Source: a virus
Lineage: Duplodnaviria; Caudoviricetes
Virus record (IMG/VR): IMGVR_UViG_3300028805_002025
Location: 128,001 to 192,000 of that record
Strand: one strand, 5' to 3'
DNA length: 64,000 nucleotides
Shown: positions 1 through 64,000 of the stretch, one piece after another
How positions within the stretch are numbered: position 1 is the stretch's first letter
Layout: the number at the start of each line of letters is the position of its first letter
Made by a program: the position numbers and the translations under genes
The notes under the pieces: generated by a model
What the model saw: only the letters and a program-made list of their open reading frames with translations
Told to the model about the DNA's origin: nothing
The model's database searches: none

Positions 1-155
1 GCCTGTCTTGTCTGTCTACTTCTCTCACGTAGGTTATCCCTTTCCCATGAGAATAGGGAATCCTTCTGTTCCTCACAAAGTGCTCCGTAAGCTGCTTCTT
101 TAGCCTCCTTACGCATCTTGCAGCGTCTTATTATTCCTTGTATAAACTTCAACAT
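1..155 (-). CDS. hypothetical protein, runs off window start
   Basis: ATG at 155 just downstream of the promoter at 180-229; open to position 1 (MLKFIQGIIRRCKMRKEAKE...). Confidence 0.6.
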   Translation of the reverse strand, partial: MLKFIQGIIRRCKMRKEAKEAAYGALCEEQKDSLFSWERDNLRERSRQTRQ

Positions 156-179
156 ATCTGAAACATTTTTAATTTCACA

Positions 180-229
180 TGCAAAGATAAACAAAAAAAG
201 TGAGATAACCAAAATTATCCCACTTTTTT
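180..229 (-). promoter_or_regulatory. fused intrinsic terminator / Bacteroidota sigma-A promoter
   Basis: minus strand GTGGGATAA-TTTTGG-TTATCTCAC-T7-GTT-TATCTTTG; -33 TTTG in the loop, 20 nt spacer, -7 TAnnTTTG. Confidence 0.8.
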
Positions 230-243
230 AAGCATTTTTAACA

Positions 244-2286
244 TCAGAAGAAGTACTTCACCGAAGCAAAGAAGTTGGTCGGTGCATCCTGCATGTAAAG
301 TGGCTTTCCAGTGTTCGACAACACACCTGTCTGCATATTGTCCCTGTTGGTGATGTTGTTGATGTGGGCACTGATAAGGAACTTATCCACCTTCAAGCTG
401 CCATACACATTCAATTGCCACCAGTCTGGAACTCTGGAGTCATTGTTCATGTCGAGGTACATATGGCTGCGATACTTGTACTCAATACCAGCAGACCACT
501 TCTTCTCACGCCACTCAACACCCTGGTTAAAAATACATCCTGGAGTCAGCACGTGGGTCTTAGTGCCATAGGTCTCAGTCTTAACCTTGTTACTCGAATA
601 AGAGGAATTGTTGATGAAGTGGAGCTTGTCAACTGGCTCGTAGTCAAAATACAGCTCAATACCCATACGATGACTGTCATCAGCCTTCTCATGCTCTGGG
701 AGACCGTTCAGACCAAGTGTACCAGTAAGTGAACGCTCGTTCTCAAACAACATGGCAAACAGGTTAAGGTTGGCACTAAATCGCTTCGTTGCAATGTTCC
801 ATCCAAGCTCAAAGTCATTGGAGGCCTCTGCATCAGTCGTTGTAAGCGCACCAGGATACCACTCATTACCACCGAACATATCAGTTCGTGTCGGTTCACG
901 GTTGGCTCGTGCGTACTTCAAGTAAACCTCATTGTGACGACCAATCTTGTAGCTTGCATCAGCACCGAAGTTAAGGAAATTCCACTTGGTGTCCTCGTCA
1001 AACTCAACCAGCGGGTTCATAAGGTCACGATACCAGAAGTTAACACCACGATACTGCGCATTGGCTGACAATGTGAGGTTTCCAAACGACTTCTTGGCGT
1101 TCAAGAACACCTCATAGTCCATCTTGTGACCACGATTATCGTAGTACTCAGCAGGGTCGATGTTACGTGCCTTGTCGATATTACGGTCATCAAGATAGTG
1201 CTCACGCTCGAACTTGTAGATATTAGTACCAAGGGTGATAGAACCATCGTTGATGTAGTAACGTGCTGCTGCATTGCCACCGTACATGTGCTGCTTGAGA
1301 CCGTAATTGTAGAGCATACCTGTCTCCATAGGCTCTTCACAGAGGCGAAGCATGTAGTTATCAAGGTCAAAACGATACTCACCCATCAGCATGTTCCAGT
1401 AGAGTGAAGAGGTAAACAGAATCTTCTCACCAAGCCAACTGTTATACGTCAGCTTATTAACGGTCTGGAAGAAATTGTCATCCTCGTCCTTGCTACAGCC
1501 ATTGAGGTGTCGGTTCTTCTCAAGGTCTTCCATAGAGACACCGATATAACCCTGTCCATTGGTATGGTAACCAGTAATCGATAACAGGTCAACCCAACTC
1601 TTCTCATTGATGAAGTAACCCAGCTTGAAGCCAAGTGATTGTGAGTTGTTCTGACTGTGCTCACGATAGCCATCAGTATGTGACAATGTACCACGCACAT
1701 GTAATGCCCACTTACCCATGAGTCCTGTGTTGATGTTTACAGATGTCTTGGCTGATGCGAAGCTACCTGCACCGAACTCAGCATAGGATGTGGTGTTCTT
1801 CAACAGGTCTACAGAGCTGATGTTGATACTTCCACCGTATGATGCAGTTCCTGGATTATAGGTGCTTGTACCACGCCCAACGTCAATTGTACCTGCGTCT
1901 GCCATGATGTCGGGGCTATTAGCGAAGTAGCAGCCAAAATCCTCAGCCTCATTCCAAGGCATACCGTCCAGCGTTACATTAATGCGGGTCTGGTCAAGAC
2001 CACGAATGCGGAAATAGCCGTAACCAAAGTCAGTACCGTTGTCGCTGAATGCGAAGATGGAAGGCATCTTGGCAAACAACCAAGAAGGCTCTTGACCGTA
2101 GTTGTTGGCAACAAGGTTCTTAGAGTCCACAGAACTGCCCAACATGGGGGTAGCACTCCGATAGAAGGAGGTGACGGTGAACTCGTCCAACGTCTGGTTA
2201 ATTACAGAATCTGTACTCTCGATTGTGTCAGCATAGGTCATTGTTGCCATTGCCAGACACATGAATAAACTGATAAACTTTTTCAT
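244..2286 (-). CDS. TonB-dependent outer-membrane receptor (resembles the Bacteroidota thiamine-type family)
   Basis: signal peptide, plug motif RIRGLDQTRINVTLDGMPWNEAED, GGSINI, beta-barrel strands, NNITNR motif, C-terminal Phe. Confidence 0.85.
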   Translation of the reverse strand: MKKFISLFMCLAMATMTYADTIESTDSVINQTLDEFTVTSFYRSATPMLGSSVDSKNLVANNYGQEPSWLFAKMPSIFAFSDNGTDFGYGYFRIRGLDQTRINVTLDGMPWNEAEDFGCYFANSPDIMADAGTIDVGRGTSTYNPGTASYGGSINISSVDLLKNTTSYAEFGAGSFASAKTSVNINTGLMGKWALHVRGTLSHTDGYREHSQNNSQSLGFKLGYFINEKSWVDLLSITGYHTNGQGYIGVSMEDLEKNRHLNGCSKDEDDNFFQTVNKLTYNSWLGEKILFTSSLYWNMLMGEYRFDLDNYMLRLCEEPMETGMLYNYGLKQHMYGGNAAARYYINDGSITLGTNIYKFEREHYLDDRNIDKARNIDPAEYYDNRGHKMDYEVFLNAKKSFGNLTLSANAQYRGVNFWYRDLMNPLVEFDEDTKWNFLNFGADASYKIGRHNEVYLKYARANREPTRTDMFGGNEWYPGALTTTDAEASNDFELGWNIATKRFSANLNLFAMLFENERSLTGTLGLNGLPEHEKADDSHRMGIELYFDYEPVDKLHFINNSSYSSNKVKTETYGTKTHVLTPGCIFNQGVEWREKKWSAGIEYKYRSHMYLDMNNDSRVPDWWQLNVYGSLKVDKFLISAHINNITNRDNMQTGVLSNTGKPLYMQDAPTNFFASVKYFF

Positions 2287-2609
2287 TTTCTTAAAATGTT
2301 ATTTAATGTTAAACCTTTTTCTTTCTTCTCCTTATTCTTTTCCTCCTTTAACTTCTTCCTCTCTCCCTTGGAAAGCCACCAATGGTCTCTCTCCAGTAGG
2401 ACTATATCGTCTGCATTGCTGCAAAGCCATACAAACCCCATTGCTAAGAAGACACATATCATTCCTGGTATGATAATCCACCAGAATAATATTGATGCTA
2501 TCAGATTAGCAAGAGTTATCTTGTTGTTGGCATAATACAGGAATACCAATGATACGAACGTACCAATAATCCATGATATAATCCACAATACAATTTCAAT
2601 ACCAGTCAT
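2283..2609 (-). CDS. small membrane protein
   Basis: two hydrophobic segments, basic tail, ATGA overlap with the receptor start. Confidence 0.65.
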   Translation of the reverse strand: MTGIEIVLWIISWIIGTFVSLVFLYYANNKITLANLIASILFWWIIIPGMICVFLAMGFVWLCSNADDIVLLERDHWWLSKGERKKLKEEKNKEKKEKGLTLNNILRK

Positions 2610-2613
2610 ATTA

Positions 2614-2790
2614 TTATCCTTTCTTACTTTCTTTTATTGTTTTACCACACTCTGGACAGAACTTGACCTTACCAATGACATCACCAAACATGGTGTTCTC
2701 CCCAAGATATACAAGTTGTCCAGATTCATTCATAAAAATCTTATGACCTTCTCTACCAATGGTTTTCTTTCCTTCACAAAACCTACACAT
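2614..2790 (-). CDS. small zinc-ribbon protein (not in ORF track)
   Basis: MCRFCEG...KFCPECGK, 58 aa, fills the gap between neighbours. Confidence 0.7.
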   Translation of the reverse strand: MCRFCEGKKTIGREGHKIFMNESGQLVYLGENTMFGDVIGKVKFCPECGKTIKESKKG

Positions 2791-2791
2791 A

Positions 2792-3058
2792 TTATTCTTC
2801 CTTTAAAAATATGTCAACCATACTTCTCAGACCACGCTCAAGACGATAATCCTCATATCTCAACAGGGAGTCGATGGGATTCATATCCTCAGTACCCTCA
2901 AGGATGGTGTCATTAAGGATAGCCTCCTTGTACTCCTTCCAAGTCCAAGAGTTCTTGCCTGGCATCGGTGACATCACTGCGATGGTATCCTCACCATGCT
3001 TCTTTATTTCCTTTTCTACGCTCTTGAGTAGAATCTTTTTTGCTTGCTCTCTGGTCAT
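2792..3058 (-). CDS. hypothetical protein
   Basis: 88 aa ORF tightly packed in the operon. Confidence 0.7.
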   Translation of the reverse strand: MTREQAKKILLKSVEKEIKKHGEDTIAVMSPMPGKNSWTWKEYKEAILNDTILEGTEDMNPIDSLLRYEDYRLERGLRSMVDIFLKEE

Positions 3059-3077
3059 ATTATTTTAATTTAATTTG

Positions 3078-3578
3078 TTAATCTTCATTCTTTTTTACAA
3101 ACATTGCATTGTTTTTAGCTGCCCCATACCATAAAACTAATTTATAACCATTTTTTTCATATTCTTTAGCCTCTAGCCAATCAGTTCTACCAATAATGCT
3201 ATCGTAACCAATACAATTGAAAAGTTCTTCTAGAATTCTTATTTCAGCACTGCTTGATTGCGGATAGAATCTATTCTTTAATACATTACCATCATTGTCA
3301 ACGATGCAAGAGCTACAGAAATATCCAGTTGGAAAGCTTCTAAGTACACTATACTCATCAAACTTATCCTTGTTTACAATGAACTTATATTCTGTAAATG
3401 GGTTAAACTGCAAGTCAGAAAAATGGTTCTCAACCATATCTTTAGGCAGTTCATAGTCGCATTCATCTAAATAAACACGACTCTCTTCACACCCTACCCT
3501 GTTTGACCAAAACAGAGTCTCATATGTACCGCACAATTTAAATGATTTTTCATCTTTATTAAAAGCCCAAACTAACAT
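3078..3578 (-). CDS. hypothetical protein, AT-rich
   Basis: 166 aa ORF directly downstream of promoter 3606-3655. Confidence 0.7.
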   Translation of the reverse strand: MLVWAFNKDEKSFKLCGTYETLFWSNRVGCEESRVYLDECDYELPKDMVENHFSDLQFNPFTEYKFIVNKDKFDEYSVLRSFPTGYFCSSCIVDNDGNVLKNRFYPQSSSAEIRILEELFNCIGYDSIIGRTDWLEAKEYEKNGYKLVLWYGAAKNNAMFVKKNED

Positions 3579-3605
3579 AATTCAATTATTTTTTTAATTC
3601 TATGC

Positions 3606-3655
3606 CGCAAAGATAAATAAAAAAATCGAGACTACCAAATATAGTCCCGATTTTT
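3606..3655 (-). promoter_or_regulatory. fused terminator / sigma-A promoter
   Basis: ATCGGGACTA-TATTTGG-TAGTCTCGAT-T-tract-TATCTTTG, 20 nt spacer. Confidence 0.8.
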
Positions 3656-3663
3656 AACGTTTT

Positions 3664-5379
3664 TTAAATATTCTCCTCAACCTTGAAATAATATCCCTTA
3701 AGGCGATTTCTCTTTTGGTCAATCTTGCCACTAATCCATTTATACATAGATGTAACAGCAACATTATTTTGTCTAGCAGCCTCTCTGATAGACATATATG
3801 TGACTATAACATTATTATGTAAATCCAACTTTTTTACTAATACTCCAGCATGTGTCTCTGGAGACTTCCTTTTTTTCCTAGTGTTTGAGTTATTAACGTT
3901 TTCTAGTGGCGTTACTTCTCTAAGATTCTCTAATTTATTATTCAAGGGGTTAGAATCAATATGGTCAATTTGATTACCATCCTTTACTCTGCCATTAAAA
4001 CTTTCATATACCAACTTATGAGTGTAATGTGTTTTGTGATTTCCGTTACTATCTATAAGTCCCAATGTGTAATATTGTCCATATTTAATACATTGTCTCA
4101 TAAGATGCTTTCTTTTAACTCTCTTTACGTTTCTATTTTTTTCAATTAGCGTTCGTTCTTTAGCCATAACCCTTCCAAGGTTAGATACAGAGTACAAATT
4201 CTCATACCCAATTGCATCAACCCATTTTTCTCCTGGTAAGTCATCAAAATCAAAGATAGGTGTTACACCAATAGCACCACCTCTTGCAGATAATTTAGCA
4301 CGAGTTTTATGATTGTTAAGCATATTCTCACGTATTGAGCCACCTAATCTCAGATTAGATATTCTGTTGTTTCTAACATTATTATCTATATGGTCTATTG
4401 TATGAGTATATCCAGAAGGTAGTTTAATCTTATGAAAGCTTTCATATATCTTTCTGCTAGCAGAATAAAGTTTTCCACCTAAACACACTTGACCTAAACG
4501 GCTTGCAAAACTAACACGTATTAGTCTGTCTCTAGCTTTTTCTCCATTCTTATTTTTAACACTTATATTCTTAAATCTACCTTCACTACTGCATTGATAT
4601 TGCCCTTCAAACCCTAATACATCTACCCACGTTTCTTCATCAAACTCAATAGAATCATTTTTCCATATACCATTATTCTCTATAATATTTATATCACTAG
4701 TTGGGTTAGTGTATTTTTCTAATTCATCATTTATACATTTTGGACATTTATGAGAATTAAATCTTGGAAAATCTCTACTATTTGTTGTGAAATAATCGTT
4801 GTGTTTTTTGCAAAAAATTTTTATTAAATTACTTTTATCATGATACGAATTTTCATCAACCTCATATATATCACCATATTTTTCTGATACCAATTTACAG
4901 TAATCTTCATAAGACATTCTACGTTCTTGGGTGTTTTTTTCATTTCCACATTTAGGACAACCGTAGCCAGTATATAAATTACTTGGCTTTATGAACCAAG
5001 CACCGTGTTCAACACCATTACAATCCTTTTCATGACATATAACTTTCATGTGAGTTTTACTATTAATATATTCAGCTTCTGAAAAATCATATTTAATGTT
5101 AGGAAAACGTTTATATAAACGCTCTAAAAATTTTACTTTAGTGCCACCTCTTGTTAGTTTAGAATTATTGTTACCTTTTTCCCTTCCACATTTAGGACAA
5201 GCGCAAACAGCATTATTTTTCAAGACGTTATGCGGGACGACTGTTATATCACCATGTTTAGAACAAGTCATTATTAACGGTGAATATGCGCCAGTATAGA
5301 CAGTTTTCTCAAAAGAAACTTCACCTGGAAATCTTTCTTCAACTTCTTTTATAAATTCTTCTGTTGTTTTATTTTGCAT
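3664..5379 (-). CDS. free-standing HNH homing endonuclease: Zn-finger (CxxHG...CPxC) repeats, two NUMOD4-HNH modules, C-terminal NUMOD1-like HTH
   Basis: ETWVDVLGFEGQYQCSSEGR and EKWVDAIGYENLYSVSNLGRV; IDHIDNNVRNNRISNL and IDHIDSNPLNNKLENL; YMSIREAARQ. Confidence 0.8.
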   Translation of the reverse strand: MQNKTTEEFIKEVEERFPGEVSFEKTVYTGAYSPLIMTCSKHGDITVVPHNVLKNNAVCACPKCGREKGNNNSKLTRGGTKVKFLERLYKRFPNIKYDFSEAEYINSKTHMKVICHEKDCNGVEHGAWFIKPSNLYTGYGCPKCGNEKNTQERRMSYEDYCKLVSEKYGDIYEVDENSYHDKSNLIKIFCKKHNDYFTTNSRDFPRFNSHKCPKCINDELEKYTNPTSDINIIENNGIWKNDSIEFDEETWVDVLGFEGQYQCSSEGRFKNISVKNKNGEKARDRLIRVSFASRLGQVCLGGKLYSASRKIYESFHKIKLPSGYTHTIDHIDNNVRNNRISNLRLGGSIRENMLNNHKTRAKLSARGGAIGVTPIFDFDDLPGEKWVDAIGYENLYSVSNLGRVMAKERTLIEKNRNVKRVKRKHLMRQCIKYGQYYTLGLIDSNGNHKTHYTHKLVYESFNGRVKDGNQIDHIDSNPLNNKLENLREVTPLENVNNSNTRKKRKSPETHAGVLVKKLDLHNNVIVTYMSIREAARQNNVAVTSMYKWISGKIDQKRNRLKGYYFKVEENI

Positions 5380-5400
5380 ATGTTAAAAAACGTTTATATA

Positions 5401-5450
5401 CGCAAAGATATATAAAAAAATCGAGATAAACAAATTTTATCCCGATTATT
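5401..5450 (-). promoter_or_regulatory. fused terminator / sigma-A promoter
   Basis: ATCGGGATAAA-ATTTG-TTTATCTCGAT-T-tract-TATCTTTG; near-direct repeat of 3606-3655. Confidence 0.8.
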
Positions 5451-5470
5451 TTTAATATTTTTTTAAAATT

Positions 5471-6619
5471 TTATCTCACAAACAGTCCAAGTGGTTTGTT
5501 CTTGAGTACCTTTATAAGGTTATCACTCATTTCAACCTGGTTCTTAATCAAGTTCCAAGGAAGCATTCTCTCCAGCCTTTCCTTCAACTCATTAAGCACC
5601 GTTTCCTTCTCAGACTTGCCCTGTTCAAGAAGCATGTTGTAATCCATCTGCATTTCTGCCTCTGGAATCTTCACAGCACCGCTGTACGTACCCCTAATGA
5701 TACCAAGCAGTATCTTTGCCTCCGCAACTAGCAAACGTCTTATAATCTGCTGTGTTGGGTTGTTCATAAGCTCGTACCTCATCTTATCAAGTGGAACTTG
5801 GTCTGGTGTAATGATAACATCATCCTTGTTCTCCAACATACACTCATCGGTATTTCCAGTTCCAGACACATCATAATAATAATACCACACATAACACTTT
5901 GCATATCTATTCCAACCCCAAACATCGTCTGCCGCTAAGCCACCAAATGATTGTGGAGAACCTGGGGTTGAAAGAAGGTGTACAAGGTGTGTCCCATCAG
6001 GTCCTGCCGTTACCTTGTAAGCCAAGTCTCCTCTAAGCAATGAGTTCTTATATTTCAAGTCAGCGGCCAACAGTGCAGTATCATAAACACTACCTACATA
6101 AAAACCTGTTAATCCTCCCATATAACCAACATTACCAATTTGAGAAAAACCTCCACCTATACCAGTATCCAATGCCCCAATATTGCCAAACAATGCGGCT
6201 TTTGTTGTAGAAGGTGTGACATACATAACCCTATTTATTTCACGTCCAGCTGGAATTACATATACTTGTTTACCTCTCTCAACTTGGAAAAAATCCTTCT
6301 TAAGTTCATAATGTCCTCTTTGTTGAAGACCGACTTCACGGCTAAACCAATATGAATAATCACGTGACCAATCCATTGTACGAACAGTCATTGCATATGC
6401 TAATTCACTGGCATTTTCAAATTGTATGTGGTCTTTGCTTTGAACATTCAACCACTGTGTTTCAATAACCCAATTCTGAACCTTTTCAGAATAATCACCT
6501 ATGGCAACATCCAGTAGGTCACATAATTGTTCATCTTCAAGTTGAACTGAACGAATGGGAGCACCCAAAAGTGTTCTGACAGTCCTAAACAAAGACTTAA
6601 CATCTTCAGTTAATACCAT
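5471..6619 (-). CDS. neck protein, T4 gp13-like
   Basis: LGAPIRSVQLEDEQL N-terminus and AEAKILLGIIRGTYSG...IP C-terminal motif typical of gp13-like proteins. Confidence 0.7.
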   Translation of the reverse strand: MVLTEDVKSLFRTVRTLLGAPIRSVQLEDEQLCDLLDVAIGDYSEKVQNWVIETQWLNVQSKDHIQFENASELAYAMTVRTMDWSRDYSYWFSREVGLQQRGHYELKKDFFQVERGKQVYVIPAGREINRVMYVTPSTTKAALFGNIGALDTGIGGGFSQIGNVGYMGGLTGFYVGSVYDTALLAADLKYKNSLLRGDLAYKVTAGPDGTHLVHLLSTPGSPQSFGGLAADDVWGWNRYAKCYVWYYYYDVSGTGNTDECMLENKDDVIITPDQVPLDKMRYELMNNPTQQIIRRLLVAEAKILLGIIRGTYSGAVKIPEAEMQMDYNMLLEQGKSEKETVLNELKERLERMLPWNLIKNQVEMSDNLIKVLKNKPLGLFVR

Positions 6620-7562
6620 AATTAATTATTTCCTTTAACAAATTATTCTTATTCTTATAAATATCTTCACCAGTTACGTTTTTAAACTTTGTGTAGTACA
6701 AAAGTTTAACACCATTATCATTACACTGTTTTTTCTTTATTATGTCTCTTTTAACAATTGTATTATATTCGTCTTCTCCTCCAAAACGTTCAATTGGTTT
6801 ATAATGCTGTTCACCTTGACATTCTATTGCAATATTGTAATCTGGCAAATAAAAATCCAATGATAAAGATTTATTTAGTTTTAACCAACTAAATTTCATT
6901 TGTCTTTTAAATTTCATATGATTCTTTTCCAAAAAAATAGCAACTTCTTTTTCTAATCTACTTTCATTACAAAATGGGCATCCTTGACCTTGAAGATGTT
7001 TCATAACACTTTGTTTGAATAAGCCGTGAATTGGACAAATAATAGTAATAAAACTTCTGTTATTTACATACTCTTCATTTATAAAAGGATATTGATATTT
7101 ATTTCCATGTTTTTCTTTAAACTTATCAATCAATTCATTAATTTCAAATCTATATTTATCAGATAAACGTTCATATCTGCATTTAGGACATCCGCATTTT
7201 TTATGAATATGGTTATATGGAGTTTGTTTGAATACCCCATGCTTCTTACAAACAATATTCATTTCTTTATCTATACCAGTATATTCAGATATAGAATAGT
7301 CATATTCATCACCATGAACCTCTTTACATTTTTCTATAATAAATTCTTTTGTATACTTTTTTGCATCAGATATATGTTTTCCCCTGCATTTACTGCAACC
7401 ATGATGTCTATATATGTGATGTCTTGGTGATATTTCAAAGTCTCCATGTATTTTGCAAGTAACTATAATATTTGTATCCCAATTGACAAACACTGTTTTT
7501 GAATAATCATATTCGTCGCCATATATTTCAATGGCTCTTTTTATAAAATTCTCTGTATCCAT
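6606..7562 (-). CDS. free-standing homing endonuclease: Zn-finger repeats plus PD-(D/E)xK (Vsr/Hef-like) nuclease
   Basis: three CxxHGxF...GCPxC repeats; SRLEKEV...LDFYLPDYNIAIECQGEQHY; AT-rich. Confidence 0.75.
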   Translation of the reverse strand: MDTENFIKRAIEIYGDEYDYSKTVFVNWDTNIIVTCKIHGDFEISPRHHIYRHHGCSKCRGKHISDAKKYTKEFIIEKCKEVHGDEYDYSISEYTGIDKEMNIVCKKHGVFKQTPYNHIHKKCGCPKCRYERLSDKYRFEINELIDKFKEKHGNKYQYPFINEEYVNNRSFITIICPIHGLFKQSVMKHLQGQGCPFCNESRLEKEVAIFLEKNHMKFKRQMKFSWLKLNKSLSLDFYLPDYNIAIECQGEQHYKPIERFGGEDEYNTIVKRDIIKKKQCNDNGVKLLYYTKFKNVTGEDIYKNKNNLLKEIINYGIN

Positions 7563-7579
7563 ATTATTTATTACCTATA

Positions 7580-7587
7580 TATAAATA
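7580..7587 (-). promoter_or_regulatory. putative late promoter TATTTATA
   Basis: recurrent motif about 18 nt upstream of ATG. Confidence 0.6.
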
Positions 7588-7631
7588 TTATCCGATTGGT
7601 AAAAATAATGAATGCTGGAAAAAAATGGTGA

Positions 7632-8129
7632 CTACTCTGAGTCACCATTATCCAAATCAATAACCTTAAATCCTTCCTCTTCCTTCTTCCAAATCCTTTG
7701 GTTCTCTGAACCTCTAAAGGCTAAACTAAGATTCTTCTTGTCTTCTTCAAACTTACCATCGACTATGTAATCCACATAGTCCAAAATCTCACTCATGTGT
7801 TCTGCTACATATTCAAACTTAAAACCTGTGTAAACCCAGATGTCCTTATCTGGGAACTTCTCTTTCAATTCCTTCGCAAAGGATAAAACATCTTCATATG
7901 AACATAGCGGGTCTCCCCCAGAAAAAGTAACACCTTTCAAATAAGGTATGGTAAGGAGCTTGAATATCTCCTTCTTGTCGTCATCGGTGAACTCCCTTCC
8001 ACCGTTAAAGTCCCAGGTCTCTGGGTTGTGGCATCCTTTACAGTGATGGACGCACCCAGAAACCCACACGGTGATTCTGAATCCTATTCCGTTACTAAGC
8101 TCTGGGTACGTTATCTTATTTACTCTCAT
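7632..8129 (-). CDS. nrdG: anaerobic ribonucleotide reductase activase
   Basis: CVHHCKGC radical SAM motif, NGIGFR, FSGGDP, RGSENQR; adjacent to nrdD. Confidence 0.95.
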   Translation of the reverse strand: MRVNKITYPELSNGIGFRITVWVSGCVHHCKGCHNPETWDFNGGREFTDDDKKEIFKLLTIPYLKGVTFSGGDPLCSYEDVLSFAKELKEKFPDKDIWVYTGFKFEYVAEHMSEILDYVDYIVDGKFEEDKKNLSLAFRGSENQRIWKKEEEGFKVIDLDNGDSE

Positions 8130-8132
8130 AAC

Positions 8133-11100
8133 TTAAAACTCCTTTATATGTTTAACTCTGTCCTTGACCTCTTCCTGCTTACCGTGATTAAAGGCCGTTG
8201 TATAATCCCCCGTGAGATAACCAGTCACTCTACGTAGTCTGCTGATGTTCTTACTTCCGCACATTGGACAAGTATCACCCATTTCATCGGTATATCCGCA
8301 GTCCTCACAGGTGTCGTTAGGGACGTTTATTGCAAAATAAGGTATGTTTTTATCCATAGCATAGAGCACAATTGCCTCCAGTGCATCCAGGTTGTGCTTA
8401 GTGGTGCTAGGAAGCTCCACATAAGTAATACATCCTGCTGTTGAGAAGCTTGTAAGTTGTGCTTCGATATCAATCTTCTGGAATGGTGACATGTCATGCC
8501 ATACTGGAACGTGCATTGAGTTAGTAAAGTACTCCCTGTCTGATACGTTAGGTATAACACCGAATCTGTCCTTGAACTTCTTCATGGCAGTGTAGCAAAG
8601 ATTCTCTGCTGGTGTAAAGTACACACCGAAGTTGAGCTTATATGTCTCTTTGAAGCCCTTAATCTTCTCACTGAACATTGTCTCAATCTCCTTGGCTACT
8701 TCCATACCCTTCTCTGTGGTGTGGTCTGTGTGTACGAGAATCTGTAGAGTCTCTGCAAGACCAAGTTGTCCAAGCGCAAGAGTACCATGCTTGAGTGCTG
8801 AGCGTATTCCCTCCTCTGGTATGTATCCAGCCATAGTTCTGTTCTCCCACATGAATCTTGCTGAAGCTGGTGACTGACTGCATATCCACTCGAATCTCTC
8901 GATGAGCATATCCTTAGCCTCGTCAATCTTCTTGTTAAGAATTTTCATAAACTCAGTGAATACCTCTTCGTCGGTATACTTTCTTTCTTCCTTGATAGCC
9001 TTCTCCTCAACCTTTTCCTTAGCCTCCATAGCAAGTGTAGGCATGATGACTGTAACAGGGCATATGTTACCCCTACCATCCTTCAACTGACCAAGACCAT
9101 TGATGTCGAAGCCATTGGCAGTTCTACAGTTATGTGTAACAGTTCCATCATTAATTATGTATAGACGGTCACCATCTAATTCAAAACCATAAAAATCACC
9201 AGAATTAACTTCTTCTACTGTAATTGTAGATGTATCAAAATTCCTCTTTGACGTACTACCAATACTTCTCTTATGTTCCATCAAATGTGGGTCATCATAT
9301 GAATGTATATTCAAATGATAATATGGCTTTAATACAGAACCTTCACATAATCCAACGCCTATAGTTTCACCTCTTGCATATATAACATTAGTATTATACC
9401 CTAATGAATCTGCAAGCCTTTTAGCTCCCTCTATTAGGTAGGTGTTTGTGTTACCAAAGCATACTGATTTTCTACCTCTTCCTGTTCTAGCCCAACCATC
9501 AGTATTAAGAAGTCCAGCAAGTAAAGCACTTCTCTGCTCCTTAGAGCCATAGAAATATTCTTCTGGTATATGTTTATTACCAATAAGGTTAAGTTCTATT
9601 AATGCCTGTCTAAACTTGTTACCCTCGTTCCTAGTATCTGAATCACAAACATCAACTAACAAACAGTTTTCACTATCCTCTTTTATTGTAAGCTTCTTAC
9701 CGATTGACTCTGCATAATCAGCTAAATCCTCAATTATCTGTGTTTCGTTTATATTAACACTAAAACGAGTATTATGTGAATTGCCGTCACCAAGCCATAA
9801 ACCAAGTATGTATGGAGGAATTAAGAATTCCTTTTCTGGTAATTCGTATGCTGACTTATAACCCTTGAAGAAACGCCTCTCATTTGCTGGAATCTCAAGA
9901 AAATCGTGAACAGATATGTTAACTTTATCTCCTTTATTAAATCCTCTATATTTTCTTGAAGCCGTATAAACAAGTGATAATATGTGTCCCTCATTCACCA
10001 CATACGATTCGGCTCTACTTTGACTAATTTTGAACAGTCTATCATTACCACGAATAAGCGATTGTACAGTTCTTACTTGGTCATTAACACCCATAATCTT
10101 ATCACCAACAACTACATCTTGAACCATTTTTTTAGTACCATCAGCCATTATAATAGGTGTGTCTTTTGCATGACAACCCATAGTGCTGAAATAAGTCCTT
10201 GGGTCGTTAGGGTCATAGCCTGCGTTACCAGTCCAATCACAGTTTGCATAGTTTGGATACAGTCTCTGTGATGTAGACTTGAGGGCTAACTTGAATAAGT
10301 CATAGTTAGGGTCTCCTTCTGCCTTGTTTACACCGTGCATCATCTGGAAGATTCCGCATGGGAAAATAGGTGTCTTATGATGTTTTCCAACTCCCTCTAT
10401 AGAGCCATCAAGAAGTGCCTTGATTACCATTCTTCCCTCTGGAAGTGTACAAGTTCCATAGTTGATAGATGTAAATGGGAGCTGGTTTCCGCTTCTGCTC
10501 TGTAATGTATTGAGGTTATGATACATACCTTCAACAGCCTGTATCAGTTCCTTCTGCGTCTGTTCAATAGCGTATGTGTATACGTTACCACTCTCCTTGT
10601 ACTTCTCGTCCTCTATGGACATTGAGTCATTAAATTCACTTAAATCCTTTACTCCTTCTATATATCTTGCTCCGTTCTTGAAATGCTTGTAGAATGATTT
10701 ACGTACATATGGGACCATCGTCCAATCAAGGTGCGTTGCCGACACGCCACCAAACTGCTGTAAACTCTGTAACTGGAAAATCACTGCAACAAGCTGCATT
10801 GCTGTATTGATACTATTTGCTGGTCTAACGTCAGTCTGTCTCGTATTGAAGCCCTTAGCAAGAAGGTCATCAAATGGAATTGAGAGACAGTTATGCATTC
10901 CAGCAGCATACGAATCCAGGTCATGAATATAGACCTCATTATTAAGGTGATTGTTTCTGGACTTCCTGGACATGCAATATTTCAATGCATAGTCCTTGAG
11001 AACCAGTCTGTTTACTTCGCCCATTCTACCGCCAAAGGAATGCTCGTCAACATTGGCGTTCTGGTTTGTCACGTTTGTGGCTAGGAGCTTCTTTGTAATG

Positions 11101-11390
11101 TCCTTGTACAGCTTGTCCTTGTTCTCACGAATCAGCTTGTGATTGTATCTGTAGATGATGTAGGCTTTTGCTACCTCTTTATCAATCTCCATCAGACACT
11201 TCTCGACGTTATCCTGTATGTCCTCCACATGTACTGTATCGTTTGACTGGATGTTGTAAATCCTTTTAATACAGTCGATTACCTTGTAATCTGGCTCTTT
11301 CCCACATGATGCAAACGCCCTTTCAATAGCACTTTCAATTTTCTGAATTTGGAACAATTCTTCTGTTTTGTCACGCTTGATTACTTGCAT
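8133..11390 (-). CDS. nrdD: class III anaerobic ribonucleotide reductase with ATP cone and intein
   Basis: VIKRD ATP cone, YIHDLD, HNC, MG/CRT active site, CEDC..CPMC Zn site, RRVTGYL glycyl-radical motif. Confidence 0.95.
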   Translation of the reverse strand: MQVIKRDKTEELFQIQKIESAIERAFASCGKEPDYKVIDCIKRIYNIQSNDTVHVEDIQDNVEKCLMEIDKEVAKAYIIYRYNHKLIRENKDKLYKDITKKLLATNVTNQNANVDEHSFGGRMGEVNRLVLKDYALKYCMSRKSRNNHLNNEVYIHDLDSYAAGMHNCLSIPFDDLLAKGFNTRQTDVRPANSINTAMQLVAVIFQLQSLQQFGGVSATHLDWTMVPYVRKSFYKHFKNGARYIEGVKDLSEFNDSMSIEDEKYKESGNVYTYAIEQTQKELIQAVEGMYHNLNTLQSRSGNQLPFTSINYGTCTLPEGRMVIKALLDGSIEGVGKHHKTPIFPCGIFQMMHGVNKAEGDPNYDLFKLALKSTSQRLYPNYANCDWTGNAGYDPNDPRTYFSTMGCHAKDTPIIMADGTKKMVQDVVVGDKIMGVNDQVRTVQSLIRGNDRLFKISQSRAESYVVNEGHILSLVYTASRKYRGFNKGDKVNISVHDFLEIPANERRFFKGYKSAYELPEKEFLIPPYILGLWLGDGNSHNTRFSVNINETQIIEDLADYAESIGKKLTIKEDSENCLLVDVCDSDTRNEGNKFRQALIELNLIGNKHIPEEYFYGSKEQRSALLAGLLNTDGWARTGRGRKSVCFGNTNTYLIEGAKRLADSLGYNTNVIYARGETIGVGLCEGSVLKPYYHLNIHSYDDPHLMEHKRSIGSTSKRNFDTSTITVEEVNSGDFYGFELDGDRLYIINDGTVTHNCRTANGFDINGLGQLKDGRGNICPVTVIMPTLAMEAKEKVEEKAIKEERKYTDEEVFTEFMKILNKKIDEAKDMLIERFEWICSQSPASARFMWENRTMAGYIPEEGIRSALKHGTLALGQLGLAETLQILVHTDHTTEKGMEVAKEIETMFSEKIKGFKETYKLNFGVYFTPAENLCYTAMKKFKDRFGVIPNVSDREYFTNSMHVPVWHDMSPFQKIDIEAQLTSFSTAGCITYVELPSTTKHNLDALEAIVLYAMDKNIPYFAINVPNDTCEDCGYTDEMGDTCPMCGSKNISRLRRVTGYLTGDYTTAFNHGKQEEVKDRVKHIKEF
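9129..10175 (-). mobile_element. intein (349 aa) with LAGLIDADG endonuclease in nrdD
   Basis: starts CHAKDTPIIMADG, ends VTHN before Cys; LGLWLGDG and LAGLLNTDG motifs; removal restores FSTMG-CRT. Confidence 0.93.
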
Positions 11391-11584
11391 AAACAAAAGT
11401 TCTTTTTTTAATTAAATTATTTTCTTCTCTTTTCGGTCAACCTTTTTTTTTACCATTGCAATGTTAAAATAAATATACCCTCATGGGGTAAAAATGAAGT
11501 CGATTTGAAAAGAAAATGGCTACCAATTTTATAACTCATTGATAGCCAAATTGGTGTGGTCTAAAAAAAAATCTAAAGAAAATT

Positions 11585-12985
11585 TTAGGTATTTTTGGCA
11601 AGCTTGAATACCTCTCTTCCAAGTGCCAACCTATCCTCCTGTTCCTTCTTTTTGACCTCGTACATACTGTCATATTCGTCAACGTTATCGGTGCTGATTC
11701 TACATGTACCATTATTGAATTCCACGTTGTTAAGCACCTTTCCACTCTTACCAGCTCTGTTCTTTAGGATGGCTATTGTAGCCTTGTTATTGCTTATATC
11801 CTCCACAGTCCTGGCTATTGACATTATGACATGTGCTATTTGGGCTTTCTTGACAGAACCACCTATCTTATCCATCGTTACGAGTTCAAGGTTTATAGAG
11901 TCCTTTGTACCCTGTGATGGAATCCAGATTGCCATATCAAGCTCTCCAGCCATTGCCTCGAACCTACGCATCGTCCTACCCTCTTTCTCAAACTCGTTGG
12001 TAACTGACTTATCAGCCTCATGTTCAAGGCACTCGAAGTAATCCACAATGGTAAGGTCTGGCTTGAATCCAGTATTGATAAGCTTCTTGATGAATCTCTC
12101 AATCTGTCTTGCTGTCTTCTCACCACTTGGGAACTTGACAATTCTAAGGTTCTCTTGTAGTTTCTCTTTATCTGGGAACTGTTCAAGAGTCTGCTTCACC
12201 TGTTCTATGACACCTGGTTTTGACAAGTCCTTTGCTTCAATTCCAGTAATCCTTCCTATATGTTTTCTCTGAATCTGCTTGATTCTGTCCTCGAAGACAA
12301 TCTGCAACACCTTGAATCCACTCAATGCGGCATGTGAAGCCATAGCTGTGGTGAGACTGGTCTTACCAAAGGAAGTAGGACCGATTATAACACCTAACTC
12401 TCCCTTTCCAAGTCCACCTTCAAGAATCTCATCAATTTTTCCAATACCTGTTGGAATAGGGGTTCTGTAGTCATCAGACAGTGTTTCACTGATGTTATCG
12501 AATAGGCACTCACCAAAGTCATTGTGTATTCCCTTCGTCATCGCATCATTCAACAGGTTGACGCATGCATCATACTTATCTGAATCACCGTCACCAGCAA
12601 CCTTAAGAATTTCGTTTGCGGTCTTGATTATATTCTGTTGTCTGAAGAACTTTTCAGCAAGGTCTCTCGTCCTCTCAACACCGTTTGATGGTGCTTCCTT
12701 AACTTTCTCCAGTACAGCCAGATATGTCTCGGTTTCCTTCTCTGAGTGAGATATGTTCCTAAGCTCAATCTCCATGTAGTCGTACTTAGGAACACTACCC
12801 TCTCGCTCATAGTAGTTCTTCATCACACCCACAAACGTCTTAAGATTGGGGTCTGTGAACATATTCTGGTCTATAATAGGGCTTAAGTCCTCAAAGAAAG
12901 TGTGGTTTTCCATGAACTCATGGGCTAATTTGTACTGGTATGCTTCACCAAGATACCCTAAATTATCCTTTCTCTGTTGAGCCAT
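11585..12985 (-). CDS. dnaB: replicative DNA helicase (DnaB / T4 gp41-like)
   Basis: IPTGIGKIDEILEGGLGKGEL, Walker A GPTSFGKT, IVDYFE, SQ, KNRAG. Confidence 0.9.
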   Translation of the reverse strand: MAQQRKDNLGYLGEAYQYKLAHEFMENHTFFEDLSPIIDQNMFTDPNLKTFVGVMKNYYEREGSVPKYDYMEIELRNISHSEKETETYLAVLEKVKEAPSNGVERTRDLAEKFFRQQNIIKTANEILKVAGDGDSDKYDACVNLLNDAMTKGIHNDFGECLFDNISETLSDDYRTPIPTGIGKIDEILEGGLGKGELGVIIGPTSFGKTSLTTAMASHAALSGFKVLQIVFEDRIKQIQRKHIGRITGIEAKDLSKPGVIEQVKQTLEQFPDKEKLQENLRIVKFPSGEKTARQIERFIKKLINTGFKPDLTIVDYFECLEHEADKSVTNEFEKEGRTMRRFEAMAGELDMAIWIPSQGTKDSINLELVTMDKIGGSVKKAQIAHVIMSIARTVEDISNNKATIAILKNRAGKSGKVLNNVEFNNGTCRISTDNVDEYDSMYEVKKKEQEDRLALGREVFKLAKNT

Positions 12986-13000
12986 CGTATAAACCTCCTA

Positions 13001-13822
13001 TTAATAATATAAAGACCTTAGATACTTTTTAGTTTTCTCTGCTACCGCACGTCCCCATGCGTTTTCATTCCTCTTATTTGCAAGATACAGACTGTAAGCA
13101 TACTTTTTAGGCTTACCAATCTTCTTGCACACTACAGTCCCATCCTCTGCCGTTTCCTTGGTTGAACCTGGAAAGTACTCTTCCACAGTGGTGAACTGGC
13201 TAAGATACTTGGAGTTGTCCTTTGGGTCAAAGTAACCCTTCTCCTTGATTTCCTCACGTGATGGTGAGCAAGCCTCACAAATCTTCTTGGTAATCTGTAA
13301 GAGCACGTCTGGTTTGTCGGTAATCATGCTTCTCAATACCTCATGCTCAAATGATAGCCTACCCTCATTTACCTTAAAGAAAGACTCCTTGTCGTAAACG
13401 AATGTCTGCCCGTCCTTTCCAGTCACCTTCACGCTCTTGTTGCTTAGGTCTACCTTTTCACGGATTGCCTTAGGATATGCATAGCCATCCCAGATTCTTG
13501 TGATGACATCACGCTTGTTGTCCGACACTACGAACTTGAAGGTGCAAGCCCAAGGCTCAATCAACTTGGAATCGAATTCGTCTCCTGGCACTGGGTCTGC
13601 TGGATTGTAGTAATACCATGTGTAAACTCTACTCTTTGATTTCAAGTCATCATCTATTAATTTGACGATTTCATCGACCTTTAACTTGAAATCCAAGGTG
13701 TTCATACTGTTCTCGATGAAGTTGAAGATTCTAAAGTTTCTCTTACAAATGATGTTGTCATTAACGTAGAGTGTGAACTCAAATCTTTCTTCTTTGTAAT
13801 CCTTTTCCTTAATTACTTCCAT
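13001..13822 (-). CDS. hypothetical protein upstream of helicase
   Basis: 273 aa ORF, genome-typical codon usage, own promoter. Confidence 0.8.
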   Translation of the reverse strand: MEVIKEKDYKEERFEFTLYVNDNIICKRNFRIFNFIENSMNTLDFKLKVDEIVKLIDDDLKSKSRVYTWYYYNPADPVPGDEFDSKLIEPWACTFKFVVSDNKRDVITRIWDGYAYPKAIREKVDLSNKSVKVTGKDGQTFVYDKESFFKVNEGRLSFEHEVLRSMITDKPDVLLQITKKICEACSPSREEIKEKGYFDPKDNSKYLSQFTTVEEYFPGSTKETAEDGTVVCKKIGKPKKYAYSLYLANKRNENAWGRAVAEKTKKYLRSLYY

Positions 13823-13884
13823 AAATTAAAATGTTAAGTTAAACAATAAAAAAATATTTCACAAATCAATTTCAGTTTTCTGAA

Positions 13885-13927
13885 GCAAAGATATATAAAA
13901 AATGTTAAAAAAACAAATTTTTAACTA
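13885..13927 (-). promoter_or_regulatory. sigma-A promoter with weak hairpin
   Basis: TTTG-N20-TATCTTTG; 32 nt identical to 21965-21996. Confidence 0.8.
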
Positions 13928-13936
13928 AAAAAATTT

Positions 13937-14299
13937 TCAGATACCAAAATATTCGTATACATCATTTATCTTAAAATTACGTTTGGTAGTACCCTTACCA
14001 TTAAGTTTCTCTATAGCATATTTTTCAAAACTATAAAACCAATCTCTATCACTTGAAACATTGAATGAAACAATATATGGATTATTCACACAAAGTCTTA
14101 TACACTCTATGGGAACTTTATTAGTCATAACTTCTGGATAATAGTGGAACAAAAGTCTGAGACGAGTCATATCCCTTATTCTACCCTGCTGTTTCAACTC
14201 CTTGTATAAACGCTTGATGGAAACACACCTAACCTCCAAATCAGTGAAACTCTCACTATTGGGGTTAATATTACTCACAATTTCTTTTATACTCTTCAT
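13937..14299 (-). CDS. hypothetical protein
   Basis: 120 aa ORF filling the gap; overlaps upstream gene by 29 nt, start uncertain. Confidence 0.55.
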   Translation of the reverse strand: MKSIKEIVSNINPNSESFTDLEVRCVSIKRLYKELKQQGRIRDMTRLRLLFHYYPEVMTNKVPIECIRLCVNNPYIVSFNVSSDRDWFYSFEKYAIEKLNGKGTTKRNFKINDVYEYFGI

Positions 14300-15437
14300 A
14301 TCTCTTATTCTCCATTAAAATTATACGACCATATGGTGCTAAAACGTCACCGAACTTTGTCTCATCTAATAAATCAAACATCCTGTTGTCATTCACAATC
14401 TTATAGGCGGTCTTTGCGTTCCTGTTACTAGTGTCTATTGGTGCATACAACACATCATTCAACTCCTCAGCAGCCTCCTTGGTTAACAATGGTTCTGACA
14501 GGTCTATAATTTTCCTGTTAATCTCATACAGTTTATCCCCCTGGCAACCATCTGTGACCCCGTTAATAATGTTTTCGAGCACTTTGAGAGGTTTTTGCTT
14601 GTGCTGCTTTCTCTCCTCCAGTATTTCCTTCGAACGCCCTATGATGAAGTCCAAATCAATCTTCCTGTCAACAATCTCTGGGAAATACTTAATGAGTGTC
14701 TGCTGACCAACTCCCTTTACCCCCTTTATGTTATCAGACGGGTCTCCACAAAGCATTTTTTCCAAGACAATATTCTCATGTGTAATACCAAGTACCTTAA
14801 TTGTATCGGTATCCTTGATTAAATCCCTCTTATTCGGTATATACACACATACATTCTCTGATATAAGCTGTGTTAGGTCTCTATCTGAGGAGAATATAAC
14901 AATCTTCTCATTGTCCTTCCTGTTCTTCACATAGTTGGCGATAAGGTCATCACCCTCAACGTTCTCGAACTCATACTGCCTTACACACAGTTCCTCCAGC
15001 ATGGTCTGGATTATATACTTCTGGCTTTCAAACAGCTCATCTTCTATTTCCTTCTCAGACTTTTTCTTCTTACTAGCATATACAGCTTTCTGAAAGTTCT
15101 CTATATACTTGTCATAATCTGTCTTCTCAGTGGCATTGTTCTCATAGTTCTTACCACGATTAGCCTTATAGTCCTCGTAGTACTTCCATCTTAGGACACC
15201 AGAACCCTTTCCGTCCCAGCACACTATGCAGTAGTTAAAATCCTTCCTCTTCAACAGTTCTCCAAGCAGGCGTATAAATGTGAATACTGCCCCATATACC
15301 TCTCCCCTGTCATTCATTCTTCTATCAACCAGGGAGATTTTAAGTAAATTTGTTCCATCAACCACCAATGTATATAACCATTTGTTAGTTGTGATATTAT
15401 TTGCCTCAGCAACTCTTTTCTTTATAGGCTGTCTCAT
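14271..15437 (-). CDS. 5'-3' exonuclease (T4 RNase H / PolA N-terminal-like)
   Basis: LVVDG, YKANR, EGDDLIA, SSDRDL, GDPSDNIKGVKGVG. Confidence 0.9.
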   Translation of the reverse strand: MRQPIKKRVAEANNITTNKWLYTLVVDGTNLLKISLVDRRMNDRGEVYGAVFTFIRLLGELLKRKDFNYCIVCWDGKGSGVLRWKYYEDYKANRGKNYENNATEKTDYDKYIENFQKAVYASKKKKSEKEIEDELFESQKYIIQTMLEELCVRQYEFENVEGDDLIANYVKNRKDNEKIVIFSSDRDLTQLISENVCVYIPNKRDLIKDTDTIKVLGITHENIVLEKMLCGDPSDNIKGVKGVGQQTLIKYFPEIVDRKIDLDFIIGRSKEILEERKQHKQKPLKVLENIINGVTDGCQGDKLYEINRKIIDLSEPLLTKEAAEELNDVLYAPIDTSNRNAKTAYKIVNDNRMFDLLDETKFGDVLAPYGRIILMENKRYEEYKRNCE

Positions 15438-15451
15438 TATCTTTTATTTAA

Positions 15452-15486
15452 TGCAAAGATATATAAAAAAAGTTAAAAAACCAAAT
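15452..15486 (-). promoter_or_regulatory. sigma-A promoter
   Basis: TTTG-N20-TATCTTTG. Confidence 0.8.
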
Positions 15487-15494
15487 TTTTAAGG

Positions 15495-15501
15495 TATTTA
15501 T
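15495..15501 (+). promoter_or_regulatory. putative late promoter TATTTAT
   Basis: about 19 nt before ATG 15521. Confidence 0.55.
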
Positions 15502-15520
15502 TGTTAAAAATCATATTTTA

Positions 15521-18031
15521 ATGGAAAGGAATATAAATGATAATTTCATTGAAGATATAATCAAGGAAATGTTTCGTGGTACTAACGAAGCATTATTGTC
15601 TGAAGTAGATACAGCCGCTATTACTATGGCTAAACAAGACCTCAGCAATAAATTTGAAAAATATCTCAATGACCCAGAAGCTAAGAAAAGAACACAGAAC
15701 CTGGCGAAGAACTATGGTGTAAACTTGGATAGGGGAGCTGAGCGTAAAGCATACAAGGACAGTATGCTTGGTGTCACTAACTCTGATGACCCAAATACTG
15801 TAGTTCCAAAGGGTTCATATGAGAAAGCAGTTGATACTATCGGTGGTGAATTAAAAGATGCTCTTAGAGACTACAACATATGGGTAGACCCTAAGACCCC
15901 TAAAGAAGTAAGGGCTGAACTTGGTAAGAAATGGGGTGGATTCGCTGGCTTCCAAAGATACAAGGATATTGCAGATAAAATGTCTCTTACCCCTGCTTAC
16001 GACCAACAACACGCTAAAGAAGCTGGCATTAATGTAGCACCATTTGGAACTAACTATCAGACAGTAGCCCCTAATGGTGAAATGTCTCTTACCCCTAATA
16101 AACCTGTATCAACTCCAGAGAAGGTTAACAAGTCTGGTGAGGTGGTTAGACCTTTTAAGCCTGCTGACGCTGTTACTGGTTATGATTTCGAGAATCTTGA
16201 CCTAACTAATGTACCAGACAAGGACATTATAAAGTACTTCAAGACTGGAACTAGAAAAGACCATCCATACGATGAAAAGACTGGTGAGAGGACAAACCCT
16301 AACAAGAACAGAACATATGCTGAACTTGCTAACATGGCAGATAAGGGTAACAAGAGGGCAATGTCTGACCTAAAGAACCTATATTTCAAGGCAATGTTTA
16401 ATAAATTGCTCAACAGTAAATTCGGTTATGACTTCAAGATGCCTACATCAATGTATACCTATGGTAACGCAAAACTTCCAAACGATACATTGGTGATTAA
16501 CTTTACTACAGCACACAGATGCCCAGCATGGAACGACTGTCTTGTTGGATATGCCTGCTATGCAAGAGGCTCAGAGCATAACTACGAAGGACTACATAAG
16601 AAGAACTCAAACCTTCACCTCATGTGGTCATCAGCTAAACATGACAGTAGCCTTCTTAATGCAATGTTCAACGTCATAAAGATGCACCTTATTAATCCTG
16701 GTAACATAGCTACTTCGCTTCTAAATGACCCAAATACACAAGGGAAATGGTTTGAAATACTTGGTGATAAGGAAGCCAATTTTACACCATTGAACAAGAA
16801 GACCTTAATTGGCATGACCCCTAAAACGCAGAACACGCTTGCAATGCCTAGTAAGAACGAGCCAGAAGAGGATGAAATGCCAACTGAAGGTAGAACGCTT
16901 CTAGGACAGGCACTACAGGAGGTTATGGGCGAAGCTGGTAGAAATACTGGTCTTCCTAAAGCACCTAAGAAACCTAAAGGTGCTAGAGACAATCTCGCTG
17001 GACTCATATTCACGCATAAGTTCCAGGATTTGTTCGATGAGAAAGATATTGAGGTTATCAAGAATAAACCAAACTCTTTCAGAGCTAAGTTCATAAGGCT
17101 CAATGAGGAAGGTGACTTTATCGGACAATGGCTTCTCGATGCATTTGATGAATTTGCTGGAGAATTGAAAGTACTTGGTATCAGTACTGCCGCATATACA
17201 TGTAGAAATCTTAATTTCACAAAGATACAGAATATAATAATCAACGCTTCCACCATGAATGTTGGAACAGGCGGTGAAGAAGACGGAAACGTTTCGAATG
17301 CTATAGCAAGAAGATTCTTTGCTGTAAGCTCAGAACTTTATAACCGCCTTGATGACACATATGTACCTACTGGAAGGAAGATTAACTACATCGTACCAGA
17401 CGGTAAAATACCTAAGGGTGAATATGATGGAAAGAAACCTCTTGTACCGTTGCACGAAACTGGAGACGGTCTGCATGTTAAGTACAACTTGAAAGCATTT
17501 ACCAACGGTGAGGACACCACTAATCCAGAAACGTTCAATGACAGATTCGACCCTAACGGCTCTACAATTAAACGTAGACTGTACTACAAGTGCCCTTGTG
17601 GAAGACATGGTGATGTTCTTGGCGACAACGGTAAACCTTTAAAGATGGACTGCTATTTGTGTAGAATGTGTTATGAACCTAAAGACCAAAAAGTCGGTGA
17701 AATATATGTGCTTGTTGAAGTTCATGGAGATAATATAGATTCTTTCGATATGAACAAAGCAAACCAGCAACGTGGAATAAGCAACAACATGGCTACATAC
17801 AGAGAGGCTAAAGCAATATTTGCCAACAGGCTATGCGAGGAGCATAAGCAGGCTGAGGAAAAAGGTCTTGAATTAGTTGGGCAGAACATAATAGAAAGTG
17901 TTAAAAACAGATTATCAAAAATAGGTAATAAAGCGTTGGATGAGATACCAATGGAGTCCAAGAAGTTCAACGACATGGTTAAGCTTATAGAGAAAGCAGA
18001 TAAAAACAGAGGTAATAAGATAATAGATTAA
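15521..18031 (+). CDS. large protein with gp88-like Cys-rich (radical-SAM-like) domain, possibly virion-packaged
   Basis: reads on + strand (ATGGAAAGG at 15521, TAA at 18029-18031); GNAKLP, CPAWNDCLVGYACYA, RLNEEGDF, AYT, CPC...CYLCRMC. Confidence 0.65.
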   Translation: MERNINDNFIEDIIKEMFRGTNEALLSEVDTAAITMAKQDLSNKFEKYLNDPEAKKRTQNLAKNYGVNLDRGAERKAYKDSMLGVTNSDDPNTVVPKGSYEKAVDTIGGELKDALRDYNIWVDPKTPKEVRAELGKKWGGFAGFQRYKDIADKMSLTPAYDQQHAKEAGINVAPFGTNYQTVAPNGEMSLTPNKPVSTPEKVNKSGEVVRPFKPADAVTGYDFENLDLTNVPDKDIIKYFKTGTRKDHPYDEKTGERTNPNKNRTYAELANMADKGNKRAMSDLKNLYFKAMFNKLLNSKFGYDFKMPTSMYTYGNAKLPNDTLVINFTTAHRCPAWNDCLVGYACYARGSEHNYEGLHKKNSNLHLMWSSAKHDSSLLNAMFNVIKMHLINPGNIATSLLNDPNTQGKWFEILGDKEANFTPLNKKTLIGMTPKTQNTLAMPSKNEPEEDEMPTEGRTLLGQALQEVMGEAGRNTGLPKAPKKPKGARDNLAGLIFTHKFQDLFDEKDIEVIKNKPNSFRAKFIRLNEEGDFIGQWLLDAFDEFAGELKVLGISTAAYTCRNLNFTKIQNIIINASTMNVGTGGEEDGNVSNAIARRFFAVSSELYNRLDDTYVPTGRKINYIVPDGKIPKGEYDGKKPLVPLHETGDGLHVKYNLKAFTNGEDTTNPETFNDRFDPNGSTIKRRLYYKCPCGRHGDVLGDNGKPLKMDCYLCRMCYEPKDQKVGEIYVLVEVHGDNIDSFDMNKANQQRGISNNMATYREAKAIFANRLCEEHKQAEEKGLELVGQNIIESVKNRLSKIGNKALDEIPMESKKFNDMVKLIEKADKNRGNKIID

Positions 18032-18032
18032 T

Positions 18033-18066
18033 AAAAAAGGGTAGGAAAAGAACTCTTCCTACCCTT
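18033..18066 (-). terminator. intrinsic terminator
   Basis: AAGGGTAGGAAGA-GTTC-TTTTCCTACCCTT then T-tract on minus strand. Confidence 0.8.
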
Positions 18067-18131
18067 AACGTTATCAACAATCAAACAACGATTAGATTTT
18101 AAGGTTAATCTAAAAAACCAACTCAAACAAC
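18033..18131 (-). ncRNA. candidate small RNA of about 100 nt
   Basis: lies between a consensus promoter and a minus-oriented terminator; no ATG; internal hairpin. Confidence 0.45.
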
Positions 18132-18133
18132 GA

Positions 18134-18183
18134 TGCAAAAGTATACAAAAAAAGTGAGATAACCAAAACTATCTCACTTTTTT
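18134..18183 (-). promoter_or_regulatory. fused terminator / sigma-A promoter
   Basis: GTGAGATAG-TTTTGG-TTATCTCAC-T7-GTA-TACTTTTG; close copy of 180-229. Confidence 0.8.
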
Positions 18184-18191
18184 AATATATT

Positions 18192-18707
18192 TTAACCAAT
18201 TACAGATTCTATCTCCTCAAACACACCATCGTTTCCAACGAATGTAAGAGTCTTCTTGTTAGGAATCTTACTGAAGTCGCATATTGCGTTGAACTTACTG
18301 AACTCTTCAGTACCATCCTCCAATAGCATGAATACTGGAACATTATTGTCTGAAGCAAACCACATCATGTAGAAATCCCTATCGCTGTTTGAAGCGATAT
18401 CACGAATTCTCTTAATGAGGTTGTCCTCATTCCTGTTACCCATAGATACCTTGGTACACTCACGCTTTCCGTTCTTCCTGGTGATTTTCCTTATCTCGCA
18501 AGGCTCAACGTAGAGTCTGTCATTGTGGATAAGGAGTGCAGAATACTTGGTCTTTCTCCTTCCCCTGCAATTTGCACGGTCTCTAAAGATTAAACTACTG
18601 TCACACAGACCTATATGCGTCTGGTGAGTTCTTCCTGTTTTACTCAAGTCAGAATTAGTCAGCTTCTTTACTGATATTCTCCTCTCTGGATTTAATTTTA
18701 CTCTCAT
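18192..18707 (-). CDS. hypothetical protein, possible EcoRII-N/B3-like DNA-binding fold
   Basis: KKLTNSDLSKTGRTHQTHIGL N-terminal motif; basic protein. Confidence 0.55.
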   Translation of the reverse strand: MRVKLNPERRISVKKLTNSDLSKTGRTHQTHIGLCDSSLIFRDRANCRGRRKTKYSALLIHNDRLYVEPCEIRKITRKNGKRECTKVSMGNRNEDNLIKRIRDIASNSDRDFYMMWFASDNNVPVFMLLEDGTEEFSKFNAICDFSKIPNKKTLTFVGNDGVFEEIESVIG

Positions 18708-19056
18708 AACTGTCTAAAATTTGTTTAGTTCTTACTTTGAATTTATCATAACACTTATCGCATAACTGGTATATCCAGCCAATAGTCTCTTTTGGCTCTG
18801 TTGGCTCTCCACATTCCTCGCATACATGTGAGGATTGCTCTGAAGCCTTCATAATATCCTCCAGAAGCCCGTTCTCATACCTCGATAGGTAGATATTAAG
18901 CCTACCGAATTTCTCCTTAACCTGGAGGATTTCTATGGGGTCTGGATTATCCTTGTTTATCTCCTCTACCTTATCGAGTATTGGTTGGTAAAGGTTCTTC
19001 CAACCCTTACCACACTCAATACCGAATAATTCATAAGGATGTTTCAATTTATTCAT
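18655..19056 (-). CDS. conserved phage protein with Zn-ribbon
   Basis: ECGKGW, QVKEKFGRLNIY, CEECG...LCDKC; ATG overlaps the recA stop region. Confidence 0.75.
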   Translation of the reverse strand: MNKLKHPYELFGIECGKGWKNLYQPILDKVEEINKDNPDPIEILQVKEKFGRLNIYLSRYENGLLEDIMKASEQSSHVCEECGEPTEPKETIGWIYQLCDKCYDKFKVRTKQILDSYESKIKSREENISKEAD

Positions 19057-20233
19057 CTGCTTCTTCCTCCGCAAATCTGATGTCTGCCTCACTGATATTG
19101 CTAGCACCATTTTCCTCAAGTTTTGTAAGTATATCCTTCACATATATCTTCTTGTATTCATCAAGCTTCTCTGGACTTAGCAGACCATTGTGTACACATG
19201 ACATTTCACCCTCGTATGTAATATTCCAAGGAGTTGGCAACTGGTTCTTGGTAGTTCTAATCTTGGTAGTGATACCGTAGTTGTAGGTCTGTCCCTTCGC
19301 AGTAGCCGTAAGCTTCTTAGTAGCAGCTTTACCAATACCTCCAAGGTGTATTATCAATCTAGCACCATAGAACATGGTCTTACCACCCTTTAACTCAATT
19401 GAAGGTACACCACCCATTGAGTTCATGGAGTCATTCCAAATCTTATTCACACAGAAGAATGTGTTTGTATAAGGTTCACTAATCTTCTTTGATGAAGGAA
19501 TTCTATTGTTGATAATGTCCTGGAATGCCTGTGAAATAGCACCAGCATCAAACATGTTATTTCCTGTCTTACTCTCAAGTGACTTGAATGACTGTATAGA
19601 ACCGATTGAGTCCCAAATGAAGCATATTGGCTGCTGAATATCGCCTCTGTCCTGCGCATCGAGGATGTCAGTTATTGAATAAGCTATGTCCTCAAGAACA
19701 GCCTGCTTACGCTTTGTCTTAGACTCCTTACCTGTTGAATAGTCCCTGTTTCCATAGACCTCAGCAAGAATCTTATTATCGTAGTAAATAAACGGTCCAT
19801 CGTAGTCGATGATTCTATTCTCCATGTGGGTAGTAATCTCCCCTGTCTCTGGGTCAACATCCTCAACCTCAACGTCACCATAGATAGGCGTAGCCTTCAT
19901 TCCACAGTCGATTGCATATTTGAAGTCAAAGTTATTCTCAGTCTCATATATAACTGGAAGAATACCGTTATTGATACATGATGCAATAAGGCAGTTCTTT
20001 ATGGTTGACTTACCAGTGTTAGACCATCCAGTAACAATTGTTAGGTATCCCTTTGGTATTCCTGGAAGCTTAATAGCATCAGAGAATGCCTCTGGAAGTG
20101 GTATAAAATCCATTGGTTTATCCGCTGCCGACATAACCAGGTCAGCATCTGACTTCATCTTCAGGCCAAGCTTCTCCTTTATACTGTGAATGTCTGGTCT
20201 CTTAAATTCCTTTTTCTTAACTGGTTGTTTCAT
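19049..20233 (-). CDS. recA: RecA/UvsX-like recombinase
   Basis: GIPKGYLTIVTGWSNTGKS Walker A, FIWDSIG Walker B, KGGKTMFY, TKNQL. Confidence 0.85.
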   Translation of the reverse strand: MKQPVKKKEFKRPDIHSIKEKLGLKMKSDADLVMSAADKPMDFIPLPEAFSDAIKLPGIPKGYLTIVTGWSNTGKSTIKNCLIASCINNGILPVIYETENNFDFKYAIDCGMKATPIYGDVEVEDVDPETGEITTHMENRIIDYDGPFIYYDNKILAEVYGNRDYSTGKESKTKRKQAVLEDIAYSITDILDAQDRGDIQQPICFIWDSIGSIQSFKSLESKTGNNMFDAGAISQAFQDIINNRIPSSKKISEPYTNTFFCVNKIWNDSMNSMGGVPSIELKGGKTMFYGARLIIHLGGIGKAATKKLTATAKGQTYNYGITTKIRTTKNQLPTPWNITYEGEMSCVHNGLLSPEKLDEYKKIYVKDILTKLEENGASNISEADIRFAEEEADE

Positions 20234-20235
20234 AT

Positions 20236-20853
20236 CTATTCACTCTCTTTTAATTGCTTATCCCTTATTTTATTCTTCCAGCACTTTCTGCATATGGACT
20301 TGTAGATATCGTTTCCACCTACCATAATCTGTTCTCCCTCAGTGACAATTTCACCGTTCTCATCGAACCTTGCATTGATTGATGTCTTTCTCTCACCACA
20401 TGGACAAGTTGACTTAATCTCTTCAATTTCATCAGCTAGTTCAAACAGTCTCTTCGATGCTGGGAACAGCTTGCTCTGGAAATCAGTTCTGAGTCCAAAG
20501 CACATGACGTTTATTCCCAAGAAATCAACAACATCTGACAGCTCGTCAATCTGTTTCTCGGTCAAGAACTGGCACTCATCTATGAGCACCCACTTAAGGT
20601 TGTGGAATTGCGCCTCCAAGATGTTCCTGTAGTCCTTTATAGCCTTATATAGGTTAACGTCTGGGTCAACCATCACGCACTTCCTTTCAAGCCCTACACG
20701 GGACTTTATAATGCCTTCGCCATCCCTGGTGTCAGCAGATGGCTTAAGGCACATAATATCAAGTCCATTTTCTTCAAAATTGTATGCTGTTGTAAGGAGT
20801 CGTAGTGATTTTGCACTATTCATACTCCCGTAATAGAAGAAAAGTTTGTTCAT
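20236..20853 (-). CDS. tdk: thymidine kinase
   Basis: YGSMNSAKS, LIDECQF, FGLRTDF, CPCG...YKSICRKC. Confidence 0.95.
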   Translation of the reverse strand: MNKLFFYYGSMNSAKSLRLLTTAYNFEENGLDIMCLKPSADTRDGEGIIKSRVGLERKCVMVDPDVNLYKAIKDYRNILEAQFHNLKWVLIDECQFLTEKQIDELSDVVDFLGINVMCFGLRTDFQSKLFPASKRLFELADEIEEIKSTCPCGERKTSINARFDENGEIVTEGEQIMVGGNDIYKSICRKCWKNKIRDKQLKESE

Positions 20854-20879
20854 TCATAACAATATTTACCTAAGTTATT

Positions 20880-21902
20880 TTAGAATGGCAGGTCTTCAAC
20901 TTCATCCTCAGTGTCGAACTTAGCACCATCTATAATTCCATCAGTAGCAACATCAGCAGCTTTCTCAGCGTCTGCTATTGCACCATAGTCCTTTGATGCT
21001 GTTGCAGCCTCAGCAAGTTTCTCTTCCTCTGCCTCAACCTTCAACTTCTCCATGTCTTCCTTGCTGACATACTTGTTAAGTTCTTTGTTAAACACAGGTA
21101 CTTTACCCTCTGCCACTATAGCCATGTAGTCATATGGCTTAACGGTATAAACCTCATACCACTTCTTCTCATCGTTAATCCAGCTCTCACCAAGTTCATA
21201 GTCCTCTGTGATAGGTGAAGGGATTCCACTGTCAAGAATAAGTGTTGTTGTCTTACCATCAGCACCTTTAGTCAGTGTGATGATAAGGTCAAGTCCGTTA
21301 TTAACATCATAAATACTGTAGTTATTTCCCTTAGCTGCTGCTGCCTCACTCCTTACCTTTGCGAGGTTTCTAATCTGGTCAAATACTCCTTTTCCCTGCC
21401 TGTTGTCTGGGAAAAGCCAGAATTTAACACCGTCTTCCTCATGTCCACGCTCAATACAACGGACAATCCACATGTCCTTTGCCTTGTTCAAAAACTCCAC
21501 ATCACCGTACTTCTTCTTGGTTGGTTCGTCAAGTGCCTGGCTCTTAAGCTCCTTTGCCTTGGTAGAAATCTCACAGAATGGACACTTATCACCCATCAGT
21601 TTACCATCTACCTTGTTCTTTATAGGGCACACGAAAGCCTTCCACCCATTAGGCGAAATCTCCTTGTTTACACGAACAGTGTGCATGTGAATCTTTTGGA
21701 ATGCTGTATTGCTATCTGGAGTGATAGGCAATAATCTGATTGTTAAGGTCTTAGAAGTCTCCTTTTCACCCAATCTTGCTTGTAAATAATTCTTTGTGTC
21801 AAACTGAGTCTTCTTAGTTTTTACTTGTGGTGTATGCACCTCCGCATACTGTCTCTCGACTTCCTCTGCGCTAATATTTGCGCTAAACTTTTTGGTTTCC
21901 AT
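20880..21902 (-). CDS. single-stranded DNA-binding protein, T4 gp32-like
   Basis: IRLLP, H...CP...CPFC Zn site, GVKFW, GLDLIIT, acidic tail ending EDLPF. Confidence 0.8.
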   Translation of the reverse strand: METKKFSANISAEEVERQYAEVHTPQVKTKKTQFDTKNYLQARLGEKETSKTLTIRLLPITPDSNTAFQKIHMHTVRVNKEISPNGWKAFVCPIKNKVDGKLMGDKCPFCEISTKAKELKSQALDEPTKKKYGDVEFLNKAKDMWIVRCIERGHEEDGVKFWLFPDNRQGKGVFDQIRNLAKVRSEAAAAKGNNYSIYDVNNGLDLIITLTKGADGKTTTLILDSGIPSPITEDYELGESWINDEKKWYEVYTVKPYDYMAIVAEGKVPVFNKELNKYVSKEDMEKLKVEAEEEKLAEAATASKDYGAIADAEKAADVATDGIIDGAKFDTEDEVEDLPF

Positions 21903-21963
21903 AAAAAAAATATTGTTAAAAAAATTATTGTATGCATGTCAGAACATGCTTAAAGTTTTCTAA

Positions 21964-22032
21964 TGCAAAGATATATAAAAAATGTTAAAAAAACAAGAAA
22001 ATTCCCGATTATTTTCGTTATAATCGGGAAAA
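21964..22032 (-). promoter_or_regulatory. terminator hairpin followed by sigma-A promoter
   Basis: TTCCCGATTAT/ATAATCGGGAA stem, then CTTG-N20-TATCTTTG. Confidence 0.8.
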
Positions 22033-22035
22033 TTT

Positions 22036-22254
22036 TTATCTGATATTACTCAAATAGTTCTCCACGACCGTTTCAGCCCCATCGAAGTCAATCACACGCT
22101 TCAGCTCCTCTATGAACGGACTAGGTTCTGCCATCTTAATCATGGCGTAGAAATCCTCGAATGATGTGGCTATATCATAGCCTGTTATCTCGTCCTCGTT
22201 CAATTTCTGCTGGAGCTTTGAATATGCTTCCTCAGTTAATCTAATTTTCTTCAT
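22036..22254 (-). CDS. small acidic protein with KKIRLTE leader
   Basis: MKKIRLTEEAYSKLQQKLNE, similar to 55225..55440. Confidence 0.7.
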   Translation of the reverse strand: MKKIRLTEEAYSKLQQKLNEDEITGYDIATSFEDFYAMIKMAEPSPFIEELKRVIDFDGAETVVENYLSNIR

Positions 22255-23153
22255 TATAGTTTAAACATTTTCTCTAGGGTCTGAATGTCATCATCAGCGA
22301 TGCTGAATGACTTTGATATGTCGGTTGGCGTATCTTCCAAATCCTCGTCAGTAATCGTATACTGGTCTTCAACTGGTTTGTCATTGTCAGCATAAAGCTC
22401 GTAGTTGTTCCTCTCCTTCATCTTCTGACTCCAGAATCCGTCTGGTGTTACATTAAATGGGAATGAGTCAAACACACCACGCATATCAAGCTTCTCTGTC
22501 TGTGTTGGATTTCTCTTTTCAAACTCAGCCTTTAAGTTCTCAAGCTCACTGTTATTCTGGTCTAGTCTGTCCTGGAATCCCTTGATTGTGTCTATGAGCT
22601 TTATAATTCTATCATCTACCTTAGCAAGGTCTCTACCAACCTGGTTCTGCTTAACGTCAAGCTTCTCCTGTGCGGTTGTAAGCCCCTCTATGTCGATTGT
22701 ATCACCATCCATTTCACCCTCATCACCAGCAGGCTCTTCACCCCCACGCTGGTCTGCAAATGGGTCTTCACCAGTATCAGGTCCAATCGGTGCTGATGCG
22801 TCTGGCATTGGCTGTCCCATAGCATTTGGGTCAGCTCCCATATCCTGTCCACCCATTGCATTAGGGTCTCCACCAGCTGCTGCGTTAGGGTCTGCACCCA
22901 TTGCATTAGGGTCAGCACCTGGCATACCGCCTCCCATAGCGTTAGGGTCACCAGCAGGAGCACCACCCATTGCATTAGGGTCTCCACCTGGAGCTGCTGC
23001 GTTAGGGTCTTGTTCTCCTTCCTCGTCCATTACGACACCATGAATCATTTCTGGGAATGGTCTACCGTATGAAGCCTCAGCAAGCTGCATGAAGTGCTTG
23101 TGTGCCTCATATAGGTTATTTTCCTTAAGATACTTAATATTTGTGTTAGCCAT
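22254..23153 (-). CDS. acidic low-complexity plus coiled-coil protein, candidate prohead core/scaffold component
   Basis: seven DPNA repeats, coiled coil, in an operon downstream of a late motif. Confidence 0.65.
   Translation of the reverse strand: MANTNIKYLKENNLYEAHKHFMQLAEASYGRPFPEMIHGVVMDEEGEQDPNAAAPGGDPNAMGGAPAGDPNAMGGGMPGADPNAMGADPNAAAGGDPNAMGGQDMGADPNAMGQPMPDASAPIGPDTGEDPFADQRGGEEPAGDEGEMDGDTIDIEGLTTAQEKLDVKQNQVGRDLAKVDDRIIKLIDTIKGFQDRLDQNNSELENLKAEFEKRNPTQTEKLDMRGVFDSFPFNVTPDGFWSQKMKERNNYELYADNDKPVEDQYTITDEDLEDTPTDISKSFSIADDDIQTLEKMFKL
22815..23010 (-). repeat. in-frame DPNA(M/A) peptide repeats, 7 copies
   Basis: recurring gc(a/g)ttagggtc on + strand with variable spacers. Confidence 0.85.
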
Positions 23154-23160
23154 CTTTATA

Positions 23161-23418
23161 TTAGTCGTTCAAAAGCTCTTTATTATCCTCTGTCAAGATT
23201 GTCTTAGAACTCTCGGTTCTCTCTATCAAGCCCTTATCCTTCTTCACTCTCTTGAATGAAGAGGCTGGAGTCTTACCGCCAAGCACTTCCTGTGCCATTG
23301 CAATCTTCTCTTCTGTTGTCATAACGGTCTTGTTTTCGTTTATGTTATTTTCCTCACTCACGCTAGCAGGTTTCTGTGGCGTGAAATTGTTGATATGTTT
23401 TATTATAAAACGTCCCAT
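23161..23418 (-). CDS. hypothetical late protein
   Basis: 85 aa; KDKGLIERTE...ILTEDNKELLND. Confidence 0.75.
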   Translation of the reverse strand: MGRFIIKHINNFTPQKPASVSEENNINENKTVMTTEEKIAMAQEVLGGKTPASSFKRVKKDKGLIERTESSKTILTEDNKELLND

Positions 23419-23434
23419 AGTAATAATAATTTAC

Positions 23435-23442
23435 TATAAATA
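23435..23442 (-). promoter_or_regulatory. putative late promoter TATTTATA
   Basis: about 17 nt before ATG. Confidence 0.6.
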
Positions 23443-23447
23443 TCTGA

Positions 23448-23852
23448 TTACTCAAAAAATACCGATTTATCGTCTATCTTTGTGAGATTTGAGACTGAAA
23501 GCTCACCGTTTGTTAGAATGATTAGCTTATCCTTGTAGGAATCCCAATCAATCAGATACTCGTTGTTTGGCTTGTCGTCTTCCTTTTCCTTTTCTATGAG
23601 CTTGTTAAGGGCATTTATAGAGAATAGACAGCCGTTCTTAACATGCATGACCGTAGCATTGTTAATCTTCTTAATAAACTTGTCCTTATCAAAAGTCTTG
23701 AAGGTAACAAGATATTCAACCTGGTTAGTATCTATGGAATAGATGAAAACCTTGTCAAGCTTTATCTTGTACTCACTCCTAAGCATTTCAAGAAAGGATA
23801 AGATTCTATTTTTCTTTACAAATCTTCCAATTATAATTCCGTTTGTGCTCAT
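23448..23852 (-). CDS. hypothetical protein
   Basis: 134 aa; LFSINALNKLI. Confidence 0.75.
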   Translation of the reverse strand: MSTNGIIIGRFVKKNRILSFLEMLRSEYKIKLDKVFIYSIDTNQVEYLVTFKTFDKDKFIKKINNATVMHVKNGCLFSINALNKLIEKEKEDDKPNNEYLIDWDSYKDKLIILTNGELSVSNLTKIDDKSVFFE

Positions 23853-23861
23853 TTTATTTTA

Positions 23862-24452
23862 TTAACTTGATATGAAGTACGGTATGGCGTACTTCTTATT
23901 TCCCAAGAACCTGGAGAGTTTATTCAACCCCCTGCTGGTATTGTAGAACAACATGTTATTTGGGTTAGAGTCCAACAAGGATAACACCTTGTCTCGTTTT
24001 ATTCCGCAGTACTCAAGTACCTCTAAGGATACTCCAAGAACCTTATTGTTGTACATGGTGTACATAAGACCATTGTTTATATAAATATTTTTTCTATCGT
24101 CAGAATTAAATATATTATATAGTTTTTTTAATTTACTATATTTCAATTTCAATATATCTATATAATAATATTCTAGATTATTTAGTATATTATTACGCAC
24201 GAAGGTATAGAACTTCTTCAAGTCCTGCTCAAACTCATATCGGCTTTCACTCTTCTTGAAAGTCCAGAACAACTTGTCACCAAGCTTCCTATCCAGGATG
24301 TTGTTATAACCCTCGAATGTCTTTGCATTCTGCCATCCAATGATAAGAATAGGTTTTGTGGGGTCAGCCTCCGAATAGTCATTGACCTGCTCCACAAAAC
24401 CCTCAATATCATTTAACTTTCTATCCGTAACTATATATCCTATCGTCTTCAT
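23862..24452 (-). CDS. hypothetical protein (start revised to MKTIGYIV)
   Basis: ATG at 24452 lies just downstream of the promoter at 24466-24500; the longer ORF-track version overlaps the baseplate gene. Confidence 0.75.
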   Translation of the reverse strand: MKTIGYIVTDRKLNDIEGFVEQVNDYSEADPTKPILIIGWQNAKTFEGYNNILDRKLGDKLFWTFKKSESRYEFEQDLKKFYTFVRNNILNNLEYYYIDILKLKYSKLKKLYNIFNSDDRKNIYINNGLMYTMYNNKVLGVSLEVLEYCGIKRDKVLSLLDSNPNNMLFYNTSRGLNKLSRFLGNKKYAIPYFISS

Positions 24453-24465
24453 AACACTAATTTTA

Positions 24466-24500
24466 TGCAAAGATATATAAAAAAAGTTAAAAAAACAAAT
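24466..24500 (-). promoter_or_regulatory. sigma-A promoter
   Basis: TTTG-N20-TATCTTTG. Confidence 0.8.
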
Positions 24501-24501
24501 T

Positions 24502-27500
24502 TTAAGCCTTATTTCCAGTGTACCTGTAGATGAAATATGGAAGTTTATACCCCTTAGAGTCTGGATAGTTCCACTTTTTCTTTCTACTATTCCAGTCATT
24601 TCCATAAGGTGACATCTTTCCTCCCTGGTTGAAATCAGACCACCATCCATCGCCAGTGTACATACATGCATGGTATGCTCCAGGTTCTCCCTTGTCTACG
24701 TCCCAACCGATGATTGAAACGTCTCCAGGCTGAACTTTGAAATCAGTGTTTCTACTATTCTTCGTACAAGTTCCAGAATACTCTAGGTTAAATCCGTATT
24801 TCTTCAAGACACCTCTGTAGTGAAGGTTTGTAGCAGCACCAGAGCCGCCACACTGCATTCTTGGTAAACCTCCAGCGTGTATAGCATCTTCAACATACGT
24901 AGCACACTTTCCGTTTCCGTATGGAGGAGGATTTGTTATTGCATGGGACTTGAACCATCTGATAGTTGCTGAGATATTCCAATCCTTGATTCTCAAGTCT
25001 CCAGCACTATCCTTCTTAGGTTCTACTCCAGAGCTAGTTCCAGTATTATCGATACTGGTTTCACATGTAGGACATTCTCCTGGTACATAATCTTTTAACA
25101 TTTCCTGTTTTCCTCTAAACTGAGGTACTTCCTTAACCAGTATCTTGTTATTAACTGGGTCTGGATACCTCTTAGCTATAGCCCTAAGGAACTTCTCGTT
25201 TATCTGTGTAGGGTCGTTAGGAATATCAGTCCTGCTGGTTTGCGTGTCGCTCTCCTTCAAGATAAATATCGACCTATTGGCTATCTTAGGGTTCTCAGCC
25301 ACAGTAGCCACGATTGCAATAGGTTCTTCATTAGGTGCGTTGTTGTAATACCAGATTAGATTCTGGACATACTGATAGTAACCATTTAGAATAATATCGA
25401 AAACGTTTCCAAGTTTATCTCTCTTTCCGTCTTTCTGCTTGAACATTATCAAACCACCATCCTTGTAAGTAGGGTCGAGGTTGACCGACGTAGAAGGCGA
25501 TGACCATGCTGAATCCTGTACTGCCTTGAAGAATAACTCTGGGAAGTTCTTTGTATTGTGCTTAGGGTCTGTTGACGTACTCTTTGTACTACCACCTTCC
25601 TTGTAGCCATTATAAACTTTCTCAGCCCAGTCCATTCTATCGTCAAGATGTGCATCAGCAGGATTAGGGTTTTCATATCCAGCATACTGACTCTTAGAGC
25701 TTTTTCCATTACAGAAGATGTGAGCCGCATCCCTAGGATTTGTAGCACCACTAAGCTTTTTCCAAAGTTTTTGCTCTTTTACATTAGTGTTGTTATACAG
25801 AGACTTAACCACAAAATTACATTGGTATTCAGCACTCTTATCCTTCAAACGCTCCTTAACGGTGTTTACTGTACTAGGGACATAATGTGATGTATAGTTT
25901 CCATGTCCATAGTTCTGATAATCGTTATCTAGCATCTGATGAAGCGTGTAATAACTGTCATTCCACATACAAAGACCAGCGGCCACATATTTTTTATCAT
26001 TAGGATTAATAGCCTGTGGGTTGAATCTGTATGGATTTACACCTTTAACAGGTCCTGTCTCAACTGCCATATTGCCTACGATACCAGCGGCAACTATTTT
26101 CTTTTCACTATCACTCATTCCACTAGGCATACAACTCATGAGAATCTTCATCAGCTTATAGGCGTTCTCTGTCTCGCTTCCACTCATAGTAACACCATCT
26201 TCATCCTCAGATACTGGAAATATCTTGTATGGACAGTCGTTGTTAACGTCAGCCTTGCTGCTGCTATCGTTGCTTGATGGATTTACATCATCAGTGTTCT
26301 CGTCAGTTTCATCAGTGAATATATTCTCAACAAGCCTGTTGGATACGTTAGCCATCCTGCATCCTACAATTTCAGTGGTCATATCTCCAGGTCTCATCCT
26401 GTGAGTTACCTTCATAATCATGTAAGAACCTCTGAACATTGGTATATTCAGAAGAACAAAGTACATAAGTGGCTGTATCCATGCACAACCCATCATTTCA
26501 ACTCTACAGGTGTATGACTGGTTTGTATAGATATCGTACAAGTCCTGTGAGGTTGAAATCTTTCTCTGGTCATTTCTACTTGCGCTTAGTATGGAGTGCT
26601 TTGCAATAATAGCCTGCTGGGTCATTATAGGATTCTGCATGTCAACACGCACATCCTTGAAATAGCTCTGATACTGCCTTCCATAAGATACTCCGAACGC
26701 TGGTATCTTGTAGTATGTACTAGACTCTGATGACTCGTCGTCAGAACTACCCCTAGACCTAATTGCAAGTGGTGTCTCCAGTTCATCGTTAAGCATGAAT
26801 CCATCGTCATTGAACTCACTGTTTGATACATTGAGGCTCTTTGATGCTGCGTAAGTATACACAACGACGAAATCTGGGTGCTTCTTAGGCATTCCCATCT
26901 TCATGTAAGGGATAGGATGGAACAAGTCCTCCATACCCTTTGAAAGGTCTCTGAAGTTCTGTATACACTTCATCATACACCTATGCTCAGCATATACCTC
27001 AGCCAGAAAGTTGAACAACATCACATTAACATCACTGTATGACATTGAAAGCATTATCTTATCAGCCAGTTTCAGTGGGTTTATGAGCAACTTGTTTCCT
27101 ACCTTGTTGTAGTATGAGTCAATGAAGTGGAACAAGTGTCCTGTTGACTCACTTGTTTCGCCACTAGTTCCTCCACTTTCAGTGAAGAACGTCTCATAAT
27201 TCCATTCTCTCTTGTCAGTGGTTGGAATCCACTTATCGAATACCTGTTTCAAGTACCTGTACAACTCAATTTTCATGTCCTCAGTTGTCTGTGAAGGCTC
27301 TTTTGCAATGGTAGTAGCATTATTGGTAGCCTCCTGTGGCTGTCCGATGTTAAGTAGCTCCCTAAGCTTTGTCAAGAATGAATCAAGGTAAACCTCTACC
27401 TGCGTCTTATCAAGCTTGAATGCAGCCCTTGACAATGAAGTACCGTCGCCAGCATCAACAGAGGCGTTTACATTGCCTCTCACAAACATTATTGGTGACA

Positions 27501-30500
27501 TAAGGTCAGTTGTAAGGCTTTTTACAACTGAAGAATCCTGGTTAAGGAGTGCCCTGTTTATTCCTGTTGCTTTAAAGGTTGACACATAGCAATTAGGGCT
27601 ACCGAACTTAAGTACATTCTTATCCTTATCGTTTCTTATTGTCAAGTATTTTGAAATGGTATTGTAATTCCTGTTGCTCCAGTCAAGGAAGTATCTGACA
27701 AGCTTTATCCTTGCTAACGGATTAAGACTATTCAAGAAAGGAGTCATCTTTATCTCAAATGCAGCTGAAACAGGCAATTTCTTCCTTATATTCTCAAAAA
27801 TCTTTCCATACTTGTGAGTAAACTGCAATCCTATACCGTTTGCAGATGAATGCGCTGCAAGTACAGCACCAATCTGTAATACTAGAAGCTTAGGCACATT
27901 ACAGAATGTCTTCTCAAGCCCGTCTTTATTGTAGAATATACTGCCTTCATAGTCGAAGCAGTCAATACCCATCAAGAAGAATGCTGTCTTAACGTTTGCT
28001 GGAGTGTATGTATGGGTACTTGCATTCCAGCCTCCAAGAAGATAGTAGTCATCTGTCAAGAACAATGAGTAGTTTTTATCAATTTCATATAGTTCATTAA
28101 CCTTCTTAAAACCGAATACCTCAGTTATAGTGCCGTTATTCACAGTACCATTTTCTATATCAAGATTAAAATAGCTCTCAAGCTCCTGGTCTCCACTAAG
28201 GTATGTAGTTCCATCTTCTGACTTTTCCCCAACATACAAAGGTTTTCCAGGCTCTATATTCTTGTCAGTTGTCACATTATCTCCACGATATGTCTCTGGC
28301 AATGTTGCATTGAATGATGATAGGAAGTCCTTTGATGTATTGAACATTTCCTTATATACGCTTGGGTTAATCGTAGAGGCACTTAGCAACGTTCCAGCTA
28401 TCTGCTTGTACGCATCTGAACCATTTGCAGCCGCATTCTCAAGTGTAGCCTTTATGTAGTTTGCACGACTTGAGATATACACAGTATTGAACATGTTTGA
28501 CTTTCTACTTTTCAAGAACTTTCCAAGTATAGCATCATGGTCTCTCAACCTACTTGCTGCTATATTGTTGTTTTCTACCTCAACTTGGTCTCCATCGAAT
28601 ACCTTCAATGTGTTATCCATGTTGTAGAAAGACATATTTTGTAATGGATACAGGAAAATCTTCTCTGCCTTATGTGATGTTGAATATCTCTCAAGCCAGA
28701 ACCCATTTGCCTCATTGAACAATGGCTGCTTACTACCTTCCTTATACCAAGGCATCTTCTCGTTTGGAGTTGATGTAACAATGTCAATAATCTTCTTACC
28801 AGTGTTTATTGCACCATTCTCTCCAATCTCTTTCATAAGGTTTACGTTTGTAATCCTAACGAGATTGTAGAAATTCTCAGCTTCAGTCTCTGCTATTTCC
28901 TTAATCTTAGATGTCCAGTTTGTGTTGTATTCCTTTCTGAATGAATTAATTGAAAGAATGTCAAACATCCTCATGCAGACCTTTCCAGCGAAAGCATATC
29001 TGTCGTTAGATATATCAGTCTCTGTTCCATAAGGGTTTGAATCAAGGAAGAAATCAAATGCTGCAAGAGGGAATTTGACAACACAAGTATCTTCTTCTCT
29101 CTCAGCAATATCCCTATTCTGCTCATTAACTGTTGCATTCATCTGGTCTTCCAGCTTTTTAATCATTGCAACGGCATTGAACAGACCGTTTATCATATCA
29201 ACCTCCTTAAATCCTATACCCTTGTTGAAGTTACCAACCCAGGCATCCTCTCTCTTGGTAATACCATCACTGTCTGTAATAAGTTTTGTCACACGTGGGA
29301 ATGGAGGAATATATTTAACATTTGAGTTAACGTCACAGCAATCACCGTCATCACCAACAGATATTCCAAGGTCGGTAGCCGTCCTCGTCTTAGTCTGTTC
29401 GATAACGTCATACATCATAGCCATAAGGGTCTCCAAGTGAGCCATCACAATCTTTGTGAAGTTCTCAATGCTAGGATACCACCCCATCTGAGCAAACATA
29501 TACCTGTTGTGCTCCTTTAATTTTTTCTCTCTTAACTTCCTGTCGTATGTCTTATTTGAGTCCTCTATGAGGGCATTAATTCTTCTCTTTACATCGCTGT
29601 AATCCACCTCAATTACGAATGCGTCGATATACTGGTGTACACCGTCGTCATATATTTTCCTAAGTCTCCTAGTTCTGTCCTTCTCATTGAATATCACCTT
29701 GATGGTTTCTTCTCTAGGAAGCACATTGTCACGATGGAATCCCTCAAATACAATCTCCTTCTTTCTGTCATTATACCACAGCTCATTGAAGGTCTTAACC
29801 TTTGTATACTGGCTGAAGTCCTTACTTACGTTTGTAAGCTTCCTGTAGGACTCACTTGATGAATTGTATTTCTCAATGGCATTATAAAGGTCTATATTCG
29901 TCTGTCTGAAGTCATTGTCGTACTGTAAGTACTCATCAGCAAGGTTGCCACCTGTAATATTCTTTCCGTTAGTGAGAATGACAATTCTCTCATATTCTTT
30001 ATCGTTGTTTTCTCCACCGAATACAAAGACAAAATCCTTTCCGTATTTCTTTGCTGCAAGTTCGTAAAGCTTTGAATACCAGCTCCTATAGAGTCTCTTG
30101 AGTTCATCCAACTGTCCTATTTCAAGTTCATGACCCATTTCCTCGTCATCAACAGTAGTAACCTGCTGGTCTGTATCTGACTGGTTCATGGCTGTTTTTA
30201 TAAACTGTCTAATCTCATAGAGCTTAGGCATATTCACCATGTCCTGTCCAGACTTGTCTGGTAGTCTGAATCTACCGTTGTTTACGTTGTCATTCCAATA
30301 TTTAGCTCCTATATAGTCTGAATAAGGTGCTGCAAGCAAGGCATCAAATGATATATCAGACATGAAAGAGTAGGCGAAGCCAATAAACTTCGCTGTAACG
30401 TCAAAGTCACCAGTCCTGGAGTTAAATGCAGCGTCAAAGTTCTGACACATAACCTCATACGAAACTGGTCTTCCATAGAATCCCTTTACATGAACGGTAA

Positions 30501-31059
30501 ACTTAGGAAGAGGCAAAACAAAGAATGCATGGAAGAATGACTGGGCGATATTACCCTGGTCAAATCCCCTAATTCCATTGAATGACTGGTTATTATTAAG
30601 CTCCGTTGGTTGGAACAATGACATACCCCTAACATCAGTGAACTTAATCGTGATGATAGGGACGCAGGCATTGTTGTACTCGATGTCAAGTGACTTAATA
30701 CCAATCATTTCAGTAGTACCATAGTCAACAAGGTCTGTAACGAACATATCGGCATACTTGCTGGTCAACATGTTAGGAGAACCTGCAACCTGCATCTTGC
30801 TTCCACTCATGAAGCTAACCCTGTCCTCTTCTCCGTTACCCTTGCTCCTATATGACATCATTATAACGGTGTTCTCCTTGGTATTCTCACGAACGGCATC
30901 CTCCCTGCTGGATAACTCAACCTCAATGTCGAGTGCTATACAGTAGTCTTCAAGGTTTGGTGCTCTGTCATAGAATCCATCACCAGCTATAACGCCTTTA
31001 TTAAAGGTATTAACGTCATTTGGTTCTACATACGCAACACTTGAATGGTGTTTTGGCAT
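24502..31059 (-). CDS. baseplate hub-like protein with tail lysozyme and C-terminal CHAP-like peptidoglycan hydrolase
   Basis: IGIKSLDI...ITIKFTDVRG and EMMGCAWIQPLMYF hub motifs; AAGIVGNMAVET...FNPQAIN...AGLCMW lysozyme; KCATYV...QPGDV...HACMY...WWSDF. Confidence 0.7.
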   Translation of the reverse strand: MPKHHSSVAYVEPNDVNTFNKGVIAGDGFYDRAPNLEDYCIALDIEVELSSREDAVRENTKENTVIMMSYRSKGNGEEDRVSFMSGSKMQVAGSPNMLTSKYADMFVTDLVDYGTTEMIGIKSLDIEYNNACVPIITIKFTDVRGMSLFQPTELNNNQSFNGIRGFDQGNIAQSFFHAFFVLPLPKFTVHVKGFYGRPVSYEVMCQNFDAAFNSRTGDFDVTAKFIGFAYSFMSDISFDALLAAPYSDYIGAKYWNDNVNNGRFRLPDKSGQDMVNMPKLYEIRQFIKTAMNQSDTDQQVTTVDDEEMGHELEIGQLDELKRLYRSWYSKLYELAAKKYGKDFVFVFGGENNDKEYERIVILTNGKNITGGNLADEYLQYDNDFRQTNIDLYNAIEKYNSSSESYRKLTNVSKDFSQYTKVKTFNELWYNDRKKEIVFEGFHRDNVLPREETIKVIFNEKDRTRRLRKIYDDGVHQYIDAFVIEVDYSDVKRRINALIEDSNKTYDRKLREKKLKEHNRYMFAQMGWYPSIENFTKIVMAHLETLMAMMYDVIEQTKTRTATDLGISVGDDGDCCDVNSNVKYIPPFPRVTKLITDSDGITKREDAWVGNFNKGIGFKEVDMINGLFNAVAMIKKLEDQMNATVNEQNRDIAEREEDTCVVKFPLAAFDFFLDSNPYGTETDISNDRYAFAGKVCMRMFDILSINSFRKEYNTNWTSKIKEIAETEAENFYNLVRITNVNLMKEIGENGAINTGKKIIDIVTSTPNEKMPWYKEGSKQPLFNEANGFWLERYSTSHKAEKIFLYPLQNMSFYNMDNTLKVFDGDQVEVENNNIAASRLRDHDAILGKFLKSRKSNMFNTVYISSRANYIKATLENAAANGSDAYKQIAGTLLSASTINPSVYKEMFNTSKDFLSSFNATLPETYRGDNVTTDKNIEPGKPLYVGEKSEDGTTYLSGDQELESYFNLDIENGTVNNGTITEVFGFKKVNELYEIDKNYSLFLTDDYYLLGGWNASTHTYTPANVKTAFFLMGIDCFDYEGSIFYNKDGLEKTFCNVPKLLVLQIGAVLAAHSSANGIGLQFTHKYGKIFENIRKKLPVSAAFEIKMTPFLNSLNPLARIKLVRYFLDWSNRNYNTISKYLTIRNDKDKNVLKFGSPNCYVSTFKATGINRALLNQDSSVVKSLTTDLMSPIMFVRGNVNASVDAGDGTSLSRAAFKLDKTQVEVYLDSFLTKLRELLNIGQPQEATNNATTIAKEPSQTTEDMKIELYRYLKQVFDKWIPTTDKREWNYETFFTESGGTSGETSESTGHLFHFIDSYYNKVGNKLLINPLKLADKIMLSMSYSDVNVMLFNFLAEVYAEHRCMMKCIQNFRDLSKGMEDLFHPIPYMKMGMPKKHPDFVVVYTYAASKSLNVSNSEFNDDGFMLNDELETPLAIRSRGSSDDESSESSTYYKIPAFGVSYGRQYQSYFKDVRVDMQNPIMTQQAIIAKHSILSASRNDQRKISTSQDLYDIYTNQSYTCRVEMMGCAWIQPLMYFVLLNIPMFRGSYMIMKVTHRMRPGDMTTEIVGCRMANVSNRLVENIFTDETDENTDDVNPSSNDSSSKADVNNDCPYKIFPVSEDEDGVTMSGSETENAYKLMKILMSCMPSGMSDSEKKIVAAGIVGNMAVETGPVKGVNPYRFNPQAINPNDKKYVAAGLCMWNDSYYTLHQMLDNDYQNYGHGNYTSHYVPSTVNTVKERLKDKSAEYQCNFVVKSLYNNTNVKEQKLWKKLSGATNPRDAAHIFCNGKSSKSQYAGYENPNPADAHLDDRMDWAEKVYNGYKEGGSTKSTSTDPKHNTKNFPELFFKAVQDSAWSSPSTSVNLDPTYKDGGLIMFKQKDGKRDKLGNVFDIILNGYYQYVQNLIWYYNNAPNEEPIAIVATVAENPKIANRSIFILKESDTQTSRTDIPNDPTQINEKFLRAIAKRYPDPVNNKILVKEVPQFRGKQEMLKDYVPGECPTCETSIDNTGTSSGVEPKKDSAGDLRIKDWNISATIRWFKSHAITNPPPYGNGKCATYVEDAIHAGGLPRMQCGGSGAATNLHYRGVLKKYGFNLEYSGTCTKNSRNTDFKVQPGDVSIIGWDVDKGEPGAYHACMYTGDGWWSDFNQGGKMSPYGNDWNSRKKKWNYPDSKGYKLPYFIYRYTGNKA

Positions 31060-31069
31060 ATATTTTTAC

Positions 31070-31387
31070 TTAATTTAATCCGTATAATTTATCGTATTTC
31101 TCGATTTCATCCTCATAGCCCTGTATGGCTACATCAAGAGGGTATGGTATCCTCAGCTTCGCATTGTCGTCTATCATAAACTCCAAAGACCCTTGCTCTG
31201 GATTAGCCTGTAGTATTAGCCATCCATAGTTAGGGTCGTTGTAGTACTGGTAAGACAGAAGGTCTAGCCTTGTCTTACCAGCTTCATAGAATACGAAACA
31301 GTCCGTAGACCTCTTAGGTATGGTTATGAACGGTATGTTCTTATAAGCACCGTCCACTATAAACGAATTGTATCTACTGTGATTCAT
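31070..31387 (-). CDS. baseplate wedge protein, gp53/LysM-like
   Basis: RLDLLSYQYYNDPNYGWLILQANP...LRIP. Confidence 0.75.
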   Translation of the reverse strand: MNHSRYNSFIVDGAYKNIPFITIPKRSTDCFVFYEAGKTRLDLLSYQYYNDPNYGWLILQANPEQGSLEFMIDDNAKLRIPYPLDVAIQGYEDEIEKYDKLYGLN

Positions 31388-31399
31388 AATGAATTAATT

Positions 31400-34300
31400 T
31401 TAAAAGTCTTCAAGTCCAACACCGTCTCTATCGATGTCTTCGTTAACCTGGTCTCCGACAATACCAGTTCTCTTCCTAACTCCATAAGGATTTGGATATG
31501 TGAACGGCTTGTATTTAACCTCTCTACCGTCACCGTTGTCACTGTATAAGACTCTCTCAGCACGGTTGTCATATACACTGGCATTAGCGTAGTAGTTGAA
31601 CGAAACAGCATTCTGAAGCCTTGAGATAGGTCCTGCCAAATCGCTTCCTCCAAGGAATGTGAATGACATGCTCACCTTTGCGAACATAGGCATCACGCCT
31701 ATTCCCTCTGGGTTCAAATCCCACTGTGCATTCTCATACTGTATGTTGATGCTGTTTATGATAATCTTCGTATAATAGAAGTCACCAAGTCTCAATACAC
31801 ATACTGGTGGTCTACCGAACGCTAAGTTATATGCTGTTTTAGCATGATAGTCGCTGTTACCAATGGTAGGTCCTTGTCTGGTACACTGCTGCAAGAATGT
31901 GAGTCTTGCATTGAATCCCTCTGGGGATATTGAGTGGAATGCTGGGTCGAAGTATTTAATCTTCTCTGTTATCAAGTGATGCATGAATGGTGCATTTCTC
32001 TCAAGTAACTCGAAGAACTCACCCTCATTGTCATATCTTTTAACAGTACTATTACCAATGGTGACATTCTCCATTTCCTTATCCTGGAGATATGAGTTGT
32101 CATAATTCAAGGCGTACTTGTTGAAGAAGTCTTTTCCTCCTGTAAGAACACTAGCCATTTCCATATTGAAATTGTTAGGGTCAATAGGTACATGAACATC
32201 AATTGGTGTTATACTTCCATCCTTGTTTCTTATGTATTCCCTCTTCGTATATCCTTTCTCTCTAACCTTCCTACCTTCCTCAGTATATAGAAGCCAATCT
32301 CTTGCATTATTCACAGCACCAGATGAAACCTCCTTTGACTGGTTGATAGAACCAACGGTATTAACCTGGTCAAGATATCCCTTTCCGTCGTCTGACATCA
32401 CTGGATTTCCATTTGCATCAGTCTGTGCTGCTGTATCCTTCTGCTGTGCTGGGTCTGTCGCAGTTTCTTCATACTCAACAACCATTGAAGCACTTCTCCA
32501 AAGCTTTGTTATTGGGTCGTTTACGTCGTTCTTGTTGCCACTGCTCTGAACACCATTCTTGAACTCTATTGTCGCAGTTTCAAGACCTGGGAAGTTGTTT
32601 TTCTCAAGCCATTTCTTGAATGTCAACGCTCTGTTCTTTGCAAGCTTATTGTTTCTGGTTGCATTGACCTGTGCAGATACATTGTTACCCTGTACAGAAG
32701 CGTGTCCGTAGAAAGTAATCTTTGTTATCTTACAATTTCCTTCCTTGTCAATGATATTCTTGATTATCTCAACGTTCTTCTCATCATACAGACCGCTAAG
32801 AAGGGCTTCTGACTTACCGCCACCCTCAAGTGCCATGTACATATCCGTCAAGCTAACAAGGGTCTTGTTATCACCTTCAATTGAAATACCAAATTCAGAC
32901 TTCAATTTATCTGTCCTTGAGTCATATCCAACACTATTATACTGATAACTTGCAGTATCAAGATAGTTTATCTGTCCAGATTTACTGTCCTTAAGTGTAA
33001 GCTTCTGATTTTCAGTGTCTTTATCTACTCTATAGTACCAACGTTTCCTGTACCATTCGTATGGAGATTTCTTAGTGTATCTGGCTTGGTTAGCATATCC
33101 CATTGGTGCTGCCTCACTACCTATCTGTTTTGCAAGAAAAGGCTTTTCAGTTCCATATTTTCCTTTTAAATAATCATCTGTTTCACCATCAGTAGAGCTA
33201 CTAGCATATCTTACATGTATTTTATTTGCATTTTCATCAGTTAAATACTGACCTTTCTTTTGCGGAGAATTTGGGTCGGCATATGTTTCTACTATTTTTG
33301 AATATTCTGAACTTAATACTTTATCAAAAACTGAAATTCCTTCGTTTTTTCTCATTTCGTATCCACCGCCAGTGATACCAGAAAGTCTATATTCCATACT
33401 AACAGCGAAATCTTCAGAGTAATAAGTATTTTCGTTTATACGCTTCTGTGTACCTATACCATTCAAAAGGTAGTGTATGGCATTAACCGTAGGGTTAGAG
33501 CCATTTGGTGTATCATCCACACCACTGTAGTTGTTTGGATAGTAAACCAAACAATACAGCACCTTTTTCTCTGGTTTTGCCTCCTCTGGTTCTGTTGGGT
33601 TTGGTTCTGGTGCTTGTGGTGGCTTATTGTTTGGCATTTCCTGTACAACCGCTGGAGTTTTACTTCTAGTCCAATACTCCTGTGGTTTTGCGGACAATAC
33701 TTCACAGCCTGCGAAGAATCTAAGAAGTGTATTCTCCTGGTTATTTATGTTATCAACACCACCATTATTTCCATAATCAAGATGTACACCCTGGTTTTCC
33801 ATTCCGTTTCTTTCACTACCAGTCCAATAGTCAAGTATTGAAGGATGGTCGATAAGAAGTGTGAATGACAAGTTACCAGTTCTCTCAGTATTGGTATATG
33901 TGTATATATTCTCTCCTCTTCCAATAAACTCGTTTGAATTCCACTTAACCTTTACGTCTTCGTTAAATGTAAGGTCGTAAGGTGGAAACCACATGATACG
34001 TCCACCAAGAGGACCTTTCTGTTCTGCTGACAGACCATAGGCATCAAATTCGTCTGGTTTGTTCTTCTCATCACGCCATGCAAGGTTCTCGATGGAGAAC
34101 ATACATTTCTTCGTAGAGATTGAACGTCTTTCCTTATCGTCTGCCTTATGTTCGAAATAGTCCTTGATTTTGGCTGTAGGAGCAATGTTGACAAATCCGT
34201 TCTCATAGTTGAGGACACCATATCTGTCAAGCCTCTTGCTACCTCCTTCAAAACCATAGTTTTTACTGGATATTGTTCTAAAGCCACCTTTATCAACACC

Positions 34301-35128
34301 ACCAAATTCAGCCATCTCAAGTCCTTCCTCTGTTGTCACAAGTCCGAATGGTCTTATAACCCTTTCCATAGAGTTATACTGGTGATGGTAAGTCCATACA
34401 CGGCAGTATGGGTTGTTGTAACCATTTGGTTCATCTGGTTTAATCTTCAGAAGGTTTCTACCGTGAGACATACCATACTTCTTTGTATTGGCTGTCTGTG
34501 TAGGGTCGTTCTGTGACTTCGAATCCTCATGGTTAGTGTGGAATCTGGCTATAAGTGTCCTGTACTGTCCTGCCTTGAAACTTTCATTGGTTTTCCTAAT
34601 CAAGTCACAGGACATCAAGTTTTCAAAACTCTTTACAATCTGGTTACTTGCTGTACCAAGATTACCATCTGCATTGATAATTTGCTTGTTGTTTACCTCA
34701 TTATCGTTAGACTCAGCATAGAATATACCAGTATAATCATTTTTCGTATCCTGGAGCTTAAAGTCTGGCATCCACCTGTCAAGAAGGTCTTTAGGGTCGA
34801 AGTAAGGGTCTGCAAACTTAACAGTAGGTCTTTCCTTGTAGAAGGTAAACTTAGGACATCCATAGTTACCCCCTCCATACATCATGCTTGCAACACTGTA
34901 GCCCTGCTGGTAATTTCTTCTAACGTGGTCAAAGATGAACACGTAGTCTTTACCAAGCAAGCTTATAGGCTCACGTCCAAGAGACTGTATAATATACATC
35001 AAGTCCTCATACGAGTCATTCATTCCAATAGTCCTTGATATGAAGTCGTTATTGGATAGAATATCGGAAACACCGTTCTTTACAGCATTTCCGATTGACT
35101 TGAAATAGTTTGAAACACTACTAGCCAT
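31400..35128 (-). CDS. baseplate / tail-tube initiator-like protein with OmpA-like insert
   Basis: FNEDVKVKWNSNEFIGRGENIYTYTNTER and PPVCVLRLGDFY motifs; GHAS...NNKLAKNRA; directly after tape measure. Confidence 0.65.
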   Translation of the reverse strand: MASSVSNYFKSIGNAVKNGVSDILSNNDFISRTIGMNDSYEDLMYIIQSLGREPISLLGKDYVFIFDHVRRNYQQGYSVASMMYGGGNYGCPKFTFYKERPTVKFADPYFDPKDLLDRWMPDFKLQDTKNDYTGIFYAESNDNEVNNKQIINADGNLGTASNQIVKSFENLMSCDLIRKTNESFKAGQYRTLIARFHTNHEDSKSQNDPTQTANTKKYGMSHGRNLLKIKPDEPNGYNNPYCRVWTYHHQYNSMERVIRPFGLVTTEEGLEMAEFGGVDKGGFRTISSKNYGFEGGSKRLDRYGVLNYENGFVNIAPTAKIKDYFEHKADDKERRSISTKKCMFSIENLAWRDEKNKPDEFDAYGLSAEQKGPLGGRIMWFPPYDLTFNEDVKVKWNSNEFIGRGENIYTYTNTERTGNLSFTLLIDHPSILDYWTGSERNGMENQGVHLDYGNNGGVDNINNQENTLLRFFAGCEVLSAKPQEYWTRSKTPAVVQEMPNNKPPQAPEPNPTEPEEAKPEKKVLYCLVYYPNNYSGVDDTPNGSNPTVNAIHYLLNGIGTQKRINENTYYSEDFAVSMEYRLSGITGGGYEMRKNEGISVFDKVLSSEYSKIVETYADPNSPQKKGQYLTDENANKIHVRYASSSTDGETDDYLKGKYGTEKPFLAKQIGSEAAPMGYANQARYTKKSPYEWYRKRWYYRVDKDTENQKLTLKDSKSGQINYLDTASYQYNSVGYDSRTDKLKSEFGISIEGDNKTLVSLTDMYMALEGGGKSEALLSGLYDEKNVEIIKNIIDKEGNCKITKITFYGHASVQGNNVSAQVNATRNNKLAKNRALTFKKWLEKNNFPGLETATIEFKNGVQSSGNKNDVNDPITKLWRSASMVVEYEETATDPAQQKDTAAQTDANGNPVMSDDGKGYLDQVNTVGSINQSKEVSSGAVNNARDWLLYTEEGRKVREKGYTKREYIRNKDGSITPIDVHVPIDPNNFNMEMASVLTGGKDFFNKYALNYDNSYLQDKEMENVTIGNSTVKRYDNEGEFFELLERNAPFMHHLITEKIKYFDPAFHSISPEGFNARLTFLQQCTRQGPTIGNSDYHAKTAYNLAFGRPPVCVLRLGDFYYTKIIINSINIQYENAQWDLNPEGIGVMPMFAKVSMSFTFLGGSDLAGPISRLQNAVSFNYYANASVYDNRAERVLYSDNGDGREVKYKPFTYPNPYGVRKRTGIVGDQVNEDIDRDGVGLEDF

Positions 35129-35167
35129 GTATAAAATATAATTTATTTTTGTCTTATTTAAAGATTA

Positions 35168-38005
35168 TTATGAGGTTAATCTTCCCATTGTTGTTGACTG
35201 TGATGGCATACCACGCATATATGCTGTATCCATCATGATTCTACCACCATTAATATCAGATGCCATAGACTCTCTGATTACATCCTTGAGTGCTGATACA
35301 AACGATACGTCACTAAGTAGACTCCTTACATCGATGTTCTGTGAGCTATTGCCTCCGTCAAGCTTAATTGTACCGCTTATGTTTACATTGAAGTCCTTTA
35401 TTTTAACCTCGCCATTAATTCCAGTTGACTGATTATTAGATGGTACATATATGTCTTCCTTGCCTCCTACTGGTCTAGCAACCATTTCTGTTGGTACTGG
35501 TTGTGACTTGTTGTTAGCAACTACCACAGGGTTTGTATTAACGGTATTAGGTGATGCAAAGTAATTACTTACAATGCTGCTCTGTGTGTTACTCCTTTCA
35601 CGTATGACAGAACTTCCACCGTTAGTGTTAGGTGAAGCAAGGTATGTGGTCATTCCAAGAGCACCCTTCAAATCTTGAACGGCTGATAAGAAGTCCCACT
35701 GTCCCTTTACTGGAACAACAGCTTCTCCACTGTTAGTGTTAGGTGATGCAAAGTAATTGTTTATGATACTATTCTGTGTATTACTTCTTTCACGTATGAC
35801 AGAGCTTCCACCATTAGCATTTGGTGAAGCAAGGTATGTGGTCATTCCAAGAGCACCCTTCAAATCTTGAACGGCTGATAAGAAGTCCCACTGTCCCTTT
35901 ACTGGAACAACAGCTTCTCCACTGTCTAATGCAGTTTTAACCTTGTCACCGATAAGGCTTCTACCTCCAACATATCCTCCGATTGCATGTGGTTCTTCGT
36001 CAAGTGTTGCCTTACTACCCTGTATGCTCTCAGCAGCAGCTCTAGCACCCTTTCCTGCAAAGTATCCTGCTATACCACCGCCAAGTGCAGCACCAATAGC
36101 AGTACCAACACCAGGGGCGATTGCAGTACCTATAGCACCACCAATCCAAGCACCAAGGCTTCCTCCACCAATTGCGCCCCCAGCAGATGCAAGGTCATTG
36201 TTTCTGCCCTTTTCGAGCTTTTCGATTTCAGCCTTCTTCTGTGCCTCTGTCTTTGTCTTGTCTTCCTCAACAGCCGATTTCTTAGATGAGAAGTCAAACA
36301 GTGTAGAACCGATATCCAATGCAGCTAGTGCTGTTCCTATACCAGCAACACCCTTCAGACCTCCTCTGAATCCACGTGAATTTCTCCAAAGCGTCTTGAG
36401 ACCTCTGAAACCCTTGGTAAGTCCATTCTTACCTCTCATACTGAGCTTAGCATCGTTCTTAGCCTGCTTCCATGTACGGTTCTTATACTTACTCTTACCT
36501 GCGGCTGCGGCACTGCTAGCACCACCTCCTCCACCAGCTCCGAATAAGGCTCTAAGACCCTTAAGGATTGGATTGAAGAACATAGCACCAAGAAGAATTC
36601 CCCAGTTTTGTGTCAAGAATTTTGTAACCCATGCTGCAAAGTTAATGAAGCCCTTAACAAACTCCATAACCTTACTTACATTCTCTGGCTTCAAGGCAGT
36701 TGTCATCAACTTCTCGAAGTTAGAAGCAATTGCTGGGGCATGAGCCATCAACGTTCTACCCATTTCACCAATGAAGTTCTGTATTTCTGGAAGGTGTCTT
36801 GTTACAGCCTCTGCTATATGTCCAGAGAATGCTGTCTTGATACCTTCTATCTGCTCATTGATTGAAATAAGGGTCGTAGCTTGCTTCTCCATCAACTGTC
36901 TGTCATCCATATTGTTGAACTGTTCGAGTTCCTTCAACAGCTCTGGAGGAATCTGACCGCCAGATATATCTCTTGCTTGACCATTCATATCGTTTATCAT
37001 GAGTTTTCCGTCCTTAACATAGGACTTGTTCATGATAAGGTCACGCTGGTCTTCGTTAAGATTTCCGAATCTGTTTCCAAACTTAGATTCCTTATACTTC
37101 ATTTCAGCCTGCTTCTTAGCGATTCTGGTAGCTTCTCCTGGGTCAAGTCCCATTGCATCAGCAATTCCTCTTATGAAGTCCATGCTCATACCATTAACCT
37201 TAGCCATACCAGTTTTTGCATCAAACTGAGCATATCCACCAAGTGTTTTGGTCATTCTCTCAGTTAATGCTTCTGGGTCATAGTTAGCCTCGTATGACAT
37301 GTCAAGTGCATTTCCACCGAAAGCACCAGCAGCACCACCCAGCATAGATAACTTAGCTGAACTTTCTATAGCCTTACTCAAATCAAGGAAATTTCCAGCT
37401 ACTTTATCAATCGACTGTAAATTAAATCCAAGCTTCTCTGATAATGCTGTCATCTTGGTAATACCATCAACACCGTTCTTAAATGACAGCTTGTTTGCCA
37501 TTGAAAGGTTCTGAGCTACTTTCTCACTAAATTTCTGAGCGTTCAGACCTCTCTTTGCAGCAGTAGCATAGGCTTTGGAAACAGCACCTTCGACAGTTTC
37601 CAACTGTCCACCCATGCCCTGCATGATTTCCTCAGTAAACCTGTTGGCTGTTTCAGGTCCAACAAGCTTATTGATTTGTATCATTCTCTCAGCATCTGCA
37701 TCAGTAAGAATCATTGCCCTACCGCTTGCACGTGCGAGATTCTTCTCTAGTTCCTTAACTGCCTCTGATGCAATACCATACTTCTCACCAAGGTTCTTTG
37801 CCCTCGTGGTAAGAACCTCCGTATAAGCCTGTGCTTGCTTTGCAGACATACCGACTTCCCTAGAGAAAGCGATAGCTTCCTGGTGGTACTGTAAAGCCAT
37901 CTTAGCACCAGCAACAAATATGTTGGATACTAATTTAAGACCACCTGCTATACCTCCTCCAAGAAGGCTCATTATCTGACCAAGTATACCTATTATAGCG
38001 TGCAT
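35168..38005 (-). CDS. tail tape measure protein
   Basis: long Ala/Gly-rich helical protein, GAAIG-type glycine-zipper segment, HAIGGYVGG...GD...GEAVVP motif, position before baseplate genes. Confidence 0.8.
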   Translation of the reverse strand: MHAIIGILGQIMSLLGGGIAGGLKLVSNIFVAGAKMALQYHQEAIAFSREVGMSAKQAQAYTEVLTTRAKNLGEKYGIASEAVKELEKNLARASGRAMILTDADAERMIQINKLVGPETANRFTEEIMQGMGGQLETVEGAVSKAYATAAKRGLNAQKFSEKVAQNLSMANKLSFKNGVDGITKMTALSEKLGFNLQSIDKVAGNFLDLSKAIESSAKLSMLGGAAGAFGGNALDMSYEANYDPEALTERMTKTLGGYAQFDAKTGMAKVNGMSMDFIRGIADAMGLDPGEATRIAKKQAEMKYKESKFGNRFGNLNEDQRDLIMNKSYVKDGKLMINDMNGQARDISGGQIPPELLKELEQFNNMDDRQLMEKQATTLISINEQIEGIKTAFSGHIAEAVTRHLPEIQNFIGEMGRTLMAHAPAIASNFEKLMTTALKPENVSKVMEFVKGFINFAAWVTKFLTQNWGILLGAMFFNPILKGLRALFGAGGGGGASSAAAAGKSKYKNRTWKQAKNDAKLSMRGKNGLTKGFRGLKTLWRNSRGFRGGLKGVAGIGTALAALDIGSTLFDFSSKKSAVEEDKTKTEAQKKAEIEKLEKGRNNDLASAGGAIGGGSLGAWIGGAIGTAIAPGVGTAIGAALGGGIAGYFAGKGARAAAESIQGSKATLDEEPHAIGGYVGGRSLIGDKVKTALDSGEAVVPVKGQWDFLSAVQDLKGALGMTTYLASPNANGGSSVIRERSNTQNSIINNYFASPNTNSGEAVVPVKGQWDFLSAVQDLKGALGMTTYLASPNTNGGSSVIRERSNTQSSIVSNYFASPNTVNTNPVVVANNKSQPVPTEMVARPVGGKEDIYVPSNNQSTGINGEVKIKDFNVNISGTIKLDGGNSSQNIDVRSLLSDVSFVSALKDVIRESMASDINGGRIMMDTAYMRGMPSQSTTMGRLTS
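35542..35925 (-). repeat. 192-bp (64-codon) tandem duplication in tape measure gene
   Basis: 35542-35733 versus 35734-35925; 103 nt identical, remainder diverged. Confidence 0.95.
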
Positions 38006-38022
38006 ATTACATCAAATTTTTA

Positions 38023-38030
38023 TATAAATA
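38023..38030 (-). promoter_or_regulatory. putative late promoter TATTTATA
   Basis: about 18 nt before tape measure ATG. Confidence 0.6.
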
Positions 38031-38060
38031 GATGCTTTTATAATTTTTTAACACTAATAA

Positions 38061-38092
38061 TTTGGATATTCCAATCTTTTTCCTTAACTTTG
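38061..38092 (+). promoter_or_regulatory. sigma-A promoter
   Basis: TTTG-N20-TAACTTTG. Confidence 0.8.
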
Positions 38093-38121
38093 CATCGTCA
38101 AACAATTTAAACGTTACTGCA

Positions 38122-38265
38122 ATGAGATTTTATAAGAATGTTTGGGGGATTATATGGGAGTTCAACTCCTTATGGGAATACATCCAGTTTCTCATCGGAA
38201 GAGTGATTGGAACTGTCATTTTCGTCGTTATCGTATACTTACTTTACAAATACTATCCGTTATGA
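38122..38265 (+). CDS. small membrane protein
   Basis: 47 aa, one hydrophobic segment, ATGA-coupled to the next gene. Confidence 0.6.
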   Translation: MRFYKNVWGIIWEFNSLWEYIQFLIGRVIGTVIFVVIVYLLYKYYPL

Positions 38266-38675
38266 TTATCTGCGAGTCAAGATTGAAATGTCTCTTCATG
38301 GATTATAACGAGGAGTTCTTTGAGGACACCCTCCCTATGCCAGAGATTGTGATATTCCACAGTACTAAGAACTTTGGATACTTCGAGTGTGAGTTCTGCA
38401 ATGGTGAGGTTATAAACCCAGTCATTAAGATAAGTGACAGGTATAATTACAAGCCGACACAGCTTCGTGACATCCTTGTACATGAAATGCTGCATTACTA
38501 CCTTGCATACACTGGTGAGGATACAAAAGTTCATCATGGTAAAGAGTTCATCCGCATGGCTAGGAGTTTAAACAGAAGCTATGGTCTGCATATCACTGAG
38601 ACCATTAATGACAAGGAGTACACAAAAAACAAAGACACAAGTCTGTTTAAGCGCATTATCGGCAAATTATTCTGA
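38262..38675 (+). CDS. SprT-like zinc metalloprotease
   Basis: YNEEFFEDTLP, ILVHEMLHY (HExxH), HGKEF. Confidence 0.8.
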   Translation: MIICESRLKCLFMDYNEEFFEDTLPMPEIVIFHSTKNFGYFECEFCNGEVINPVIKISDRYNYKPTQLRDILVHEMLHYYLAYTGEDTKVHHGKEFIRMARSLNRSYGLHITETINDKEYTKNKDTSLFKRIIGKLF

Positions 38676-38684
38676 AGTCCGTGA

Positions 38685-38692
38685 TATTTATA
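38685..38692 (+). promoter_or_regulatory. putative late promoter TATTTATA
   Basis: about 16 nt before ATG 38708. Confidence 0.6.
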
Positions 38693-38707
38693 GCAAATAT
38701 CAGACTG

Positions 38708-39385
38708 ATGAATATAAGACAAATAATATCAGAAGCAATTGACAGGGCTGTACTTGCCAGATATGCTTCAAACCTTGAGGTTGAAATGGGTAGGATTGAT
38801 AACATGGACTTATCAACCATAAACCCACTTTCATTCAAATACGTTAGTGCATTGTATGTCTATGCGTCCGATATCGTATATGCCATAAGGTCTAACAGAA
38901 TAATGCCCCCAAGAAACTCGTCTCCAAGACCAGCTTCTACGAACAGTAAGAACATCTATAACCCTAACTATAATGCCTACGAGAGGGACAGCTTCAAGAA
39001 CCAGGCTGCTAACTTCATAAAGAACGCCCCAACACAGGTTGGAAACTTCATGAACGATATAGGTATCCAGGGAACAGGTCTCATGAATGGTGTTTGGCAA
39101 ACGGCAGTAGATACAACGCAGGACTACTACACTAAGAACAAGCTGAATAAGGACATGCAACAGGCACAGGCGCAGGCTGCTGCCCAGAAGAAGTCACCAA
39201 GACGTGTAACAAAGAGGAAACCTTCTGGTGCTGACTTAACAACGCTGTGCGGGTCATTCCAGAACTACAAGAATGAGTATGGTCTCACAAACAGCAGGAC
39301 TGGTAATGAACTAGCAAGAATAAGACCAGTAACAGATATGATTACCATTATAGAAAACATAAAAAATGCACTAAGGACTACTTAG
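38708..39385 (+). CDS. hypothetical late protein, candidate internal head protein
   Basis: MNIRQIISEAIDRAVL leader; late motif upstream. Confidence 0.7.
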   Translation: MNIRQIISEAIDRAVLARYASNLEVEMGRIDNMDLSTINPLSFKYVSALYVYASDIVYAIRSNRIMPPRNSSPRPASTNSKNIYNPNYNAYERDSFKNQAANFIKNAPTQVGNFMNDIGIQGTGLMNGVWQTAVDTTQDYYTKNKLNKDMQQAQAQAAAQKKSPRRVTKRKPSGADLTTLCGSFQNYKNEYGLTNSRTGNELARIRPVTDMITIIENIKNALRTT

Positions 39386-39399
39386 TGCATTTCTTTTTT
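39361..39399. terminator. bidirectional terminator
   Basis: AAATGCACTAAG-GACTA-CTTAGTGCATTT between convergent genes. Confidence 0.85.
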
Positions 39400-39640
39400 A
39401 TTCAAACACTTCATCACCAGTAACACCCTGGCTCATATTTGTAAACATATTTATATCCGATGAATAACTTGAGTTTTCCATTGCTGCTGCTCTAGCCTCC
39501 ATGTGTTCGTTGTACTTGTGTATGTAGTACTTCCTGTCACGTATAGGCATGTTCTCAAGCACGTCAAATGGTATCTTCACGTACATATGGCAAGCGAATA
39601 ACTCCTCTTTAAGATTCTGTTCATATGTCGGATATATTGA
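39398..39640 (-). CDS. tail/baseplate assembly chaperone second segment; start unclear, possibly reached by frameshift
   Basis: DVLENMPIRDRKYYI motif; overlaps the end of the upstream ORF in the +1 frame. Confidence 0.55.
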   Translation of the reverse strand, partial: SIYPTYEQNLKEELFACHMYVKIPFDVLENMPIRDRKYYIHKYNEHMEARAAAMENSSYSSDINMFTNMSQGVTGDEVFE

Positions 39641-40919
39641 GGAAAACAGAATCGTCCCAATTAAGAAAGGTTTTAAATGAGCCACCTCCAAGGCTCTCTG
39701 GTCTCTGTACCTCGATGTCAAAGTCTATTCCAGGCTTATTCTCATTGATATACCTTCTCAACATGAGTGAATCACGTGCTGGCATTGAATTAATATACTT
39801 TCTGATATAATCCCTGTCAGTATTCCCGTTTACAGACATAATTTGGAACTGTAATGAGTTTGTGATAATCTTGTTGAACCTTGAATCGTTCTCCTTCTTG
39901 AGTTTTTCTGACCACTTCTCCATGACCTTAATGGCACTTTTGATAACCTTCTTGTCATTATCATCAATGAATTTGTCACCAATCATGGAAGCATTAAGAG
40001 TTTCTATTTCCTCGTCAAGCATATATGCCTTAGTGCCATAGTTCTCAAGTTCATTAACCTTCTGAATCTGTTTCTCCATCTTCCTTGTAAGGTATCTGAA
40101 CTTAATCTTATCCTTCTTCAATGGTGTCTCGAACTCAAACCATCCGTTCTCGTCTCCTATAAGCTTAAAATCCTTTGGTTTAAGCGTTGTTAGGTCGATA
40201 GTAGTCTCAATCTGTTCACCTGTCTCTGGGTCACGAACTACGATAGGAAAATCAGGTCCATAACTGGTTGCTCTCAAGAACAATATAATAGCATCCGCAT
40301 CACCGCTTACCAGCTCGTCAACGTTTATGTTCTTGTTTACAATCTTATTCTTCAGAAGGAAATCGATTACGAGTCCGTCCTTATACAGATTTGGCGACGT
40401 AATGATATTCTCATCATACGCAGTAAGATAAGCAACAGGTACTCTGTCAAGCTTGCTCTTGTAACACTGTCCGTTACTTGGTAACTGGATAACGTCATAC
40501 TGTACATTTGATTCAATGTCGCTGAATGTGGATTCAGTGCTTACCACAGACTCACTTGGTGTCAAGTCGTATTCCTCTTGCTTAACCTCCGCAAACTTTG
40601 TCTCTTGAGGAGTCTCAACAATCTCCTTCTCAGCCTCCCTCTCGTTAAGAATGTCGAATATCGACATGTCTGTATCACCGAAAAGGTCGTTTGACTTGGC
40701 TGTTGGCTTCGTGGCAGTATACTGCTGAGGATTGTCAAGGGCAGTAGGGTCTATTGAGTTTATGTGGTCAATAACCTCCTGCTGGGCACGAACAATCTGG
40801 TCAATCTTCTTTCCTCTCTCCTTCGTTTCCTTCTTTGTCTTTTCCAACATTTCATTATTTGCAAGGAGAATCTTTATCTGGCTCTCCTGCTCCTCTGTTA
40901 GTTTCTTCTTGTTTGCCAT
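39621..40919 (-). CDS. baseplate hub assembly protein, T4 gp26-like
   Basis: VIQLPSNGQCY, YLTAYDENII, GDADAIILFLRATSYG, IKFRYLT, MPARDS. Confidence 0.7.
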   Translation of the reverse strand: MANKKKLTEEQESQIKILLANNEMLEKTKKETKERGKKIDQIVRAQQEVIDHINSIDPTALDNPQQYTATKPTAKSNDLFGDTDMSIFDILNEREAEKEIVETPQETKFAEVKQEEYDLTPSESVVSTESTFSDIESNVQYDVIQLPSNGQCYKSKLDRVPVAYLTAYDENIITSPNLYKDGLVIDFLLKNKIVNKNINVDELVSGDADAIILFLRATSYGPDFPIVVRDPETGEQIETTIDLTTLKPKDFKLIGDENGWFEFETPLKKDKIKFRYLTRKMEKQIQKVNELENYGTKAYMLDEEIETLNASMIGDKFIDDNDKKVIKSAIKVMEKWSEKLKKENDSRFNKIITNSLQFQIMSVNGNTDRDYIRKYINSMPARDSLMLRRYINENKPGIDFDIEVQRPESLGGGSFKTFLNWDDSVFLNISDI

Positions 40920-40934
40920 AACTATATCTTCTCA

Positions 40935-41114
40935 TTATTTTATTTTTCCATCAAGTCTTCCAATTAGACCTTCTACCTTGATAACCCTGTTTTCAACATT
41001 ATCCATGCGTGTTGAAAGACGGTTAATCATGTTCTGAATCTCTTCCATGTGCTTATGGAGTTTATCAAACTCTTTCTTAAAGTCTGATTCCTCCATGAAA
41101 CTTCCCTTAACCAT
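40935..41114 (-). CDS. small coiled-coil protein (not in ORF track)
   Basis: 59 aa MVKGSFMEESDFKKEFDKLHKHMEEIQ..., fills gap. Confidence 0.65.
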   Translation of the reverse strand: MVKGSFMEESDFKKEFDKLHKHMEEIQNMINRLSTRMDNVENRVIKVEGLIGRLDGKIK

Positions 41115-41117
41115 AGC

Positions 41118-41735
41118 TTATATCTTATCAATTAAACTTATTTTCTCAACATAAACGATAAGAGTGCCACCGCCTAAATCATCCATAATCTTACAGTTCT
41201 CCAGGATTGCATAGATGTCCTCATTTGCCTTATTCTTGAAATGCATCTTAACGTTTCTCTTAGGTTGTTTTGATGCTACCCAAGCATCACCAGCCTTACC
41301 CCTGTAGCTTTCAATCTTCTTATGCTCCTTGCTCCAGATGGAATACTCAGTCTCGAAATCCTCCTCCGACGTATCCATGTCAAGCTCCAGCATTTCAACA
41401 AAGTCACCCTGGGTTGCAAACTTCTGGATAATACCATCTACACTCTCGTCCTCCCCGTCCTCATTGTAGAGACTAGCCTCACATGACGAATAAGCCACTT
41501 TATCTTCCTTCTGCTGGGCGTTTGCACCGAACTTGTATGTCTTACCATCTGAGCCTGTAAAAACGTCCCTAGAGCCGTTTTTGTACTGATACATAGTATT
41601 CTCTACAATGTCCTTATTCCTCATGTAGTCATCATACACAGCATTGGTATACTCACCCTCTCCATAGTATGACTCATCAGCGTCGAACTCTCCGTCATTA
41701 TAATCGTAATACGGTAAATATAACGTAACTTTCAT
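41118..41735 (-). CDS. acidic hypothetical protein
   Basis: 205 aa; TATTTAT motif at 41753-41759. Confidence 0.75.
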   Translation of the reverse strand: MKVTLYLPYYDYNDGEFDADESYYGEGEYTNAVYDDYMRNKDIVENTMYQYKNGSRDVFTGSDGKTYKFGANAQQKEDKVAYSSCEASLYNEDGEDESVDGIIQKFATQGDFVEMLELDMDTSEEDFETEYSIWSKEHKKIESYRGKAGDAWVASKQPKRNVKMHFKNKANEDIYAILENCKIMDDLGGGTLIVYVEKISLIDKI

Positions 41736-41759
41736 ACTCTTAAAGTTTATGAATAAATA

Positions 41760-41933
41760 TTAGGAATTTGTTTTTATAATCTCATTCATACCATCCTGGA
41801 TATAAGTTATTACTTTTTTAACATCTTTTTCAGTAAGATTGTCAAAATTTACCTTATAAATCTCATCCATATAAGCTTTGACATTATCCATAAAACGATA
41901 TGTCTGTTTCCAGAATCCTTCCTCTTTATTCAT
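41760..41933 (-). CDS. small hypothetical protein (not in ORF track)
   Basis: 57 aa MNKEEGFWKQTYRFMD..., ATGA-coupled to upstream gene. Confidence 0.65.
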   Translation of the reverse strand: MNKEEGFWKQTYRFMDNVKAYMDEIYKVNFDNLTEKDVKKVITYIQDGMNEIIKTNS

Positions 41934-42415
41934 TTTATTTTATTCTTATGCCTTTTATTCTTATTTTCTAAGAGGGACATTTTTGTCTGCTGTAGACCTA
42001 GAATCTTCTTAAGCTCATTCAATACCTGTATTGGCTTCTCACGTATATCTTTCTCCCAAATTCTGATGATTGGTATACCATGAGCAAGTGCCCACCTATT
42101 CTTGTACTCATCGATTCTCTTATTTCTCATCTGCATTGGACTAAGTTTATTCTCGTCAACAATCCTTGGGTCTGCATGATAATATCCACCATCAATTTCA
42201 ATCAACAAATTATGTTCTGGAAGATAAAAGTCATAGAATCTGCCAATATCCTTAGCTTCAAACTGCCACACAAATTTCACCCCAAGTTTAACCAGAAAGT
42301 CTCTTGCGAAGTCTTCTTCCAACTTGGACGTACCGAACTTGGGGTGATGCCACTTTTGTTTCGGCTTTATTGTCTTCTTTTTTGTTAACGGTTTCTTCTT
42401 AATTGGCTGTTTCAT
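41930..42415 (-). CDS. Vsr/DUF559-like PD-(D/E)xK endonuclease
   Basis: SKLEEDF, FYDFYLP, LIEIDGGYYH, IIRIWE. Confidence 0.8.
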   Translation of the reverse strand: MKQPIKKKPLTKKKTIKPKQKWHHPKFGTSKLEEDFARDFLVKLGVKFVWQFEAKDIGRFYDFYLPEHNLLIEIDGGYYHADPRIVDENKLSPMQMRNKRIDEYKNRWALAHGIPIIRIWEKDIREKPIQVLNELKKILGLQQTKMSLLENKNKRHKNKIK

Positions 42416-43112
42416 AGCTTACGCCATCGAAATTGATTTGAAGCATTATCTGACTAGGGTCTGTCTTTGTATATTCGAGTGAACTTCTGAAATAACCTTC
42501 TATCTCACAACCCACATACTTTTCCTTGTATACGATAGCACCAGTTCGGTCAATACGCTTGATTGTCATGGTGAACTTTCTTCCAACGTTACCCTCTATG
42601 ACAGACAGAATAGGGTATCTACTTCCAAAGATAGTAGTAATGAAATCGTTTATCGCAATTTCAATCTTATTCTTGCCAAGGAAAGTAACAAACTGTACCA
42701 TATTGCTTGGAATATTAAGGTCGTCAAGCTCTACAACGAATCCAGAAGTAAACAGTATATCATGGATATTTGTATTCACGATAGCCGCATCAAGGTTAAC
42801 TAGTTTCGCCTCATTACTCTTGGCAATATTGTCATACAAATCATAGTTATGGTGACAAGTACAGGTTGGAGAACCACAACAGGTATTGTCTTTCTTGATA
42901 TTATCAAACATACTTGTACTTGCGGTCTTCGTAGGCTGTTCATTCTCTTTCCTTAGTTCTTCAATTTCCTTAAGAGTTTCATTTATTTCAGCCTTCATCA
43001 TATCCAATGTTTTTCCAGGAACATTGTTTTTCCTAAACATTTCGTGAAGAGTATTCATCAACATCTTATGTTCGTTAATCTTCATTTCCAATCTTTTCTC
43101 TACACTTAACAT
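42399..43112 (-). CDS. protein with C-terminal tail-tube-like domain
   Basis: IDRTGAIVYKEKYVGC...LEY...INFD parallels tube LDPTGVVVSKWILKNT...LDY...LRFD. Confidence 0.6.
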   Translation of the reverse strand: MLSVEKRLEMKINEHKMLMNTLHEMFRKNNVPGKTLDMMKAEINETLKEIEELRKENEQPTKTASTSMFDNIKKDNTCCGSPTCTCHHNYDLYDNIAKSNEAKLVNLDAAIVNTNIHDILFTSGFVVELDDLNIPSNMVQFVTFLGKNKIEIAINDFITTIFGSRYPILSVIEGNVGRKFTMTIKRIDRTGAIVYKEKYVGCEIEGYFRSSLEYTKTDPSQIMLQINFDGVSYETAN

Positions 43113-43125
43113 ATTCTTAAATCTT

Positions 43126-44274
43126 TTACGCTTTATTATTGTCATTGTCAAAATCTAATATCTTTTCAATTATCGGGGACATGTCATAGTACTTGTATTC
43201 TCCTAAACGTCCTCCAAAAATCACATTATTCTCCTTCTCAGCAAGCATGCGATACTGCTCTGCCAACAAGTTATTTCGCTTATCATTTATTGTATAATAT
43301 CGTTCCATTCCTTCCTTATATTCAGATGGTAACTCCCTTGTAATAACAGTTACAGAACTGTCATATATTTTTTGTCCAAACATCTCGAAATGCTTATGCT
43401 CAATAATCCTAGTATAAGGCGTTTCAGAATCAGTATAATTCATCACGGCATTTCCTTGATAGTTAGGTGTATCTAGCACCTTCTCCTCGAAAGATACTGT
43501 ACGCCATTCGAGTTTTCCAAGCCTGTAATCGAAATATTCATCAATAGCACCAGTATACACTATCTTGTCAGCAATGGATTCCCAATACTTGCGGTTCTCT
43601 AAGAAATCTACATTAACCCTGGTTTCAATGCCGTCCAACAATCCATCGATAAGCTTATTGTAACCACCAATTGGTATACCTTGGTACAGGTCATTGAAAT
43701 AGTTGTTATCGTAAACGAAACGGACAGGAAGACGCTTGATAATGAAAGCTGGCAGTTCTGTACATTTACGTCCCCACTGCTTTTCAGTATAGCCTTTGAT
43801 TAATGTTTCATAGATATCCCTACCTATCAGCATCAAAGCTTGCTCCTCCAGGTTACGAGGTTCTGTCACACCCTCTGCCTTCATAGCACTTACAGCTTCA
43901 GACTTCTGTTCTTCTATCTTGGCTTTCGCCTCTTCTGGAGTCAATACGCCCCACATCTGATAGAAGGTGTTCATGTTAAAAGGCAGGTTATACCGCTTAC
44001 CCTTATAGTTGGCAATAGGAGAATTCGTAAAACGATTGAACTCCACTATGGAATTTACGAAATCCCATACCTTTTTGTTGGATGTGTGGAATATATGAGG
44101 ACCATATTTGTGAACATTGATACCATCTATATTCTCACAATAGAGATTCCCACCCAAATTGGGGCGTTTGTCTATCACCAGGCATTTTTTACCGTTTTGT
44201 TTTGCCTTGAATGCAAACATAGAACCAAACAATCCAGCACCAACTATTAGATAATCGTACTTATCATTAGCCAC
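43126..44274 (-). CDS. glf: UDP-galactopyranose mutase
   Basis: IVGAGLFG FAD motif, HKYGPHIFHT, YTEKQWG, RLPVR, YFND.YQGIP, GRLGEYKYYDM. Confidence 0.95.
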   Translation of the reverse strand: MANDKYDYLIVGAGLFGSMFAFKAKQNGKKCLVIDKRPNLGGNLYCENIDGINVHKYGPHIFHTSNKKVWDFVNSIVEFNRFTNSPIANYKGKRYNLPFNMNTFYQMWGVLTPEEAKAKIEEQKSEAVSAMKAEGVTEPRNLEEQALMLIGRDIYETLIKGYTEKQWGRKCTELPAFIIKRLPVRFVYDNNYFNDLYQGIPIGGYNKLIDGLLDGIETRVNVDFLENRKYWESIADKIVYTGAIDEYFDYRLGKLEWRTVSFEEKVLDTPNYQGNAVMNYTDSETPYTRIIEHKHFEMFGQKIYDSSVTVITRELPSEYKEGMERYYTINDKRNNLLAEQYRMLAEKENNVIFGGRLGEYKYYDMSPIIEKILDFDNDNNKA

Positions 44275-45851
44275 TATATAGTATTGTTTTTTAAATTATA
44301 CTTATTTTCCGTTATCTTAATTTCTACTGGTGTCACTTTATTAAAGTGTCTCAAGAAGAAAACGTTTGTCAATCTTTCAGCAAGGAAGCCACCTATCCTC
44401 TTTTGATAATCAAATGTACCATTCTGAGGCATATCCTTTATATCCTTAAAATATTTATCCTGGTTGTTCATAACTCTTGCCTTTATGTCATTTCCAATGA
44501 TGTCTATATATTCATCAAGGACACCTTTTATAAACCTCACATACTCTTTAAAGTCGTCTCTACGCATAATGAACATGTTGTAAATGAACATTATATTTCC
44601 ATTTAAAAAGTATTCCATAGCATTGTAATAATCATTAAACTTTTCCTTTACAATTTTTTCAACAATCTCAAGGTCTTCAATGTTATGGAAGTAAGCGTAC
44701 TGCTCTCTAACGTTTCCGTCAAAACGTACTGGTCTGACAGTTATGGCATCACTCTCTTTAAACACCTCATTCATGTTTGGTATATCATCCATGAACGAAA
44801 AATATCTCCTATAATGGCAGAACCCGACATAAGGTGGAAGGTCTTCGTATTCCGCTACGTTGTAATATGTGAGTATTTCTGAATAGAAATTGTCATCAAG
44901 TCCCTTATATTCCTTTATCTTGTTATTTCTATTATCGACAATCTGATATGCTTTATTATGAACTGGAGGGTCAAAATCCTTATGAGTGCATATAAATATC
45001 TTCAAGTCTTCTTTTGTAGGGTTATCATCCAAGCTAAAACCTTTCTTCTCAAGATATTCCTTCTTCTCTGGTGTTATATCGTTGACTTTGAAGAACTCAT
45101 TAACTGGTATAATCTTCATATAATCGGCGTGTGTTCTGTCACCAAGACCTCTCACCATCTTACCTTCTATGAATTCTTGAATGGTTTTTGTTGTAAAGTG
45201 CTTCAGATATGCATTTTCAAACGTATATGGCGTAAATGGAGAACTGTTATTAATAGCAACACCATCAGCATTACATATCTTTTTTGTAATGATTGGAACG
45301 TGTGGATTCCATCCTATCTCAAAGTCATCAGCCTTACACTTCACAATGGACTTTGTATGGTTATTCTGTGGAAAATTGAAACCAACCTTCTTGTCGTAAT
45401 CCATAGGAGTCGTAAGTCTCTCGTTGACTGGTCTTCCATCATTCTCAATCATATTGTTATCAGTGTAAATCATCCAGTTTACCTTCACACAGTCGAAGTC
45501 ACCCTTTGTATTAACCCACTCAAGATACTCCTGTATGGTAGAATGGTTCTTCAGCACCAGAAACTCGTCAAAGTCGAAGAACGCAACCCAGTCATAGTCA
45601 CTGGCGTACTTGTATCTGACATAGCAATCAGAATAAGCCCTCATCTGTACATTCTCCATGTTCCTGTATGGTATTACCTCCACCAGCTTCTCATCTATAT
45701 ACGGCTGAAGCACTTCCTCGAAGTGTTCCTCACCTTCGTGGTTATTGTCAAATATGGTAATTCTATCAAAGCCAAGTTTTTTGTACCATTCGACAAATTC
45801 AACTGCATACTGGTTCTCCAGCCTTCCGATACAACACAATACTACTTTCAT
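44274..45851 (-). CDS. two-domain glycosyltransferase (GT-A fold plus DUF4422-like domain)
   Basis: EFVEWY..LGFD, WVAFFDFDEF (DxD); IFICTHK, SEI, YVGFCHYRRYF, NMFIM, RIGGFLAERL. Confidence 0.8.
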   Translation of the reverse strand: MKVVLCCIGRLENQYAVEFVEWYKKLGFDRITIFDNNHEGEEHFEEVLQPYIDEKLVEVIPYRNMENVQMRAYSDCYVRYKYASDYDWVAFFDFDEFLVLKNHSTIQEYLEWVNTKGDFDCVKVNWMIYTDNNMIENDGRPVNERLTTPMDYDKKVGFNFPQNNHTKSIVKCKADDFEIGWNPHVPIITKKICNADGVAINNSSPFTPYTFENAYLKHFTTKTIQEFIEGKMVRGLGDRTHADYMKIIPVNEFFKVNDITPEKKEYLEKKGFSLDDNPTKEDLKIFICTHKDFDPPVHNKAYQIVDNRNNKIKEYKGLDDNFYSEILTYYNVAEYEDLPPYVGFCHYRRYFSFMDDIPNMNEVFKESDAITVRPVRFDGNVREQYAYFHNIEDLEIVEKIVKEKFNDYYNAMEYFLNGNIMFIYNMFIMRRDDFKEYVRFIKGVLDEYIDIIGNDIKARVMNNQDKYFKDIKDMPQNGTFDYQKRIGGFLAERLTNVFFLRHFNKVTPVEIKITENKYNLKNNTI

Positions 45852-45867
45852 AACGATATCTTTCCTT

Positions 45868-45915
45868 AAAAAATAAAAAAATAAGTGCAAGAAACAATAG
45901 TTCCTCACACTTATT
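45868..45915 (-). terminator. intrinsic terminator downstream of tail tube gene
   Basis: 16-bp stem with three G-U pairs (minus strand only), then T-tract. Confidence 0.75.
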
Positions 45916-46038
45916 ATTGTTTTTTTAGCCGTCATCTAAAGATTTAATATCCGAAAAAACAAGAAATTACTACAATTTCTTTAATTTTTTTTGTTGATTA
46001 TGCTATGCAAAAACCATAAGCTACTGATTATCAGGCAA

Positions 46039-46527
46039 TTAGTAGCAGAGTATTGCGTAGTCAAATCTCAAGTTTATTGAGATTGTTGCAAGGTCATCGT
46101 TGCTGTAGTCCAACTCACCAAAGTCAGCTTGTGTACACATCGTGTTCTTTAAAATCCACTTAGATACAACAACACCAGTTGGGTCAAGCATTTCAAGCTC
46201 AACATCACGCTTGTAACCAGCTGCATATCCCTGTCTACCACTTACTGACTCAGAGTGAAGACGAACCCACTCCATAACAGCCTGTGAAGCAGAAGGTCCA
46301 ATTGGGTCACGAAGCGTCACCTGCATTTCGTCCCATGTATAACGTCCAACAACGTATGTCTCAGTGTTCAAGAACTGAATTGGCTTGCCTTCCTGTTTGA
46401 TAGAAGGACGCTTTGCACTCTGACACCACCACTCTTGTATACCTAGGTCTGCTGGGAATCTAAGAAGCCATCTATTTTTCCTCAGTGGCTCATAGTTCAA
46501 CGGCATTTTCAAAAGTAAATCACTCAT
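46039..46527 (-). CDS. tail tube protein, T4 gp19-like
   Basis: YEPLRKNRW, RPS, GRYTW, MEWVR, YKRD, LDPTG, FGELDY. Confidence 0.85.
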   Translation of the reverse strand: MSDLLLKMPLNYEPLRKNRWLLRFPADLGIQEWWCQSAKRPSIKQEGKPIQFLNTETYVVGRYTWDEMQVTLRDPIGPSASQAVMEWVRLHSESVSGRQGYAAGYKRDVELEMLDPTGVVVSKWILKNTMCTQADFGELDYSNDDLATISINLRFDYAILCY

Positions 46528-46573
46528 AATTTGTTATATTTTTTTAATCTAGATTATTATTGTCTAATTTTAA

Positions 46574-46581
46574 TATAAATA
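46574..46581 (-). promoter_or_regulatory. putative late promoter TATTTATA
   Basis: about 47 nt before tube ATG. Confidence 0.6.
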
Positions 46582-46609
46582 TACCAATAACACTTTTTTA
46601 CTTAAAAAA

Positions 46610-46641
46610 TTTGTTTTTATCACTTTTTTTATATATCTTTG
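46610..46641 (+). promoter_or_regulatory. sigma-A promoter
   Basis: TTTG-N20-TATCTTTG. Confidence 0.8.
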
Positions 46642-46659
46642 CCAGAAATATACTGTGAT

Positions 46660-47046
46660 ATGATAAAATTGTTATTGTTAATGATACTTGCACACATCGT
46701 AGATGATTACTACCTGCAAGGTATCCTGGCTTCCATGAAGCAAAAGAAATGGTGGCTCGAACAGAAGGGTTATAAAGACATGTACAAGGATGACTACACT
46801 ATAGCACTGCTGATGCATTCTATGTCATGGTCTATCATGATATTGCTCCCAGTAATGGTATTCACAACAACACCAGGTGCTGTCATATGGACGTTTTTTG
46901 TCATCAACGCACTAATACATTACTATGTGGATAACCTAAAAGCCAACGAACTCAAGATAAACCTGGTGGAAGACCAAAGCGTACACTTGCTACAGATACT
47001 TACCACCTGGACAATCATATGCATGGTGTTTACACCTTTGATATAA
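46660..47046 (+). CDS. DUF3307-like membrane protein
   Basis: AHIVDDYYLQ, LLMHS, HYYVD..K, DQSVH with hydrophobic helices. Confidence 0.75.
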   Translation: MIKLLLLMILAHIVDDYYLQGILASMKQKKWWLEQKGYKDMYKDDYTIALLMHSMSWSIMILLPVMVFTTTPGAVIWTFFVINALIHYYVDNLKANELKINLVEDQSVHLLQILTTWTIICMVFTPLI

Positions 47047-47427
47047 TTATCTCTTACCCCCAGTATCAGTTAATACCTTATCACTCTCCAGGAATACCTT
47101 CTTGAAGAACTCGTAAAGTGAGCTTGTTGGGTGGTCTGCGTACTTCTTCAGACCCTCAATTGCTGTTTCTCTAATCTTACCAATGATTGGCTCATGCTGG
47201 ATAACCTCCTGTGCATGCATTGCTATCTCTTCCTCAGAGTCTCCCTGTCCCATCATCATCTGCTGCTGTGGCTGAACAAGTGAAGGGTCTGGCTGCTCCT
47301 GCTGCATTTGTGCGCCCATAGGTGGCTGTCCCATTTGACTCTGCCAGTCCTCAAAAATGAATGACTCAGATAGCTGTGTCTTGAGGTTATTTAATTCTTC
47401 TACTAAAGTTTTAATATCCTTTTTCAT
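47047..47427 (-). CDS. hypothetical late protein, Gln/Met-rich
   Basis: 126 aa; TATTTATA at 47446-47453; LVEE/LSES/IFE motifs. Confidence 0.75.
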   Translation of the reverse strand: MKKDIKTLVEELNNLKTQLSESFIFEDWQSQMGQPPMGAQMQQEQPDPSLVQPQQQMMMGQGDSEEEIAMHAQEVIQHEPIIGKIRETAIEGLKKYADHPTSSLYEFFKKVFLESDKVLTDTGGKR

Positions 47428-47481
47428 ATAAACGTTTATTTTCTATATAAATATTAAATAAGGTTAAAAATAGGTGGCATC

Positions 47482-47513
47482 CTTGGATAATTCAGAATTT
47501 TTTCTTATCTTTG
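47482..47513 (+). promoter_or_regulatory. sigma-A promoter
   Basis: CTTG-N20-TATCTTTG. Confidence 0.75.
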
Positions 47514-47542
47514 CAGCAGAATTAATTTTAAATGATAAAAAT

Positions 47543-47905
47543 ATGAAACTAGAAGATTTAAGAAAAAAAATTGCATCGAAGAGCATTAGCTCGTGTTTTA
47601 TGGTAGAACGTGGTAAAATTTATGAGTTTAAGATTGCTTTAATTAAAGGCGAGAAGTCTATTTCGAGTATTTACACAGGAGAGCCACGTTCCTTCAGTGT
47701 TGGGCTTGAAAATCCACATAACAAAGAAATATGGAAACCAGATTATGCAACACCATTCATTGATGTTATGGGTATTGATGATAATGGAAAATTAATATTA
47801 ACTGATTATAAACAAGCTGGGTTTGATGCTCCAGGTGTTTGGTTCACCATCAATGGTGACTTCTTCTTATCAAGGCACAACGCAGAAGAATTTATTAACT
47901 GTTAA
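47543..47905 (+). CDS. hypothetical protein
   Basis: first in-frame ATG after promoter (MKLEDL...). Confidence 0.7.
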   Translation: MKLEDLRKKIASKSISSCFMVERGKIYEFKIALIKGEKSISSIYTGEPRSFSVGLENPHNKEIWKPDYATPFIDVMGIDDNGKLILTDYKQAGFDAPGVWFTINGDFFLSRHNAEEFINC

Positions 47906-47909
47906 ACAT

Positions 47910-48152
47910 ATGATGAAGCTTGCTAGACAAAGTATTGGTTTTTTTGAACCAACCCATCTTGTACATAAGGGTAAGGGTGGAAACAGGACAATTTCTATTG
48001 TAAAAATACAGATTTCTGTTAGAAGTAAAAAACCTACTATACTATACAATTCAAGAAAAAAAGAATTTAAGTATAAAAATCTTTCTAACGAAAGTAAACG
48101 AATTGTTGATGAAATTGTTGAAAGAAATAAATGGTACTTTATGCATAAGTAA
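47910..48152 (+). CDS. small basic hypothetical protein
   Basis: MMKLARQS..., packed between neighbours. Confidence 0.55.
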   Translation: MMKLARQSIGFFEPTHLVHKGKGGNRTISIVKIQISVRSKKPTILYNSRKKEFKYKNLSNESKRIVDEIVERNKWYFMHK

Positions 48153-48167
48153 AAATAACTATGACAT

Positions 48168-48713
48168 ATGAATAAAAAGGAAATATTAACAACAAAGGGT
48201 AAAGAACTAGCTTTTCTTCTAAGACACGATAAGGAGGCATTCGACAATGGACTCATTGACCACAATGGCTGGAGAAACGTATCGGAATTGGCCTCTAACA
48301 AGGGATACTCAATTGACCTTATTGAAGAGATTGTCGCTACGAACAACAAGAAGCGGTATGAGTTCAATGAAGGCCATACAAAGATACGTGCAAGGCAGGG
48401 GCACTCAATCAATGTTGATGTGGGTCTTACAGAGGCTGAACCACCAGCAATTCTCTATCACGGCACTTCGAGTAATGTAATCGATGCCATATTAAGGGAA
48501 GGTATAAAGAAGGGTAGCAGACTCTACGTACACCTCTCCAAGGACACTGAGACTGCGACCAATGTCGGTTCAAGACACGGCACACCATGTATCCTCAGCA
48601 TCGATACCAAGAAGATGTACGAGGACGGTGTGAAGTTCTACCTGTCAAACAACGGTGTGTGGCTGACTGAATTCGTAGACCCTAAGTACATAAAAAAAGA
48701 GGAAGACCAGTAA
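48168..48713 (+). CDS. kptA: RNA 2'-phosphotransferase (Tpt1/KptA)
   Basis: LLRH, KKRY, IRARQGHS, LYHGT, RLYVHLS, NGVWL. Confidence 0.92.
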   Translation: MNKKEILTTKGKELAFLLRHDKEAFDNGLIDHNGWRNVSELASNKGYSIDLIEEIVATNNKKRYEFNEGHTKIRARQGHSINVDVGLTEAEPPAILYHGTSSNVIDAILREGIKKGSRLYVHLSKDTETATNVGSRHGTPCILSIDTKKMYEDGVKFYLSNNGVWLTEFVDPKYIKKEEDQ

Positions 48714-48728
48714 TCTTCCTCTTTTTTT
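48692..48728. terminator. bidirectional terminator
   Basis: A7-GAGGAAGA-CCAGTAA-TCTTCCTC-T7. Confidence 0.85.
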
Positions 48729-48738
48729 ATAGAGTTAT

Positions 48739-49731
48739 TTAGATATCATCAAATGAAACCCCCTCTTTTAACTGGGAAAGATTATTACAAACGTTTTCAT
48801 CGGTGTACAATCCACAAAACTTAGGATTACTCTTATACCCAGGAACGGTATTACTCTTTGGCACATAGTATAATAACTTAATGCCTTTGTCTTTACACAA
48901 CTGATTTTTGTATATATCTCGCTGTATGTTTTTGGTAAATAGTTCTTCAGCCCACTCTTTACCATTGTTTGCAAAATCCACTGGTTTAAAATGCTGTTCC
49001 CCCTGGCATTCAATTCCAACGTTTTTACCTAGTAGGAAAAAATCAAGCTTATTTTTGCCATTTGTTTCGTCATACTTGTATTGTTGAATAAATTCTATAT
49101 TGTTTTCTTCTAACAAACTACGCACCTCACTCTCTATTTTACTTTGTCTACAATGAGGACACCCTTGACCACGAAGATGGTCTCCTGGACGTTGCAAAAA
49201 CTCACCATGAATAGGGCATATAATTGTAAGAGGGGTGTGTATTCCGTTATATTCAGATTTACTGTAGTCGTATTTATCACAGTGAACATTTTGTGCATCA
49301 TTTATAAAAGACTCCAACGTTCTCTTAGCATTACCACTACAATGAGGACAACCTTGCTTTCTTAATATATGTTTCTCTGGAGTTTGAAGAAATATTCCGT
49401 GTTCTGGACAAACTATTTCAACTTTGGTTCTATTGTTAACATACTTAACTCTAGAATAATCATATTTACCATTATGAATTTCATTTGCTCTTTTTATAAA
49501 ATCTTCAATAGGTTGGCTCATTTTTCTTGCCGACTTTTCATAGCGGCATATTGGACAGCCCTCACCCCTTCTATGATTATCTGGTGTTATTTCAAATATG
49601 ATATTATGTTTTTTACATTTAATTTTAACTTTTGTTTTGGCGTTTATATATTCTGATTCAGAGTAATCATATTCATCACCATGAACTTTTTTACATTTTT
49701 CTATCCATTGTTCTGTTGTTAATTTTCTCAT
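48739..49731 (-). CDS. free-standing homing endonuclease: Zn-finger repeats plus PD-(D/E)xK nuclease
   Basis: three CxxH...GCPxC repeats; SKIESEV...LDFFL...GIECQGEQHF; paralog of 6606..7562. Confidence 0.75.
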   Translation of the reverse strand: MRKLTTEQWIEKCKKVHGDEYDYSESEYINAKTKVKIKCKKHNIIFEITPDNHRRGEGCPICRYEKSARKMSQPIEDFIKRANEIHNGKYDYSRVKYVNNRTKVEIVCPEHGIFLQTPEKHILRKQGCPHCSGNAKRTLESFINDAQNVHCDKYDYSKSEYNGIHTPLTIICPIHGEFLQRPGDHLRGQGCPHCRQSKIESEVRSLLEENNIEFIQQYKYDETNGKNKLDFFLLGKNVGIECQGEQHFKPVDFANNGKEWAEELFTKNIQRDIYKNQLCKDKGIKLLYYVPKSNTVPGYKSNPKFCGLYTDENVCNNLSQLKEGVSFDDI

Positions 49732-49747
49732 ACAATATATATTTACT

Positions 49748-49755
49748 TATAAATA
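49748..49755 (-). promoter_or_regulatory. putative late promoter TATTTATA
   Basis: about 17 nt before ATG. Confidence 0.55.
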
Positions 49756-49797
49756 TTGTTATATCCTCAAAAGTAACACCTTTATTTATATTTTTTT

Positions 49798-49845
49798 TGC
49801 AAAGATATATAAAAAACAGGAGAAAAACAAATATTTCTCCTGTTA
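49798..49845 (-). promoter_or_regulatory. fused terminator / sigma-A promoter
   Basis: AACAGGAGAAA-TATTTGTT-TTTCTCCTGTT-T-tract-TATCTTTG. Confidence 0.8.
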
Positions 49846-49880
49846 ATTTATAGAATTTTATGTAACTTCTTGATTATCAA

Positions 49881-52800
49881 TTAGATATCTGAAAATGAGA
49901 CACCTTCTGGGGTCAAAATGAAGTCGATTACAATGTACTCAAGAGCGTTGTAAGGCTTGAAGTAAATCTTAACTGGAAGCTCTCTTCTCTCTCTTGACTC
50001 GATTGTGTCGTTAATCTCGATTCTATAATCAGAGATACCTCTGTTACTTCTGATGCTATCCATGATTGGAGTTACGGTAGACAAGAATGACTGCTTAACA
50101 GTTGGGTCATTTGGCTCGAAGATAAGTCCTATGCAAGAGATTGCAATCAACTTTCTCATTCTGAGCAACAGTCTACGAACTGCAATACGGTTGAGCTGAG
50201 ACTCATTAATCTGAAGGTTCTTCTGACCCCAAATCTTAGGTCCATCCTGTGCGAATGTCTTGATTGGGTTGATTCTACCATCGTAAAGAACATCCTCGTC
50301 TGCCAACTTGGTGATGAAGTGTGCTCTTACACAGTCAACGTTACCACGCTCGATACCTGCTGGTGCGAACCAAGGCCATGACGTGTTATCCGTCTGTGCG
50401 AAGTTTCTAACTGCATCCTTCGTTGCTGGCAAGTAAATGTACTGACTGTTGTCAACGTCCAAGTACTTAACCCAAGGATAGTATGTACAAGAGTAGTTAG
50501 AATCAATCTCAGAATCCTCAAGGTTTCCTACCGCCTCGTCTGGGGTGTACATCTCATCAACGTAATCACCAGCGCCACTTGGTTTATCTGGGGTTGTTAC
50601 AACGTAGATTGAGTCTGCTCTCTCTTCCTCAATCATTTCGATAGCCTCGTTAACAAGAAGCTTCTGGTTCACATAGTCGATACCTGGGGTAGCGAATACG
50701 TTAATGTCGGTTGCCTCTGGGTTAGAGAACTGTCTGATTGCGCTCAAGTAAGCATACCAGTCAGATGTGATACCGTTCTGATTCAACTGTAGAAGGTCTG
50801 GGTCTTTGATTCTGTTGAATGCATAACCCTCACCGCTACCTGTATTGATATATCCTCTGTACTGAGACATCTTATACTCGTCAGTATTGGTTCTCTCATC
50901 TCTGTAGTCATCCCATCCATCGAATGCACCGTAGAAGTATACCGTAAACTTACGAAGATTTACATACTCATAGATTGAACCATACATTTCCTCCTCTGTT
51001 CCAATCATTGGAATACCCTGTAGAATTGATGTTCTAGAGTCTGTAGATACACAGTCAAATACATAACCGCTTACACCATCTACAGTATATTTCTCTGCTG
51101 CTAGACCACCATTAACACTGTCAAGCCTTGAGTCAAGGTGGAATCCATGAGACATAAACCTTGGGTCATTGATATATGCCTTATTACCCTTGAAGGTGAA
51201 GTTGTCAATATCGACACCAACCCAAGAAGAAAGTCCAAAGTACTGCTTCCTGTTCTTAACGTCTGGGTTGAAGAATCTGTTGTACTTCAAATCTGGCATT
51301 GTTATACCAGTCTTCTTCTCACCTGTTATTGGTAGACCACCGTAGTTAGGTACTGGGTATCCCAAGAATCCAGCAGGAACTGAAGTCCTTGTAGCTGTAG
51401 ACTCGATAACCTCAACTGTAATATACTTAGACTTAGACTCGTATACACCGTCGAATGTACCAATCTTGTAGCCAATGAAGCTTGAATCACCAGGAGTCAT
51501 AGAACAACGTCCGAATCTCTCAAGTGGGATGATAGACTCATCCACATCATCGATTCTACGTACAACTACGTCGAATACACCCTCATCTGGTCTGATATTC
51601 TCGATAGACACCTTAATCTCGTAGTTTGCACTGTTACCATCAGAAATGGTGTGGAATCTGAACAACTTGTTAAGCTCAACATGCTCATAGTCACCCTTCA
51701 AGTTAGAAACAATCCAAGGTGTAGAAGCATATCTGTAAGCTGACTTATAGTCGTTAAGGTCAAGCTCTACGAATGCAACATCTTCTTTATTACCAGTCTC
51801 ACCATTCATTCTGTAGTAAAGACCATCATATGTGTTCAACACCAATGTAGCAAATTCTTTCTTAGCGTTTATTCTAGAAAGCTTGGTTTGGCTTTCAATT
51901 CCCTTTGTACCTCCGCTAAGAAGGTTTCCGTACATATTTGTTGGGTCAAGAACTTTATCTTTATCGGATACTGTAGCTCCTGGAGCATATTCGTCTACCA
52001 CCTTATTAACACTGTCTACAGTATAGAATCCATAATAATAATGTCTCTTACCATCAGCAGTTGTATACTGTCTTACGGTATAAATCTGACCAATCTGCAT
52101 CTTGAACTGTGCTGGTATCGTATCAGCAACTGCCTTGTCGTCTTCCGTTAGACAGGTAAACGCATTTGTTATAGCTGTGTTTCCTATAATAGCAGTTGTA
52201 ATCGCTGAATTAGCTACAACAACAATTTTACCAGATTCATCTTTTGTCTTCATACCAACCATAATAGGATTTCCAGTGTTGTAGTCCAATGCTACGCATG
52301 TGAATGCACTATCGCTAGCTGCTGCCTTATCAGCAAGGAATCTCTGTCCTACATGTCTTCTTCTAAGAGAAGTTGAAGGCATTGATACTATGCTGCTAAC
52401 TGGCTCATGGTGGCAATAGTCAGCTGTGTAGTAAACCTGGAATCCAGAAAGAGCACCATCAATCTCTGTAAGTCTGCCCTCTGCAATACCCTGGTCAAGT
52501 GCTACGTCATAAAGTGACTCAACGAAGATATAAGCATCACCATCATATGGCTTTGTACCAAGTACGTTAAGGATGTACTCCTTATCATATGGGTTAAGCG
52601 ATACTGCATACTCAAAGTAACCATTCTCGAATTGCTTCTGTGTAATTATAGTGTCAACATCGCTCTTACAATGAGCACCATATACACCCACAAGTTTGAA
52701 TCTACCGTGATTGTACTGTGAAATAGCATTCCAAGAATCACCTTCAACACCTGTTATTTCATAGCCTTCGCACTCATCACCATCACTGTTGATTGGTATA

Positions 52801-53354
52801 TATGGCTTAATCTGAAGTGCGTTAAGGTTATATTCCTTCTTTGAGCAGTCATTAACCTCACTATCAGAAAGTGCTGGCTCACCAACATAGAAGCTCAATG
52901 AGTCATACTTTGAAGGCTCACAGGTACAAACCGTAGTAAAGCCTGTCTGGAATGGCTTGTAAGTACCACGTGAACGAAGGAGAGCTACTGCCTGTCTATT
53001 ACCAGTACCTTTAGATGCTGTAACAAGCCAAGCAGGACCTGCATTATAACCACTAAGTCCAAGCACACGAACAACCTTAAGCTGCTCACTTTCAGTCAAA
53101 TATGACTTTGCAATGTAAGGCAACTCATATTTAGGGTACTGACTTCCCTTAAACTTCTCAGTACTTGTTCCACCAAATGTCTCCTGGAACTCACGCCAGT
53201 TGGCGATGTCCATTGGCTGGAAAGCAGGACCTTTCAAGGTCTCACCCACAACACCAAGTGTTGTGATACCAAGGCTACGAACTGCGTAAGTCATGTCGAT
53301 TTCCCTGGTATATATACCTGGTGAAACATGTATTCCTCTTGCATTATCTGCCAT
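49881..53354 (-). CDS. contractile tail sheath protein, T4 gp18-like
   Basis: SPGIYTREID, GETLKGPAF, YSCTYYPW, PWFAPAG, RINPI, IWGQKNL, VRRLL, FEPND. Confidence 0.92.
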   Translation of the reverse strand: MADNARGIHVSPGIYTREIDMTYAVRSLGITTLGVVGETLKGPAFQPMDIANWREFQETFGGTSTEKFKGSQYPKYELPYIAKSYLTESEQLKVVRVLGLSGYNAGPAWLVTASKGTGNRQAVALLRSRGTYKPFQTGFTTVCTCEPSKYDSLSFYVGEPALSDSEVNDCSKKEYNLNALQIKPYIPINSDGDECEGYEITGVEGDSWNAISQYNHGRFKLVGVYGAHCKSDVDTIITQKQFENGYFEYAVSLNPYDKEYILNVLGTKPYDGDAYIFVESLYDVALDQGIAEGRLTEIDGALSGFQVYYTADYCHHEPVSSIVSMPSTSLRRRHVGQRFLADKAAASDSAFTCVALDYNTGNPIMVGMKTKDESGKIVVVANSAITTAIIGNTAITNAFTCLTEDDKAVADTIPAQFKMQIGQIYTVRQYTTADGKRHYYYGFYTVDSVNKVVDEYAPGATVSDKDKVLDPTNMYGNLLSGGTKGIESQTKLSRINAKKEFATLVLNTYDGLYYRMNGETGNKEDVAFVELDLNDYKSAYRYASTPWIVSNLKGDYEHVELNKLFRFHTISDGNSANYEIKVSIENIRPDEGVFDVVVRRIDDVDESIIPLERFGRCSMTPGDSSFIGYKIGTFDGVYESKSKYITVEVIESTATRTSVPAGFLGYPVPNYGGLPITGEKKTGITMPDLKYNRFFNPDVKNRKQYFGLSSWVGVDIDNFTFKGNKAYINDPRFMSHGFHLDSRLDSVNGGLAAEKYTVDGVSGYVFDCVSTDSRTSILQGIPMIGTEEEMYGSIYEYVNLRKFTVYFYGAFDGWDDYRDERTNTDEYKMSQYRGYINTGSGEGYAFNRIKDPDLLQLNQNGITSDWYAYLSAIRQFSNPEATDINVFATPGIDYVNQKLLVNEAIEMIEEERADSIYVVTTPDKPSGAGDYVDEMYTPDEAVGNLEDSEIDSNYSCTYYPWVKYLDVDNSQYIYLPATKDAVRNFAQTDNTSWPWFAPAGIERGNVDCVRAHFITKLADEDVLYDGRINPIKTFAQDGPKIWGQKNLQINESQLNRIAVRRLLLRMRKLIAISCIGLIFEPNDPTVKQSFLSTVTPIMDSIRSNRGISDYRIEINDTIESRERRELPVKIYFKPYNALEYIVIDFILTPEGVSFSDI

Positions 53355-53396
53355 AATTTCTTTAATATTTAAATTTTATTAGTTATTTTTCTTATA

Positions 53397-53404
53397 TATA
53401 AATA
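53397..53404 (-). promoter_or_regulatory. putative late promoter TATTTATA
   Basis: about 43 nt before sheath ATG. Confidence 0.6.
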
Positions 53405-53418
53405 TTTAATGTGTCCCA

Positions 53419-53754
53419 TTAATTACCCCAGAACTTGTTTTTTGCAACAATATTTTTAAACTCCTCATCCTCAACGGTATCCGTCATAAAGTCAATGAAT
53501 CTAAGCATTTTGGACACATCTAAGTGAACTTCTTCCTGTATTAACTTATTGTGATACTCCTTGAGTTTATCCTTGTCCTTGAACTTGTTGTAATACTCTT
53601 CCTGGAGTTTAAAGAAAAGGTTTGTAACCCTTCCAACATCCTTTAAATAGTCATACAATACACGAACATTCTCGAAAGATAAGTCAAACTTGAACCTGTT
53701 CTCTATCTCCAACAGGAATCTTTCTACAATCATCAATTTTTCTACTGTAATCAT
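53419..53754 (-). CDS. hypothetical protein
   Basis: 111 aa; TATTTATA at 53775-53782. Confidence 0.75.
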   Translation of the reverse strand: MITVEKLMIVERFLLEIENRFKFDLSFENVRVLYDYLKDVGRVTNLFFKLQEEYYNKFKDKDKLKEYHNKLIQEEVHLDVSKMLRFIDFMTDTVEDEEFKNIVAKNKFWGN

Positions 53755-53804
53755 TGTAACACTGTTTTATTAATTATAAATATCAGCCCAAACCCGAAAA
53801 CACA

Positions 53805-53833
53805 AAATGGGCGGTCAATAAAACCGTCCATTT
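53805..53833 (-). terminator. probable terminator
   Basis: AAATGGACGGT/ACCGCCCATTT stem right after the stop of 53832..55169. Confidence 0.6.
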
Positions 53834-55169
53834 ATTCTTCGCCCTCTGATGGGTCTATTAATATCTCCTCATTGTAATAAGGCTCATCAAGTGATGACTC
53901 TGGTACATCAAGCTTGTCGAACTTCGTGTGTGGGTCATATCCGACAAGGGTCAATACAGACGTACCGAACTCATCCTCCCTTGAAATCCTCACGGTAATT
54001 TCATCATCCTTAAGGAAAGTAATTCCATTGTCAAGATTCATTACCTCACCGTTGACTATTATCTTGAAATCGTATACATTCTCTGTCTCCACTGAATCAA
54101 GCACCATGTCCTTATCAATCTTGAATGTAAGTTCAAGTATACATTCGTCAAAATTCATGACTACCTTCATGGTCTTATAGAAGTACCTGTCGTCTGGTGG
54201 TGGGCAACACTCATCATTACCGTCAAGCTCCTCAAGAATTTCTGGTGGCGGAGGTGTAACATCCTTTAATGGTGGTACTTCGCACTCATCATCATTCTTT
54301 AATGCATTCTCCAAGAACCCAATCTTGTTTCCAGTGAACATTCCGTCAAGGCCCTCTACGAAGTGAACCTTCTCATCTTCTCTTCTGTTTTTACCCCTCC
54401 TGTTTACTATTCCAGTTGCATCAGAATCGTGTGAACTTATCACAAGTCTTGAAGGTATTCTCTCAACCTTATAGTCCTCTCTCCTTATTATATAACCCTT
54501 TAGTTTTACCTTGAATGTCTGAGAGTAATATTTACGGTCATCTATGGCGTATTCTGACTCGTCTGACACATCTTCAAGGGTAAGAGGCATTGGATGGCCA
54601 TTAGGAGAAATATAAGCCGTTATAGCATTAAATTCGTAATGCATCAGCTCATTCATTTCATTCAGTATCTCCATCTTATTCGTTATGATTGATACAGAAT
54701 ATATGAAATTGACAGCAAATGGCTGCTTCATGGTGTACTTGTCATAAGCCTCAGTACCGTTCTCCTGTAATACAGGAACGTAGAACATAGCGAAATCCTT
54801 GTGACCTGGTATATTGAAGTAACTACCCTGGTTTTCGCCCTTCTGTGGATTATTCTCACGTGTGATGGTCTTGAAATTCATTATAACATTGCCATAATCA
54901 TCCGTCTGACTCCATGTCTGTGAGTATTCACTTATCCTCTGTGTTGAATACAGCTTGTATGTAGGTAGTCTCACACCATCGTAGACAAGATTAAACTTCT
55001 TGTCAACCCAATTGAACATTTCCTGGTCTATGTCGGAGTACTCTATACTTTTTGGTATGGGAGTCCCATACTCCAAGATTAGCTTCGACATGTTGCGTCT
55101 TCTCTCCGTCCCGTAAGCATGGCGACGAAGCCTCAGCTTGTCCATATATGGCTTTGGTTGTATTAACAT
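53832..55169 (-). CDS. tail terminator / sheath stabiliser, T4 gp15-like
   Basis: DIDQEMFNW, PFAVNFIYSVSIIT..MEILNEMNE, FKVKLKGYI; upstream of sheath. Confidence 0.55.
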   Translation of the reverse strand: MLIQPKPYMDKLRLRRHAYGTERRRNMSKLILEYGTPIPKSIEYSDIDQEMFNWVDKKFNLVYDGVRLPTYKLYSTQRISEYSQTWSQTDDYGNVIMNFKTITRENNPQKGENQGSYFNIPGHKDFAMFYVPVLQENGTEAYDKYTMKQPFAVNFIYSVSIITNKMEILNEMNELMHYEFNAITAYISPNGHPMPLTLEDVSDESEYAIDDRKYYSQTFKVKLKGYIIRREDYKVERIPSRLVISSHDSDATGIVNRRGKNRREDEKVHFVEGLDGMFTGNKIGFLENALKNDDECEVPPLKDVTPPPPEILEELDGNDECCPPPDDRYFYKTMKVVMNFDECILELTFKIDKDMVLDSVETENVYDFKIIVNGEVMNLDNGITFLKDDEITVRISREDEFGTSVLTLVGYDPHTKFDKLDVPESSLDEPYYNEEILIDPSEGEE

Positions 55170-55189
55170 TTCTATACTTTTTTATTTCC

Positions 55190-55202
55190 TATAAATATTT
55201 AT
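55190..55202. promoter_or_regulatory. palindromic pair of divergent late motifs (ATAAATATTTAT)
   Basis: about 21 and 23 nt from the two divergent ATGs. Confidence 0.6.
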
Positions 55203-55224
55203 TATATATAAAAACAGAAACATT

Positions 55225-55440
55225 ATGAAGAAGATTATAAGACTTACAGAATCAGACCTTCACAAAATCGTGAAAGAATCAGTAAACAAAATACTTGGAG
55301 AACTTAAAGGATACACATATGACCCTACAGATGGAGGGTATTATGATAGATTTGGAAATGAGGCTGAATACGATGAAGATGGCGTGCCTTATGACCCATA
55401 CGAATATGAAGGAGAAGATTATCTGGGTAATCCAGTATAA
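55225..55440 (+). CDS. small acidic protein with KKIIRLTESDL leader, candidate internal head protein
   Basis: MKKIIRLTESDLHKIVKESVNKILGE then Tyr/Asp-rich tail. Confidence 0.8.
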   Translation: MKKIIRLTESDLHKIVKESVNKILGELKGYTYDPTDGGYYDRFGNEAEYDEDGVPYDPYEYEGEDYLGNPV

Positions 55441-55446
55441 ACAATA

Positions 55447-55476
55447 AAAGGACTCAAACGCTTGAGTCCTTTTTTA
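55447..55476. terminator. bidirectional terminator
   Basis: AAAAGGACTCAA-ACGC-TTGAGTCCTTTT. Confidence 0.8.
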
Positions 55477-56317
55477 TTATCTTTATATCCTTAGGATTAA
55501 ATATAACGTAATTCTTGAATTTCTTCCCTGTTTCAGTGTTTGTATGCACCCACACAAGTCCTTTATAGCCAAGTTTATCATGTAGGAATTCACTTGTTTC
55601 CTTGTCACTACCAAGGAAAGACGATATTGTGCCATAAAGTGTGTTTCCATCTGTTGAATGACCAATATATTTGCATTCCTCATCCCAGAACTCTCTTTCA
55701 TAACCAGCATACGCCTCACTGCCATACTCATGTTCCTTCGTATAGTAGTTAAAGAAAACACGTGCAATTCTCATTGCCAATGCTGGACTTATTCTATCAA
55801 GGTTAAGATATCCCTTATCTGGTATTTCAACAGTATATATCATGCCTACCTGCGAATATTCCTTGGCACATTCATAACTTGTGGTAAGATAAGCACCATA
55901 TCCATAAGCTTGCTGTCCCCATCCGCTTGACATATAGGCAAAATCGAATTCATTGAAATCATGTGGCGAGCCATGAAACAGCTCAAGTTCATCAATAGCT
56001 TCCATGATGTATCTGCTAATCTTAGATTCCCAGGCATAATCTTTTCTACCAGCAGGCTCTATGAAACCGTCTGGATTATAGTCTTGCCTCATGACGGGAT
56101 GTTTAACCTCTGGAGCACAGCATTTCTTGAACAGAGGAAAGTCCCTTGCAATCTCTGTTTTCAGACTGTTAACATAGCCACCCTTTCCTCCGACACGCTT
56201 AAATCCATATCCTTTCAGCTTGGCAAATTTGTGTATTGCTGCTGGTGGTGGAACTGTTGGTAGGTTATATGCCTTGGCAATATCCCTTGCTATTGTCTTT
56301 GGGTCTAAAATCTTCAT
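55454..56317 (-). CDS. ADP-ribosyltransferase-like protein (ART-PolyVal-type domain)
   Basis: LFHGSPHDFNEFD...GWGQQAYGYGAYLT...AKEY...IYTVEI...GYKGL...NYVIFNP; TATTTATA at 56334-56341. Confidence 0.7.
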   Translation of the reverse strand: MKILDPKTIARDIAKAYNLPTVPPPAAIHKFAKLKGYGFKRVGGKGGYVNSLKTEIARDFPLFKKCCAPEVKHPVMRQDYNPDGFIEPAGRKDYAWESKISRYIMEAIDELELFHGSPHDFNEFDFAYMSSGWGQQAYGYGAYLTTSYECAKEYSQVGMIYTVEIPDKGYLNLDRISPALAMRIARVFFNYYTKEHEYGSEAYAGYEREFWDEECKYIGHSTDGNTLYGTISSFLGSDKETSEFLHDKLGYKGLVWVHTNTETGKKFKNYVIFNPKDIKIIKKDSSV

Positions 56318-56342
56318 AACAAACAATTTTTTATATAAATAT

Positions 56343-56373
56343 TTTGTTTTTTAACTTTTTTTATATATCTTTG
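56343..56373 (+). promoter_or_regulatory. sigma-A promoter
   Basis: TTTG-N19-TATCTTTG. Confidence 0.8.
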
Positions 56374-56435
56374 CAATATGAAGCGATGACTATACAATGT
56401 AGCCTACAACTTCAATTAACTTAACAATTATTTAT

Positions 56436-59400
56436 ATGAAACAAATTACATCAGAGGTCGTTAATACTTTCCTTAACGGACATGACCCAATGGAGCACAT
56501 CATTACCATAGAATGTGACTACCAGGACGATAGGGTAAGTATTGTTTTTGTGAATGACAAAGGAGAAAAAAGGGTCAGATTGGACGATTTTAAGCCGTTT
56601 TTGTGGTGCAAAAACAGCGCAGCAATCAGATTATTTGGTGGTGACAGGAAAGAACTTATCTCTCAGATGAGAAGATATGGCATATCCTGTAAAAGACTTA
56701 CAACTTCGGATGATGGTAACGTCAGTGACCGTCTTGAGAATGGCTACAAGTACATGTTCTATGCGAACAGGAGAATGAGTTACCAGAAGTTCCTCAGCTT
56801 TTTCAAGGATGCTGGAGTGCCAGTGCATGAGTCGAAGAAAAACGGGCAAACTGGTGAAACCAACAGGGAATATATGGTGGTAACTCCAGTTGAACAGTAC
56901 ATGATTCAGACTGGTAAGAGACTGTTTAAGGGTTATGAGAATTATAATGACTTGAACAGATTTATCTTCGACCTTGAAACACAGGGACTTAACCCAAGAA
57001 TACATAGAATTGAACAGATTGGTATCCATACCAACAGAGGCTTTGATAAAATCATTTCGGTTACTGGTAATACCAAAGAGGAACTTGATGCCAGTGAGCT
57101 TAATGCAATTGACATGTTTCTTTACATATTGTCAATTACAAAGCCAGATACAGTTGTAGGTCACAACTCAGAGAACTTTGACTGGGACTTTCTTATTGTA
57201 AGATGTGAAGAGCTTGGTGCGGACTTTAAGGAAATGAGTTTAAAGTACTTCAAGCACCCTATCTACAAGAAGCAGAAAGAGTCGGTTCTTAAACTTGGTG
57301 GAGAGGTAGAGTACTATCGTCCAACAGTCATGTGGGGTCACATCATTCTTGATTCACTTCATGCTTCAAGAAGAGCACAGGCTATCGACTCTAACATGAA
57401 GAAATCAAACTTGAAATATGTTACCAAATACCTTGACTTGAAGAAGCCAAACCGTGTGTATGTTCCAGGTGACAAGATTACAAAAACTTGGGCTGTAACT
57501 GAAGAGAAATACGGCTTCTGTGACGAGGATGGAGACTGGTATTTAGTAACTGAAAAACATAAGCTTCTTCCAGGATATAAGATGGTTTCTGGTAGGTATA
57601 TAGTAGAAAGATACCTCCTAGATGACCTATGGGAAACCGATAAAGTGGAAGATAAACTTAATGAGTCTAACTTCCTGGTAGGTAAGATGTTGCCTACAAC
57701 ATTCTCTAGGGCTTGTACAATGGGTACAGCAGGTATATGGAAGCTAATTATGCTTGCGTGGGGTTATGAAAACAACCTAGCCATTCCAGCAGCAGCACCT
57801 AACAAGAGGTTCACTGGTGGTTTGTCAAGGCTTCTTAAGACTGGATATGTTGACCGTATTGTGAAGCTTGACTACAATTCCTTGTATCCATCAATTATCC
57901 TTACATGGCATGTATCTACGCCTATTGATACAATGAATGTGATGCTTTCATTCCTTGAATACATCCTAACCCAGCGCGAAAAGTATAAGAACTTGAAGGG
58001 AGAGGCTGGAGACAAGGCTAAGGAACTGGAGAAACAGTTGAAAGCATATGAGGGACAGGATGAAATGTTTAAGAAGAAGCTGGCAGAAGAGATACAGTAC
58101 TGGAAGATTGAGAAATCTGGTAACGATAAGAAACAGTTGCCTTTGAAGATTCTCGCCAACTCATTCTTCGGCTCTTATGGAGCACCTAACATATTCCCAT
58201 ATGGAGACGTTATCGCTGCTGAGAAGACCACCTGTATTGGTCGTATGTCACTGAGACTTATGATTTACCACTTCACAGGCATTGGATATACACCTATCGT
58301 GGGTGATACCGACGGTTTCAACTTCCAGATGCCAAGAGAGGAAGATTTCAGATATACAGCAGACCATCCTTATATTGGCAAGGGTCTTGGTCGTAACACT
58401 GTCAAGGGTAAGGAATATACTAGAGTTGAGGCTGATGTGGCTGAGTTTGAGGACTTGTTCATGGCACAGGCTTACAACGGTGGTGTAAACAAGATGGGTC
58501 TTGGTATCGATGAATACTGTGATGCTACCATCAATTTCGCCAGAAAGAACTATGCAGACCTTATGCCAAACGGTAAGACAAAGAAGGTGGGTAACACCAT
58601 TAAATCAAGGAAGATGTCTGGCTATCTGGAGAAATTCATTGATGACGGTGTAGACCTGTTGCTTAGAAACAATGGCTACAAGTTCTTGTCTAACTACTAC
58701 GACTATATAGAGAAGATTTACAACTATCAGATTCCTATCAAGGATATCGCTTCAAAGGGAAATATCAAGAAGACAATTAAGGATTATATAGCAGATTGTA
58801 ACACCCTTACAAAGTCTGGTAGTAAGAAATCAAGGCAGGCTTGGTATGAACTTGTAATCAAAGAAGACGTGAAGGTTAACGTGAGTGATACCATTTATTA
58901 CATCAATACTGGTACTAAGAAGGGTCATTCAGATGTTAAGCGTGTAACCCATTATTTCACATTTGATAATAATGGCGAAAAGGTAGAGATTACAAAGGAG
59001 GTCGAGAAATTATACAAGGAGCAGAAGGGTAAGACAAGACTTGAACTTGCTAAAGAAGCTTATCCGAAGGCTTACGAGGAAGATGAAATAATCCTCAACT
59101 GTAAGCTAGTTCCTAACGACATTGTGGATAGTGAAGAGGATGTGCTTTGCAGTGACTACGAGGGTCTTGAATACAATGTAGAGAAATATATTGACCAATT
59201 CAATAAGCGTATTACTCCATTGCTTGTATGCTTCCACCCAGATATTAGGAATAAGATTCTCATTACAGACCCTAAGGATAGAAAATTCTTCACGGAACAG
59301 GAATCTAAGCTTGTCAATGGCTATCCTAACAAGCCAGAAGACCAGGATACCTTCGAAGCTCTGATGACCCCAGAGAGGAAGGAAATCGAATTCTGGACAA

Positions 59401-59729
59401 GTATTAATGAAGTTCCTCCGTTCGTTAAGGAATGTAATATTGATTGGGATGGTCTCGTAGCAGACTTGAAGAAAACCAAGGAAACTGAAAATGACTATGT
59501 ATATCAGCTTGAGAATAAGAAATACCTTGATGCCCTCAATGAACTCACAGATGCAGATGTAAATGCATTTGAAGAAGATGGTAAATTACCAAGTTCTATT
59601 TCAAGTATTATGACGCTTGGTTCTGATATGAGACTCTATTTCAAGAAGATACCAGAGAGAACACCTTCAACAGGTGGATATGTATTTGATGATATAATGT
59701 ACAGCTTTATTGAAAACGCTGAAGGATAA
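56436..59729 (+). CDS. polB: family B DNA polymerase with 3'-5' exonuclease
   Basis: reads on + strand; FDLET, HNSENFD, YLLDD, DYNSLYPS, KILANSFFG, GDTDG, KNY. Confidence 0.95.
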   Translation: MKQITSEVVNTFLNGHDPMEHIITIECDYQDDRVSIVFVNDKGEKRVRLDDFKPFLWCKNSAAIRLFGGDRKELISQMRRYGISCKRLTTSDDGNVSDRLENGYKYMFYANRRMSYQKFLSFFKDAGVPVHESKKNGQTGETNREYMVVTPVEQYMIQTGKRLFKGYENYNDLNRFIFDLETQGLNPRIHRIEQIGIHTNRGFDKIISVTGNTKEELDASELNAIDMFLYILSITKPDTVVGHNSENFDWDFLIVRCEELGADFKEMSLKYFKHPIYKKQKESVLKLGGEVEYYRPTVMWGHIILDSLHASRRAQAIDSNMKKSNLKYVTKYLDLKKPNRVYVPGDKITKTWAVTEEKYGFCDEDGDWYLVTEKHKLLPGYKMVSGRYIVERYLLDDLWETDKVEDKLNESNFLVGKMLPTTFSRACTMGTAGIWKLIMLAWGYENNLAIPAAAPNKRFTGGLSRLLKTGYVDRIVKLDYNSLYPSIILTWHVSTPIDTMNVMLSFLEYILTQREKYKNLKGEAGDKAKELEKQLKAYEGQDEMFKKKLAEEIQYWKIEKSGNDKKQLPLKILANSFFGSYGAPNIFPYGDVIAAEKTTCIGRMSLRLMIYHFTGIGYTPIVGDTDGFNFQMPREEDFRYTADHPYIGKGLGRNTVKGKEYTRVEADVAEFEDLFMAQAYNGGVNKMGLGIDEYCDATINFARKNYADLMPNGKTKKVGNTIKSRKMSGYLEKFIDDGVDLLLRNNGYKFLSNYYDYIEKIYNYQIPIKDIASKGNIKKTIKDYIADCNTLTKSGSKKSRQAWYELVIKEDVKVNVSDTIYYINTGTKKGHSDVKRVTHYFTFDNNGEKVEITKEVEKLYKEQKGKTRLELAKEAYPKAYEEDEIILNCKLVPNDIVDSEEDVLCSDYEGLEYNVEKYIDQFNKRITPLLVCFHPDIRNKILITDPKDRKFFTEQESKLVNGYPNKPEDQDTFEALMTPERKEIEFWTSINEVPPFVKECNIDWDGLVADLKKTKETENDYVYQLENKKYLDALNELTDADVNAFEEDGKLPSSISSIMTLGSDMRLYFKKIPERTPSTGGYVFDDIMYSFIENAEG

Positions 59730-59766
59730 AAAAAGAGGCTAGATTGTTTCTAGCCTCTTTTTTTTT
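59728..59766. terminator. bidirectional terminator
   Basis: A6-GAGGCTAGA-TTGTT-TCTAGCCTC-T9. Confidence 0.88.
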
Positions 59767-59773
59767 AACATAT

Positions 59774-59920
59774 TTATCCTCTCACAATTCCGCAAATCAA
59801 CAATGCAATCATCATAACCATTTCCCCAAACATCATATTCCACCTACCGTCATCCATATACAGTGTATAAACCACATATGGAAACCTAGCAACACTAGTA
59901 ATTAAAACGTATTTATCCAT
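59774..59920 (-). CDS. small hydrophobic protein (not in ORF track)
   Basis: 48 aa MDKYVLITSVARFP... Confidence 0.4.
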   Translation of the reverse strand: MDKYVLITSVARFPYVVYTLYMDDGRWNMMFGEMVMMIALLICGIVRG

Positions 59921-60026
59921 TTTATTTAAAATTATTTTAGATTATAAAATCTATTTTTTAATTCGTAAAATAAATAGATGAAAAATAAAAATAGCACCAT
60001 TTCTGGTGTCATTTTTGCAAAGTTTA

Positions 60027-60203
60027 TTATCTTTTTAGTTCTTCAATCAACTTATCGGCGTATGAAACGGCAATATCAGATATTTGTTTCTTAAATATAA
60101 ATTGGAATATGAATGCCATAATACTATTTGATAATATGGCATTCATTATGTTAATAGACGCATCTATACGCACTTGATTCCAATTTATATTTTCTTTAGT
60201 CAT
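60027..60203 (-). CDS. small conserved phage protein
   Basis: INWNQVRIDASI...AVSYADKLIEELK. Confidence 0.65.
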   Translation of the reverse strand: MTKENINWNQVRIDASINIMNAILSNSIMAFIFQFIFKKQISDIAVSYADKLIEELKR

Positions 60204-60209
60204 AAGCAA

Positions 60210-61352
60210 TTACCCAATTTGTGTTATTCTAACATAACCGTTGCCAGAGTGACCAGTCTCATTACCGCCAGATGTAGATGGGAATGACGTATCACCTCCT
60301 ATGGTTTCGGCATTGGAAAGATAATACTCACTACCAAGGGCATAACCACTTGGCTTATAACTACTTGAGGTTAGGACATATCCAGAACCGCCTCCAGCAG
60401 CAGACCTTTGTGAATAACCGCCGCCGTACCAGCCGCCGCCACCACCGACGGTTCTATAGCTAGTGTTGTTAGCATATGCGCCTCCACCAATTCCAAAGTC
60501 TGCAAGTGTTCCTTGGATAGTACTGTTCTTTGTATTAGTTCCATAATAGGAATCTCCTGCTGCGCTTTGTGTACCGCCTTGTCCACCTTTAGCTCCATCA
60601 GAAACTCTATCTTCTCCATTTCCTCCTGTAGAGCCGCCGCCGAAGCCGCCGTTTAATTGGGCCGTAGAATTGTATCTACCAGCTCCGCCACCTCCGCCAG
60701 CTACTATAACTCGGCACAATAACGAATCTGTTCCAATTCTTATATCTGAAGCTCCGCCACCACTACCACCATAGTAGTTTGCTGAAGTGCCATAAGAATT
60801 ACCACCGCCATTGAAGCCTCCACTATGGAAGCCAATACTAGAAGCATCTTCTCCGCTACCGCCTACATATACGTGTACTGTAGTAGGGCTGTTTATCTCT
60901 ATAGTTCCTACAGAATAGCCTCCTTTGCCTCCAGTAGCACCTGTTATAGAACCACCTTGTGCTCCCCAACATTCAAACGTATATGTTCCTGGCTGCAAAG
61001 TAGCTGTTTGTTTAGAACCAGTATAAGTATAATTTGTTACAACAGGTTCAAATTGTCCAACGCTTATGTTATAACTGCTAGATGCATCAGCATAATTAGT
61101 ACCACCAGTAATAGATGCTGTAATTGTTGCAGAACCATTAGCAACACCAGTTACAGTTCCACTACTATTAACTGTAGCCTTGCTTGTGTCAGAAGAAGAA
61201 TAAGTTAATGTTCCATCAGATGCACCTGCTGATACTGTTGCCACATTAGTTACAGTACCACCAACACTAACAGATGTGGTTGGATTAGAAAACGTTACTG
61301 TACGACTAATTTTAGAAGAACCTTTCATTGTTCTTGTTCTTAATGTTTGCAT
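60210..61352 (-). CDS. Ig-like plus glycine-rich domain protein, probable tail fibre/adhesin component
   Basis: LTYSSSDTSKATVNSSGTVTGV (Ig-like); ECWGAQGG, GGGASDIR, VAGGGGG, GGGGGWYGG, GNGYVRI. Confidence 0.75.
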   Translation of the reverse strand: MQTLRTRTMKGSSKISRTVTFSNPTTSVSVGGTVTNVATVSAGASDGTLTYSSSDTSKATVNSSGTVTGVANGSATITASITGGTNYADASSSYNISVGQFEPVVTNYTYTGSKQTATLQPGTYTFECWGAQGGSITGATGGKGGYSVGTIEINSPTTVHVYVGGSGEDASSIGFHSGGFNGGGNSYGTSANYYGGSGGGASDIRIGTDSLLCRVIVAGGGGGAGRYNSTAQLNGGFGGGSTGGNGEDRVSDGAKGGQGGTQSAAGDSYYGTNTKNSTIQGTLADFGIGGGAYANNTSYRTVGGGGGWYGGGYSQRSAAGGGSGYVLTSSSYKPSGYALGSEYYLSNAETIGGDTSFPSTSGGNETGHSGNGYVRITQIG

Positions 61353-61381
61353 AATATGCCATATATTATTTAAATCATTAT

Positions 61382-64000
61382 TTAAATTCCTCTAACGTAT
61401 ATTTTATTGTTAACGTTTATGAAATCTACCTCAACAAATCCGTCTGCTGGTATTGATAAAGTAACGTTTGACCCACTAGGGCATACGCTTGATGTACTGT
61501 TATGCACTATAGTTACATTTCTTGCAGCAGAAGACGTAAGCATTACATGCGCTGAATGTCCTGCAACTGGCATCTTTCCTGATGCCAAACTAAGAGATGT
61601 TATATCTCCTGTTACTGTTAAAATAGTTAATGGTTTAGTACCATCGATTGTAACGGAACCAGATGTATTTCCATTATCTGAAGTTGTTGAAACAGCATAC
61701 GTAATTGCTGAATAGTTAGTATCAACGCTTCCTCCTCCAGAATCAAGGTCAGTTGCAGTAGTTGCAGTTGTGAAATGAGGTGGGGTAAGCGCATAAGTAT
61801 CTATTAATATGTTTCTTCCATATACAAGCTTTGACGCTGTTGTTGCTATAATACTCTTCTTTGCTGATACAATATTATTAAGTACAAATATACTTTGAAC
61901 AGTACCAGATGCACTAATATTTATTCCATTAACAGCAGGCTCTATAGTATTATTTCTAATTACTGCCGTTCCTAAGTCTTTTTGTATTAAAAGGAACTTA
62001 TCTTTAACTATATTACCTTCCACATATAATTCAGTAATAGCTGAAGCCGCTTCAAATAAGAATGTATCTGCTGAACTACTTTCTATATAATTATTTTTAA
62101 TATAAACGTAATCTGCTGTTACATTATTATAACTATATGTTTTTGTCTCTGCACTCGCCACATAATATGGGTAGTGACCATATCCAATAAATCTATTATT
62201 TTCAACAAATAATTTACTACATGTTAGCTTAGGCTTAGATTTTACGGTTGTATTAAGGTCAGAATCATATTCAAATGTGTTTCCCTTCATTACAATCTTC
62301 TTAAATCCAGTAATTGTATTAACAGCATTTCTTATATTATTGTTTTCTACAATAATCACCGTATTATCAATATTATAATAAGTTGGGTCAATTGATGTTG
62401 TTATAAATCTTACTAGTGTAGGCTTTTTCGTACTACCGTCCATTACATATGGCTGGTCATAAGAACAGTTATTTGAAATAACAAGAGTATCTTCTATACT
62501 ATCTTTAACCCATCCAGCTCTATCTGTTATTGTTTCAGCACCTATAGCAATAGAAGGTGTCTTCATTATATTACCACTAACTATGTGGTTGAAGTTTCCG
62601 AACTCACTTCCAGAAATTTCGTAGTCATATATGAAATTGTTTAAAATCTTATTGTTTTTACCCCTCATATATATACCAGCAGTTGTACACCCTTCAATTG
62701 TAACATATTCAGCGCATCCGTGCATATCAATTGCTGCTGGGAATCCATCCTTAATTGAATTAGCACGAATGTTTTTAACCAATATTTCTCTGCCTATTAC
62801 AGACAAATCATTATTTGCACCACCAATAGAAAGTGCGTGATTACCCCCAATGTAATCTCCACCTATAACGCTAATATTTTGACATCCACCAAAGGAAATA
62901 CCATAGCTATCAAAATCTGCGCTTTGATTTAGCGTTACATGGCATACACAATCAATTAATGACATATTATGGCAACCACTCAAAATAGAACATATTCTAA
63001 AATCAGTGACTTTAACATTTTCTATTTTTCCACAAATAGATGAATATATTACTAATCCTTGGAACTTACCATCTAATGTTGATGGGTTGTTCATTTTAAT
63101 GGTTAAATTCTTAATGTTGCAAGAAATTTGATTAAAGCCATATACTTTGCTTGAGCCTCCAAGATGTATGTATGAACCCATAAGAGGATGTCCTAATCTA
63201 AGAACATTACCTTCTATACCTCTTATAGTAGCAAATTCACATTGCTTATAAGAGCTTCTGTGAGGCGAAAAACTATATTCTGTATTATCTCTTACAGAAA
63301 CAACATCACCTGCATTAAACAAAGAACCATCCCCTACTGTTATGGTCTCATCACCTTTGTAGGCTTCAGAATTTATAGTGGTAGAAGTAAAAGTATCTTG
63401 ATTCTTTGGTTTTACAACAAACGCTTGTGCGTTAGATGTATATTGGAATTTTACTATTGCATTATTTCCGTTAATGAATATTGCTGTTTTATTATCTAAC
63501 TCCTTACTGACATACACAGATGTAGTATATTCTCCGAAAGCATATTCATATTTTGTTGGTCCATCCACATTATTTATGAACCTATGCCATGCATCAATAT
63601 CGTTATTAGCAAACCAGTTCTGGTATACTACGTCATTTTTACAAGTTCCACTAATAGTAATGCCACTACCAAATTTAACATTTCCGTAAAGGTAAGTGTT
63701 ATCTAAAACTAATGTTCCATTGTTTATACTACCACCAGCAAATTCAAAAGTACATCCAGAAGGAACTGTCACACTGCTACTTATAGCATAATCATATGAA
63801 ATTACATATACAACACTAGTAGAAGATAACATTTCAGTTGTTAAACTTCCATTATTTGGGTCCAGATACACTTTAGTTCCTTGTGTTGAGCCGCTGCCTT
63901 CTATTGTTATATTACCCTCTCCAAGTAATGATTGGTTGTTTATAGTTTTAATGTTAGTACCACTAACAAGTGTGTTTTGTTTAGTTGCTAATTTGCCATC
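61382..64000 (-). CDS. tailspike / tail fibre with beta-helix domain; 5' end outside window
   Basis: frame open to 64000, includes KQNTLVSGTNIKTINNQSLLGEGNITI; Asn/Ile-rich beta-helix repeats, AAIDMHG. Confidence 0.75.
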   Translation of the reverse strand, partial: DGKLATKQNTLVSGTNIKTINNQSLLGEGNITIEGSGSTQGTKVYLDPNNGSLTTEMLSSTSVVYVISYDYAISSSVTVPSGCTFEFAGGSINNGTLVLDNTYLYGNVKFGSGITISGTCKNDVVYQNWFANNDIDAWHRFINNVDGPTKYEYAFGEYTTSVYVSKELDNKTAIFINGNNAIVKFQYTSNAQAFVVKPKNQDTFTSTTINSEAYKGDETITVGDGSLFNAGDVVSVRDNTEYSFSPHRSSYKQCEFATIRGIEGNVLRLGHPLMGSYIHLGGSSKVYGFNQISCNIKNLTIKMNNPSTLDGKFQGLVIYSSICGKIENVKVTDFRICSILSGCHNMSLIDCVCHVTLNQSADFDSYGISFGGCQNISVIGGDYIGGNHALSIGGANNDLSVIGREILVKNIRANSIKDGFPAAIDMHGCAEYVTIEGCTTAGIYMRGKNNKILNNFIYDYEISGSEFGNFNHIVSGNIMKTPSIAIGAETITDRAGWVKDSIEDTLVISNNCSYDQPYVMDGSTKKPTLVRFITTSIDPTYYNIDNTVIIVENNNIRNAVNTITGFKKIVMKGNTFEYDSDLNTTVKSKPKLTCSKLFVENNRFIGYGHYPYYVASAETKTYSYNNVTADYVYIKNNYIESSSADTFLFEAASAITELYVEGNIVKDKFLLIQKDLGTAVIRNNTIEPAVNGINISASGTVQSIFVLNNIVSAKKSIIATTASKLVYGRNILIDTYALTPPHFTTATTATDLDSGGGSVDTNYSAITYAVSTTSDNGNTSGSVTIDGTKPLTILTVTGDITSLSLASGKMPVAGHSAHVMLTSSAARNVTIVHNSTSSVCPSGSNVTLSIPADGFVEVDFINVNNKIYVRGI

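Follow-up and report, generated by a model that had tools for sequence, protein, structure and literature searches.

The stretch of DNA analysed here (64,000 nt, hereafter the window) covers bases 128001-192000 of a 241,681-bp IMG/VR virus record with 39% G+C and a completeness estimate of 75%. This record encodes T4-like replication genes together with 44 predicted tRNA and tmRNA genes; we describe its source as an uncultured giant, T4-like jumbo phage of rumen Bacteroidota, with relatives of up to 360-390 kb that come from ruminant gut assemblies. Within a block of replication and recombination genes—encoding a DnaB-like helicase, a 5'-3' exonuclease, a UvsX-like recombinase, and thymidine kinase—two convergent genes are separated by a 160-nt gap, and it is this gap that the candidate unit occupies. 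To one side lies an 836-aa plus-strand gene with GP88-family relatives (15521..18031; PF17338 in distant homologues), whose stop codon abuts a terminator that we call T2. To the other side lies a 171-aa gene of no known family (18192..18707, minus strand), the last gene of a minus-strand operon, which is ended by a terminator, T1. Features of the unit itself are given below on the minus strand.

Relatives were fetched with both neighbouring genes as anchors, and the resulting loci are referred to by numbers with the prefix L. The 171-aa protein belongs to a well-conserved family, with invariant QTHIGL, KITRKNG, SMGNRN, and YMMWFASD motifs in relatives L007, L011, L013, L014, and L017-L023; it had no match in Pfam or PHROG, and weaker relatives (25-32% identity) occur on other metagenome contigs, including one from human gut. 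Downstream of the 836-aa gene, the neighbourhood differs in nearly every relative (L008:5514-7235 and other loci), with the UvsX-like gene following directly, a 573-aa DUF723/endonuclease-like gene, a 180-aa plus-strand ORF, or small ORFs among the variants, and this marks the region next to the conserved replication genes as a hyperplastic one. A blastn search in distant mode with 4.8 kb against 50,697 phage records gave no match, while exact-pattern scans of IMG/VR returned the same two contigs every time; the unit is known only from a narrow clade, of at least 95% identity.

The promoter of the unit (18167..18136) consists of TTTG at 18167..18164, a 20-nt spacer, and TACTTTTG at 18143..18136, followed by the CA at 18135/18134 that is the predicted transcription start. 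It fits the sigma-A pattern of Bacteroidota, in which TTTG is found at -33 and TAnnTTTG at -7 (PMC7366714). Genome-wide, it is one of 44 near-identical copies of the form TTTG-N20-TAnnTTTGCA (consensus TTTGG-N-TATATATCTTTGCAC), of which those in the window lie at 213, 3639, 5434, 13917, 15485, 18167, 21997, 24499, and 49831 on the minus strand and at 38061, 46610, 47482, and 56342 on the plus strand. Scored with a weight matrix built from this genome's own copies, the promoter reaches 37.5 bits, within a family range of 22-57 bits, and members at 28-37 bits drive ORFs of 78-449 aa. An ATG-started ORF lies within 70 nt of 40 of the 43 other family promoters, often behind a very short leader (in several units the ATG is 4-9 nt past the -7 box), and most of the remainder lead to tRNA genes or a known small RNA: tRNA genes lie downstream of family promoters at 13585, 21171, and 58573, and an RNA with an ACAGCAA motif at 3905. 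The promoter at 18167 is the sole member of the family with an unclassified non-coding product. Among relatives it varies at a single one of its 32 columns. That it would fire early in infection we infer solely from its host-type form.

From this promoter, a non-coding transcript of ~100-105 nt is predicted (18135..18031), made up of a 69-nt body (18135..18067) and T2. The body has 29% GC and is G/U-rich (71% A+T, against 61% for the genome), with 13 G and 7 C on its non-template strand, and neither ATG nor GTG occurs anywhere in 18135..18021. It contains an exact 12-nt direct repeat, ATCGTTGTTTGA, whose copies are 42 nt apart and invariant in five strains: copy 1 (18134..18123) forms the predicted 5' end and is unpaired in the consensus fold, and copy 2 (18092..18081) lies partly inside a hairpin. 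The repeat has no third occurrence in the 241.7-kb genome, where its cores are likewise not enriched anywhere, and a repeat of at least 12 nt arises in 0.76% of Markov-1 random sequences of like make-up (p 0.008), so that it is moderately beyond chance. Between the copies, the consensus fold has a weak 7-bp hairpin, HP1 (TTAGATT/AATCTAA; 18113..18107 with 18098..18092), with its sole substitution (A/T) in the loop, followed by HP2 (18090..18069), a predicted 7-bp hairpin (CGUUGUU/GAUAACG, with two G-U pairs) that shows no variation among strains. The fold of the whole RNA scores z -4.6, a signal that comes from T2; the body alone is no more structured than its shuffles (z -0.9), and no covariation was seen in the consensus fold across the strains. 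An initial annotation of this DNA had already drawn attention to the ~100 nt lacking an ATG, to the direct repeat at 18123-18134 and 18081-18092, and to the TTAGATT/AATCTAA hairpin between its copies; all three observations hold, the stretch being devoid of GTG too, the repeat exact at both places, and the hairpin part of the consensus fold. Searches with blastn-short and nhmmer across the genome and all fetched loci returned no copy of the body beyond the five strains.

T1 (18183..18148; 16 pairs and a T-run) is an intrinsic terminator of the upstream operon, and a pattern scan called it on both strands, with 16 pairs on the minus and 14 on the plus. Its hairpin, GTGAGATA/TATCTCAC, is flanked by A6 and T6 and carries the promoter's -33 TTTG in its loop. 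This fused design recurs in 9 of the 44 promoters: a G+C-containing hairpin of 11-16 pairs has the -33 TTTG as part of its loop, and its 3' arm and T-run double as the promoter spacer. The stems of these nine copies are unlike in sequence yet still pair. Two copies elsewhere in the genome are near enough to the T1-promoter module to be found by similarity search, and the module copy at window position 213 drives an ORF 26 nt downstream.

T2 comprises a hairpin (18066..18037; 13 pairs, one of them G-U, and a GTTC loop) and a U-run of the form T6-A-TT that extends to 18031. On the plus strand, the G-U pair becomes a mismatch, 11 pairs remain, and AACGTTATC comes next, which explains why the scan called T2 on the minus strand only. 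In relatives, the terminator that the convergent genes have in common is its homologue; a plus-strand T-run is present in its L013 homologue and was lost from T2 in the window's clade. The initial annotation had proposed the same architecture around the transcribed stretch, namely a consensus minus-strand promoter at 18136-18167, a separate terminator for the upstream genes, and a strong hairpin whose U-tract and G-U pair would work on the minus strand only. The promoter is borne out by its position and its match to the 44-member family, and the two terminators by T1 and by the strand bias of T2.

Among the relatives, the slot between the convergent genes is seen in three states. L014 and L020, which have ~47% identity in the 171-aa protein, carry a single bidirectional terminator, GGTTAGGAT..ATCCTAACC, between the two genes. 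L013, L016, and L023 (77%), as well as L017 (71%), have the T1-promoter module followed by two small ORFs, one of 68-75 aa that starts MHYNYGKT and a Cys-rich one of at least 77 aa that starts MCPDCGRAKMLFE; in L013, the two ORFs are followed by a terminator, GGGGTAGGA..TCCTACC, that is homologous to T2. The third state, found in the window, L012, L011, L015, and L038 (95-98% identity), has the same module and the same terminator with 69 nt between them; contigs of these phages derive from IMG 3300012016 and 3300037400, Ga0247611, and run SRR14574041. This filler shows no similarity to the outgroup ORFs, no remnants of which were found in the body, and a search of the whole genome record gave no homologue of either ORF. 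Because two ORFs hold the same slot in the outgroups, parsimony suggests a recycled cassette slot in which the protein cargo was replaced.

Across the five strains, the unit occurs in three gene contexts. An additional 302-aa gene separates the 171-aa gene from T1 in L011 and L015, and in L011 the GP88-family gene downstream of the unit is another one, of 469 aa; homology between contexts ends exactly at the unit's two edges. A gene of ~302-306 aa with the motif NGQHRLYA is found directly after the 171-aa gene at L011:3521-4429, L015:~675-1580, L013:~3520-4453, and L018 (~615 onward), and is precisely absent from the window and L012, so that strains differ by the presence or absence of one whole gene between the stop codon and T1. 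By eye its product looked ParB-like; it has no Pfam match, and we do not make that call. The contig L038 (Logan SRR14574041, 2717 nt) covers exactly the interval between the promoter region ahead of the 836-aa gene and the interior of T1. Its two ends both lie in repeated promoter modules and are probably assembly breaks at repeats; if its run were RNA, the contig would outline an mRNA passing T2 to T1.

Sequence variation in the body is strikingly low, with 3 variable columns of 69 in the five strains (two substitutions and one 1-nt length change in a T-run). Neighbouring third codon positions vary at 20-32% overall: 34 of 172 in the 171-aa gene (Fisher p 0.0012 vs body), 74 of 377 in the last 1.1 kb of the 836-aa gene, and 264 of 835 in the 836-aa gene with L038 included (Fisher p 6e-8 vs body). 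Between L038 and L012, the third-position difference in the 836-aa gene is 28.6%, against 0 of 68 in the body. The free loop positions of T1 and T2 offer a comparison from within the unit, as 5 of ~8 are variable compared with 3 of 69 in the body (p 1.4e-4, with sites chosen post hoc); the T2 loop varies in four of the five strains, and the T2 G-U pair is A-U in two. Since loops inside the unit vary, enough time has elapsed for free sites to change. These patterns suggest that the filler is constrained at the nucleotide level across its whole body, although recent exchange could imitate constraint, given that the genomes are mosaic (62% of 70-nt windows in the neighbourhood have at most two differences between the two closest strains) and that cassettes of this kind probably move by recombination at flanking modules. 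With the T1 and T2 loops differing between strains, a recent transfer needs both crossovers inside hairpin stems. The initial annotation had asked whether relatives carry an ORF at this place and whether what is left here is unconserved; relatives do carry ORFs, but the residual sequence is conserved (3 of 69 columns variable), so its small-RNA proposal is not refuted.

The module and its cargo resemble the PeSL (promoter-early stem-loop) elements of T4-type coliphages and vibriophages, in which a stem-loop terminator and a strong early promoter bracket variable cargo and bring about its shuffling (PMC2839356, PMC4122927). As in the PeSLs of RB49, phi1, PST, and nt-1, a composite of stem-loop and strong host-type promoter recurs many times in intergenic DNA, on either side of small, variable cargo in hyperplastic stretches; between close relatives this cargo is gained, lost, or exchanged, and the breakpoints fall at the modules. 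What defines a PeSL at the sequence level—a promoter for the host sigma factor, a stem-loop terminator joined to it, and variable cargo with module breakpoints—is all present here. The promoter, however, is of the Bacteroidota TTTG/TAnnTTTG type rather than sigma-70, and the stems differ from the GGGG...CCCC of RB49 and phi1, making the module an analogue and not a homologue. Moreover, whereas the parts of a PeSL are adjacent, here they overlap, the terminator's loop containing the -33 box and its 3' arm and T-run making up the spacer, and the cargo appears to be 69 nt of conserved non-coding DNA and not an ORFan.

A search of 17000-19200 against Rfam (E up to 10) gave only noise, the best match being L20_leader over T1 at 28.2 bits against a threshold of 58.7; the covariance check suggested by the initial annotation accordingly yields no family at gathering threshold in Rfam 15. 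A CRISPR-repeat mimic or mini-array, considered because it had suggested comparing the repeat with host CRISPR repeats, is unsupported, as the repeat is 12 nt and not of CRISPR length, CRISPR-DR models gave no match on the unit, and the seven matches to the twin-repeat pattern in 185,579 genomes, which lie in Bacillus, Ekhidna, Pseudanabaena, an archaeon, and a Clostridiales MAG, are all unrelated tandem repeats. A type III antitoxin RNA, which it had also raised, likewise finds no support: ToxI-like RNAs have tandem repeats of ~34-36 nt directly upstream of an endoribonuclease toxin gene, whereas the unit has two 12-nt repeats 42 nt apart and no gene next on the strand. Complementarity of the body to the phage genome is equally unremarkable, with a longest Watson-Crick match of 12 nt (12-13 in shuffles), duplex energies against 234 start regions that 85% of shuffled bodies equal or better, and one-mismatch sites able to pair with the repeat via G-U (window positions 18381, in the 171-aa gene, and 26266) that are within chance.

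The geometry of the convergent pair raises the question of antisense action. The predicted RNA ends at the stop codon of the 836-aa gene and so does not reach into its coding sequence. As there is no T-run behind T2 on the plus strand, where T1 is the first terminator to be called, the mRNA of the 836-aa gene probably has a 3' UTR that covers the unit in antisense, and by geometry we infer that the RNA would be fully complementary to this 3' UTR if the mRNA reads through T2 to T1. A purely cis-antisense role needs no sequence conservation, and for this reason we rank it below a role in trans.

When a promoter and the stretch transcribed from it are both conserved and lead to a strong terminator, the simplest reading is an RNA gene. 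We suggest that the unit may be a self-contained, clade-restricted early small RNA gene with a predicted RNA of ~100 nt, born in a recycled cassette slot, and we hold this proposal to be about evenly poised between right and wrong. As the filler is conserved far beyond neighbouring synonymous sites, the early phage small RNA of the initial annotation is alive and, in our view, ahead of the other readings, although no Rfam family, covariation, or phage target was found for it. Under the small-RNA reading, transcription by the host RNA polymerase would set in as infection begins, and the RNA released at T2 would be single-stranded and G/U-rich at its 5' end, where the first AUCGUUGUUUGA motif lies; in order, the molecule would present a free AUCGUUGUUUGA copy, HP1, HP2 half-burying the second copy, and T2. 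It might then act in trans on a molecule of the host, by pairing through its twin motif with a C/A-rich site in an RNA or by titrating an RNA-binding protein. Nucleotide conservation across the whole body, combined with no excess of complementarity to the phage, makes host-side action in trans the most likely mode. A more specific version—that the phage swapped protein cargo for a strictly conserved ~100-nt trans-acting small RNA with twin 12-nt motifs—we advance tentatively, as possible rather than probable.

Several other readings of the same DNA have to be weighed against a small RNA gene. The slot might be a vestigial cassette that lost its cargo, in which case the promoter would fire into leftover DNA as far as T2 and the RNA would be a by-product with no role; T1 and T2 would have been kept for ending the upstream operon, for ending the convergent gene, and for shielding that gene from antisense transcription, and the filler would look conserved through recent strain-to-strain recombination at the flanking modules. 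Such a history would suit the two ORFs held in the slot by L013, L016, L023, and L017, with no homologue in this record, and the hyperplastic surroundings, where gene-sized indels and swaps lie to either side; the mosaic divergence and the lack of any signal of structure, target, or family point the same way, and mobility of this kind is known from the PeSL cassettes of T4-type phages (PMC2839356, PMC4122927). Loops of T1 and T2 just 5-15 nt from the body nevertheless differ among the same strains, so that transfer breakpoints must sit in the stems, and the -7 box and body, for which no other function is known, carry 3-4 changes over 101 nt, against the ~20-30 that third positions would predict. 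The unit is, moreover, retained in three gene contexts. The emptied cassette that the initial annotation offered as an alternative is upheld as an origin by the outgroup ORFs in the same slot, but not as a present state, since the filler is not decaying and is kept in five strains; we consider a vestigial cassette unlikely, though well short of negligible. Quite improbable, in our judgement, is an element acting at the DNA level, whether through 12-bp repeats 42 bp apart (~four helical turns) as protein sites, or as an origin of the T4 oriF/oriG type, whose promoter would fire into an A+T-rich unwinding element and whose transcript would stay in place as an R-loop that primes replication. Minimal T4 origins are ~100 bp long and consist of a promoter and an A+T-rich unwinding element (PMC3016281), and the unit resembles them in having, over ~100 bp of a T4-like replication gene region, a promoter and an A+T-rich downstream stretch (71% A+T in the body against 61% in the genome, 13 G and 7 C on the non-template strand); nucleotide-level conservation would, in turn, suit a protein-binding site. 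Yet oriF and oriG use MotA-dependent middle promoters, and their unwinding element is not sequence-specific and has no terminator after it (PMC3016281), so that an origin does not predict 66 invariant columns of 69, and the strong terminator right behind the element here has no place in the T4 design. Cumulative GC skew shows no turn at the unit and no other origin signal was found there, the repeat motif and its cores are nowhere else above expectation, and outgroups have coding cargo at the same place.

The least credible of these readings, to which we attach very little weight, is a gene for a tiny protein, namely a frame of 30-39 codons with a TTG start that would encode a basic peptide with the core FRLT-L/F-KSNRCLIVDNVKGRK-x-SFPTLFY. 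This frame is open in all five strains, L015 having an extra TTT in frame and the window staying open because an extra T is offset by another in-frame TTG, and very short leaders are common in the promoter family. There is, however, no ATG or GTG, and an ORF of at least 30 codons occurs in 14% of random sequences of like make-up (p 0.14). The frame also spans the terminator hairpin, with a stop (18030..18028) that lies past the predicted transcript end and is lost in L011; the few changes are mostly non-synonymous (L/F, V/F, S/I/N), and third positions are as invariant as the rest, the opposite of what a coding sequence shows. Pfam and PHROG gave no match at E up to 1.

To our knowledge, small RNAs of virulent phages are few and come almost entirely from phages of Proteobacteria, and we know of none from Bacteroidota phages; Bacteroidota hosts lack Hfq and ProQ. 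Should the version with a trans-acting RNA be true, the unit would give Bacteroidota phages their first functional small RNA, and a regulatory RNA gene would have arisen inside a mobile terminator-promoter cassette. What would be new is a candidate of a known class, phage small RNAs that run from promoter to terminator, placed inside PeSL-like cassettes. The unit is a compact and well-bounded candidate with a clear history, from protein cargo to non-coding cargo in a shuffling cassette, and it indicates that the terminator-promoter cassettes of this phage group can hold non-coding cargo. Because the claim draws solely on conservation, in one narrow uncultured clade, we give it modest weight.

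Two kinds of known small RNA are close to the proposed one. In Bacteroides, "high-confidence intergenic sRNAs" were defined by their own sigma-A promoter, a Rho-independent terminator, low GC, and an unstructured seed region (PMC7366714). Like these sRNAs, GibS among them, the unit combines low GC with a predicted promoter of its own, ends in a Rho-independent terminator, and has a 5' region that is largely free of structure and could act as a long seed; it differs in being phage-borne, in having no match to GibS or Rfam, and in being conserved in one narrow clade only. The OOP RNA of phage lambda, which brings about cleavage by RNase III, overlaps the cII coding region over 52 bases (PMC5869508); it too is a short promoter-to-terminator unit that faces a convergent protein gene and can pair with the end of that gene's transcript. 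Here, by contrast, the RNA would stop at the neighbour's stop codon and overlap only with the presumed 3' UTR, and the strong sequence conservation exceeds what an OOP-like role needs.

Two further observations concern transcription signals elsewhere in this genome. The T4 late-promoter octamer, TATAAATA, occurs 18 times in the window against 5.9 expected, a count that no shuffle reached; examples lie at 6656, 7580, 23435, 38023, 46574, 53397, 55190, and 56334, and no exact copy lies upstream of the 836-aa gene. Outside the window, on the minus strand (G000:C1:58604-58530), another promoter of the family is followed immediately by a hairpin with a U-run, CACCGTGA...TCACGGTG-T7, and a tRNA-Leu array starts at 58448, ~125 nt past this promoter. 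In front of the tRNA genes, this hairpin might serve as an attenuator or represent a very short RNA.
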